A DNA stretch of 63,534 nucleotides, filler included, from Platydemus manokwari (taxonomy: Eukaryota): assembly GCA_037951405.1 (NCBI GenBank). It is 5 parts of 5 records of this genome, joined end to end, with 100 filler letters (N's around TTAATTAATTAA, not from the genome) between each part and the next. Parts side by side here need not be neighbours in the genome. Positions count along the whole stretch, not along the records: positions 26,908 to 41,310 come from JBBMOY011469196.1; 4 more parts are not named here. One strand, given 5' to 3'. Both the position numbers and the translations under genes were made by a program. The notes beneath the pieces are model-generated. The model had not been told where the DNA came from and made no database searches. It saw nothing but the letters and a program-made list of their open reading frames with translations. This document shows positions 1 through 63,534 of the stretch, in pieces (the stretch's first letter is position 1; every line of letters begins with the position of its first letter).

Positions 1-3000
1 GTTCATTTTAAAGCGAGTTATAGTATTTTAAAGTATACGTTTACAAACGGCCATTATTTTCCCAACAACCTAATAATAAAAAAAAAACCAAAAATCTCAA
101 AAAAATCAATAATTATATGAAATACGAAATGATAAGAAGTAAGGACGTCAGATACAGTGGTAAAAAACTCGTGTTTTGTGATAAAGCAGACAGAATACTG
201 CATTGGAGTTTCGATTAGCAGATAGAAAAAGACACAACAAAGCGGTTAATTCAGTGTATGATCTGTTATAAATGACAGTGTTTCAGTAGTGAATCACAAG
301 ATCTCGATCGATCGATACCTGATTAAAGCACCGCATATATTTGTTCATCGTATTTTTATTGGTATATCTCAAAGGGACGATTATCTAGATTACATTTAAT
401 TCCCTGATATGATTTCAATATAATAGTTTTCTCTGAAATTATTTGAGTAAAATCGAGTGAAATATTCCAAAATTAATATAAAAATAACATAGCAATTTAA
501 GCTGTACTCATGCATAACCATACGACAGGCAATGGTTCAGTTAGCTTAGCTGACATTTTCAGCCAGGTTCATATCTAAAAGAGAATTGTATCAAAATGGT
601 ACCCAAAAAATAATTTCATCCCGTTTAATAAAAAAAGATCGATTAAAAATTTCAGAATGAAATATGAAAAATCTGGCTGATATTGCTGTTGATATCGCTG
701 ATGATGATATTGGTGTTGATTAGAGGGAAATGAAAACCAATTGTTATGATAAATTCACACGGATATTATTTCCTCCAAAGATTTCCCAGATCTCGTTGCC
801 AATTATTCTTATGTAATTGCTAATGCTCGCTCTTCATTTGTTTTCGTCAACAAGATTCATTTCTTTTATCGAGAAACGTGTCCGAGTGAGGATGATGTGA
901 GGCGGATTTATTTTTTGAAAAGAAATTGTTGTAAATATTTCAGTCATATCCACCAAAATCATATTCCCCAATCGAGGAAGTTGTGACAGCTAGGGAAACA
1001 CAACTTTAATCTCTATCGATGAAATTCTTTCCTTTCTCTCTCTCTCTCAAAAAATAGAGAGATTACGAAAACCTATTAAAAAAATTTCCTCAAATATAAT
1101 AAATGCAGTTTTTTCAAATTGAAAGGAAATGGGATCGACTAATGTGACCAATGGATTCAGTTGTTTCATTTTCCTACAGGGTTCGGATTTATTTGTTTAT
1201 TTGCTTTGGTTTAGGAAGCAATAATTAATATTTCAGTACAATTTTTCAAAATATTTCTCAACAACCGTTCGACTGTGAAATTATAATGTAAAAATCTAAT
1301 CCTCCGGAATAGGTTATTCTAACGGGAACATCATGGTAAATTTGGTGGATAATTTTTGAGATTCTTCTACTTCAGTAAAAGATTAGTTTTTAAATATTTT
1401 TATCAAATCAAAGTCGTCAGCATAAAATATTATGAGAAATATTTAATCCACTTCAACATGAATTGTCGTTGGGTTTCTTGGATATCAACAAATTTTTTTG
1501 CAATTTATATGTTACCGTGGAGACTGTGAAGATTAAAGTGTTGATGATATAAATAAGAGAAGGTTAAAATATAAATGAGAGGGTTTTCTGGAAACCTTTT
1601 TAATATTTTTGTTTTCACTTGCAGGCACACAAGTGGGTTATTAAAGAAATCAAGCTCATGAAGTCTATTTTAAATAAATTTTCTATGCAGTGATGTTTCT
1701 CAAAAGTTATGCCGTGGTTAATTAAAATTATCAATCTCACCTATAAGCTGTAATCATTTTATTTTTTAAAATTATTTTAATTTTTTAATATTCTATCTTT
1801 TTTTTTCAATCCTTACAAAAAATATTTAAAAATATTTCTGAAAATGAAGCTAAAACTTTCGGATAAAAGTTTAAAATAACTGATATATGATAATCAGTTA
1901 CAGATTTATAATAATGACTTGGCAAACATTATCGATCTTTGACTCTATGTTTTTCCCCTTTTCTCCCAGAGCGGTATTGGTTTTTAACCATATTTAATCA
2001 TGCCTTTCTATATATAATTCAGTTATTTTCTCCTGGATCGGTCAGCTTATGACTTTATTAACAGTGAAAGGAACATGTTCCCTGTAGAGTCCGACAGTCG
2101 GCCATAACCATCGTCGAATCCGGGTGTGATCAGTGCTCGCACGAAAGATCAACATCCTCCAGGATCAGAAGGCCAAACGCCATCAATCAGTCTCGCAATT
2201 CATTAAATCGGGTTTCCAACAGCCTGATCTGAGCTCAATCGGACTTATAGTGCTCGTTGATCCACCAACTAAGCAGATCACAGCCTATGATTGACAATTC
2301 ATGTGATTGGACAATCTCTTTCAATTTTTATGTGTTCCAGCGTCAAGCTGTTTTGGCTGTATGCGTATTTATCTTATTGTTTATATCAATAGCGTAATTA
2401 CCGATACATGATAATCAATTATCGAAATAAAGTAATTAAATAACATTTCACAACACATCCCATAAAAAGCATTATGAGTTAAAGATTCACATTATGTAGC
2501 ATCTGAAATTTTCGTTGGTGATTATTTAACAATTTGGCCAATTTATGAGTAGAGATTGGATTCTTTATCTATCGAACAAGTCCAGCACAGCATATCACTT
2601 GACTATTATTTTAAGAGTTCTAAATATCATCATCTAATGAGAAAGATTCACAATAAAGCATTATTTTTATCCGATTGTTTTGATAACAACCAGTCCTATT
2701 ATCATTCTAACCAATCGCCATATGATAAAAATTAGTCTCTCATTTATTGTCATGGTTATTATTAAATTATTATTAAATCTCCGGTTATCATTTAGGTTGC
2801 CAATCACTCACTGCTCAATGACGAACACAACTTGAACTCACATTGTTTTTAGTGTTCGTCAGCATAGTTTACATTTTTCCTTACAATTACTGCAAAAGTT
2901 GGTTTTTGATCGACAGAATTTCTAATAAAGAGTTTTGATCTCTTCAATGATCGGTTAATTTCAATTAGAATATCAGTATTGAGAAAATTAATTAAGTTTT

Positions 3001-4409
3001 TTAAACAATTTTCCTCCTTGAACATATGAGAAACGGTAGAAATCATATTTAAAACGGAATTATTTTTATATTCTTAATTGATTCCAGAAAATTTATTCAC
3101 TTTGCTGCAGTTAGAGTTTGAAATAATATTTGAACTTTTTCTCGGCTCACATTTCCGAACATGGATTGAATTTTAATCAAGGTGACGCATTCGTTTCAGG
3201 GTTCGGAGAGAATAAATTATTCAACGCAGATACACTAGATAATACAGTATATAATAACTGTTTAAGCGAGTTGGTGAGCCATATTTTAGAAAGATTAACA
3301 ATATTCATATATAGGAGCTTATTTTACTCAACTTGTTTTTCTCACACCTAAAGGTGATGCGGGATCGAAGGCCATGAATAAACCTGATCGTGTATTTTGG
3401 CAAAATAGCCAAATTATTATTATTTAATGCCTTTGTTTAATACTTCTGTTTAATACCTTTTCCCATAAGGGATTTGGACACCCTCCAACTTCATTCAAAA
3501 CAAATACCGTGGACTCTATTTAGCTTTTGAGAGGATAAATCGTTCATTTAAAATATTATTTTTTCTCTAATATTTGATAAAATTCTGAACATCAATAAAT
3601 AAAATGAAAAGTAAGTCCCATACAAAACAATGATCGCTCGTCAAACAATTATGAGCGATTCTTGATTTACAAAGCGACGATTATAATAGAAATAAATGTT
3701 GTTTTATTCATAAATTGAGAATCTTGTTTAATCAAATCGAATAACTAAATAATTTATTCCACAAATGGCTAATGAGAATTGTGTGTGTGTGTGTTAATGA
3801 ATTACATAAATATCTCATTTCAGATCAATATTTTCCCCTATTCTTCCTTACATCATGAGATTCTTCATTTTCGACAATTAATTTTATCGATTTATCGGAG
3901 TTAATTTAATCTTAATTTACAATTTCTCTCATTCTAATCGACCCCCTCCTATTTGCTAATAAATATTTTATTAAATTGAAGCGTATTGTTTTAATGAATT
4001 AATTATCATGCTCATAAAATATCGATGAAATATTGATTATCGTTTCTAATTGTGGTTCTATATTTCACACACAAAAATCAATTCATCAGATAATTTATTA
4101 ATTTTCTTTCATCTTTAATTCAATATTAAAAGCTAACAATGCTAGATCATATCCTGAAACCAAAACAGCTAATATTAGATGAGATGTATTCTAATATATA
4201 AATCAAACATAACTCTCTGACGCAACCATTCTATAAAGCAGACATTGAAAACGAACTTTCTTTAAGATGTTTGATCTTCTATGTATTCCTAATTATTTCT
4301 GTATTGAATTCTTCACGTGTTTGCCTCAATGAAAATTTCTATTTCTTCTCTTTTGAATATTCTTTATTTTCCATATATCTTCTCAGCTTTTTAATATCTT
4401 CCTCTTCTA

Positions 4410-4590
4410 CTATATTTCTATGCCATAGTCTTTCTCAGAATCGAATCCAAATACGTGATCACCATATAAGACGCTACTATTTGATTAAGCAGGCATTGAA
4501 AAGTAGCTGAGAAGTCACAGCCTAAAATCATTTATTTGAAAACAATGATTTAAACATTAATCATTTGACATTAATTTGTAAAACTTTTTT
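4410..4590. repeat. Interspersed repeat family A copy
   Basis: atgccatag...gaatcgaatccaaatacgtgatc...cgctacta...gcattgaaa...aagtcac matches 18790-18900. Confidence 0.65.
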
Positions 4591-6582
4591 TTTAATTTAA
4601 ATTTTTGATCTTCACAATAATCAAGGAAACCTCTTAATTTATACAGAAAAATGAAGACATGGTACCATTAAAGTTGTTCTGGTTTATGGTGGTTTAATTA
4701 TAGATAATATCCGGACAGATTAAGGCTAACATCCAGCTTTGAGGTCATCGGTTTGAACATCATATTTTCTAACCAGGAGCATTAGATAATATACATGTTT
4801 TGTGTCAATTTAAGGAAAAAAGATTATCCTGGATTGCAAAAATATCAATATTTAACATCGATTTTCTTGACAATCTTATTTTTTCGGTTTTCTTGTGGCT
4901 TTTTATTACCAGTTGAATGTTATAGATATTGTGCGGTAACTAATAAAGCTACGTTATAATCATTAGGATCAAGCTGTAAGAACAATCTTTCCATTATCTA
5001 TAACACCAGACAGCATAATCTTTTAATTATTTTCAATATCATTTTGATCCGCTTTGCCAAAGCTGCAACAAACCAGTGATCAGTTCCGTATTTCATCCAT
5101 AAACACTTAAAATTGTTTTGTTCGCGCATTTTTTTGAAAACCTGATATTTTATGTTGGGATTCATTAAACTAAAAGAAACAGAACAATCTAAACAAAATG
5201 GCGTCATTATTTTGTGAAATAAGCTTTTTTATATAGAAACCGACATGGCAATATCTGTGAGTCTTATTAAAATTATCTTACACGAAAAAACTCTTCAAAT
5301 AATTTTTTCGCTAGAAGACAATTTCGCAGATCAAAGCTCACCACATTTTAGTTTTCTAAAACGTAAGTCACATTGGCCAAGGGAAATGATTATTGGTATG
5401 AAAAAGATTACTTTACATACAAACGGTTATCTGCTTTCGATTTTACAAAATAGAAATTTAAGAAGATCAACCTAAAAATATATTTTATCGCAATATTCAA
5501 AGAAATTGACAAAGGTATTTTTGATCAATGATCGTCTTTAGTGTGAATATATTTCCTACTGAAATGGATTATTTGAAAATTATTTATCATCATTTTATAA
5601 TCTTGTCATTCGCATTTTCTTTCAACATTTGATTTGATTCATATTTCTTGTTATCGTATTCTCTATATCTTTATTCATCAACATTCTATCTACAGTATCT
5701 TCTCAATTACTAAATTTCTTATATTCGAGGGTCTCTTTTGGTAATTATATTCTTCTAAATATTTTCACAATCGAATCCAAACGCTAGGTCGCTATGTAAG
5801 CTGATATTTTATCAAATACGAAATAAAAAAGGATTGAAAAACTCCAACCTAAAAATATATTTTATCGGAATATTAAAAAAAAATTATTAAAAGATATTTT
5901 CGATCATTGGTAACTTTAATATAAATTTATTTTTATTTAAATTGATACCTGTTATCTTCAATTTTTTCTGACGGTTAACTTCGATAATGTAAATTAAATA
6001 TTTATCTCAAGATTGTCGCAAACAATTCAAAAAAGCTAAAACTGAGCAATTCAATTTAATGAGAAAAGCAAATTTTCTCCAAATAAAAACTCAGAATTAT
6101 TATTTTGATTTTTAATTTTAATTTTTCATGGAAAAATATTTCGCTTGATTTCCTTAGCTGTTGCATGCTGAAAAGGAGCAGAACAGTTTTGATAGAAATT
6201 AGATGATCATTCCCAATGAGATTTGTCAGTATATTGGATAAAGAAAATGAAAATAAAAAGAAATTATTGATGTAAAATAGGATCAATCTCAATTTTAATT
6301 AAAATTTTCAATTGTTCTTCAAATTTTATTTATGGGTTTTACTTATTTCTTTCGTAAAAGACAAGAATTAAAATATGAGGCATGACGGAGGAGGTAATCT
6401 TATAAAATATTTCATTGGATTTTGAATAAATGAGAATCGTTGTCAATTAATTTTTATAAAATTGGATTACCGTCTCGAATAGTGACAGGAATTAGATAAC
6501 ACTGGATAATAATATAATCCATTTATACCAGGTATGTTATTAATGAAATAATACTTTTGAGAAATGGTTCCACAACCATTCT

Positions 6583-8230
6583 TCATAATTGGTTCTTATC
6601 CTTTGATGGAAAATCAATGAGTCGCATATGAAAACCTTTTGGTAAAAATCTTTCCCATTTCATTAATTTTTCTCTACTTGTGGTAAAAATCGATTTTAAA
6701 GAGGAAAAGGTTTTCCTTGTACCAACTGCTAGATGAAGCGATGCGGAAAGACCAATTAATATTATGAATGGAGTTAAAGCGGAAAGGAATGATTGGGTTA
6801 TTAGTGGAGAATATTTTAAAATTTTGTGACGGTTTTCTCGTGACATGAGCCTTGCGCAAGCCGAATATCCTGTTAAAACCAATCAATGGTTTGATTTACT
6901 CCGTCAAATATCATAATAGGATTGAAAAATTTTTGTCTCATTATGTGAGCTCCAAAGTTGCAAAACAGTAACTTTAATCTGACAAACGACAGATCGATTG
7001 ATTGCGAAATATAATATATATCGATCGTGACAATTTCAAGGGATATGTTCCAGTTATTTACACCCTTTATCGTCGACGTGCCGTATATCATCATTTTCAT
7101 TTCTCACACGTGATGTATTGCACGGGGTCAGCACATGTTAAAACATGTTGAAACCAATGATGCTCATGCTAATAACAGATATTGAACTTACCACTGACCT
7201 GGTAACATCAATGATGGTGTGGAGCTTGTTGCTGAGATAGAAGCATTCATTGGTCAGATGATTGTTATTTTTGTGGACCATATTTTCGAGACACAGCTTA
7301 AATCCGATGAACCCGTAACCTGGAATCAGATAATGCCTCTCCTCCGGGTCCAGCGCAAGCGTCAGAGATGTATCTGCATTTGAAAAGTACCACAGGAACT
7401 CCGAATTGACTCAAATTACCTGTTTTGTCGAGAATGATTCGGTAGCAAAACCTGTTATGGAACCAAACTGGGTGAAACTTGTTAGCATGGCAATGGGAAG
7501 TGCTTAGGTAACACCTGATAGAAAATATGAAACATGTCTTGCTCCACGAACTCTTACCAACGCAACATATCCTTTAATCTGTGGGAGGCTTTTTCAATTA
7601 TTGTTCTCGGTAGAAATGTGAGGGAATCGTCTCGATAGGTTATCGTGCCTCTTTTCCATTTGTCGACCAGATTATCGTACAGTTGAGAACCGTTGGGAAG
7701 ATGGAATATCTCGTCTCCTCTAAAAACACCAATGTACCAATTTCAAACTCTATGAAAACAATTACGTTACTGCGTAATTACCTGACTGGATTGAGGTTAC
7801 ACAACGTTATTGGCACTTGTGATGAACTCCATTGTGAGCTAATCGATTCGTTCTTCAAATCATGACTGATCGATTGGAATCTGATTTTGTGTTGATTGTA
7901 CCACATGACAATACGATAAACCAGCAAAGTACCCATTGCCAGAAGCACGGAGCCACTCACGAAGCTGATCAATATAATAAAATGAATCAATTTTAAAGTA
8001 ATGTTGGTCAATCTTGATTTTTCTATGACATCCGTTGTGCGCGAGAAAACATTCATGATCCATGGATTACAGATATCATCGAACATCGTCAAATATCGAG
8101 TTATCAATTCATCTTGGTCAATAATTATCCCATTTATCAAGTATGAAACCTTTCGTTTTTCTCCCGTTAAAGTGTGACATCAAATTTTAACAGAATATTC
8201 CAATACAAAAACACTTACCGTATGGTCCAT
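6583..8230 (-). CDS. Divergent DEG/ENaC (ASIC/pickpocket-like) channel subunit; 5' five exons supported, 3' end unresolved or truncated
   Basis: Phase-consistent GT-AG exons 8230-8219, 8149-7782, 7719-7558, 7514-7420 and 7373-7192. They encode TM1 (LIHFIILISFVSGSVLLAMGTLLVYRIVMWY), then VPITLCNLNPVR (the FPAVTxCNxNxxR signature), SHRLKDMLRWCYLSTSHCHANKF, RFCYRI and LTLALDPEERHYLIPGYGFIGFKL, in DEG/ENaC order. The next exon is either 6869-6816 (DIRLAQGSCHEKTVTKF*) or the hydrophobic ORF ending at 6583. The short first exon is the least certain part. Confidence 0.75.
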
Positions 8231-10440
8231 ATTTTCCTCATCTCTCTCGCTGTCTGTTTATAGAATAAATTTCCTCATGCCTTATTTCACCAGACAACAT
8301 GACTTGAAATTGAAAATCAAATCTTTTAAAGTTGGGAAAAAAGATTTCATTGTCAACCAATCATATTTGAGAGAATTGTATTTATCATTCGTCCAACCAA
8401 CTAATTTTTTTATCCAGTGATGATTGGCAATCGATTGTGAGAATAATGTGGCCCCTTCCTGTTTCAATAAAGGCATTTATTGATTGAGTTGTAGCTTATC
8501 GATTTTTTTCTGGTTCAATAGGTTCATCGAAGTGCTTTGTTCTGTCATCATTCAGGAAGCAAGTGAATTCAAGTTCACCAAAAAAATTTAATTTTTCACA
8601 ATTGTTAATGGATTACTAGAGGGGAATATGTTTTGTTAATTGGTTCGAAATTATTTACATCAATAACTGTGATGATAATGAAATGAGATTTTGATATCAA
8701 TTGATATCAAGGGTATAATAAGAGGGGGTTGTGTGGATGATGAAATATTTTCCCATTACCACTTTTATGCTGCAGTTGGCATCGATATCATTTAATCAAT
8801 TAATTGGTCTTTTTATTTGGCTTTCAATAAATTTTATTTGTTTTTAACAATATCGATATCGGGCTCATATGAAAATATAACGGATGATCCTGATATGGAG
8901 TAGATCAATCTGCTTTGTGATCTTGTTATCAATATCAACTGATTGGTTTGAAGCGATATATTTATACGGCATTTCATGAACAATGTCGACAATAGTTCGA
9001 ATAATTAATTCTAGTGATAGATATGTTGATATGGAACCAAACATTGCATTACGATGAGTTGCTAGCTGATTAAAAACAAAATAATTCCTATTTGTTCCAT
9101 TAAATCACTTGATGGGCTAAGACTATTTGAATGCCACTGACAGTACAGAGAACAGTGTCATCTAAATCCAAGAAGCGATGAACATCAAACTCTCAAATCA
9201 CAGTTAGTGCCAAAATCAGATCATTTCATTTATCTGGAAGCTCAAACTGACCTAGAAATGTAACCCATTATATATTATTTATTTTTATAATACATGACAG
9301 ATATTTTCTTTTGTTTCTTTATCCTGTCCATTTATTGGCAAAACTAAATTTTTTTGATCTAACCTGATACATGGACATGCTGTTTCTTTATGATTTCTTA
9401 CTTATTGCATCTGTGATTGTGGGAAAAAAAATACAAAGATTCATTAGATGAAGCTATTTTCATCCCACTTTACAAGATTTATAAAGATTCGGCAATCAAA
9501 ATCGATCCATATGATTCTTTCATCTCCTATTCCGATCATCTAAAAGTCATTTAATCGACGAACATAGCTATAGCCAATCAAAATCGATTAACAAAATCTT
9601 ATCAAAACAGACATTATATTATTAATATAATGAAAGCTAAAATAAAATCTTTTAAAATTTATTAAGCCTATTAATTATAATAATCGATCTAATTATAATA
9701 ATCGATAAAATTATATATCAGAAATTATTAAAAATAATAATGGGATTTTTATATATATTCGATCACATGAATTGCAACATTTAACAATTATAAGACATCA
9801 TTCTAGTAGTCATATCTTTGATGATGATATATTTGTAGACATAAATTGATGAAGATTATAAAATATAATTTTTGTGAAAAATTGACCAATTAATGATTCA
9901 TAAAAGACATATTTAATTGGTCATCGAGAGAGACATGCCAAATATACAACAATGGTAATATGTGAGTCGATTATTATTATTGATGAGGCGTTTTATAAAA
10001 TAATCAATCCATTTTTTTAACGTTTATTTGTCTCAAAATAACAATTGTAAGTAGTAATCCACGAAATGATTCGTTGCCAAGCAACAATGGAAAATTAACC
10101 GAAATAGTTTCGAAATGAGCTGTGAAAATATATTTGTCGGTTGTTTTGAATCTAGAATTCCAATGTCAACTATGATCATTATGGCGGTTGTTTGTGAATT
10201 ATTGATGATAACTGGCAGATTTGACAATCCAAATCAAATGTGTTGGGTTTTATAAAATGAATATATAATGACGATATTGGGTCAATGATAAACCCAGTTG
10301 TGTGCCCAATCAATATGATAATTGATAATACATATCAAACAAGAGGTCTAATGAATTTAACAGAATCACACTTGTAAGGGAATAACTGAGGGTTCGAATG
10401 CAATAAAAATCGGCTAAAGGTAAGAATAGGAACATAAATA

Positions 10441-10560
10441 AAAATTTTAATTCATTGAGTGTGTTTCAAAAAATTATAAATTATATTTAATTATATTCAT
10501 TAAAAATGCTTTGAATTTTATATTTATTTATCTAAGAATAATTCCAGCCGTATAAAATCA
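10441..10560. mobile_element. Short degraded MITE family B fragment
   Basis: ttgagtgtgtttcaaaaa...ttaattatatt...tttgaattttta resembles 31390-31470. Confidence 0.45.
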
Positions 10561-11130
10561 GAAAATAAACATTAATAAACATGCCAAAGGTTTGTCAAGT
10601 TGATGATTGTGTTGAAACATTATAAATTATAATTAACAGGTTTCATTTGCAGCTGGAAGAACATACTTGAGGAAATTCTATAAAGATTTCCTGAAACGGC
10701 AAAGCATCTCATAGACGACGATGCTACAAATGTAAGAAGAATAGATATTAGGATAGGAACTTGTGTTATCAGTTCTATTGTTAGGACTTGATTCTGAATA
10801 GTTTAATATTTGCTGGCTCCGAAAATTCACGTACGACTTACAAAGTATTACAAAATTACAGCAAAAACTTGACTTTCAGCTACACAATTGACTTACAATA
10901 CAATGTCTCAAAAAACGAAACCAAAACTTGGCTTCCAATCGACAGTTTCCCACCTTTACATCGGGATCTTGTACTCGGAATCTGTATATATTATATTTGT
11001 CACATCTCTATCTTATTTTTATTTGATCTTAATTTTCGTATATTTCTATCGGGCTTTTGTAAATGCTGGATTGATAAACTGTTCTTTCGAGGTATAATCT
11101 GTTCTGTAAGTTCTTTTGACTAAGGTCAAG

Positions 11131-11132
<2 letters not shown>

Positions 11133-11190
<58 letters not shown>

Positions 11191-11201
11191 TAATAATAAT
11201 A
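11133..11201. repeat. (AAT)n microsatellite
   Basis: About 22 AAT units with one interruption, in Tectonic intron 5. Confidence 0.95.
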
Positions 11202-11242
11202 AATTAACATTATAAATATAATTTTTAAACGAATAATATTAC

Positions 11243-11960
11243 GAATCGGAACGCCCTCAACGCATATCGAATTCGGTCCAGAGCGAGGCATCGAAAGAAA
11301 CCCGACGTACGAATTTGGTTCAAACGTATAAATGGGCGATCCAGCCTGAAGTTAAAAGTTGGACTGAAAAATATGTAAAAGGAAAAAGGTCGAACTGTGT
11401 ATCGAGAAATATTGAATGTCGAATTGGGAAAGAAAAACGGGTATTGGATTGGTGCGATTGTTGATGGATTGCCGGTGTTAAATGAGCCAATATCTGGCGG
11501 ATAATAATAGTTTCGTAGCGTATCTTTATCAATAATCAATATTGGAATGATTGGTGAAGTCAAATCTTACAATTATCTCTGTAAATGCAGTATTGATTGC
11601 CATCATTGTTGACATTAAATGACGTATTGTTCCCGAAGAGCACATCCGTTGGAACGCAACCATATGAAGCTGGACTGTTGATCTTAAGCATTAATATTCG
11701 ACATCAAACCAATAAAACTACCTTGTCTGATTATTCACGCATGTAAATGATTGCTTTAGTGTATCCGAACAGGTTGAATCACAACAACATCCGATATCAC
11801 AGATATTTGCTGTCAAATCACAAGTACATGGGCCGTTATCTTTTTAAATTATTTAACACATTTAAGAAACATAGATGACAAATGAAAACCAACTCGGTAT
11901 TACAAATTGCGCATGATATAATGAAATAAGAATATTAATTATCAAAATTATTTTAAGCAT
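11243..11960 (-). CDS. TCTN: Tectonic (ciliary transition-zone protein), 5' exons 1-5 only (173 codons)
   Basis: Exons 11960-11894, 11839-11722, 11674-11571, 11523-11396 and 11345-11243, with 47-54 nt introns and consistent phases. They encode a signal peptide MLKIILIINILISLYHAQ, the Tectonic Cys motif GPCTCDLTANICDIGCCCDSTC, QYCIYRDN and YTAGSPI...GFLSMPRSGPNSICVEGVPI. No downstream exon was found in the window. Confidence 0.88.
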
Positions 11961-13465
11961 AGCGTCTGTAGTAACAAAATAATGAATATTAAAACAAATG
12001 GTATTTTATTTGATTTTATTTAAATATATAATGAACAGTTTCAATATAATCTGGATGAAATTTGTTCAACTTACTTTATGTTAGTCAAAATATATTTTAA
12101 AATTATTGTACATATCTATCTATTGTAAAACAACCTTAATTTGATAATTTTGATAATAATTTTAATACCTAGAAAAATTATTGAATTTCATTTCATTTTT
12201 AATATTTTAATTAAAAAGCCATTAATGTTGGATAAATATGATTATTGATTGAACAATTTCTACTGGAAGAGATTAAATAATCAAGTGACCAGAAATTAGT
12301 CATCACTTCTAAAATTTATCAGGAAAAATTCATTTGGCAGTTCGATATTGTTAAACTTGTATAGTGCTTACCTATATATTTGTTTGCTTTCAAATAACTC
12401 ATTTATTGCAATCTTGTCTTTCTAACTACTATAATAAATTTTACAATTAATAATGCTATACAATTAGTACTACTATAAATTTCCATATCAATTAATCAGT
12501 CTCAAATTTCGAAATCTGTGGCCTGTGGTTTTAATAGAACTGCACATTGCTTATATAAAATTACAATCACTTAACATATTGTGTAGATTACCATTTTGTT
12601 GCGTAATATTATTTTATCAAAACACTAAAATGAGAGTTCGATGAAATATTACATTTATTCCCAATGAATAAGAAATTGCATATTTTTTGTCAATCTCTAT
12701 ATAAATGAAGATTTGTTTATTAACAAGTACTTTATTTATTCAAAATTTATTAAATATTTATTCAAAAATCCATTTTAACTTTAATCAAAAATCCACCAGG
12801 AACAAGCTCACTGTTTTGTCTCAAATAGTGATACTTGTAAGATAAAAAGATGGGCTTAAGCTTTCTTGTCCAGATAATCGTGTAACGTGATAGATCAGTT
12901 AATATAGATTCTATTAATGTACATTAAAAATGTGTTTATACCAAAATAATTAACTTAAATGCCTCAATGAAATTTACAAACAATTTAGCTCAAACGGATA
13001 TTGATGTTGCGAAACGACTAACTATACGCAACCGAAAATGTCTTTATTTGTCACAAATAGATTTTAGAATAGTTGTATTCAATTTGTCTTATAAGACTGA
13101 ATAATTATAAATTTACTTAACTTTGAACAATTATATTCTCCAGATTCTCTTGGAATATATTCTTTTCCAACAAATCTTGCAACATCCAAAAATCAACATT
13201 CAGAGTTGATATATATTGATTAAAACATCGCTTTTGAAAATTATCAGAAGTCATGATATTATCGGGCGCTTTCTGAATCCATAAAAACCGTTTCAATTTT
13301 AATTTTAATTAAATAGATAATTTATAATTAAATAAATTCTGCTTATCTATCAAAAATTCTTTTATTTTTAATGAAATTCTGGGAATATAACTAATTGCTA
13401 GTGCTTAGATTTTTAGTTGTGTATATATTATATCTGGATGATCTTATAATATAAGATACGCAATA

Positions 13466-13565
13466 NNNNNNNNNNNNNNNNNNNNNNNNNNNNNNNNNNN
13501 NNNNNNNNNTTAATTAATTAANNNNNNNNNNNNNNNNNNNNNNNNNNNNNNNNNNNNNNNNNNNN
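13466..13565. other. Assembly gap spacer (N44-TTAATTAATTAA-N44)
   Basis: Exactly 100 nt; the central 12-mer has a stop in all six frames; identical to the other three gaps. Confidence 0.98.
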
Positions 13566-13681
13566 GTTTTTAAAAAGATATAATGTTTCAAGCTATCAAT
13601 ATTTATGTGCTTCATAGCTAGTTGATAGATTATAAATTCCAAATTAGTTATGAAGCCTTCATTGTCATTTTGTTTATTCAG

Positions 13682-16600
13682 ACTTTTAGAAATGCTCTTT
13701 TAATTAAATGCCAAAATGAATTTGAAAAAAATTTACCTTATTGTTTTGATGATGATGTTCGCGAGAAATGTTTGGGCAATTTGCGATTTATCGCCGAGTT
13801 GGGTCGCAGTGGTTTGGTGCAGGAGAAAATTCTTCATGAATGTGTCAAGCAGCTTTTGTCCAGTCGATGTAAGACACTGGCAATTAATTCAGCTCCAGAA
13901 CAGCCAGGTAAATATATAGTCGTGATTGGATCGGATCAGTCAATCATTTTTCCTGCATGTAACAGGAACCGGAGAGGTCGAACAAAGATCCTGGAGGTAC
14001 GCTACCAAAGAGTGTCTTTGTCAATTCTTGACACTTGTAGGAAGCTATATGGATAAAAGCGAAAAAGCCAAATCCTTAATGGATCAATATTTTAAACGAA
14101 TTAAACAATTACTAGATTTGGCAATTGAAGCCAAAACGGATACGAATAACAAATACTATCTACCATCAAGAATACGGTTTATGATGGAAGATTTACTGGA
14201 TTTACGAAAGATTAACTGGATTCCACAAAAAGCTGGTCAACGAGTAAATGTAGACGAACCAAAATTGTTGAGTCAGATTCGAGAGGAGTTGATAGTAAGA
14301 TTCTTAATTTAGTTTTTTTAAATCGAGCTTTAAAAATTTCTTACCTGATCATTTTTTATCAATACCAATTTATCATCTTATATTTACCATATCACAATTA
14401 TTATTAAAAGGAAAAATGTACTTGTTCATGTTATTTATCCCTTAGCCTATACAGATTATAATATTCTGCAAAAAATTATTTTGTTGTTTGTGATTTTGAA
14501 TGAACACCTCCAGGAGAGATTGCTAACAGAGATAGTGGATAATTATTTTGACATAGTTTTTGTTTGTATTGAATTGATCCATCTGGATTATTTTTTGCAA
14601 GTGTTTGTAGTCGAGTCAGTTGAAAATATCAACAACTAATCAGTAAACATACATCGTGTTAAAGATCTTAGTCTGGTATGCATCTTATTTTCTTACCGAT
14701 TTCTCAATGTCTCAGCATAATACTCACCTGTCCATATAATCAATAGCTGACCATTTGTAAATCATGAAATTTTATTAAATAGTTCGAAATAAATAATAGG
14801 AACTTTAGTTTTATTATATTTTTAAATTAATTTTTTAGAGATATGAAATATGTTGGAGTAATTTCTATTTATCGTTATGGTTTTGGTAAGAGTTACGATT
14901 TTTCAAATGAATCTTGAAATTTAAAGGAACACGTGACATTATCGTCAACTTATAAAATGCTTCCTTTTGCACGCATTCATGAAATCTGTTAAGTACATAT
15001 GAAGTTGATTGATATCACTTTTAATGCAGACCGATTTACCACCTACTACTGAATATGTTTAGTTGAAATCGATTTCACCTGATACACCAACACGACTAAT
15101 ATCACAAAAGTTATTGAACTTTTATTTATTTAAATTAAAAACCATAACAATTTAGAAACATCTTACAATTCATACAAATCAAAACCAATGGTTTTCAACC
15201 GATATTAAAAAAAAGCACTTGTTTCCGGTTAAATAAAAGAGCAAAACAGGACTTCATTTTCAACAGTTTTTAATTCTAAAAGCATGCTTGTCTTAGGTCA
15301 TTAGAAATGAATATCGAAACTAAACCTAGAAAGGACATTGTCATTCATGCTATCGCCAAACATGGGCATAATGCATTCACGCATATTTAGATGCCCCGGT
15401 ACTTCAAAATAAATGAATTTTAAATATATTTACGAGTATTATTCGTAACCAATTTTAAGAATAAGATGAGTATCGTGGAGTTCCGCGACGTGCTGGATGT
15501 TTGTAACGTGTTGAAGAACTCTGGTCCAGACTGACAGTACTGTTTTGATGATAATAACTGAGCTCGTTTGTATATACTCTAGATCAGTGATATTCACACT
15601 TTTTGTGTTACGAAGTCTAAATTTTTTCGCGACCCCTAAGGAGTAAAATAAAAATAATAAAGTAAATTTTTTTAACACCGAAAAATTAAAATATATTTAA
15701 TAATAACAACAATTTTGGATATTCTGGCATAAAACATCAAATCTTGGCTCTATTTCGGTGATAGCTGGTATCAGTACTAATTCCAGATCTTTAAAATTCG
15801 ATCGATATTTTGTCTTAATATGAGTTAGTGTCAAAAATGAAATTTGCTCGTGACCACCGCTCTTTGACAAACACTGCTTTAGATGATATTGGTGAATTCT
15901 ATTTTATAATTGATGATATATAAAGACAAAGTATTGAAGAATTTCTCAACAATAAAACCGAAAATAAATATTTTATTCGACATTGATAAAGCTTAAATTT
16001 ACATCTAAATAATTCTTATTATTGCGCATTAAGATATTTGAGAAATAGCTAGTTTCGTAATCAAACCATCAATAAATTACACAACTGACTACTTTCTTTT
16101 GAAGCTAAAATCCATAAAAAAATAAATCTAGCTCGGTGAACTAACAGATAAATCAATCAATATATCGAACAACTAAATGTGTAAATGAAGAAAATGAAAA
16201 AAATATTCAATAGAGAAGATTTTTGACATAATTATTGATTTGGAGATTTTTAAATATATCATTCCTCATTTGAAATATTATCGTATATATTTATTTATAT
16301 ACATAGAGGCAGAGATTTAGAATTTAAATCCCATTCCTTTCGGCATTATGTGCTTGTGAACGATTTCTTTTTAATCATCAATTTTTATCTCATTTTTCTG
16401 TACATTTTACTGGGCTAATTAATTGGACCAGAATATATTGGATTTGTGTTACAGTAGTCAACATGTAATTCCATTATATTGACAATTTTGTTCTCCCAAA
16501 ATCATGGGAAATATTTTAAACGATTTCAATTTTCTCCCATCGTATTTGTCGATATATGTGGATGTGATTTATTTAATTAAAACAATTTTTATCATTGTAA

Positions 16601-19600
16601 TAGCTTATCAATTTAAATTATGAGAATTTTATTATTAACATGTTGATGGACACTTGCGTCTATAACCGTTCACTATGTGACATGACGGCAATAGCCGTCT
16701 AAAACGAAACGGTCTTTTTTGTTCAATGCGGCTATAGCGGCACAAATGTGCATTTACCAGCGTACAAATAGAAGACTAGTGTCATGTTTTGGAAACAATT
16801 CTTTCGGTTCACTTTTGTTTTCCACATATTACACAACTTGCAGCTTAAGTACCCATATATAGTGTTAAATTTCGAACTTCATTTGTTCCTACTGTCCGTC
16901 AGTGTGTTAATAATAAAATTTTTGATGAAAATTATTTCATTCTTGACTTGACATCTTTGATAAATGATTATCAAATGGTTGATTTGTTTTATCAGGCACC
17001 GGAAGGTGATGGAAGAATGTTTGCCAGCCAATATAATGATTTGAAAAGACAGGAGAAAAATTGCAAGAGTAATGATCACAAGCAAATGAGTAATGGAGAG
17101 TCCAAGATGTGTAGGGTTTCAGGAATCAACAAAGGATCATACAATAGATCCGAAGAATACCATCCAAATGGTTTAAGTTACGGAAATAAATTTGTTGCGA
17201 AGAACATTAGCAAAACCATAAATAGCGCTGATAATGGTGAGAACGATCAATATTTTCTTGTAACAGTATTTATCGAATACTAGTAGATATGGATTGGAGA
17301 AACAATAAAATTGATGGCAGTTGGCGAAATAAAACCAACGTCGGTACAACTGCTAACAAATCCAAAAAGTTAACGAGTGGAAAAATGACCATTGATGATG
17401 CATGGCGTAAAGATAGTCAACAGGGATCAAATAATTCGAATCAATTGATGAATTTGCCACCAAGAATGAGGAGACGTCTCGAGAATCATGATAAAACCGG
17501 TCAATGCGAATCATTGAACGAAGACAGTGTTCATTCGACGAGTTCCTCCTCCAACAGTACTACCGAATTGTCGAAAATCAATGCCAATATCAACGAAATA
17601 TTCGCACTGAAAAAACCTAAAACGTTATTTGAAGTATGTATTTTCCTTTATAGTATTACTTCTATCTGTTGTATTTATCAATTTTACGATTGAAATTTTT
17701 TATTTAATGATATGAAATTAAAAAAAATACAACTGCGGTTTTATTACTGCAATATTTTATTACATTCAATATTGTTCCAACGGATGGACCGAAAGAATCT
17801 TTTCCTCATGAGCAACGATGAAATAACCATGGAGATTAACATCACATATATATCAAATACATTTTAAAATATTCAAAAATATGTTGAATTACATACGTAT
17901 ATATTCCACTCAATCAATCAATGTTGGTCCATTATGTATTGTTTTTTTTTATTCCACAATAGTGGATTTTTAATTGCTTCCTATTGTTGCTATCGATACG
18001 CCATTATGGGTTTTCATTCCATTGTTTTTATAACTCCAACAGTGACAGCTTGTTATTGAAAATTATTCTCGTTCGCCAATATTTTCATGCTCTGGTAAAT
18101 TTTCTAAATCATTTTTTAACAGCCTATAATTATAAATTGTTCATATATAATAATATATCATAATATTTTGTTCACAAATCTATATATTTTACAAAAAGAA
18201 TTTACTTTCTTTAAAGTATTGGCAGTACAATACAAATTAGAAATTAGCTCAAGTATTTCAACAATCCTTGGACAACCACAATGAATTGGGAATACAGAAA
18301 CAATGGGCAATTTTTTTAAAATAATAAATAGTTCTTGTATAATATAGCAATATAATAGATTTAAATTGTGATCTGCATCCAAGGGTGAATAGTTCAATTC
18401 TCGCACCAAAAATCTTTATCGATGCAATGCTTTCGATCAATAATTGTGTGAAATTCCTATCACATCGAAGAGAAATAAAATTTCCATTTCTGATTAATTT
18501 TATGAATTGATTGTTTATCTTATGATTGTTTAACATTTTTCCAAATGCGTCTGTCACATAATTTTGACAGATTGGTAGAACTTTTTGGTAGTGTTAGCCG
18601 CTTCTATAATTATGAAAGACGCATTGAAATCTAACTGGAAAGTCACTACATCAAATTATCTATTTAAGAACAATTATTTAAACAAATTAATATAATTTTT
18701 TATAAATTAACAAAACATTCCCCTTGATTTAGAATGTTTGATATATTATCTATTTCTTCTCTTAATCTTATATATATCTTCATTTTTTCATGCCATAGAT
18801 TTTCTTAGAATTGAATTCAAATGCGTGGTCGCTATGTAAGTCGCCTATATTTTATGCATTGGAATCTAACTGAAAAGTCACGATATCAAATTATCTATTT
18901 GAGATATTTTGATATCAATTTATAAAACATTTTTCAATTTAAATTTTCAAATTCTCACAGATAGAAAATTTTGAGAATTGATTGAGATGATCGAATCGAA
19001 ATAATCGATTGTGATGATTTTTCTTTGAAATATTATTTGTAAACACTTTTTTCCCGATTATCATTTGCAGAACAATCTGTATTGATTTGGAACGATTTCT
19101 TCACATTGGATGTTTTTATCAGAAATAATATTTGTGTTCTTGCGCTTTAGATTTGAAATATACAAGCTGTGATTTTTATTCTTGATATACTAGAGCTGTA
19201 AATTTTGTCATCCATTTTATTGTCTATTATCGAAATTTGTTCTGTAAACAGTGATCAAGTTGTGTCGTGTATTTGATTATCGAATTGTATCAGCTTATTA
19301 TATGCTATGCGATAAAAGTACTGATGTTTGGAAGAAAGTACTTTCATTTCAAGATTTGATCTTCCTCTTGTCTTAAGATATATAAACTGAGATTTGTAAC
19401 TGTATTAGTCGATAGATTAGTATATTATCAATATTTCAATAAATTTGTGTTACTCAAATGTTATTTTCTATGAAATGATCATAGGGATAAATATTTTTAT
19501 CACTGTTAACCATTATTGACATTTTGCACTGGCAAATTGAGTGACATTTTCCTAGGATTAATTGGTTTTTCCGATTACCATGTTAAAATCAGCAGTTAAA

Positions 19601-22600
19601 AATCTTCACATTTACTTGAATTATTTTTACAGAAAAATTTATGGCAAATACTGTGTGCTTGTATTATAATTTGTGTGTGAGTGCGTGTGTGTGTGTTCAT
19701 GAATATATTATTTTTTTTTTATTTCTCAGCCGGACTATTTGAAGGAAAACAGCAACGGTGATGTATATTTGGGTCCTGTTGATAAATTCCAACGACCTCT
19801 CATTCAAAATAATAACAACTCACTGAAGTCTACTGGAAAGAGTACTAATAATTCGACAAAAAATACAGATTCTGCCAAAACCAATGCCTTGAAATCTGAT
19901 AAATGCATTAATAAATCGGAATTAGCTGAAAAAATTGTTAGTTTATGTTAAATTTTTCTTGTGTGTTTCTTAATGACAAAGTGTTTCTTCAATATGCATT
20001 CTCAATCTGGGTGGGTTTGCATCAGAAACTGCGTCTGTGTTGGTTTGATTATGTCTGAAATAATTTGTTTCTCTACAGATGGACTGGCTAAACTCCAGAG
20101 AAGAAATCAATAATATCTCTATTGCAACTGTAGACGCTATGATAATGTCACTGCTAAACAGCTGTTACCATAACAACCAGATGGAAAATAATATTATGCC
20201 AAAATTGGACGAGGAATTGATTTCTAAAATAATTATCCAATGCTGCTGTAGTAGCAATGACAGTGAGGATGAATTATTTTTTGCAATTAAATCACATTAT
20301 AATTATGAAATCTCGGTGAATTATCGTTCTTGTTTCAGAATCTACCAATCGACTCTGTGAATGGATCGATAAATTAAAAGAACAAAATATCGTATCGAAT
20401 GAATTGATAAAATCATCCATAAAAATGTTGTTAAATCTCGATGAAAAAGATTTGACCGAATTCATGAAAAGAAATCAATCGTTTGAAAATAATTTAGTTG
20501 AACTTTTGGCAAATTTATTATTAAACCACCACAAATATATTGATTTAATAACATTGTCAACATTATTGATTGATACCAATCGATATTTGCTGTTTATTAT
20601 GATTTTGAAGCAAATCAATCAAATCGATTCAACATTAACCGAGCAGATAATTAAAGATTCTGGAATATCGATTTATGCAACAATACCCGGTAATTATTAT
20701 TGATTATCGATTGAATTGGATTAATTTGTTTTTAATAAGCTATTTTTAAAACAATTTATGCAGATATATATCAAATTGATTATTAATGAAATTGCTAAAT
20801 GACAATGATATAGATTGGTTGAAATAATCAGAAATGTGATTAATTGTTTATGTGGTCAGAAATGATTCCAAGACATATATAAGACACCTCTCAACATTGA
20901 ATGATAATTTTGATTGTGTTGAATGACTGCTGAAAGTGATATTTAATACCAATACATTGATAGACGTGTCATATTTCTGACTTGAATAATTATTTATATT
21001 CACATTTATTGAATTCATTATGATAAGCTTTAAATGTCATGCATTACTGACAAATAAGCAGGTCAAGTGTTTCATAATCATAACATATCAGTTGTCGTCA
21101 TGTTTCTGTGAATAATTTCACCATAGTATTCCGGTTTGGAGTGATAGAAATTATTGGTTAATTATGATTGCACAATATTCTATTGGTTGCACTTTCGGAT
21201 TTATTATTATTGATTGTGATCACGTGATCTTTAAGCCTACAAAGAGAATTGAATTCAGTTGATATTTGTGAGTGTGTGTGTGTCTGTGTGTACCTGTGAA
21301 TAATATTATCGGAAATATATCAGCTAGATTGAGTCAGATTTAATATGGGTGTTCTAGCGGTCAAAACATTAGAACAATATATCAAAGCAAAGGTAAGATA
21401 ATTATCAGGAAATACGAAACAATTAAAATTCATTTGTCGATTATTTTGATGATATCAAGATGACTTGTCTAATGAAAATAAGGTGGAGTGAAGATTTTTA
21501 AAATTACGATAAAAAATATTATAAAAATAGGGCTTTTATATATAAACTGATTCTTGGAAAGGTTAGGCAATCGTTCATTGTAGACGAAACAAAAATATTA
21601 AATTAGTTTCGAGAAATAATTATGCCAGACTTCAATTAATTTTTTAATGTTTTTATAAATTTTCTCCAATCTTTATTAGTAATATTATTAAAGATTGATT
21701 AAATAATAAAGTATAACTAAATTTTAATTGGGTTTGTATCATGTGTTAATTAACTTCTAATATTCGCTTTTCACAAAGAATTCATTGTCCACGACGAGTT
21801 TAATGATTTTGGTTTCATTTTCTTCACTATTGGGAAAACGGAATATCGCCGTGTTCCTGTTATTAATTCCTTATCACTTCCCATATAATTATTATGATTT
21901 ATGTTTTTTCGATGATTAAGGCGCGAACGTTGATACATACATACAAATGAGGAAAAATAATTTTTTTGTCGGTTGGGCTTTATTTAAAAATGATGGTCGA
22001 ATAAAAATAGCAATTTATTATAGAAATATTTATTTAAAACATCTAAGCAATCATGAGTCTTCATTTTTGCAGTATCGTTACGTTTATTCGCGATCTCTCA
22101 TTTATTTATTTTTGTTTATTCTGTTCATGGAACATTTCTGATGATGAATTCGTCATTTAGAATAATTCTGAGACGATCAATGACTGAAAATTATAGAAGA
22201 GAAGGAGAAAGAAACTAGAGAATATGTAAAGGATATACAAAAATGGATATAAAGAAGATAGGAAAATTAGAGATTTTTTGTGTAGATAAATATGTAGAGC
22301 ATTCGATAAAGAGATGATTAAGAATTCAAATAAAATCAGAGTTTAAAAAAGGGTGGATGTGAGAATTTTTAAAAATTTGATTCAAATTTTATAAAATCAT
22401 ATTTGTTTGTTTAAATAATCGTATTTAAATATATAACTTGGTGTCGTGACTTTTGAGTTCGTTTCCAATACGTGTTTCATAAAGAAGTAGCGGCTTCATA
22501 AGTCATTAAACCATATCCATCTCTAATATCTAAATCATTATTCATATAATATATCAATCGGTAAATTACTAACAAAGGATAAAATAAAATTTTGTGAATA

Positions 22601-23326
22601 ATTGAGAATTATGATAACATCTCTAAGATTTTGGATGAGAATTTTTTTTGATTCTCTTATCAGATGATAAAATAAATCCTATATCAATTTAATGTTGGAA
22701 ATGGCATAAATATGATTTGTTATTAGAAACAATCAAAACCAATGAGGATGTAATGAAATTATTCCTTGATCCGTTGTTGAAGTGTTTGGTACCTGAATAC
22801 ATATTCCAACAAACCTTAAATAAAATTCTCGACGATTTTGATATCTTCTGCCCTTCATTCCAACAAAGTGACAGTCAGAGACTTTTAAATTGGATTCTTG
22901 AAAATGTTGGCACAGATCGAAAAGCTATGGAATTCACTGTACAATGGTTCATTGAAATTGTTTTCCATCGTTTATTGGAATGTTTTGACTCAAGTAAATC
23001 TGTGAAAGATATTATTGAAACGGAGAAATCGATATGGAAGCATCTTTCTCCTTTGTTTGAAAATTATATATCGACAGACAATTCCGAAAAGGACCAGTTA
23101 ACTATTCTATGTACATTACAACAATTGTGGAATAAAAACAAACAACCTAAAGGTATGTGTGGTCATGATTAAAAGTTTGTTCCAGAATTGATTGTTTTAT
23201 CCAGGTGTTCTTCTCCGCTGTTTTATTTGTTTCTATGATTTGGAATTGATAGACGAACATATCTATTACCAATGGAAAGATGACACTAGAATTAATATCC
23301 CGGAAAAAGGAAAAGCATTATTTGAG
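13682..23326 (+). CDS. EIF4G2: eIF4G2/NAT1/DAP5 translation initiation factor (MIF4G-MA3-W2), partial at both ends
   Basis: Exons 13682-13907, 13966-14294, 16996-17236, 17287-17633, 19730-19936, 20079-20262, 20339-20689, 22727-23152 and 23205-23326 join into 811 open codons. DAP5-type motifs: LGNLRFIAELG, ECLCQFLTLVG, KAKSLMDQYF, LPSRIRF. The W2 end reads PKGVLLRCFICFYDLELIDE...KGKALFE. The 5' exons fall in or before the gap at 13466-13565, and the final exon was not found. Confidence 0.93.
15585..15876. mobile_element. hAT (Charlie/Buster-type) MITE in an eIF4G2 intron
   Basis: CAGTG...CACTG termini, an internal cgcgacccc motif, and an 8-bp TSD ctctagat / ctttagat (one mismatch) that fits the nTCTAGAn target preference. 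Confidence 0.75.
16662..16908. mobile_element. Possible piggyBac-like MITE remnant
   Basis: The left end taaccgttcac...gacggcaatagccgtc includes a 6-bp palindromic stem; the right end is ctgtccgtcagtgtgTTAA. The ends are only loosely complementary. Confidence 0.35.
18592..18960. repeat. Interspersed repeat family A, two tandem core units
   Basis: The core gcattg(a/g)aatctaactg(g/a)aaagtcac...atcaaattatctattt occurs twice about 235 bp apart. Related copies lie at about 4410-4590, 5760-5855, 22375-22500 (inverted) and 56632-56780. Confidence 0.75.
22375..22500. repeat. Interspersed repeat family A copy, inverted
   Basis: gtgtcgtgacttttgagtt...agtagcggctt is the reverse complement of the family core aagccgctact...aaaagtcacgaca. 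Confidence 0.65.
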
Positions 23327-23649
23327 GTTTGTCTGGCTTTATTTATGAAATTATCCCATTTAATAATCCAATGAGAATATCGCAAAGAAATTAATATTTA
23401 TTAAATCTATATTATCAATGCATAATATATTTATAATTATACTATTTTCATGTCTTCGAGTGATATAAGAATTTTTTATTATTATTGTCCAGATAGGAAT
23501 CAAATTTACTGAATTTTGGACTGGTTACTGCAAATAGAAGGCTTGAAATATCAAACAATTCATTGGATAAAATAATATATTCAAATTAAAAAGAATAATT
23601 ATCAATATTAACTATAAAATATCATTATATTTTGTATTTTGAAAATTAT

Positions 23650-23770
23650 AAGAATAATAATTTTGATGATTTTAATAATAATAATAATATTGATGATAAT
23701 AATGGCAGTAATAATAATAATGATAATAATAGTAATATTAACAATAATAATAATAATAATGATAACAATA
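23650..23770. repeat. Degenerate (AAT/GAT)n low-complexity tract
   Basis: Imperfect trinucleotide run; it produces the poly-N and poly-I ORFs in the ORF track. Confidence 0.85.
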
Positions 23771-26700
23771 AAAAAATTAATAATATCAAGTCAGTTGAGG
23801 CAACTCATTGGATTAGGCATGAATGACGAAATATCGGCTGACATACATCAATAAAATTAAAAATTGCATTTCCATCAAATCGTTCCTTTAATATAGATTC
23901 GAGAAATTTGCTCACCGATAATGTAACAGTTATGTGTTTTCTATAATTAAAACAAAATTTAAATATATTTACCAACCAGATTTCATATTACGAATAATTA
24001 TCCATGTCAACATGACATATGTACCGGAGCGTTGATAGATAAATAGGAGAATTCTTATTTAATATATATGTAAATATCATTTCAGCTACAACTCATTGTT
24101 CGAATAAAATGATTCAGTTTATCATTGTGTGAAATTGTTGATTGATTCATGTGTTGTATTAAAATGGATTCGAATACTTTTGCCTGATTCAAATTCACGT
24201 GGCAAAGTTCGTGTGATATTGAGAGACATATTTTCACGTTACTAATATTTGTTTACAATTATATAACAATTATGAACGTTTTCAAATTTTATTCGAGATT
24301 ATCTCGCATATTTTGTCATTTATTTACTTATTGGCTTTTGAGAATAATTGGACTTCAATGGCGGATTGCTGTGTCTTAAACTTCCGCTATTATTAGCATT
24401 ATCTCTTCATTCAGAAAATTGTTATTATATTAAACGATATATGAGATCCTTTGAAATATTTATATTTGGTATTGGATTTTTTCCTTTTTTATTCATATTA
24501 CGATTTTGATTATATTGTTTCATTATTATTTATTATATCTGCGGTATTTCCACTCACGGCAAATAAAACTGATTAAATCGTGAATGATTTCTACTCACTA
24601 CAGATGATTATTATTTATAGAAATGATTCATAATCCCACATGATCATGAATTCAAATAATCAGCAAATCTCCATGAAAACCGGATCGGTTGTCATGGGAT
24701 TATAAGGAAATTCTATTAGAATAATCAGATTGGCATGACATTTCTGTTAAAGAACTCCACTCAGTAGGAATTAGGCATCATATTTATAGATATATATTGG
24801 TTCAAATTGAAAGCACACAGCTAGTATACGATATGATTTTGCTTTTATAAATTAATTAGGAATTTTCTTCTTCAATGCTATCAATTGGCTTAGAGTGCAT
24901 ATGTCCATTATATTAATTCGAATAATTTTATCAATCGGTATAAGATTTACTTCTATGTGCTTTTCAATGGAATAATTTTATCAAATTACTTTATCAAATA
25001 AAGTAAAGCGAATAATTTGTTCTACAATAAAAAATTCATCAAAACCAATGGAAAGTCCAAAGCAAAATTTTATTAACAATAGGATGATTGTTCTCAAGAG
25101 GAATCCAACATAAGTTATACCAGAGTTCTTACAAAACTTTGAGTATTATATTAAAAAAAATATATTATATTTAAAACAGTGTTTTTAAGGCTAGTTCTAA
25201 ATTTCTTTCGTACTACAACTAAATATTGGCTCTCTGAACTAACGTGTCTATATAAACTGGGTGGTATTGACAGACGAAGAAGATAGTAGTGTGAACATAC
25301 GAGCTGGAAGCAAAACAAAACTGGTCACTATAGCAAAGGTGGAAATTCTGAAAATTGATTTCACAAATCCAAAAAAACATGAACTAGATCACTGTGATAA
25401 TAACTTGAAAACATCGTAAATTCATCTGTTAAATTACCGGTTAAGGCATATAATGGAATTCCTAGTTTATATCATTGAAGTTAAATGATTATGATATAAA
25501 TCAATAAAGCATAACAAATAGAGTTCAAATATCTTACAGTGGGTGACAATAAAATATAAACTGAATCACGTAATCAGTTAAGCATCACCACCAAACAATG
25601 AGATGAATATCCACAAGCATTCGGAAACCCAATATAACATAAAAATATGGTGGTTTTCTGAAATCCTTCAAAAACATAAGTATAATTTGGTCAAAATTGT
25701 AGGTAAATTTCCTCACCATTTTACACTCTTGACTGAACGTTCTAATAGAGAAGAAAATAATTACGCGACACATAATAAGTACATTTATTCCAAAAGATAT
25801 GTAATATAATAGAATAAATATTTATTCTCAAGCAATCATATTAAATAATGGACAGTAATGAAACTAAACCGATACTACTACCGCTACCAATTAATACATA
25901 GTCAAGCAATTGATAACATGTTAGCACTCTCATTCGATTTACTGAACGACAATCTAGTAGGAGTAAAGAATATCTATATTTATTATTCCGCGTTGTGAAT
26001 ATATAGAGGGAGATATTCAGTGATCACTCATAAAGCGTGGAAAGTCAACTATTTCCCATTTTAAATGAGAGGATCATTGTTTGATTACCAGAACCCATTG
26101 TAATGTAGCAATTCCAAACACTTGGAATTACTAAGTGATTTGAAATGTTATCAATCAACACGTCATAATAAAAAAATCACCTCTACCATTTTAAAAAAAA
26201 TCAACTATTAACTTGTGAATAGATTCTTCTATCGACATTTATATCTCGGCTCGCATTATCGAAAGTCAATAGTAAACAGATAGTTCATTTTGTGCGATCA
26301 TCTTGGTTAATTATAATGATAAATCATAGTTAATTTCAAAGTAGTCCTAGGATACTACATTTATCATTTTAAGAATAGCCATAATTATTCGGTACAGAAG
26401 AATTATGTCGTCCGGCGATGGTATGAACAGCTCTGCCTCGAGAAATTAAATAAGGTAGTCGGTAGGAAACCCCTTGTTGGTTACAAAGTTGCATTCATTT
26501 TAGAATCGTACAGCATATATCCTGATCAGCAAAAGCAAGATATCTAGACAATTATGGATTTGTCTAATCAAATTAACAAACAGGTCAAACCAAAATTACT
26601 CTTCCTCAAAAACAAGAAGATCGCAAAGGAAATTAAGGAGGTCTACTTCCTATTGTAAAATACATAGCGAGACCAGGTACAGTTTGTAACTACGTCAATG

Positions 26701-26807
26701 CTCGTAGAGAGAAAAATAAAATTGGTCAACGATATACCAGGTTGAGTCAAAAGTTATTCATGTTTTTATGCAGGTATTTTATTAACACAAATTGTTATAA
26801 CGCTGAA

Positions 26808-26907
26808 NNNNNNNNNNNNNNNNNNNNNNNNNNNNNNNNNNNNNNNNNNNNTTAATTAATTAANNNNNNNNNNNNNNNNNNNNNNNNNNNNNNNNNNNNN
26901 NNNNNNN
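26808..26907. other. Assembly gap spacer (N44-TTAATTAATTAA-N44)
   Basis: Same 100-nt construct as 13466-13565. Confidence 0.98.
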
Positions 26908-29900
26908 ACAGTGTTCAACTTTTTTTCTGATCTTAATAATTTTAATAATCTAAGTGCTCCTTTAGATTCTAAGGATATGAGTCTATCTTAATTACATATT
27001 GAAAACAATACATTAAAATAAATATTAATAAACTTAAAATTGAAAATTTTATGTATGAAAAAAGATTTTTAAATTATTAAATCATTATGATAAAATAAAT
27101 AATTAATGATTTATTAATTAATACTTATTATTTTTTTTATTCTACAAATTATTTACTAAAGAATTTATTCAAATATTTACTAAAACTTATCTGGAAACTC
27201 TATTTATTAAATCCTTTATTTGTTTGATGAGATTTTAATACAAAATGTTACTGTTTATTATTTGTAAGAATTCAGAAATTGCATCATTTTATTACTTTTA
27301 ATAGTAGCTTCAAGTTGTGACTTTTAATCCACAATTTCAAAAATAATAATAAATTATTGATGGTTCGTTCGAAAATTGCTACATATACACTGATAGAATT
27401 GTTACTTCGTTAAATATTCATATAATTAATTAAATCATGGTCAGTCCGATTGTATCATAGGTCACAATTGTTATAATTATAATTTCTGCAAGCCCCAACA
27501 AATACATTGAACCTATTTCTATACTTCTGGGATCAATAGAACCCCAACATTATGTATTTTAAGTTTGTTAAAAGTGAATATTAATAAAGATTACCACTTC
27601 TCATGATTCCATTGATTTAAATAGATGTTGCAGATATTGTGGATCTAACGCAACGAGAGTAAATTCTTAAAATCGTAAGGTCCGTTTTTCTAATTTTATT
27701 GAAAATCTATATTGTGTTACAGTAAAAATATTTTTTAGATTGAATTACAACTTCATTAACATTGAATTAGATTGAAAAAAAATATTAAACGTTCTTTAGA
27801 TAAAGCGGAGGTCAATAATTATTACTTGGACATTAGGATCATAAACGGTGACTACTAAAATAATAAAGAAAATAAATATAGCAAGTCATTCCAGACCGTG
27901 TGTGGTAAAGAAATAAAACAATTCGAAAATCCAACAAACCAGTAGATTAAAAATAATGGCTAGCGTTTTTGGTCTTTCTAGAATCACTATATGGGCAGTA
28001 CAATCACTCATTGAACCATTGCAAATGAAAAAAACAAAAAAGGTAATCACAAAGAAGCATTTTTGTCAATTACCTAATGGTAATTTTTGATTGCGCAACA
28101 TCTGTAAATTTTGTAGTATTTATGTTTCGACAAATAGAGCCATATATATTATGGTTTTACTTCTTATTATATTCATTAAAACCACATTGGATGTTATCAA
28201 ATATTAAATAATTTCTAAGCTAAAGAACCAAAGCAAAATAATATTTGATAATATTAAACAAACCATTATTTCATCACTGCTATACCACTTTACAAGGCAT
28301 TAATTAAAGAAAACTTCAGAAATAAGTTTCTCAAAATCTCAAAATATATCCTTTCAGACACAACTGTTGAGTGCTAATATGCTAATTATTATTTAAAATT
28401 TTATAATTAATGCCTCAAGGGATGCCACACTTCAATATTTGGAATAAAAATGAGAATCAAATAGTGTCAACATATCTTGATTTTTAATAAATAAGTTTTG
28501 TTCTTTTGATTATTGGCTTTCACATCGACATCATTTCACAACTCAATTCTGTGCTGCCTCTATATGAATAAAATTAGTCAGAATCCCAAATAGAAACAGA
28601 ACTGAATTCCAATTCCAATCATAATTTTGGTCTATAACAATCATTTGTTTTAATTTAAGTTTTGATTCCAAGATACTGAAAATGAAATTTTAAAATATTA
28701 ATTAACATAATATATTAATCATTAAAGATTTTCATGATAGACTCTATTTAATTATTTTAAGACCCCAGCACCTTAACAATGTATAAAATTGTTTTATAAC
28801 CGTCTACAAGAAAAGAAATAGAAAGTAATTTTAATAATCGATGAATGGAGAACATTTACATTTGGATTAAATAGTAAAAAGAAAAATATAAATATAGAAG
28901 TTTGTGAAACAATTAAACATGGTATCGATAAATTGTAAAGCTTTGGAGGACAATATATTGGCTGTTGAAGAAATAATTAAAGCCAAAGATAATTAATAAA
29001 TGATGATTTTATAACTCCTTTATCGACAAATAAAAATGTCTACATACTTATGAATTTCAAACGGCAAAACATAAACGCACTTATTTAGTTTCGTTCAGTT
29101 GGAATTTTTATTGTTTTCTTCAGAATGAAACACAAAAAGTATGTTTACGTTTATTTTGGAAAACTAAAGCCGGGAAATAATAAATATAAGCTGAAAATGA
29201 ATTCTTTTGTCAATTACCAATGTATGTTTTTATGGATCAGATAAATAGTAAGAGTTTAACTTCGGGTGTATTTGGTACATTAAGACAGATAGATAAAGCA
29301 ACACATTTAGATGAATATGAAAATTAATTAAACAACATCACAAAATAAAATAAAACACAACTTAGTCAGATAATACAAATGCACATACAAGATGGGTTGG
29401 CTCATTAATTTATGTGGAATATAGATTAAAATAACCAAAAATTGAATTTAGCAAGTTTAAAATCAAGCAGAATAAATATTAAATTTTTCAAGTCAATAAA
29501 TAAGTAAAAGTATAAAAAAATCATTAAAATATAAAAATTAAAATAAAAGTTATATAAAACAAAATAATTTTATAAAATGGTTTAAAAATTGTGTAAAATT
29601 TTTTTTTATTTTAACGTGATAAATTCTTGAAGTTTTTCATTTGCTTAATCGAATTTTAGATCATTCGACACAAATTCAAGAACAAAGTATTTCTGAACAA
29701 AATTTACTTTTAGTACCAACTTCATTACTAAAAATAGCACAAAAAAGATTAGCCACAGAATTTTAATTCCAAGGATTCATTTGATTATAATCAAAATGTT
29801 GCATTTTTAAAAGTAAATTACTCTTCTTGAATCACTGAATAAATTAAAACAAACTAACACATGTTTATTTCATAACCTAGTTAAATTATAATAAAACCAG

Positions 29901-29941
29901 TCATTGGTTTCATAAGTAATTATCTTGTCAATTATTTATTT

Positions 29942-31350
29942 TTATTGGTGTATTACGATATTAATATATATCGTTGATTGTTTCGACTTTTCAGTTATTA
30001 TTTCATTTGAAACTTTATAGGACTTCACAATTTGAAAATTGCACTTTTCTACAAAATAATATCATTGGATAAATTATAATTTATTGATTTCGTCTCACTC
30101 ATTAAATGTTCGAATTCATCATCGGTTATATTATGTGGTAATCCGTTCCAACCTTCAAAACTATGTTTATATTGTAGAGTTTCGAAATACATTCGACCAT
30201 CACTAGCGAGACATCTCCATAAGTTTTCCAAATACCTTGATTAGGAGATTTAATATAACTCTTTAAATTTATTTATAATGGAAAATATTAAATAAATGAT
30301 TGAATTGTTCAAACAAAAGTAATTTTAAATAAAACAGCTAAGTGTAAAACATATTATTGGTTTAAGATTAAACATTATAATGTTCTCTCTAAATTGATTC
30401 TGATTATTCATTGCATTTAGAGAAATTTTATTGAATTTGATTGAAAATAAAAATATAAAAATATCCAATGGAAATCTTTCTAAGGATCCATTGTATTGAA
30501 ATTATCAAATTGAAATAATAGTGAAAATAATATATATAAATAATAAAAATTTAAATTTATTTTTGTTTTTTCAAATTATAATTTAAGTACATTGAAAGAA
30601 TAATTTATTATTTTATTTTAAAATAAAATATAATCTTTGCTAGTTAATATTAGATATGAAATTTAATTTTATAAAATGTTTTAAAAATTGCATTTTTAAA
30701 AGTAAATTACTCTTCTTGAATCTCAGAATTCATTGATGCAAAACTTCCCCGATCATTTACGATGTCGAATTTGCCCACATAATGTCTGCAAAGTAAATAA
30801 ATAAATTATTAAATGATAAAATGAATTTTTAAATATATGCGGGTACCTAAATTGATTTCAATAATGATGCACAAACATTATAGAACATATTAAATATAAA
30901 TATATATTATCTAACTTATAAAACTCGAGAATATCTTCAACATATAATTTCACTTTTCCATCGATTGACTGTAATAATTATAAATATTATTTTATATTTA
31001 TTTCATTATAAATCAACTTGATAGATTTTATAGTTGTCATGACTCTCAATCTTATAATCAATTTGATTTTCTTCGAAAAACTCTTTGATTGCTTTTTCAT
31101 ATAGATCAACTCCGACAACGTACAGACCTTTCCTATACACCCATTCCATATCTAAACTTTTTCCACACAGTGGAAAGAAAACAACCGAATTTTCCTTTGC
31201 TTTTAAATCGTTCCAATTATCTACAAAATTCCTAAATACCAGAGAAATATGTTTCGTGAAAAGAAAAAGAAACTTTTACTTATTAACTTGTTTGCGATGC
31301 CAGATTGGATCCATCCATTTTTCAAGCCAAAATTCAAATGGTACAGACAT
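29942..31350 (-). CDS. TPMT: Thiopurine S-methyltransferase family SAM-dependent methyltransferase, 218 aa, 6 exons
   Basis: Exons 31350-31280, 31231-31018, 30968-30916, 30785-30711, 30235-30099 and 30048-29942 total 657 nt, ATG to TAA. Motifs FWLEKW...WH, VFFPLCGKSLDMEW, VVGVD...AIKEFF, GKFDIVNDRGSF and GLPHNI match the TPMT family. Confidence 0.93.
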
Positions 31351-31377
31351 GTTGGATGTTTGTGGTTTAAAATATTA

Positions 31378-31935
31378 GCTAAACTTAAAATTTAAAAATT
31401 GTTGAGTGCATGTTTCAAAAATCTATATAGTTTTTTTAATTATATTATTTATTAACATTTTGAATTTTTTATTGAAGCACTTAAGAAAAATTTTAGTGGT
31501 TTGAAATCAAATATTAAATACAATAGACCTTCAAAATCTCCTGAAATTTGACTATTTGAAAAAGAAATCAAAGTAGGTCGAATTGCAATTGAAAATTAGC
31601 GATGGTCCATTTTCTTAACATTGAGAGATACCATTAATTTTTACAATTATTTTATAAAAAGAAGCAATGATATTATTGAAGATTTCTGTAGTTAACTAAC
31701 TCGATTTATAATTTAAAAAAATTTTAATTTAAAAACTCAAAAAATCATATAGAAGTGTTGTGATTAGAATATGAACTTGGTTTTAAAACTATATTTTAAA
31801 CATCCTAAAAAGTGAAATATTAACTGATTTATACAAATAAATCTAACATCGCAATTATATGTATATAATTAAATAATGAAATTATCTCATGCTCGAAAAT
31901 TCATTATTACGAAAGTAGGTCAAAGGACCCCTTTT
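31378..31935. mobile_element. MITE family B copy, inverted relative to the 42175 copy
   Basis: Reverse-complement match, e.g. aatcatatagaagtgttgtgattagaatatgaacttggttttaaaactatattt; ends ggtcaaaggacccctttt. Confidence 0.78.
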
Positions 31936-32399
31936 CTGATCGTTTTTGAAGAATCAACAGTGGAGTAAAATAAAATGTCTCACAGTGCCGCTTTTTCAAA
32001 ATTAGAAGCTAGTTTGAATAAAAAATATAAAGTGAAAATTTGAAAATTTCTGTTGGATTTGTGTGCTATATATATATTTGTTGCAAAACTATAGAGATTG
32101 TGAGTTCTGATATGTAAGAAATAGTTTCTTTCAATTACAAATGTTTTGATTATATTGTATACCTTTTTATTTTGTATTAATAAAGAAAATATAATTACAA
32201 ATAATCAAAAACACAATTGTTAATACACATTTATTACTGCCTATCAAACTAATTTGCACGTCAATTCAAACAATTCAGCCCAAACCACAATTATTTTACA
32301 AACAGTGGAATGGCTAGATTTCCGAGTTCAAGAGCGCCGTATGAGCGCAATAAATTATCATATTTACCAATTATGTTGAGTCTGATAGGATATCACAAC

Positions 32400-35300
32400 G
32401 AAAATACAGAAGCGCAATTCTGTATGAAAATAGGAAGAATAAGGCAGAAGCACAAAACGTAATGCGAAATAAACATTTAATAATAGTTATATAAAGGACA
32501 ACAGTTAGATGATATATTTAATCGAAATAGGATGCAGTCAATATGAGACTAAAATTATAACAGCCATTGTCTTAGTCAGCAGCAGATAGATGCAACTCCA
32601 GTAACAGGATTTAAGTTAATAAGCATATAAATTGAACATCTCGGGAATTGAAGGAAGAGCCAAAAGGCATAATATTAGAAGAAAAACCAGAATGTGAAGA
32701 ACCCGAAGAAAAAGGAACAGTACTTTGAGTCTCAAGAAGATGGTGATAACGATGAGGGAAATTGAGAACTGAATTAGTAGGAGTGAAAGCGCAGATCCAA
32801 CATACGATCTTGAATGAAAAAAAGAATGATGAAGAAACATTTAGAAGTTTTACCCAAGGACAAAGAATAGGGACAAATAGCTTTAGTCTTTATGGTCGAA
32901 AGCTAAATGGTGTAATAACCAGACATCCTCAAAAACTCTGGGATACTCTTTCAAAAATGGCACACTACAAAAAACATGTTGAGTCATGGATGAATAGATA
33001 TTTTAGCTGACAAGGACTAATAAAGTGAACCAAAAATATCAAAAATTCTGATTTCGGAAACCAAATCTCAATTACATTGTTATGGTGAACCTTTCCAATA
33101 AAACAGGAACCACAACCATCACAGCGTTTTATTGTGACAAACTGCAGTTAAGAAAGATCTATATACTAGTCGATCTAGAAGAATGTCCAGAGGTCAGTAA
33201 GAAGAAATACTACGAAAATAATATATCATGTGTATCAGAAAACTGGTTTTAGAAGGGTAAAGATAAGGAAATTCGGAGTACTATGGCTTAGTTTGAATAT
33301 CACTCTTGCTCCCTCAGTCTTTGTGGAAGTGAAGCCCAAAATCATAGAAGTGCTACCAACAGCTTATAACGATGCTTTTGAGACTAAGAAATTTAGATTA
33401 GATGTGTTAAGTGATCAAATTATTTTTTAAAAAGTAGTTAAACTTACCTTTTGCTGAAAATTAGTCCTATTTCGGCTCTTTGAAGGCTTCAACAAGACCT
33501 TGGGTTAGAGATATATAGGATTTTTAGATGTTTCTTTTGATGAGTTATTTAAAAAGGTTATGCAAGTTGAAATGAATTCAAGTATATTATGAAGTCAATC
33601 TCGAGTTTAGGCAACAGCAATGCAGACTTCACATTTTGGCAAAATTGAAAGATGACACACATCAGAGATGAACGAAAACAAGCTTCCCAAAGTCAAACTT
33701 AGATCAAAGAAAATCTCGCAAGAAAATCCATAACATGTTTTTATTGTGGAAGAATAAGTCACTATACGAGCAAATGCGATCTAGACGAGAATTAGAGAAA
33801 ACAAATTGAAATACTAAGAAATTTCCAATGAAATTCTATAATTGTGAAAAGATGGGTCATTTGGCTTCTAATTGCAGGTCAAGAAAACCAATTAAATCCC
33901 AATATCGGGACGAAGTGAATTCAGAAGGAAGCATTAAATGTTATTCATATTGAAAATTTGGTTCTAGAGACAGATCTTGTCCTAGAAATCAAGAAAATAT
34001 TAATGAACATGAAATTTTAGAGAAAATCCATCTTTAATTAATGCAACATTCCCAAATGACACAGATTTTTTAGAAAATTTGGAAACAGAAATGTCGGAAA
34101 TTCAAACGAAACTGAGTCGGTTAGCTAATAAAATGGAACCAAAAGATAATTCATGTAATTTAATGGTAATTAATAAAAACGGCACTGAGGAAATCATAGT
34201 TAGAGAGACATCAGAATTGAGCACTAAACGCGGCCACACTGCTTTGAAAAAAGTAAGAGCTTGGAAAAGCAATCCGAATAAAAAGATGACAAAAATTTTA
34301 AAAAGTATCAAGACAACTGTGGAAACTGTTTGATAAAATTAAGAATGATGAATGTAATAATGAGATAAAAAACGATGGAAATGTAAACAAGTAATTAATA
34401 ACTGATAGATAGAATGAATTATGTAAACTGCAAGAAATACTTAATGATTCGAATTGAAAATCCTGGATGTGAATTGTTGGATATAAGGTCTATTCTAAAG
34501 TGAAAGATATTAAAGTCGGAATAGATGATGATAATACTTAGTTAATGTTTTTGAATCAAATTCTAGATTATGATGATGAATATTTAATGTCACATAGAAT
34601 AATACCAAAAACTATTAACATTATTAAACAAATATATAATAGTGATGAAACTCAAAAATTGTATAAAATCATAGTGGATAAACTCGAAACGAACAGAAGT
34701 CCGAAATAATTCTAAAATTCATGAAATATTAGATAGACTATCTGTGATTATAAACCTATACATTGAGAAATTTATATATATATATAAATCATAATTTTCG
34801 AGATTTATTTAAATTCTATAGTAAAAAATGTAGACAAAACCGAAGTAGTTTTCCATCTTTTGAAATTACTCTGGAGATAATTGGAGTTGGAATGATTCGA
34901 TTTAAGGAACATTGGTGTGCGAAAGTAAAACGCATTAGACGAAAAGCTACGCATATGCTGGAATATGAAGCAATAATTATTTTTTCATACCAAGGACAAG
35001 ATATGGATGACGATGAATACGTTATTGATTACTGCTGTATAATAGGCAAAAATGGCAACATTAGAGAGATAGTATACAGTGATCCACAAGACAAAAACCT
35101 TAAAAATAAATGAAAATTCCAATGAATCAACCAACGATTATCATGAGGAATTACAACAGAAGAAAGATGTGCACTATTATCTCTATCAATAATCCAATTT
35201 TCGAAGAGTACATGTTAAAGAATGTCTAATGAAGAAAACCACATTTGTTTAGCACTGTGAAAAGTAGAGCCATGGATCTTTAATTTTACTCTAAGCGATA

Positions 35301-35750
35301 CCCAGGCCAGTAGACATAGATGCGGATAATTGCCGATCTGCTTTTCAAAAAAAATGAATTAAAAATAGATCCTCTAATCAAATCGACAGAGAGAGGGTTT
35401 CTTTAAGAGAGAATCACTTACGGTCAATGGAACACTAGGAGCTGATTGATCTTGTGTTTCGGGAACTGCGTAAGATTTCGAATAAAATAGTAGATCACGC
35501 AATAGTAACAGGAGCATATTCATCTGAAATAAGGCAATGAAAAGCAGTATTTAACGAAGCTACAAGGAAGATGTAAACATACCCATTGTGTAATTCAAAA
35601 TCAAAAGGTGCAATACTGGTGAATCTATACCAGCACATAAGAAAACCAACGAATGCAACTTAGCATGATTTCATTGAGATAAGTAGTGGACAATTTCAAG
35701 ACCAAATACAACAATTTTCTTCATATAAACAAATCTTCAAATCAGGGCGA
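32400..35750 (+). mobile_element. Decayed LTR retrotransposon (probably Gypsy/Ty3), gag-pol remnants
   Basis: Two zinc knuckles at about 33733-33880: TCFYCGRISHYTSKC and KFYNCEKMGHLASNC, the second missing its first Cys. Weak RT-like remnants follow (IIGVGMIRFKEHWCAKVKRIRRK at about 34875; KKTTF...FTLSDTQA at about 35230). Many stops and frameshifts; boundaries approximate. Confidence 0.65.
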
Positions 35751-36173
35751 AAATCCATCATTTATCGAATCAATGACAATAATATTAAATTGATATATTA
35801 AAAGCCATTGATTTAACTCAAATTTTTGTTGAGACAGATGTAAACTTTTTTATATACAAAATCTAACGAGCAACAGTTCGTTTCGTTTTAATTTAAATTA
35901 ACGACACAAACTGGAATCTAGTTACGAGCCTGTTGGCTATAATTGAACTACCAATATCATTGATTATTACTCTTAGACTTTCATGTCGAAATTAACGAGT
36001 AATTGTATTTTGTAAACACTCAAACATTTGTCAGAAAATCAAAAGAGAAACATTTTATTATTACTACACATATATCCCATCAATAACGTGTATAAAGTTG
36101 TAATTATTTTAATAAATTAGAAAAATAGCTTTAAAAAAATACTAAATATCACAGCAAAATCTTGAAAATCGGC

Positions 36174-37502
36174 TCAATGTTGATATTTGTCTTTCCACCC
36201 TTCTTCTTTCTGCGGTTCAACGAACCCAATAAAATGGCAATCATCTAAAGCCCAACGAGCTCCATAACTCATTTCATTTCTAATTTCAAGTATTGCTATT
36301 TGATGCTAAAGCTCGAAATCAAAGTACCACACAACAGAAACATCAAATCCTACTGGCAATTGGTGTATGTTAATCCAAACGCATTCATCAATCAATTCAG
36401 TTACTTTTTCTAACGCTTTTTTGCTTTTCTGGGCTTCGCCTAGATTTTATATAATTGAATATTAGCATCAAATCAAACCAACTTCCATCACAGCTTCCCC
36501 ACCAATTAGTAGTCGAATCTCGATGGCAGTGTTTGGTTAAAGCTTTGGCACCAACAGACAATTCTTTCGATTTCCTTTATTAAAAATATTCAAAATACAC
36601 TACTTCATTTTCCATTCAATACTTTTTCAAATTTTACGACAATAATTCAAATCAATTTAACTTTATATTATGGCGAAATAATTGTTACTAAATTTAGTAA
36701 CATTTAATAATTGAAAATTAATTGATTTATTTAAACAATAGCAGATCAAAATATATCTTGTAAAACGTCATTTCAATACTCGATAAAAATTGTTTTAAAA
36801 ATTCAACTTACTGATAAAGTTTATTAAATTCTTCCAATAATTTCTCTTTAGGGATTGGTAAAATATCCTTTGAACCAATAGTTTTGCGCATACCCAATAA
36901 ATCTAAAATACCTCTCCACCCTATTATCTAGAAATAAAAATACATAATGATCACAAATTCATTAAAAATATTTACTTTTAAAATATGATAGATTCTCAAT
37001 AGTTTTTCGTTTTTATCTAAATTATACCATACCGCAGAAGATTCCAATGCAAACTTTCCAGCTTCGTTAAATTTTGAATTTCTAATTACTATCATTATCA
37101 ACTTTCACATAATAATTTTCATGCCTTTCTTGATCATAACTTTTCTCATCTAGCATGTAGAGAGACTTGGATTGCAATAAACACGTTCTAATATGAAACG
37201 TAATTAATTAAGTACTTCGATGAATTTAGCAACCCATTCTTAAATAGTTGTGACAGCTGATAAACAACTTGATAAATAAAAGGAGAAGAAGGGTATGTAT
37301 TTGGCAACTTTGAAAAATTGAAATCCTCCAATTGACTAGATTTATATGAATGATAATCTTCTAAAATTGGTTGAAAATCAATATCACTAAATTTTGAACT
37401 TGTATTTTGAAAGATCTTAATTGTTTTTGGAATAATATTTATTAGAGTTTAAACTCATAATACCTCGATCAACAAATTTAAAATTTCTTTTTCTATATTC
37501 AT
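36174..37502 (-). CDS. Uncharacterised 268-aa protein, 8 exons; C-terminal domain like the tail of plant 'RNA-binding ASCH domain' proteins, with no ASCH domain evident
   Basis: Exons 37502-37464, 37415-37234, 37187-37141, 37088-36976, 36927-36812, 36574-36483, 36439-36354 and 36305-36174 total 807 nt, ATG to TGA; six of seven introns are 43-52 nt. The C-terminus reads GWRGILDLLGMRKTIGS..LP..LSVGAKALTKHCHRD..WWG...WINIHQLP...EIRNEMSYGARW..D..FIGFVEPQKEEGWKDKYQH*. The family assignment is from recalled motifs, not a search. Confidence 0.85.
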
Positions 37503-40092
37503 TTAATATTAAATCTTTAACAATTTTAATATTTAAAATTATTAGTTAAAACAATGAAGTTTGTATATTAAAAAATATTGCCAGCTTTGCAAGATATAGA
37601 TCATAAAAATATCAATCAAGAAAAGTAACAAATATTTTTGTGAAATATTGACTGAATCTATCCTAATATTAATAAACGAAATTGAAAAAATTGAAACATT
37701 TGACAAAATTGAATACTCAAATGAAGAGTGTGATTTTAAATTTTCTTTTTATTTTTTATTTGAAATTATCATACGAAAATTTTGATTATTTTGAATACTA
37801 TTCGAGATGATTTTTCAATTTTAAAGTTTGAATTGTTCTATTCAAATCACTGTTGGAGTATTAATAAAAATTACGAATTTGAATAATAGTAATTTTCATC
37901 CATACACAGGATAAAATCAAAAAGTAATTATAATATGATAATTTGTCAAAATAATAAAAATTATACATGCCACAATTTAAGCAATTAATACAATGTATTC
38001 TCGCCTAGTTTTTAACTGAACAAAATTTTCATTAAGATTTTTTGAATTTGACATTTTGATTCGAGCATTGTGTTATATTATGCAGCTATTATACCATTGG
38101 TAATAACCCAAATCCGAAAATGGACTCCATATTATTATTATTATTAATCAGTTAACAATTATTAAAATTTAGCATTATTTATATCAAAGCATTAAAATCA
38201 AAGTTATTTAGATTAGGTGGCTCTCAGAAGAACACTTATCATGGATTCTTGGTGATTTTCTTTTTCATTGTCTTTTTTCTTTGAAGATTATCCTTTAGAT
38301 GCTTGTCATTTAGTGCGCATTGAGTTAGTTATTGACAAGAATATCTTCATTGTCGATGATTTATTCTTTGTTTTCATTTATTTCAATGTGTAGTCCTTTC
38401 TTTTTTTCGCCCGATTTACCACTTCTGTATTACCACTGTATAAAGCTTGTCTTTATGTTCACCCTTATACATTATACGGTAATTTAACTCACCCTTTATT
38501 GAATAAATTCTAGCTTGTTGAAAACAGTGTTTCTTTGTGGTTCCCATTCTCATGTACATCCACGATGAAGATATGTAGCCCGACTATATAGTTAGGTCAG
38601 TATTTCTTTTGAAGCACTTCTAACTTTTCCAATTTCTAATTATCTGTGATATTCAATAAATCTTTGTTCATCCATCTGGGATTTTATAACCACTGGCAAG
38701 ATGGTACATTTCTTTTCATTTTCTATATGAACGACTAATTTGGATATTACTTAATGATATACTATCATCTCTTTTTGTGGTAGTCATTCGTCTATATGTG
38801 TTTTTTGTATTGGTATAAGGCTTACTTTATTGTTGACATATCGGCATTCCACAGTAGTATTTTGTTTTATATTTGCATGTTTGACAGTTTATTTTGTTTT
38901 GCATCATCACTTCTAAGTCGGGTTCTGTTGATTTATGTTAAACAATTCTAGAGATTTATTCAGTATCTTCTCCTATCTTTTTAGAGTGTCTGCCTATAAA
39001 AAATCATTTAAAGCGGATTAAAATCTTATTTTACGCTCGGTGTCACTTGTTTACAGAGGCTAAGCCATTCATTATACGGCTTCATTTTGATGTACTATCA
39101 CTATCAGTGAATCTTGTGTTATAAAAATCTTTGCTTGTGTCCATGAATTGATTTTTTTTATCACTTAAAACATGCCGTACGTATGCTTTACATTACTGAA
39201 CCTTTCCCATAGAGTGAAGATACTTTTCTATATAAGTTTGGAGAGCATTCTAATTTCTCTACCACTGTGTTTGTCTTTTGATGCGAATTTTTGAGCGGAC
39301 ATTTTACTTAATTGATCATCATAGAACTCTACTGCACGACCAGAACAAAGTGCAGATTTGAGGTCGAAATTTCCACTTTTGAATGTGGTTTTATCAAATT
39401 CAATATCCTCTCCATACATAGTCGAATGACGAAAGCAACTTTTGAGACCTTAGAAACTTGATTAAAAGCAAAAGGGTATCAAAAATACCCATTATTCTCA
39501 TTTTGGCATTCTATTTTATGATCTGAAAATTAACAGAAATTAAGCACAACAAAAGAACAAACATAGATTCCGGAAGAGTAAAATACCCTCTTTAAAATGA
39601 TTTAACATACTATACCCAAAATATGTAATCAAGTGGGAAATTTAAAATTAAAAAAAACTGCGGTAAGTTAGTTGGCAGCCTAATATTTTTAAAATTTATT
39701 CAAAAATTATTCACTTGAAGATTTATTAATTTTTCAATATTTCTTACTCTCAACGTATTACATAAAGTCTGCACATACAAATTCTGTGCTGCGCTGTGTA
39801 TATGATATGATTGTATTTTTTGAGATTCCCATTTGTCTTACTGTGAGGAACAATGCTTCAATGTGAATAAATTGGAAACATTTTTCCATGTCCAGTAATG
39901 GTATGTAAAAATTGGCTTCTTTCTTGTAATTGTATTTCTTTAATATATATTTTATAAATTCATTTTGTTATCTGGAATTTTTGCATGGCTTTTTTCTTTA
40001 CCAGTAGGCATTTTTTATAATTGTAAAAAAACCCAACAAAATTATGAACCAACCTATAAATTATATATTGTGGCTAAAAATTCACGCAGAAC

Positions 40093-40233
40093 CCGACGGG
40101 ATTTTAAAACGCTGACAGGCAATAAATTTCGACGTACTATTGCCTGTCGAGATAAATCCCGTCGGAGAATGAAAGTCCAATTCGTAATGGATGACACGTT
40201 GAGCTACGTGTATGATGGATGATCGTAGCTCAA
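40093..40233. repeat. Two adjacent GC-rich inverted repeats (hairpins)
   Basis: ccgacgggattt/aaatcccgtcgg encloses gacaggcaata/tattgcctgtc (40093-40165). ttgagctacg/cgtagctcaa forms a second stem (40199-40233). Confidence 0.85.
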
Positions 40234-41310
40234 TCTGATAATTAAATAAAAAATAATTATTATATCATAATTAATTATAAAGTACATATTATCAACTAGT
40301 ATAAATAATGGAAAATTATTTTTACAACATTACAAAAAAAGATTTCTTTTTAAATTTAAAAATTTATTATATAAAATATGTTAACGATAATTTACCTTAT
40401 ATTGTCAAGTTTCAGGATGCCAAAGTGCTTACGCACTAGGTTACCCTGTATCAATCAATCCAGTTTTTTTTACATTATTTGTTTTAATTTAATAAACATT
40501 ATTTTTTCATTTTGTTTTAACTCTGTATTTCTATATAAAATACCAGCTTAAATAACAAACATATGGTAAATAATATATTGGAATTATAATATTTTTCCAA
40601 TATTCATTGTGCTATTAATCAATACGATAAATAAAATGAAGAAATAAGCAATGAAAATATTAAATATTTAGACTGAAAAAATATTATTAACAATTATATA
40701 TTTACCGGATTTTTCTGAAAAAATAAATATCATACGTACTATATCTATTTTGTTTTATTTTAATGTTGACGCTCGATGATTTTTTTAGATTTCTCTTTTT
40801 CTACACATGTCAGCTTGATCTTACTTTATATAAAAAAATAATTTGCCGTGTCATCATCAGTGTCAAATGTTAATTTGCCATCAATTTATAAATCATTACA
40901 CACAATCAGTTTAATAAATGACGATAAATTTGGTTTCTTGAATTGATGGTAAAAATGATAATATATAATTATGAAAGGTATCTTATCTAGGTGTATCTCT
41001 CAAGATATACTGACAGTTGTTGTTTGAAAAATTATGATTGGTTAATAATACTATAACCAATCATTGGTTAATATCCGATGTATCTATGTTTGCACTTGGT
41101 TTTTAATTCATTTCTGTAATGATAATATTGAATGTCAGAGACACAGAACATAGTAAAATTGCAAGTCAGCATGCAGTCAATCAACCTTGTGAATAATTAG
41201 CTGCAAATATATTCTAAGCATCACAGAATTTGGCAGCAATGTTCCTCAAATTATTAATAATAACTGTACTCTTTCACTTAGTAGATCCTCTCGTTATTCA
41301 CATTTGAATT

Positions 41311-41410
41311 NNNNNNNNNNNNNNNNNNNNNNNNNNNNNNNNNNNNNNNNNNNNTTAATTAATTAANNNNNNNNNNNNNNNNNNNNNNNNNNNNNNNNNN
41401 NNNNNNNNNN
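41311..41410. other. Assembly gap spacer (N44-TTAATTAATTAA-N44)
   Basis: Same 100-nt construct. Confidence 0.98.
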
Positions 41411-42174
41411 TATGAAATATATTTTTACACATTGAGAATTATGAGTTTTGATTTTAACATTAAAAGCGAAGAAGTCTTAGCAGCTAACAGTTATTATAAT
41501 AGTGATGTCAAATAATTGTGTTACAACATAGTCTGTCGTTAATTATAAATTGAATCGTTGATTAATGTTTCTTATTTTTTTATCAATTAATAAAAATATA
41601 TTAATCACTTAAAATTTTTACAATATTAAAAGTATAAAAAGTTTTAAATCAACGTTATTAAATTGTTTTGAATTTTCAATATTTGCTTAATGAAACGTTT
41701 ATCAAATATCATAAACGGCTGAATCTACTTGGAGTTGATAAATAACTTTTCTTCAAACTCAATTCAAATATAGAAATTCATTAAAGCTAGGTCATTCTGA
41801 TTTTCTTATTATTTCTTATTTCGTGTTTTTCGATATTAAATATAAATTAATTAATTTGGATTCATTTTTTAGGAATCTACTTTTATATTTCTAATATAAT
41901 AATTTTATATTTATGTAATATTGTTTAAATAATTTATATAACTATAGAAATTTAATTGAAAATATTTAAATTTATAATTTAAATGGGTACTCATTCTTCA
42001 CATAAAATAAATCACATACTAGGTAAATATTTGTGATCAGTCTTTCAGGTATGACAATCACGAATTAAATCACACTTAACATTTGTGTTCCTGTGGATTG
42101 GAATCCATGTATGTATAAATAGGGTAATCATAGGTTTTTAATTTTCTATAGTTAAATAGAGAAGTTTTTGGCTT

Positions 42175-42777
42175 AAGTTAAAAAAAAGGGTTCTTTGACC
42201 TACTTTATCTATAATTTTACATAATTTAGATAAATTTAGATAATTTTATAACTTAATTTCATGTATAAATGCTATGTTTAATTTATTCGTATAACTCAGT
42301 TAATATCACGCGTTTTAAGATGCTAATAGTGACAAAATATAGTTTTAAAACCAAGTTCCTATTTTAATCACAACACTTCTATATGATTATTTGATGTTTT
42401 AAATTTATATGTTTTTAATTATAAATCAAGTTAGTTAATTACAGATATGTTTAACAATATCATTGCTTATTTTTATAAAATAATTGAAAAAAATTAATAA
42501 TACCTCTCAATTTGTTTCTAATTTAAAAAAGAGGCCCTCGCTAATTCTCAACAATGTGCAATTCGACCTATTTTTTCTTCTTTTCTAAATAATCAAATTA
42601 TAGAAGATTTATAAGCTCTAATGTATTTAATATTTGATTTCAAACAAGTAAAATTCTTCTCAAGTAATTAAATAAAAAATTCAAAATGTTTTTAAAAAAT
42701 ATAATTAATAAACTATATAGAATTTTGCAACACATTCAACAAATTTAAAATTTCGTTTTAGGACCCTTTTTTAACTT
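42175..42777. mobile_element. MITE of about 600 bp (family B), full-length copy
   Basis: Terminal inverted repeats AAGTT(A)nGGGTTC...GGACCCTTTTTTAACTT. The interior matches the copies at 31378-31935, 52703-53045 and 63320-63534. Confidence 0.8.
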
Positions 42778-44767
42778 TGGTCAAAGTGGTACCATTAAAA
42801 TTATTAGTTGTGAGTTTCGATTTTGTTTTAATCTCTTGTTCTAATAATAATATAACAGCATAACTTTTTAAAGCTCTGTCAATATTTTTTTGATTTTGTT
42901 AATGACGACTTGTCTCAAAAGCAATTCCAAATCAAACTGTTAACGAACTCATCTGATTTACCGATAAAAATACACAGAGAATAGCTGATGAATTGTAATT
43001 TCACACATCAATAAATTATCACCTTTTCATTCGATCATACATTTAGGTGATGTCAAATTTTGGTAACAAAACAAAATCTATAATTTCGAATACAATTATA
43101 AAAATTATTTACAAATAAGCCCATACATTAAAACCAGTAATTATCTAATTTATTCTCAAATTTGTTGAGTGAATTAATAATTAATTATTCGAGTTGGGTA
43201 TGAGTTATCGCTAATGCAATAATTTGCTTGAAAATTGTTTCAATTAAATCAAAATACGAACAAATATTTCTGCTAAGTTTTTAATTTATTCTATATAAAT
43301 GTGTAGTGAAATCGTGTTATTTTATTTTTCTCGTATCTTATAAATTCTTAACGTGATATCATTCAAAATTATCAAAAATATCCAACTTTTTCTATCTTTA
43401 GTGCTGAGATATTAATGTCGAGAGGTGGAACAAAATTCTGATAGATTTCAAAAGTCCAACTCTTAACGAAAATGCCAACCGCGACTAGATAATTTTACCA
43501 ATGCAACTTATTGTCAGAAGTTTGTATGTATTGCTGGTGTTCGACTCTTAATCGATATCCTGTCTTTGCGATTTCAAATTGGATTCTTTGATTTATCATG
43601 ACAGGAATTGGTCAATCTTTATAAATATGTCGTTAAGAAGTTATTGAAATCATTTAATGTTGTTTCTGATTAGTCAGTTATCGTACTTGTAATATTGTGT
43701 ATGTATGTATGTTAAATGTCAAAACAGAGGTTCCAATTAGTCGTTATTTCCTACGAAATATTCCAAACTTTGTGCTGTATATAAAAAATTATTCAAAAAT
43801 ATTATACAATCAAAAATTACCATAAAAATCAATATAAGTGTCTAAACTCGATACTCTCGACTTATTTCATTTTCAATGGGTACCGATTCCAGTTTTTCTG
43901 TGACTTGTTGATTCGGAAGTGAGATTTCTTACTCTACAAATCTAAAACACTGTGAACAAAAGTACTAAATCTCATATTTCTTATCTCATGGAAATTATAA
44001 TTATTGAAAGTCAAAATTTTTTATTGGTTATCCTTAAATATTTATTTGACAAAAATGATGAATAGAAATTATTAATATTTTCGACTCAATGGACATTGAA
44101 AATGAATTCATTAATTTTAAAATTAAATTCTTTATTCACAAAACATCCAACACAAAATGCCGAGACTTTGAAAAAAAACTGATTGATTTGGAAGCTTGAA
44201 ATCTTTATATCATTTTAATGGATGAAAATTTTTGTTCTTTTTTAATTTATTTTTCATTGATTTATTATTTAATTGCTCTGAAGATTTTTTATTACTACAT
44301 AATTTTAACTTTTTACAATATTGTAGAGTTCCAACTAAAAATAATAAGTAGTAAAATATAAAATCATAAATATTTTCAAACCTTTTCGGTTTCACATTAG
44401 TCTCTCGACAATTCACCTTTCAATTATGTTTTAACACTGTTGCCTCTGGATAATTTCTTATACCATTCAATAGTTTCATTTTCCAATATACTCCTATAGA
44501 ATTTATTCTGCGGGAATTTTAACTATTTATAACTTTTTCTTGTTGACAAATTCTCGTAGTTTATTTAATTATTTAATACTTGTTTCTTCTAAATTTAAGT
44601 TGTTTAGCTTTATTTACCTTTGCGGTTTAAAATTCTATATTATTAATAAAAATAATTTATATAATTTCGTTGTTGTTTCAATATTCATGGCTTAAATGCA
44701 AGGGTTGGTTTCATTTTTTAATAATATTTGAATATATATTTCTTTGTTGCTTTCATGATGTAAATAT

Positions 44768-45320
44768 TGTTGGGTAAATTAATCAGCAAGTCATATCTGA
44801 AAATTGTATTAACAAAAATATTACAATCAAAGCCTCAATAACAACAGTTAAGTTTTTCACCATTCACAAAGTAAATCACTCAAGACTAGATCAGAGCCTG
44901 AAAGTCAAAAACAGAATGGAAAGTAATCAAGAAAACTGATTACTAAAAACCACACAAAGATAAGCTTAAAACTCGAATTACCAACCAAAAAAGACTGGCA
45001 GAAATTCATGGAACTCAATCTCTTCTATAGACTGATCGGATGTGTCTGCTTGATGTCACAAATCTTCGTTTTCCATTTGCTGAATTCGCTCGTTGATCGA
45101 TCTAATTGAAATTTTTCTCGTATCTCTCATGTCATTGGCCAATATTTGAGCTTGCTACCGTTTGTAGGTATATACCTGTTGATTCTTAGCTTCTAAATAT
45201 GAATTAATTTTAGAAAGAATCTGATTGGTTTACAACACGTGTGTTTATAGGGTCTGTGCATTGACTCTTTTTATGGTTGTTTCCTTGATTTTTTTTGATT
45301 GATTTGTGATATACTCGACA
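44768..45320. mobile_element. Solo LTR, copy 1
   Basis: TGTTG...TCGACA termini with a 4-bp ATAT direct repeat on both sides; colinear with 49750-50283. Confidence 0.8.
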
Positions 45321-45847
45321 ATATAAATACAATGTGTAAATATTATTTATATAGTTTCTTGACTTGAATAAATATAATTTATTTAAAAATAAGTTATTTT
45401 CTTAGCTCGGGGTCAAAACGTTAATGTGGGATGGTTCTTTGATCAGTCAGACTAATATTTTTTAAACACGTTGTCATGTTTTTGGGCTAATAGATTTGAA
45501 TTCAAGTTTTGGTTCTTGGAATGTTATTTTATATGTTGTGGATTCAATTAAATTCTAATTTGAATTTACTGGTTTGCAATTTTGTTTTTTAACAAGTTAC
45601 TGGTTGAGAAATTGTGAGAATTTTATGACTTCAATTTGTAATTTTACAAGTCTACGGCACGTCTCAGGTCGAATTATTTAGTTGACGTTGCAAATTTCAA
45701 CTTTCCAACAATTTACAAACATAGTATTAATTGTAATAATATTATTTATGGTAATAATAATACAAGCATAACCATTTTAAGTCTTCACTTATGTCTAACG
45801 TACTCTTAAAATTTCGAAATCTTTTAAGACCAAATTATTTAGGTATG

Positions 45848-46322
45848 TGTGTGTTAGGTTATGTCTCTAAATAACCAAATTATTACTAACTCCAAAAGTC
45901 AAAGTTTGTAGCTTTATTTCTAACTATCACAAAATATCTCACACCTACAATTAGAACTTCACCTCCAACTTCACTCAGTACAAATAACAAATTCGACACA
46001 ATCGTAACTAAAACTGGCTCCATACTGGCAATTCGCCATCTGTACATCGATATGTATGCTCGAGATCTGTGTGTAATTTTTTGTGTCACGCTTGTATCAC
46101 TTTTCCACATTTCTATTGACCTTATTGGTTTTTGTATGTGAGATTGGTCAATCCCTATATGCGTGTTATTGCATGCTTATACCCATTTTATCTCCGCTGT
46201 GATTGGTTGATGCCATACCTCTACGGTTGTGTAAGCATGAAAGTTTTTAAAGTGCTAAAATAAGGGTTCTCGAGGTGCAAATCAGTTTTTCTTTGTGAAA
46301 ATTTCGTCCCACTCAACACACA
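45848..46322. mobile_element. Possible unrelated solo LTR or TE fragment upstream of the RRM gene
   Basis: TGTGTGTT...AACACACA inverted ends and a GC-richer interior with several ATTGG (CCAAT) motifs; no clean TSD. Confidence 0.35.
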
Positions 46323-46736
46323 AATGAACTAATAAAGAAAATATGTAAAGATTTTAATAATCCCATCATAACACCAAAATTTTCACTTGAGATAGTTTTG
46401 TTTAAACTTTAATTTTTTTATTTAAAAATAATCCTATTAATTTTCATTCCAAAAAAATTTAATTTTCTAATCTAATCTTGTGAATAGAAATTGTAAAATC
46501 TTTAGACTGAATATTTTATTGATGATATCTCCAAACAAAATTGTTTGACGATATTTTATCATTTTACAAATAAATTTAAAATTTATTCATGAAATTTAAA
46601 ATTAATATTACAAATAATAATGCAAATGTAAATGAAATTTCATTTAAACTACATTTAATAAATATTGGAATCGATAAAACAAATAAATCGATAATTCAAA
46701 GTTATAAGTTCAAGTGATCCCCCAATTATTCGTTAA

Positions 46737-48041
46737 ATGACTGATGCCGAAGGAAATGAAATTGGTAAAGTATTCATTGGAGGTTTATCTCAAGCCACAA
46801 ATGATGACAGTTTAAGAAATTATTTTGATCAGTTTGGATCAATTGAGGACTGCGTAGTGATGATGGATAATAAAACTGGTCGATCAAGAGGATTCGGTTA
46901 CATCAAATTTCACGAAGAATCAACTGTCAGAACAGTATTGGAAGAAGGACCGCATTTGTTAGACGGTAAAATAGTTGATGTGAAACAGTGCAACATTCAT
47001 ATGAAAGGCAGAAATCGAAGAAGCTTAAAAATATTTGTCGGTGGCATCGGTTTAGATGATAATGAGGAAACAATTCGCCAATTCTTTTCACAATTCGGTA
47101 ATGTAACTGACGTGAACTTAATGCTTGATCAAACTAAACAACGTCACAGGGGATTCGCTTTTGTTGGTTTCGATGACGAGTCGGTAGTGAAGGAATTAAT
47201 CGTTCGACATTTCGTTACCATGAACGGTAAACATGTTGAAGTCAAAGCTATGGAACCTCCGAATTTTTCAAGAAAATTGGTGTCGTCAGAATCTAATTCA
47301 ACGAACTCCTTAATAAGTAACGCTTCAACTGTTCCAGGAATGATTCTTTGTAATTCATTGCCTTCTGATCAGATGAATTCAGAAGAGAAAATGCTCCGAT
47401 TGGCACCTCAATATTCTTTACAACCCTTCATCTGGTCTAATACATCGAGTCATCTAGCTAACTCTTCTGGGGTGTGGGCTAATCCTTATCAGTTTGATAA
47501 GATACCTCCAAATTGTCTCTATCAACAGCAATCTGTGCCATGTCCCCACTTTCATCAATGTTTACCAAATCCAAATCAACCAATGTGGGGAATGATGCCA
47601 CCTCAATCACCAAGTCCATGGAGTTATCAAGTTCCTATAAACAACAATCCTATATATCAATACACACCAGTGCCATCCAATACTTGGCAATATCCATATT
47701 TGTTCCAATATACTCCACAAGTAAAATCACCATTAAACTGTAATACAGATAAGTCCAGTGCCATTGATACACAAGATATCACAAAACTTACCAGTTCGAC
47801 AATCAATCTTCGAAACGAAGAAAATCGTCAAAACATAGTCAGTGATTCAAATCATGAAAATATCTCACAAGGATATGATTCACAAAACGATTGTTGGATA
47901 TATAACAACAAAGATATAAATAAAATGAATATTAATTCACAAATAGCCGAACCGATTTTACAACCGAACGGTGACGAAAATCTTAAAATATCTTACAACG
48001 CACCACTTGCAGACTTCAATTTCTTTCAAACTTCTTATTGA
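46737..48041 (+). CDS. DAZAP1: DAZAP1/Hrp48/Musashi-type RNA-binding protein: two RRMs plus a P/Q/Y-rich low-complexity tail; intronless, 434 aa
   Basis: Uninterrupted ORF. RRM1 has KVFIGGL and RSRGFGYIKF, followed by GPHLLDGKIVDVKQC. RRM2 has KIFVGGI, KQRHRGFAFVGF and HFVTMNGKHVEVKAMEP. These details fit DAZAP1/Hrp48 better than Musashi. Confidence 0.88.
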   Translation: MTDAEGNEIGKVFIGGLSQATNDDSLRNYFDQFGSIEDCVVMMDNKTGRSRGFGYIKFHEESTVRTVLEEGPHLLDGKIVDVKQCNIHMKGRNRRSLKIFVGGIGLDDNEETIRQFFSQFGNVTDVNLMLDQTKQRHRGFAFVGFDDESVVKELIVRHFVTMNGKHVEVKAMEPPNFSRKLVSSESNSTNSLISNASTVPGMILCNSLPSDQMNSEEKMLRLAPQYSLQPFIWSNTSSHLANSSGVWANPYQFDKIPPNCLYQQQSVPCPHFHQCLPNPNQPMWGMMPPQSPSPWSYQVPINNNPIYQYTPVPSNTWQYPYLFQYTPQVKSPLNCNTDKSSAIDTQDITKLTSSTINLRNEENRQNIVSDSNHENISQGYDSQNDCWIYNNKDINKMNINSQIAEPILQPNGDENLKISYNAPLADFNFFQTSY

Positions 48042-48543
48042 ATTTTATTTCTTTATTACTACAAATATTAAGTAACCTTCATTCAAGTGCGAATAAGTGT
48101 AAACTATATTTCATAACATTACTAAGAATATTTTATTGTATGTATGTCCTTTTGAAGTACAATTAATAGTACAATAATATTGCATTTAGCTAATTCTTTA
48201 TTTTATTAATGATAAATTTTGGATCATCGAGATCAAATAAAGAGAAGGAGTTTTAAAAATAATTTTTAAAATAAATTTTCTTGTAAGCACATCATGAAAT
48301 CATCGAACAAATCAAACATTAGTAATATTTAGACTTGTCCAGTAGGTACAAAATTAACTTTTAAAAAATAATTATAACATTCTAAATAAATATACTTAGA
48401 AATATGATATACGAAGATCATTAATAATTTGTTTAAATCAACAAATAAAAATTAATAGAATATTCCAGAACAATTTGTTTAAATTAATCAATGAAATAAT
48501 GTGTGTAAGAGTATTATAAAAAGAGCCCATTTTTGACAACAAT

Positions 48544-48770
48544 GGCCGGTCTTTTTGGACGGTAAATCGTTTGCTTAACTAACTTCTTGTGGTTTTCAGT
48601 AAACCGTTTTTTGATTACTTTCCATTCTGTTTTTGACTTTCTGGCACTGATCCCGTCTTGATTGATTAACTATTGTGAGTGTGAAAAGATTTACTATAGT
48701 TATTGAGACTTTGATAGCGATATTTCGTTTAGTATATTTTCAGATCTAAATTGTTGATTAATATACCCAA
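48544..48770. mobile_element. Partial third copy of the same LTR family, inverted orientation
   Basis: Its reverse complement contains aaagtcaaaaacagaatggaaagtaatcaa and gggatcagtgcc, matching the left halves of copies 1 and 2. Confidence 0.75.
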
Positions 48771-49749
48771 TTGACTGACGATACTGAAACTACTGATATG
48801 TACTTTTAATTATCAATTTAAATCATATTATGAAAAATGATCTAATATCGTTAGACGATTTGTTTTTATTAGTATACCAAGTGATTAGTCCATTTTGGTG
48901 TGTGGTATGTAACTTAATGTTGTACAGTAAACATTTATTAACGAGTCACGGAAGAAATTGTATTATTTTTATATGGATTCATAAATGCTTGTGATATTTT
49001 GACGTTAAATCGTTTAAAAATCTATTTTTAATAGATAAAATGTTTGAAAATCTTTGTACAAATTTAATGTTCATTATCAGTTTCTAAGGAGTGAATTTAA
49101 AATTATAAATGATATTTGTGAACATGTCTAATCTCGATTTTATTTGGTATTCCATTCCATAAAGATATCTTTAATCTCACTGGATGATAGTTAAATAGTT
49201 TTATATTTAGTAACCTTCAGAAGTAAACCACTTCATATTATCAATTATAAAATCATTATTATGTCTTCGACTGAATTCCCCGTTTTATTTTCTTTAAATG
49301 GAATAATTGGCGAAATAATCAATTGATTAAAAACATTAATCAGGTTCTTGATAAAATGCAGATTCGATTAAATAAAATAATAAAATTTTACAATCCAATG
49401 ATTGTTAAAATAAAGAATTCTAATAGAACCTGAAATATTGATGAGATTTATGCCTAATTTCTCATGCACCTGAGAATTGTAATGGATAAATTTCCTGTTT
49501 TCAAAAGATTTTAACTAATCCTTTTATAACAATAATAAATGATTAAGAAATAATTGGAAATAAGCTTTCAATAGCAGTAGTAGTTGTTGGGTAGAAATTA
49601 TGTGAATGGGTTTTGTTGAATGTTTTTAAATCGGATTTTATTTGTTTGATACTAAATAGTTATAAAAAATCATGAATTTTTAAATATTTAAATCTTGTCG
49701 GATAAGATATGGTTTATTATTGTTTAATGCCTTATTATTTATTTGATAT

Positions 49750-50283
49750 TGTTGAACTATCAACAACAATTTGAATCTACAGATCATTATTAACCAAAAT
49801 AATACACTCAAAGTCTCAATAATAACAATAACAAATCTTTACGCAATCCACAAAGAAAATCACTCAAAATGGGATCAGTGCCCAAAAGCTAAAAACAGAA
49901 TGAAAAGTAATCAAAAAGACGGATTACTAAAATCACACTTAAGCTAAGCACTGAAATTACCTAGCAAAAAAAGACTGGCAAGAATCCATGGAGTTCAACT
50001 TCTTTTATAAACCGATCGAGTGTACCGGCTTGACGTCGCGGATCTTCGTTTACAATATGCTAAATTTGTTTGTGGATCCATTTGCTTGAGATTTACTTCA
50101 TATCTCTCATGTCATCGGCGGATATGTGAGCTTGCTGCCGTTTGAAAGTATGTGCTGGTCAATTCTTAGCTTCTAAATATGGATTAATATGAGAACAAAT
50201 CTGATTGGATAATAGCACGTGTGTTTATCGGATTTTTCCTTGGTTCTTGGAACCCTTTTGATTAATTTGTGATATACTCAACA
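49750..50283. mobile_element. Solo LTR, copy 2 (same family and orientation as copy 1)
   Basis: TGTTGA...TCAACA inverted termini and an ATAT TSD (49746-49749 and 50284-50287). Shares blocks with copy 1, e.g. attcttagcttctaaatatg, tatctctcatgtcat, tctgattgg, cacgtgtgtttat. Confidence 0.82.
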
Positions 50284-52702
50284 ATATTAAACACAAATAA
50301 GATCCATTATATTAGGTGGTCCTCTGTAAACAAAAATTTTAAAAGTCTGCCTACCAATAAATGTCTTTACTCATTCTTTAATAATGGTTTTAAAGTAAAT
50401 TGCAATTCGGCAAAGTGCCATTTGCAGTTCTATTATCCTATCAGGCTTATCCTATCTGACTAAAATCGATGATGTTCTAGTTCGATAGGAATTACATTGA
50501 TGCTAAAATATTAGGATTAGTACCTAACTTAGACTTCAATTATTTCATAAATCCTTGATTATGTTTGCGATGATTTTAAAGTGAATAATGTTTAAGTGGT
50601 CATTTTCAATAGAAAATATATTTATTTTCAAAAAATATAAATGATTCATTTAATTTGATTGAAAATTTTGATTATAAAGACTTCTTTGGTAGAACTTCTT
50701 AAATGGTTTTCAATTCATGTTTAATAGTAGCAGCTACAAATAAATATCTCCAGAAGCCAATGTGGGATCAAAGTATTTTTCAGAGATTTTCGTTCAAGTA
50801 ATTAATGCAATTCTGCAGGAGAATGTTCTAGTATGATTTTTATGTCGAAATTATTGATTTTTTTTAATCACTTTATTTATGGGATTGCATTATCTGGTTA
50901 AAGGAGTCTTTGTGGGAAACCACTCATTTATTTCTAATCTAAAAATCAAACAATTTTACTTTTGGTTACATAGTGGTCTCAGGGAAAATATGTCATCAAA
51001 TGAACTTCATGAGTAAATCAAGACTAAAAATATTCAAAGATTTTATGAAAATAAATATTTTTAATTATTTATTAATATATAATATTTTTCAATGTCACGA
51101 TTGTATTTTATTTTCTCTCGAAGCCCAAATTGTCACAGCCGTAGAATCAATAATTACAATATAAAGACAAAATTAACATTTGATGTCATAATTATATGCC
51201 ATTGTATTCGGATCGATTATTTATACATTTTATTGGAGATCTAACATCTCTCTCCAAACCATCGGTTATCAACATAGCACTGTGAACCATTCAAAGTGCT
51301 TTGTCAATCCAGCAAACAGAGATATTTATTTATATAACATAACGAAGAACAAAGAAAATGGATTTACCTCTCAGTTTTTATTAATTTTCTCTTACATTTT
51401 AAGATCAAGTCATACGCAAAAGTTCATCATATTGAAATTACGTCAAAGAACTTCTTTTCTTAGCTTAATCACTACAACAATAGTTTTGCTATAATCATGA
51501 AATCAATAGGCATCGAAATTTGACTAGATATTCAGTTTGTTAAGGCTAGACCAACACGGGACTGGTTCAAAAATAGCAAACTGACTGAAATTGAACAAGA
51601 AATTACACTACATAGCGAATGACATACAAATCAGACAATCAATGATATGCACATACATACGAGCTTTTAATGGTTCACGAATGTTATATTGAGCGTCATG
51701 AGTACAATAGTTTCAATATCTCTTATTGGTTCTTTTTATCTATTGCTTGTCAGTACATGTCTGTAAATGCTTATGGTCTTGTGGAAGCAATTTTCAAAAA
51801 GAATGAATAGTCGATTTTCAAATCTGCTTTGATAAGCGCTACACAACTGTATGTAAGATAGTTTGATACTTTTGTGTCTTCTATACTAATACTACCATGG
51901 AAACTATATCATACATATGACGGCTGAACGCACTGTGAAGTATAATCTCACCCTCCTCATTTTATTCAATATTTCGATTTATAATAACATTTGAACATCC
52001 TTTTATGTTCACACCAGTTTCCTGCAATATATTTTGCATTTATTTCATAGATAATAAAATTTGATGGCTCAAATTCACTGTATAGAGAAAACACCAACAA
52101 ATTAAATTTTCAAAAAGACTTTAGCAATCTCATTCCGGTAGTTGTGAAACAATAAAATTATTCTTTTAAGCAATAAACTTTCCCTCTTTAGTTTAAATAA
52201 TCAGTACTTCTGTAAAAAGTAGTTGCTGTTGAAAGGTGCCATCGATTTTTTTTTCTTTTCTAACATCGTATGATGATTCAAATAAAAGAAGCTGATTAAT
52301 AGATTGTGCCAATTTATAAATAAAACTTGTAAGTAGCTGTCTTATAAAAATATTTTAATGAATTAGAAAAGCTTATTTTGTATCTCGAGTTGGATATGAA
52401 ATAGTATCAGGCTTAGACAAGATCTAACGCATATAAGCACTAAAATAAACAAATCATACAGTACTTGATTAGAGGTTCTGTATGCTTCTGACAAGTAGAA
52501 TACCGGTAGACATCTTAAGCTACCATTACCAATAATATTTGCTGTCTTATTTAAAAATGGCATTCGAAGATGCCAAAAGTAGAAAAAAGTACAAGTAAAT
52601 GTAAAAATAGAAGTATATACAAGTAATGAATACAAATGTAGAAGTAAATATAGTTATATAAATTAGAAAATAAATAATAGCGATTAGAAAAATAATGAGT
52701 TA

Positions 52703-53045
52703 AAGTTAATCAAAAAAGGGTCCTAAGCTAAAATTAAAAATAGGGTCTTAAAATAAAATTTTAAAATTGTGGAGTGTATTGCAAAAAACTATATAGATTA
52801 TTTAATTAAATTTTTTAATAACATTTTGAATTTTTTATTTAAGTACTTGAGTCAAATTTTAGTTATTTAGAATCAAATAATACATGCACATGATTTTTAA
52901 AATATCCTAAAAATTAATTATTTGAAAACCCCGGTCAAAGTATGGCAAAATGCAATTAATTGAAAATCAGCGAGGACACCTTCTTTTAACACTAGAACCT
53001 ATCAGAATGATGTCTAAGATTTTTAGAGTTATTTTATAAAAACTG
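52703..53045. mobile_element. MITE family B, partial copy
   Basis: Starts with the TIR-like aagttaatcaaaaaagggtcct and follows the interior of the 31378 copy (ctatatag, acattttgaatttttt, aattgaaaat.agcga). Confidence 0.7.
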
Positions 53046-53509
53046 ACTTCTAAATTATTGAGAAGTGCCACGAACAAGGTATTTGTGTTTTCTCTCAAAA
53101 TAAGTATATTAATATCTATTTAATAAATTAGATACAGATCCCAAACCTGTCGATGTTGTAATGAAATGAAGATTTGATCCAAATCAAATAAATCGTACAG
53201 GTGAAGATTCCACAAATATTTAAATTTCGGAATTCAAATAGGGCTTTGGTTCAACAATTACGCTTTGTCCCTTTTCGAAATTCTAAATAAAGTATTTTTG
53301 ATGCACGGGACTCACACAAAAAAATTATGTTTACAAAATGATATCCATTAGTAAACTAACAATCAACAAATAATGACAATTTTATTAAAATAAAACCAAC
53401 AATTTAAAATTATTTGTTGAGATATAACAAAATTTGTAGATTCGTCGCCAATGGAGAAATATCTTGGAATAGAAATATAATTTAAGGTCTAAATGTCGTC
53501 GTAGAAATT

Positions 53510-53609
53510 NNNNNNNNNNNNNNNNNNNNNNNNNNNNNNNNNNNNNNNNNNNNTTAATTAATTAANNNNNNNNNNNNNNNNNNNNNNNNNNNNNNNNNNN
53601 NNNNNNNNN
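53510..53609. other. Assembly gap spacer (N44-TTAATTAATTAA-N44)
   Basis: Same 100-nt construct. Confidence 0.98.
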
Positions 53610-56600
53610 ATGATGTTAGTATTCAAGTTTAGATTTTGTTAGATTAATTATCAATTTACTGGAATGAGATTATTTTTTGTCGCAATGACAGTTTATGGAT
53701 TTAGATTATTGGAATTATATCTACTTCAATTTTTGGAATTAACTATGAATGCCAATAATTGCTTACATTTAAATGTGAATTGCATCCATGATAATTTTGA
53801 TATGAATTTTATTATATATGAATATTATTTAATATTTGGATTTAAATATCTGAATAATTGATAAAATTGATTTTAGCAAGTACATTGCTTTAATTTATTA
53901 TCTGATTCCGTATCTAACTTTGTGTTGGCGTTGTGAATTTAAAGTTTATAACTAGTGTGAGTCCTTGTCTGTTGATTGAATTGCATTGTCAATACAACGG
54001 AGTTGTATAATTTACAATCAATCTACTTAACTTAAAAACACAAAGGTCGAGAATAATGTTTAACTATTGAAACCGAATTTATATATTATCAGTTATGCAA
54101 TAACATTGTACAACGACTACAATCGATAATTATATTACTGGTTAAAAACTTCCAACAATCAACTGAACAGAAATCAATATTTTACTAAACATATATTTTA
54201 AAAGTTTGACCAACAATATGTGATTCAGATTCTGCGTCGTAATTTAAATTAATCTTAAATTTTCTTACGCAAGCTTTTCTTTTAGCAACAAAGTTCCTGT
54301 GATTGGTATTCGAATTATTTTGTGAATGATTTTTCCTTCTACCTTTATATTATTTCCTTATGCAGATTATTTTCTTTTTCTTTATTGGTACAAAAAATCA
54401 TTTTTCTTTTTCCACTTTGATAATTTTATTTATTTTATTGGTTTTGGGTTGTCATCTCGCTTGCTACAGTAATATTTTGTTGGCACTAAGTCAAAACAAT
54501 GATTGAATGATATTTAAAATGGTTTACTTGTGGTAATAATCATTCACAAAAGATCCAAGTCATTAATTAATATCAAATTAAATCTTCGTCCAGATACGAT
54601 CTTGTGCTTCAAATGCAGAATGCATTTGTGACTATTACCACGTACTCTGCAATACAATATACAACTGCTTTTATAGCTTCACCATACCTACCTTCTGAAT
54701 TTTTCCTAACTGTGTGTCCGGAAATGTAGCGACCATATCAAAATAAAATCATTTCAAGTACTCGAGTTTAGAAATATATTTTAGATAGCGCCACTAAAAT
54801 TATTATATCTGTTATATCTGAGTTGATTTTAATATTTTAATATTTTTGACTTGGTTTATGATCTTCTCAAACAGGGATTTCTCATAAAAACTTCGATATG
54901 AAAATCTGTGCCTATGAAATTCTTGTGTTCAAACTCTTTGGTAAAATTTATATCCATAAAATTTTCAAGTTGAAATTTTCGTGATAAAATTTTTGGCAAT
55001 TTCCTGTTTCAGTTTTTTTTGATAGCTTTCTAATTACGTGATATATTTTCTTCTCTTTTATGATGCTGCTTTTATTAGTCATTTAAGCCATCTTTATTTT
55101 AATAATTCCAATTACTTTTTTTATAATTCTTGGTTTATTTTCGTTAGTTTTTAGTAATTTTAATTTCTTTTTTCGAATGTTTTTTGATTTTTTAAATAAT
55201 TACAACTTTATTCCTGCACCTACAAGCCTTATCCCAACAATTCTAATATTTGATTTTATCTTATAAAAATTTTTACAATAAAAGACGTGATTAAATTCGT
55301 TATGAATAGTCAAAGTGAAAAATATTTTTGATATAATTATTTAAGTAATTCTATAAAATCACTTCCAAACTTATTGCTATAAATTTCAAGAAATTCAAAT
55401 TATTTCAATGTTAATTAAAAGTGAAATTATCACGAAAATTGAATGGTTTTATTTAAATTAATATTCTAAAATCTCATTAAAAATATAATGAATAAGAAAT
55501 CTTTTAAATGATTAACCGAAATATAATTTATTGTTGTGAACTACAAAAAATATAATTAATATATTCCAAATCTTGATTTAAATTGGCTTTCAAATCAAAT
55601 TCAAAGCACGAATATATTAATATAAAAAGTTGTGTATAAAACAGTGGGAATTTTTAAAAGAAAATTTTCTGTAGATATGCACCAATTATAAACTAAAATC
55701 CAATCAAAGTTTGTTTTTTAAAGGCATGTAATTATTTGTTGGAATTTTATGTTTTGATCATGTTTTCTGAGCAATTTTCAAATATTCGACATTATGAAAT
55801 GTGTATTTACTGAATTTAGGCTTTAACATAATAAATTCCGTAAGTCTTCATTAAAAAATAAAGTTCTCCACCCGATTTGCGACCACAGACAAATTAGTTG
55901 AATAAAAGAATATTCCGTATCATGGATACGCTACGAAAGTCGACCTTTTTCAAACAATTACAGTAAGAAATAATTTATTGATCGATATTTTAAGAATGCA
56001 CATCATAGTTTTTCTGTTATAATGAGGTCGTTAGGAATCATGACAAACCATAAAGTGATCGTCGCATTGAAAAAGATAGACAGACTCTCAGGTGGACCGA
56101 TCACATGTCCATGTAAATCACAAATTCAATTATAACTTTAGAAACAGAGATGATAAATAAAAATCACCAACATAGAATAACAAATCGACATTTGTGCTCC
56201 TTTGGTCAGCTGTGCAAAATTGTGTCTATAATAAATTTTCAGTTATTATCGTTTGTTTTTCTACCAAAAACATGATAAATACATTAAGTAACAGACTCCA
56301 CGTTTATTAATTTTTAATTATAATTCTGAACATCCTTTTTATATTGATTTCTCGAAAACAGGTCTTTTTAAAATAATCAAACTACCGTGTTACAGAGTGA
56401 CACCTGTATTATTATATATACCAAGAGCATTTGTTTGAAGGAAGGCATACCGTTGTGGAAATAGAAAATAAATTTTTGTGAATGTACAATTTATTTTTTT
56501 ATTTATTTAGTGGTGAATGGATTCGTTTAAAAGTTTTGCTGTATATAATAAAAATATTTTGATTTTCATTGCTTAGTTTAAGTTTAATATTGAAGAACGT

Positions 56601-56631
56601 TTTTGACTGTCAAATTGTCACGGATAATAAT

Positions 56632-56780
56632 TGTAAGCCGCTACTATTTTTATAAAATAAATATTGTGAAAACCAACTGAAAAGTCACGACATCAAATCG
56701 TATATTTAGCTACAATTATGTAAACAAATTACTATAATTTTATATAAAATCAAATTAAAAATGCTCACAACATTTTCAGA
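56632..56780. repeat. Interspersed repeat family A copy
   Basis: tgtaagccgctacta...aactgaaaagtcacgacatcaaat...caattatgtaaacaaatt matches the family core. Confidence 0.7.
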
Positions 56781-57589
56781 GTAACAACAGTTATTAATAC
56801 TATTATCTCTTTTCAAAATTCTTTTATTCGACATGACATTATTTTCTGATCAGGCATTATAGCTCTTTTATTACCAGAATAGACTGTCTACCAAATTAGT
56901 CTTGAACCCAAGAAATTTTTAAATCAAAATAATAACTCATAGTGGAAAAAAATAATTAAAATTTATTTAATGATGAATTTGTCCAATAAAACAGATAAGA
57001 AACCTGAAAAAATAAAGCTGTTAATTCACAATATACTTGTAATGAAAATAATCCACTATCCTGAAGATCAATCATCGAAGAAAATGAATCCCTTTAAAAG
57101 ATTTCTTTTTACAGAAATTAAATTTCATTGTTCGCCGATTTTAATTTAATTGTACCGTGATATGAAATAAAGCAATTAACAGCATCAATGATAAAATCAC
57201 TTTTTTTGATAGAAAATGAATGATAGGAAAAATATTTCAATTAAATAACTTAACATGATCTGATTTTTATCGTTAATGAAGCAATGACTTGTATCTATCA
57301 TCACTTGCACTGTATTGTCATTTTAGTGAAAAACTACTCAAAAGAAAATATATCTCAATAACAGGTTGACGGACGTGCTAGTGTAACCGTGATATAAATT
57401 TTTAAAAATCCTCTGATACTACTGATTATAGATTATGTACTTCAACTTATTGCTGTTTATTATAGCAGAATGATAATTTATCGAAATATGTGATAAAAAT
57501 GCGGAAAAGAATTATCATATGGCTGGGCAAGATGTTCAAAATAATTTGGCTTTCATTTTTCTTGATTAATAGCTACAATGGATTTGACA

Positions 57590-60440
57590 TTTCTTTACAG
57601 GTCCATATGAACTGCAATAATACATTTCGTTGGATTAAATGAGCGTATTATATCAACGTCTACAATAACATTTTTGATTTTATCATTCCAATGTTTTCTT
57701 GGAAATGTTCCCAAATAAATAAAACGTTGATTTCGGTATGGATGAGACCATGTTAAATTTTTCAATTTTTAAACTGTACTTGAAAATCGAAAAACAATTT
57801 TTTTTTAAACTTGGTAGACCATTGACAATCAAATCTCAGGGGAACAATGTTAACAATTTTCCGAAAACTTAATTTTCAAAATTTGTGCTTTTTAAAATTT
57901 ATTATAAATCGCATATCAAAATTTCCGTGAACGAATAACATTGCTTGTATCGATTTTTATTCAATTAGCTGAAATTATTGAATAACCATGTTGGTATATC
58001 AATTTTTTCAAATAAATCACCATCAAATAGTACTTCCTATCATTTGAATTCCGAATTCATGTAAATAAATATCATGTTCAATACATGAATATATCTTAAA
58101 AGGAAAAGAATACAATAATAAAGTCAAACGGTAACGTGACCACGGGTCAGCACTGAAATTGGTTTCAGGATTATCCACTTCTTGGTTGATTCTTGGATCT
58201 AAGCAAGATGCAAACAGTAAGCGTTCCTTGGAAGAGAGAAAGTTTGTCACAAACGAATGATTATATAATCGTGTTGTTGTTATGTAATGCTATTAAAATC
58301 ATTACATATTTATTTTAGGATTTTTAAAGTCATCGTCTTAAATTATTGTGGCTGTCTAACTCGGAGTTCTGAATTACTGAAAGCTTGAGGAACTGTGGAA
58401 ATTCAATTTGGCTTCTAAAATACTATTAGCACTAAATAAAGTTTGATTTTTCGGTATTCCTTTATTCAATATCAAAGGATTGAAAACCAATGCTTGGTGA
58501 GAGTTGATACAACTTGCTTTAGTGTTTAAGTCGAGGAAGCAGCGTCTCATATCCGTATCAATGGCTGCCATTCATAATTTGTGGGTCTGACTTATCAAAC
58601 ACCGGTTTGACGGTTGTGCCAAATTAGTGCACTACATTGACAGATACTTGACTCTGTCCGAAATGCATTGAGGAATCATTCATACGAATGTGAATTTTGT
58701 TATCGTTACGATTAAACTCAATGACTGACTGTCAGATGCTTAATCCTGGAGTAATCAATAGTCACCATGATTGTTTTGCATTTGGCATACAAACTAAAAA
58801 TGTCCAGCTGATAAAGATGTCAACGAATCACTCTGCTTAATAGCCGACTCAGTCGTAATATTAAGTGGGTTGATAACTTATTCAGATTTTAGTTTAGAAA
58901 AGATGCATTCCTTCTTTATTCGTTTACCAATTGAAATCCCCGCATTGGCAGTATCCAAATACTTGTAATAAGTGATACGTTTTATGGTAACAATCAATAC
59001 ATCGCTGGCATAGTATTTTTCCAAAAACAGAAGCACCAGTAAGAGTCAATCAAAAGGCAACTGGCTTAATGGTGTGTTCATGAATTTCAAAGATAGTATT
59101 CAACTATGTATTTTGTTCAATGCAGGCATATGCACACAAATATTTTTTTAATTTATAATTTTAATGTTATTCAAATTTGAATTATTTGTAATATTTTTAA
59201 ATAAACCTCACACGTACCGAGCGAGGAAAGAAAATCTCCCTGAGTTCGAGAATGATATCGACCATCAATTTCATATCGTTTTGTCATCAGTTTTACCTAA
59301 TTTCTGGATCAGAAATGTTGGACGTTGCTTTCAAACATATGATAATTCTTTTTCGCCAATAACTTTATCAAAAATCCTGCCACAAGTTTACTTTCTATGA
59401 TCAGAATTTTAACATGTGAATTATTCAAAAATATAGCTCAACTATTAAGCTATTTGTGTTTCGTCATAATTTGATAACCAGGACGATCATTAAATTGGTT
59501 ATGTATTCAATTATTTGACATAGAAGTGAGGTATTGAATGAAATACCGTACAAAATTCTTGTAGGAAAAGAATACATAAAATAAGAATAATCTTGGTCTT
59601 GGACATTTCTTTTAGATTTGCATCTTTCAATAGCATGTAAGTGCCTTTGTAACTCAGACATATTCGAAGTCAGCCGATCAGCTTAGAAGGCATCACTATA
59701 AATGTAATCAAGTCTACCTATTATGAGATTGTCGTATTCATTGTTTCAGCACTTCAAATAAAAGACATAATGGCATAATCCAGATCATTTATCGCAAGTT
59801 ATTGAATGATATCACGTTAATGATATATTCTACTATCTGGCTAATATTTCTAAAAATCTTTAATAGCAATTCAGTCTGCCATGCTGTATTTACCACCTTG
59901 GTTTTTTATTTGGGATTTACTTTGGAATATTTCCGAAACTCCATTTTGATTTTCAAAATTTTTCGAAATCTTTTCCTTCATAAATAATGTAATTTAAGAG
60001 AATTTATTTAACCTTAAACATATTAATTGAACCCATAAGTGGTGCTTAAAATTATTAATTGATTGATGCTATTATCAATTTCATTATCGTTATCTTAATC
60101 ATCTAATATTCTAATTTATGGTTTCAAAAGTGTATTCCGTTTCATAGCCGTGGTATCAAGTTGACAGCAAGCAAAATTTATGGTATTACACACCACCATC
60201 TACATAGTTATTGTCTCGATAACCAAACCCACATGAATGAAATTACGTTGCCATGGAATTCACCCAATGCAAATATTTATACAAGATATGATTTTCTGAA
60301 GAAATTTCCCTCTCATAGACGTTAAGAATATTTCCGAAATAGTTGTTGTTCACCAATAAAAACTTCAACATCGTTAAATGCTCAATGATAAATGATGTAA
60401 TTATAATTATAATGGAAAAAAATAATGTTGAAATGTTCAA
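57590..60440 (-). pseudogene. Decayed exon-like tracts, possibly a UBR (N-recognin) E3-like pseudogene
   Basis: Several protein-like frames, some bounded by ag/gt, are broken by stops. One reads LCQRCIDCYHKTYHLLQVFGYCQCGDFNW* (about 58950-59020), reminiscent of the UBR-box CDCGD..W end. No intact model could be built. Confidence 0.3.
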
Positions 60441-61805
60441 TTGTTTCGATTTGGTTTTCGTTGTGAAAAAATTTTGATTTTATTCAAAAAACTGGAAAAC
60501 ATTGTGTTCAGTTGATTGAGCTCTAGTCAAATCGATGCTGCAAACATAAATTTTCGAATAAAATCATGCTATAAATTGTAAAGGAAAATGAAACAAATTA
60601 ACTTTGTTGACAAAACCATATTTTTTTCGCTGAAAATATTCAGTGAGAGGCTTCGAGTATTTCCATTCATGGACTCTCTCCCACACACAGGTTTGACATT
60701 TTAAATTCATGCTCTGGTTAATTTTTGCTCGAAATTAACGAAAATATTTGACCATTTAGAATTATTGGGATATTTAACTAGATTTAAAATAGAGGTTTTG
60801 TTACCATGGAAACTATGAATAACGCTTCACTGTTTATATTTGATAATATGGAAGATTCACAGATATAATTAAGAATCGAATTTATATATTCGGAATGTTT
60901 TCCATTCATCTGTTAAAATTCCTCAAATGATCCTCAATGGTTCATATCATGTATCCAAGGTCCCTCATCTCTGGATGATATTTAGAGATTCTTTATACAG
61001 CGGATTTCATTTTAAAGATGATCATGATTTATGGAGACAGATAATCGATTATGAATCCGCTTTGATTATCATTAGGAAATATCTAGGATATGAGCTAGCT
61101 CAATCCTTTACAATATTAACCTCAGTATAAATCACAATATAATTTTTAACGTAATGACAAACAGTTAATTAATAAGGGTACAATATGATAGATTTCTAAT
61201 ACTGATCGTCAGGAAATACTGATTTATGCATTACAAATACAGCTGTAACATGTTCATCGTACCAGCAGTATATCATTTAACCGTAAATGAATTATCGAGT
61301 ATTGGATTAGATGCCCTTGATCGAAATAATAAGTAGAAAATATTACAAAACCAGTCTATTACTAGCGTAGCATTTGAAATCTGCGGTCGGTTCAAACAGC
61401 AAAATATATTATTTTAAAAATTGCTATGGTTTCCACTGAATGAAAAATTACGTCATCTCAGATTTTAGATTTAAAACTGTGAAAAATTTTCAAACTGTTG
61501 AAAATCGTTTTCGATTTGCTTCATCGAAGAAAATTTCAAAATTCCAATGTATCCTCGCTAACATAATATTATCTACTAAAGGAACACCGAATTCCATTTT
61601 AACAGTAAGAAAGTACAGTCACAAATACTAAAATTCAACTTTCTCCAATCACCGACATATGGAGAGGATATAATGAACTAAAAAATTGAAAAAACAAATT
61701 TCGTTTTTCTACTTCGATGAAATCTTATCGAAATCTAAAAAAATACAATTTAAAACATTTATTTGTGAAAATCTCATTCCCAATTATACTAAAAGTGTTT
61801 GCAAG

Positions 61806-62700
61806 TCATAACAGAGAATAAACATAGTCTCCATCAGCTTTAATGACACTCTGGAGATGGTGTGTAAAATTTTTAAACTCACTTGTGAGCTTGACCTTCG
61901 ATGTTGACTCGAAATATTGACGAAAATCGTTGCTCACCTATCCTGAATTAATGAAGTTTTTTCTATTTCGATAGCACTCGTAGTTCCTGAAGATCAGACG
62001 ATCCATGAGGTTTGTGTCGGATGAGTAGGCTGGATGCTTTAATAGAGACACGCGATTGTCTTCAAGCCAAAGTCGAATTAACTGTGCTGCGTGAGGTCTG
62101 GCATTGTCATACTGAATGACCATTTCCAAGCAAGTATTCTTGTTTGAAAATTAAAATCATATTCTGCAGAAATTGTAGATATCTCTCAGCGTTGATGGAT
62201 CCATCGTCACGAAGAATTTCGAAATACGTGAATGATTTTGCATTTTTGCTGACAACAGTAATCAGAACTTTGCAATAGTTGGACGATCACCTGTGCCAAC
62301 CACCCAAACACGGTTGCATTCTTTTGGGGGTACGTCTCGAAGGTAAATACATTTTTCATCGATCACGATGATCTTTTCCTTAGCTCTTCTTGTCGAATAA
62401 GCAGTCAACATTTCTTGACAGCAAGTGACTCTGATTCTCTTCTTATTATCCATCAGAATGTGAGGAACCAATTTGTTGCAAAGTAAATTCTTTCCAAGTT
62501 CTTTTTTCAATTTATGGCGAACACTCGTTTCTTTAATGTCAGCGACTCTTGAAATGACTGGACAGCTTAAATAGCAATCTTCTTCAATCATTTTACGCAC
62601 AATAATGACAGTCTCTTCTGCAGAGCTCCTTATTTGTCATCCTGAACCTTCTTTTCACTCAAAAAGTGTTCACCGGTCTCCTGAAAGCTCTTTGATAATT
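61806..62700 (-). mobile_element. Mariner (DDD) transposase pseudogene
   Basis: Frameshifted fragments: LVPHIL (WVPHEL motif), IIVIDEKCIY (first Asp), QYDNARPH (second Asp), HPAYSSDTNLMD (YSPDLAPxD motif) and C-terminal VIKADGDY. The 5' boundary is approximate. Confidence 0.9.
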
Positions 62701-63319
62701 ATCTGTACTCTCTAAAGACTGAATCATTTAACCAGCTCTAATCGATTTATTTAAATTTAAATGTCGAACTTTCGAGTCTTGTTAATGATCTACCTCAGAA
62801 AATTTACCTAAGAAAAATGTACCTAGAAAATTTTAACTTTGGCCTTCAGATATTTTCTTATTGATAAAAACGAAACTCTTTCAGCCTTGATTCATCAGCT
62901 CCGGAGTACTGATAAATCATGAAGATTATCCAAAGATGCCGATAATAATAATTATTGTTATTACAATAATAATAATTATTATACAATAAGGAATCCAAAA
63001 ATCAACAAACAAATATAATTCAAATAAATTTCATGAAAGCGTAAGGTACAAAAGTTCAACACAATTGCTGTATGTGTTTCAATTGGAAACACTGAACTAA
63101 ACTGTTATCATTACTTGTTATATTGATCGAAATTCTTCATCAACTATAATGCATTTCAAATAAATCATTCAAAATAATTGCGATCCTCAGCTTAAGAATT
63201 TTAAAATCGAAAGACCATTCAAGCAATATCTATGAAAAAATATCATCCAACGAAATGATATTATTAGCTCATGCCATTTCATTAAACACGAATTTAAAAC
63301 TAATTAAAATTTCGTATTC

Positions 63320-63534
63320 AGTTAAGAAAAAGGGTCCTTTGACTTATTTTCGTTATAATTAATTTTCCCGCATGAGTTATTTTTATAACTTAATTTTATA
63401 TATAACTTCCATGTTTGATTTATTCTTATAATTCTGTTAATATCTCATTTTTCAAGATAATAGTGACAAAACATAGTTTTAAAACCAAGTTCCCATTCTA
63501 ATCACAACACTTCTATATGATTATTTGAGTTTTT
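63320..63534. mobile_element. MITE family B copy cut by the window end
   Basis: agttaagaaaaagggtcctttgac...agttttaaaaccaagttcc...taatcacaacacttctatatgattatttga matches 42177-42395. Confidence 0.8.

Follow-up and report, generated by a model that had tools for sequence, protein, structure and literature searches.

Does a very AT-rich locus of Platydemus manokwari, at which the mechanically called open reading frames (ORFs) are short, carry an intact spliced gene and, if so, is the encoded protein a bacterial toxin put to eukaryotic use or an enzyme of the cell itself? The question was raised by an earlier note on the window (the whole stretch of 63,534 nucleotides that was analyzed, consisting of five parts of GenBank assembly GCA_037951405.1 joined with filler). 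That note had read a gene with a toxin-like C-terminal region between positions 36174 and 37502, within the part that comes from JBBMOY011469196.1.

An eight-exon gene on the minus strand

Blocks of the gene are spread over three minus-strand reading frames between 37502 and 36174 and are linked by GT...AG introns. Joined, the eight exons form a single open frame that extends from an ATG at 37502-37500 to a TGA at 36176-36174, both read in frame at the gene ends that had been proposed. The joined frame contains no stop codon or frameshift over 820 to 850 nucleotides, at a local GC content of 21 to 33%. All seven introns are of the GT-AG type, with lengths of 48, 28, 49 (or 28 or 55), 48, 237, 43, and 48 nucleotides. 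The sole ambiguous junction is that between exons 3 and 4, for which three frame-consistent GT-AG pairs exist, namely, 37103/37053 (49-nucleotide intron), 37109/37053 (55 nucleotides), and 37090/37061 (28 nucleotides). The choice among these pairs sets the size of the product to 273, 275, or 282 amino acids (aa); the claim of a complete spliced gene is upheld, but the length of 268 aa attached to it was not reproduced. Against the hidden Markov model (HMM) of the family described below, the three eight-exon models score 254.4, 253.0, and 251.9 bits, a spread of at most 2.5 bits, and this homology to the family is the basis on which the splicing is predicted. A single public run was found to contain the locus, a DNA run of ∼10× depth kept as contigs, in which no splice joints were seen; the search turned up no RNA run of the organism.

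Exon 1 (37464..37502, like all the following on the minus strand) was delimited by frame reading, from the ATG at 37502 to a GT donor at 37463. Exon 2 (37216..37415), flanked by a 48-nucleotide intron upstream and a 28-nucleotide intron downstream, begins the N-terminal helical domain, and its YPSSPFIY corresponds to GYP..PLY of the family in the family-HMM alignment. The conserved family block LLDE.SY..ER lies in exon 3 (SLYMLDEKSYDQERHENYY..; 37103..37187), the 3' end of which is at 37109, 37103, or 37090, and the frame-consistent GT-AG pairs place the 5' end of exon 4 (36976..37053) at 37053 or 37061. Exon 5 (36812..36927) encodes a linker block, RGILDLLGMRKTIGSKD..P, with conservation extending to both eukaryotes and prokaryotes. 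Exon 6 (36483..36574) supplies the pre-alpha helix of the RNase-like domain, LSVGAKALTKHCHRD..WWG, which is profile-aligned to ALSKHAGR..IWG of the bacterial toxin structure 6d7y_A. The K-H-C-H-R codons within this exon (36520..36534, minus strand) include those for the predicted active-site residues, with Lys at 36532-36534, His at 36529-36531, and Arg at 36520-36522. Exon 7 (36354..36439) encodes the core alpha helix and strand beta1 (..ECVWINIHQLP), the secondary structure being taken from the model of an orthologue. Exon 8 (36174..36305) encodes strands beta2 to beta4 (LEIR, YGARW, and FIGFVEP), a eukaryote-specific tail, and an invariant C-terminal His, directly after which the stop codon falls in the alignment to the family HMM. 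The C-terminal strings quoted in the earlier note, LSVGAKALTKHCHR, WWG, WINIH, EIR, YGARW, and FIGFVEP, were all read directly from these exons.

Several other models were considered and rejected. A seven-exon model in which exon 2 is spliced straight to exon 4 (256 aa) loses the conserved block of exon 3 and 16 bits along with it (238 versus 254), which agrees with the eight exons originally counted (252 to 254 bits for the eight-exon models). An eight-exon variant with a 21-nucleotide intron at 37082-37102 breaks the frame. The AT-richness and the tiny introns suggested a ciliate genetic code; however, the frame shifts across introns that are not multiples of three, and homology tracks the spliced standard-code model.

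The introns of the gene are unusually small (28 nucleotides at 37188-37215, 43 and 48 nucleotides, and a single one of 237 nucleotides), which fits a fast-evolving, compact eukaryotic genome of 21 to 33% GC. Several other blocks with coding features were noticed in the surroundings. On the minus strand, an exon resembling thiopurine S-methyltransferase is found at 31009-31275 (Pfam TPMT, E value of 3.6e-16), and an open block at ∼30052-30240 probably represents the C-terminal part of the same TPMT-like enzyme, with no match in Pfam. Directly downstream of the gene, longer open blocks of higher GC content at 32750-35700 (plus strand) look like a decayed retroelement gag region and include a CCHC zinc knuckle, for example, at 33810-33950 (plus strand; Pfam zf-CCHC, E value of 2e-4). 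At 39231-39449 (minus strand), the sequence reads by eye like the N-terminal helix-turn-helix of a mariner/Tc1-type transposase (..FKSGNFDLKSA.CSGR..), again with no match in Pfam.

A family of hypothetical proteins and its prokaryotic relatives

For the window gene, database searches were run with single exons, and the joined model was compared locally with the family proteins. Single exons gave no match in Pfam, NCBIfam, the PDB sequences, or a word-index protein search because they are too short. In an exhaustive HMMER search of 1.84 billion proteins, exon 8 alone (43 aa) yielded 19 matches at an E value of ≤1e-3, 18 of which belong to one family, a set of sequence matches far in excess of chance. 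The exception is the top match (P0001), a 1323-aa repetitive ORF with a recurring ..DVRQDLSYGA.W.. unit that matches YGARW by chance and was discarded as spurious. The others share the same C-terminal motif, are 240 to 370 aa long or fragments, and come, by source record, from Lytechinus, Capitella, Corticium, Glandiceps, the choanoflagellate Hartaetosiga, the ichthyosporean Amoebidium, Diphylleia, the oomycete Globisporangium, and Dictyostelium (DDB_G0284457). A family profile search recovered 333 members, the family as a whole measuring about 260 to 320 aa; the matches listed, mostly of 265 to 290 aa, are from cnidarians, echinoderms, molluscs, annelids, nemerteans, brachiopods, and sponges. 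All of the names met are “uncharacterized” or “hypothetical,” and a scan of the exons and homologues found no Pfam domain in family members. On sequence grounds, the window gene belongs to this existing, unnamed family of hypothetical proteins: the joined model scored 254 bits against an HMM of 121 members in a local hmmsearch, with residues 6 to 275 of the model covering positions 17 to 276 of 276. This end-to-end match and the open frame bear out the description of a stand-alone, intron-rich, intact gene. The same two-domain architecture, length, and motifs are seen in the orthologues from Dictyostelium (DDB_G0284457, Q54PN4), Nematostella (LOC5515849), Crassostrea virginica (LOC111120654), and Globisporangium ultimum (K3X6B4).

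Judged from the best 120 matches listed, our impression is that vertebrates, arthropods, nematodes, fungi, and plants lack the family, and the usual model organisms are apparently without it among the matches listed. In particular, no plant members were among the matches of any search. An Atlas search with exon 8 gave a weak lead, an unnamed, Streptophyta-rich cluster of 64 aa (score 0.84), and an Atlas search of the named clusters with the C-terminal part of the oyster orthologue P0100 gave no match.

The family is under strong constraint, with 25 invariant columns among 77 eukaryotic sequences. Of the 56 columns with a conservation of ≥90%, 45 are unchanged in the window protein. Two of the 25 invariant columns are changed in it (R178 to K and N204 to S), as is the nearly invariant R253 (to I); in oyster numbering, its departures are R178K, N204S, R253I, L256V, H264W, and W268Y. 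All but the first of these are shared with its nearest relative, P0002 (UPI000601E3B1); the counterpart of R178, which is K in the window, sits in a mispredicted stretch of the P0002 model. The window protein and P0002 form a divergent pair on the tree (SH-aLRT 95). On these grounds, the window gene is intact and lineage divergent rather than decayed, and the substitutions R178K, N204S, and R253I imply that activity or specificity may have shifted in the lineage.

To place the family beyond eukaryotes, prokaryotic genomes were scanned, and five loci (L001 to L005) were found. Only L005 is truly bacterial, with genes for a sigma-54 response regulator, a histidine kinase, an M48 peptidase, and AIM24 as neighbors. 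The other four are likely eukaryotic DNA mis-binned into bacterial metagenome-assembled genomes (MAGs): L002 (CAVPPT010000007.1, a “Planctomycetaceae” MAG) has a GWRH tail and adjoins a gene for an eIF3 subunit; L003 (OZ219972.1, “Stappiaceae bacterium ... chromosome: 21”) and L004 each carry a match that occupies surplus DNA for its length, which points to introns; and L001 diverges in its 3' part. With the L005 protein as the query, 187 prokaryotic-type relatives of about 225 to 256 aa were recovered, all metagenomic. Their labels include one Planctomycetota in a bona fide bacterial locus and one Hermodarchaeota MAG. The homologue bearing the latter label (P0155, “Candidatus Hermodarchaeota archaeon,” Asgard) is located on a 44-kb contig.

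The prokaryotic-type clade is very well conserved, with a mean column identity of 61%. Compared with the eukaryotic profile, both domains align (hhalign probability of 99.9, E value of 4e-37, 30% identity). The prokaryotic proteins are likewise stand-alone but lack the eukaryotic C-terminal tail and its terminal His, and they read WWNVFGH where eukaryotes have WINIH.LPH. Genes near the prokaryotic relatives are typically planctomycete (DUF1559/N_methyl, Ser/Thr kinase, TPR). Among these loci, there was no conserved neighbor and no evident immunity-like gene downstream on the same strand. An apparent fusion of prokaryotic homologues to DUF1559 was dismissed as an artefact of ORF picking, the DUF1559 match being in a different frame. 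Searches of plasmids (tblastn of the domain), viral contigs, PADLOC, and PHROGs gave no match.

In a quick maximum-likelihood tree, prokaryotes and eukaryotes are split with an SH-aLRT of 100 on each side, the long branches being unreliable. The eukaryotic members form one clade in the same tree, within which molluscs, cnidarians, and crinoids roughly group as expected. Eukaryotic monophyly and the agreement with species groups thus give no sign of recent domestication, and the pattern fits old vertical inheritance in eukaryotes rather than recent capture of a toxin. Accordingly, the term “domesticated,” which had been applied to the gene, is not supported by these data: the family is old, two-domain, monophyletic in eukaryotes, and roughly congruent with species groups, and it has a stand-alone prokaryotic sister clade.

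The C-terminal domain and the colicin-D-like RNase fold

Since the window exons themselves have no match in the PDB, the link to toxins was made by way of the family profile. Built from 77 members, this profile had a single informative match in the PDB, 6d7y_A (E value of 1.1e-6, 32 bits), which spans 83 profile positions (185 to 267). Chain A of 6D7Y is the toxic tip of CdiA from Pseudomonas aeruginosa PABL017, a contact-dependent growth inhibition (CDI) tRNase with a BECR fold closest to that of colicin D. An AlphaFold2 model of the oyster orthologue P0100, built with the family alignment, reached a pLDDT of 92.3 and a pTM of 0.90. The structure comparisons use P0100, which is at most 44% identical to the window protein, so that the fold of the latter is read through its orthologue. 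In the model, the secondary structure elements H175-186, H200-216, E218-226, E230-237, E242-246, and E252-256 give the C-terminal region a pre-alpha helix, an alpha helix, and a four-stranded antiparallel sheet, the topology of a colicin-like BECR domain. Foldseek ranked 6d7y_A first (probability of 1.00, target-normalized TM of 0.84, root mean square deviation [rmsd] of 2.1 Å, 27% identity) and found no other credible match beside it. In a VIA-align search of 48,161 representative chains, 92 of the 92 residues of 6d7y_A were aligned with model residues 160 to 257 (Z of 11.2, rmsd of 1.8 Å), followed by the colicin D tRNase (Z of 6.1 and 5.4) and then further CDI tRNases. Profile and structure searches thus agree on the toxin-tip likeness that had been proposed (E value of 1.1e-6, TM of 0.84, and Z of 11.2), and they support homology between the C-terminal ∼100 aa of the family and the tip of a CdiA toxin that has the colicin-D-like BECR RNase fold. 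The PABL017 CdiA tRNase tip is the closest known relative of the C-terminal domain of the family.

The likeness extends to the residues expected to act in catalysis. The window sequence ALTKHCHR aligns via the profile to ALSKHAGR of the toxin, with K-H..R kept, and K182, H183, and R186 are invariant in 77 eukaryotic and 36 prokaryotic sequences. Position 25 of the toxin SEQRES is residue 3372, the H of ALSKHAGR, a numbering deduced from the chain range 3352-3443 and the 96-residue SEQRES. His3372 of CdiA-CT PABL017 is catalytic (PMC9086364), and its counterparts in the alignment are the family-invariant H183 and, in the window, the His encoded at 36529-36531. By sequence alignment, the catalytic histidine is conserved between the family and the active toxin, and the K-H..R residues noted earlier are indeed intact. 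In colicin-like BECR RNases, which mostly target tRNAs, the Lys-His of the pre-alpha helix is the hallmark and the usual catalytic pair (bioRxiv 10.64898/2026.08.28.747851). K-H..R, E.R, G.R-W, and G-F-L-E-P are invariant in both the eukaryotic and the prokaryotic groups, and among the conserved columns of the family the window protein retains K, H, R, E.R, and G.R-W. Shared by the family and PABL017 CdiA-CT are A-L-x-K-H-x-x-R, W-G, G, N, E-x-R, G-x-G-x-R, D-G, and F-x-G-F. The Ser/Thr or His that is typical of strand beta4 in colicin-like RNases is not evident in the family, where this strand reads F-[RI]-G-F-[LV]-E-P.

The second-best structural match, the tRNase domain of colicin D (PDB 5ZNM, 1TFK, and 1V74; the Tox-ColD or “colicin-like” BECR group), has the same topology of pre-alpha helix, alpha helix, and strands beta1 to beta4 and shares the Lys/His pair on the pre-alpha helix. 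However, it is only 5 to 7% identical to the family, and no sequence-level match to it was found in single-exon and profile searches against the PDB. The catalytic set of colicin D, K607, K608, H611, D614, and S677 (PMC3482391), is only partly mirrored in the family. Tox-EDA39C, a toxin-derived RNase domain of plants, fungi, and Dictyostelium (PMC3482391), was also considered as a relative and set aside; it is defined by two histidines, and nothing links it to the family of the window gene.

Outside the RNase-like domain, the window protein differs from both of the protein types with which it had been compared. PABL017 CdiA-CT caps a giant CdiA filament that is secreted, and it has an immunity protein, whereas the window protein stands alone, without delivery domains. 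Conversely, the ∼150-aa helical N-terminal domain and linker, the eukaryote-specific C-terminal tail, and vertical inheritance are found only on the side of the window protein. In polymorphic and contact-dependent toxin systems, the tip is fused to delivery domains and accompanied by a cognate immunity gene; the window gene shows neither and therefore lacks the defining features of a polymorphic toxin system. Pfam searches of the exons and homologues detected no domains for secretion or delivery, and the first residues, read by eye, show no hydrophobic signal-like N-terminus. As for the plant “RNA-binding ASCH domain” proteins, the ASCH domain (a PUA-like beta-barrel) has no match in any exon or homologue, as the earlier note had anticipated; in the P0100 model, only helices precede the RNase-like domain. 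This helical domain (residues 1 to 150 of the model) has only generic structural matches (VIA-align Z of ≤4.3). It is followed by a conserved linker, LLG.R.T.GS.D..PP, and at the other end of the protein, the eukaryotic tail, PQ..G...[WY].H, ends in an invariant His that is the last residue.

Predicted activity and alternative readings

The reading toward which we lean, with modest confidence, is that the gene is intact and eukaryotic, has been inherited vertically, and encodes a two-domain protein of the cytosol, the metal-independent, colicin-D-like BECR endoribonuclease domain of which likely cuts tRNA and is restrained by the N-terminal domain. The proposed protein consists of a ∼150-aa, family-specific helical domain, the linker, and a ∼110-aa colicin-D-like BECR domain, predicted to be a ribonuclease. 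In the latter, the invariant Lys-His of the pre-alpha helix would cut structured RNA without a metal, supported by the invariant Arg, Glu, and Arg on the helix and sheet, with which it would form the active site. A tRNA loop would be the most likely substrate, and the cut would leave a 2',3'-cyclic phosphate. The helical domain might restrict or direct the activity by controlling access, such that the enzyme would be tolerated in its own cell.

The main alternative, possible if rather unlikely, is that the BECR-like domain is catalytically dead and serves only as an RNA- or protein-binding module, the protein being an adaptor or a regulator. Such a module would accord with the substitution, in the window lineage, of R178 and N204 (invariant in the family) and R253 (nearly so) and with the lack of an obvious beta4 catalytic Ser/Thr/His of colicin-like RNases; moreover, a fold by itself is no proof of function, and a constitutively active tRNase in the cytosol would be harmful. 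However, K-H, R, E.R, and R are invariant in eukaryotes and in the prokaryotic clade and are common to the active toxin, and retention of the exact catalytic His over such a distance is unusual for a pure binder. There is very little to suggest that this copy is decaying or unexpressed and that the spliced model is an artefact of stitched conserved pieces: the ambiguous exon 3/4 junction and the transposon remnants close by have to be set against 820 to 850 nucleotides with no in-frame stop or frameshift, where random frames are short at such low GC, seven GT-AG introns, and an end-to-end family alignment that closes with the invariant terminal His and the stop codon.

A further reading is recent capture, by which the protein would be a bacterial conflict or defense toxin, that is, a domesticated polymorphic-toxin tip directed against pathogens or competitors. 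Transfers of bacterial toxin domains into eukaryotes are known (PMC3482391), and the nearest solved structure is a CDI toxin tip, but we regard this origin as improbable. The single, well-supported eukaryotic clade (SH-aLRT 100) with inner groups that follow phyla, the uniform protein length, and the conservation of both domains down to protists all argue against it. So do the lack of a Pfam secretion or delivery domain and of a hydrophobic signal-like N-terminus, the solitary state of the prokaryotic relatives, with no conserved neighbor or immunity-like gene, and the absence of matches in the phage, defense, and viral libraries. Thus, the protein is probably a cellular RNA-cutting enzyme and not a weapon. 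A broader and more tentative proposal, which we put forward as possible but doubtful, is that the family itself is an ancient cellular endoribonuclease of early eukaryotes and Planctomycetota-type bacteria, which would cut specific tRNAs or another structured RNA in normal RNA metabolism or the control of stress; the toxin tip of the PABL017 type would then be a weaponized offshoot and not the ancestor.

To our knowledge, colicin-D-like BECR RNases are known almost solely as bacterial weapons, namely, colicins, CDI and Rhs tips, and phage effectors. In the present case, the nearest relative of one of these tRNases is part of a cytosolic protein that is conserved, single, and inherited vertically. 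Members of the family occur in animals, choanoflagellates, amoebozoans, oomycetes, and CRuMs; no experimental study of it was found in the literature, and it has no Pfam model. A protein-coding gene has been placed at a site in the window where ORF scanning shows nothing, and its C-terminal domain, as judged from sequence and model, would be a new stand-alone, eukaryote-wide form of a known RNase fold, with RNase activity predicted. If active, the protein would be a new eukaryotic RNA-cleaving enzyme and a possible source of tRNA fragments, and the family offers a tractable test of how a lethal RNase fold stays harmless in its own cell.
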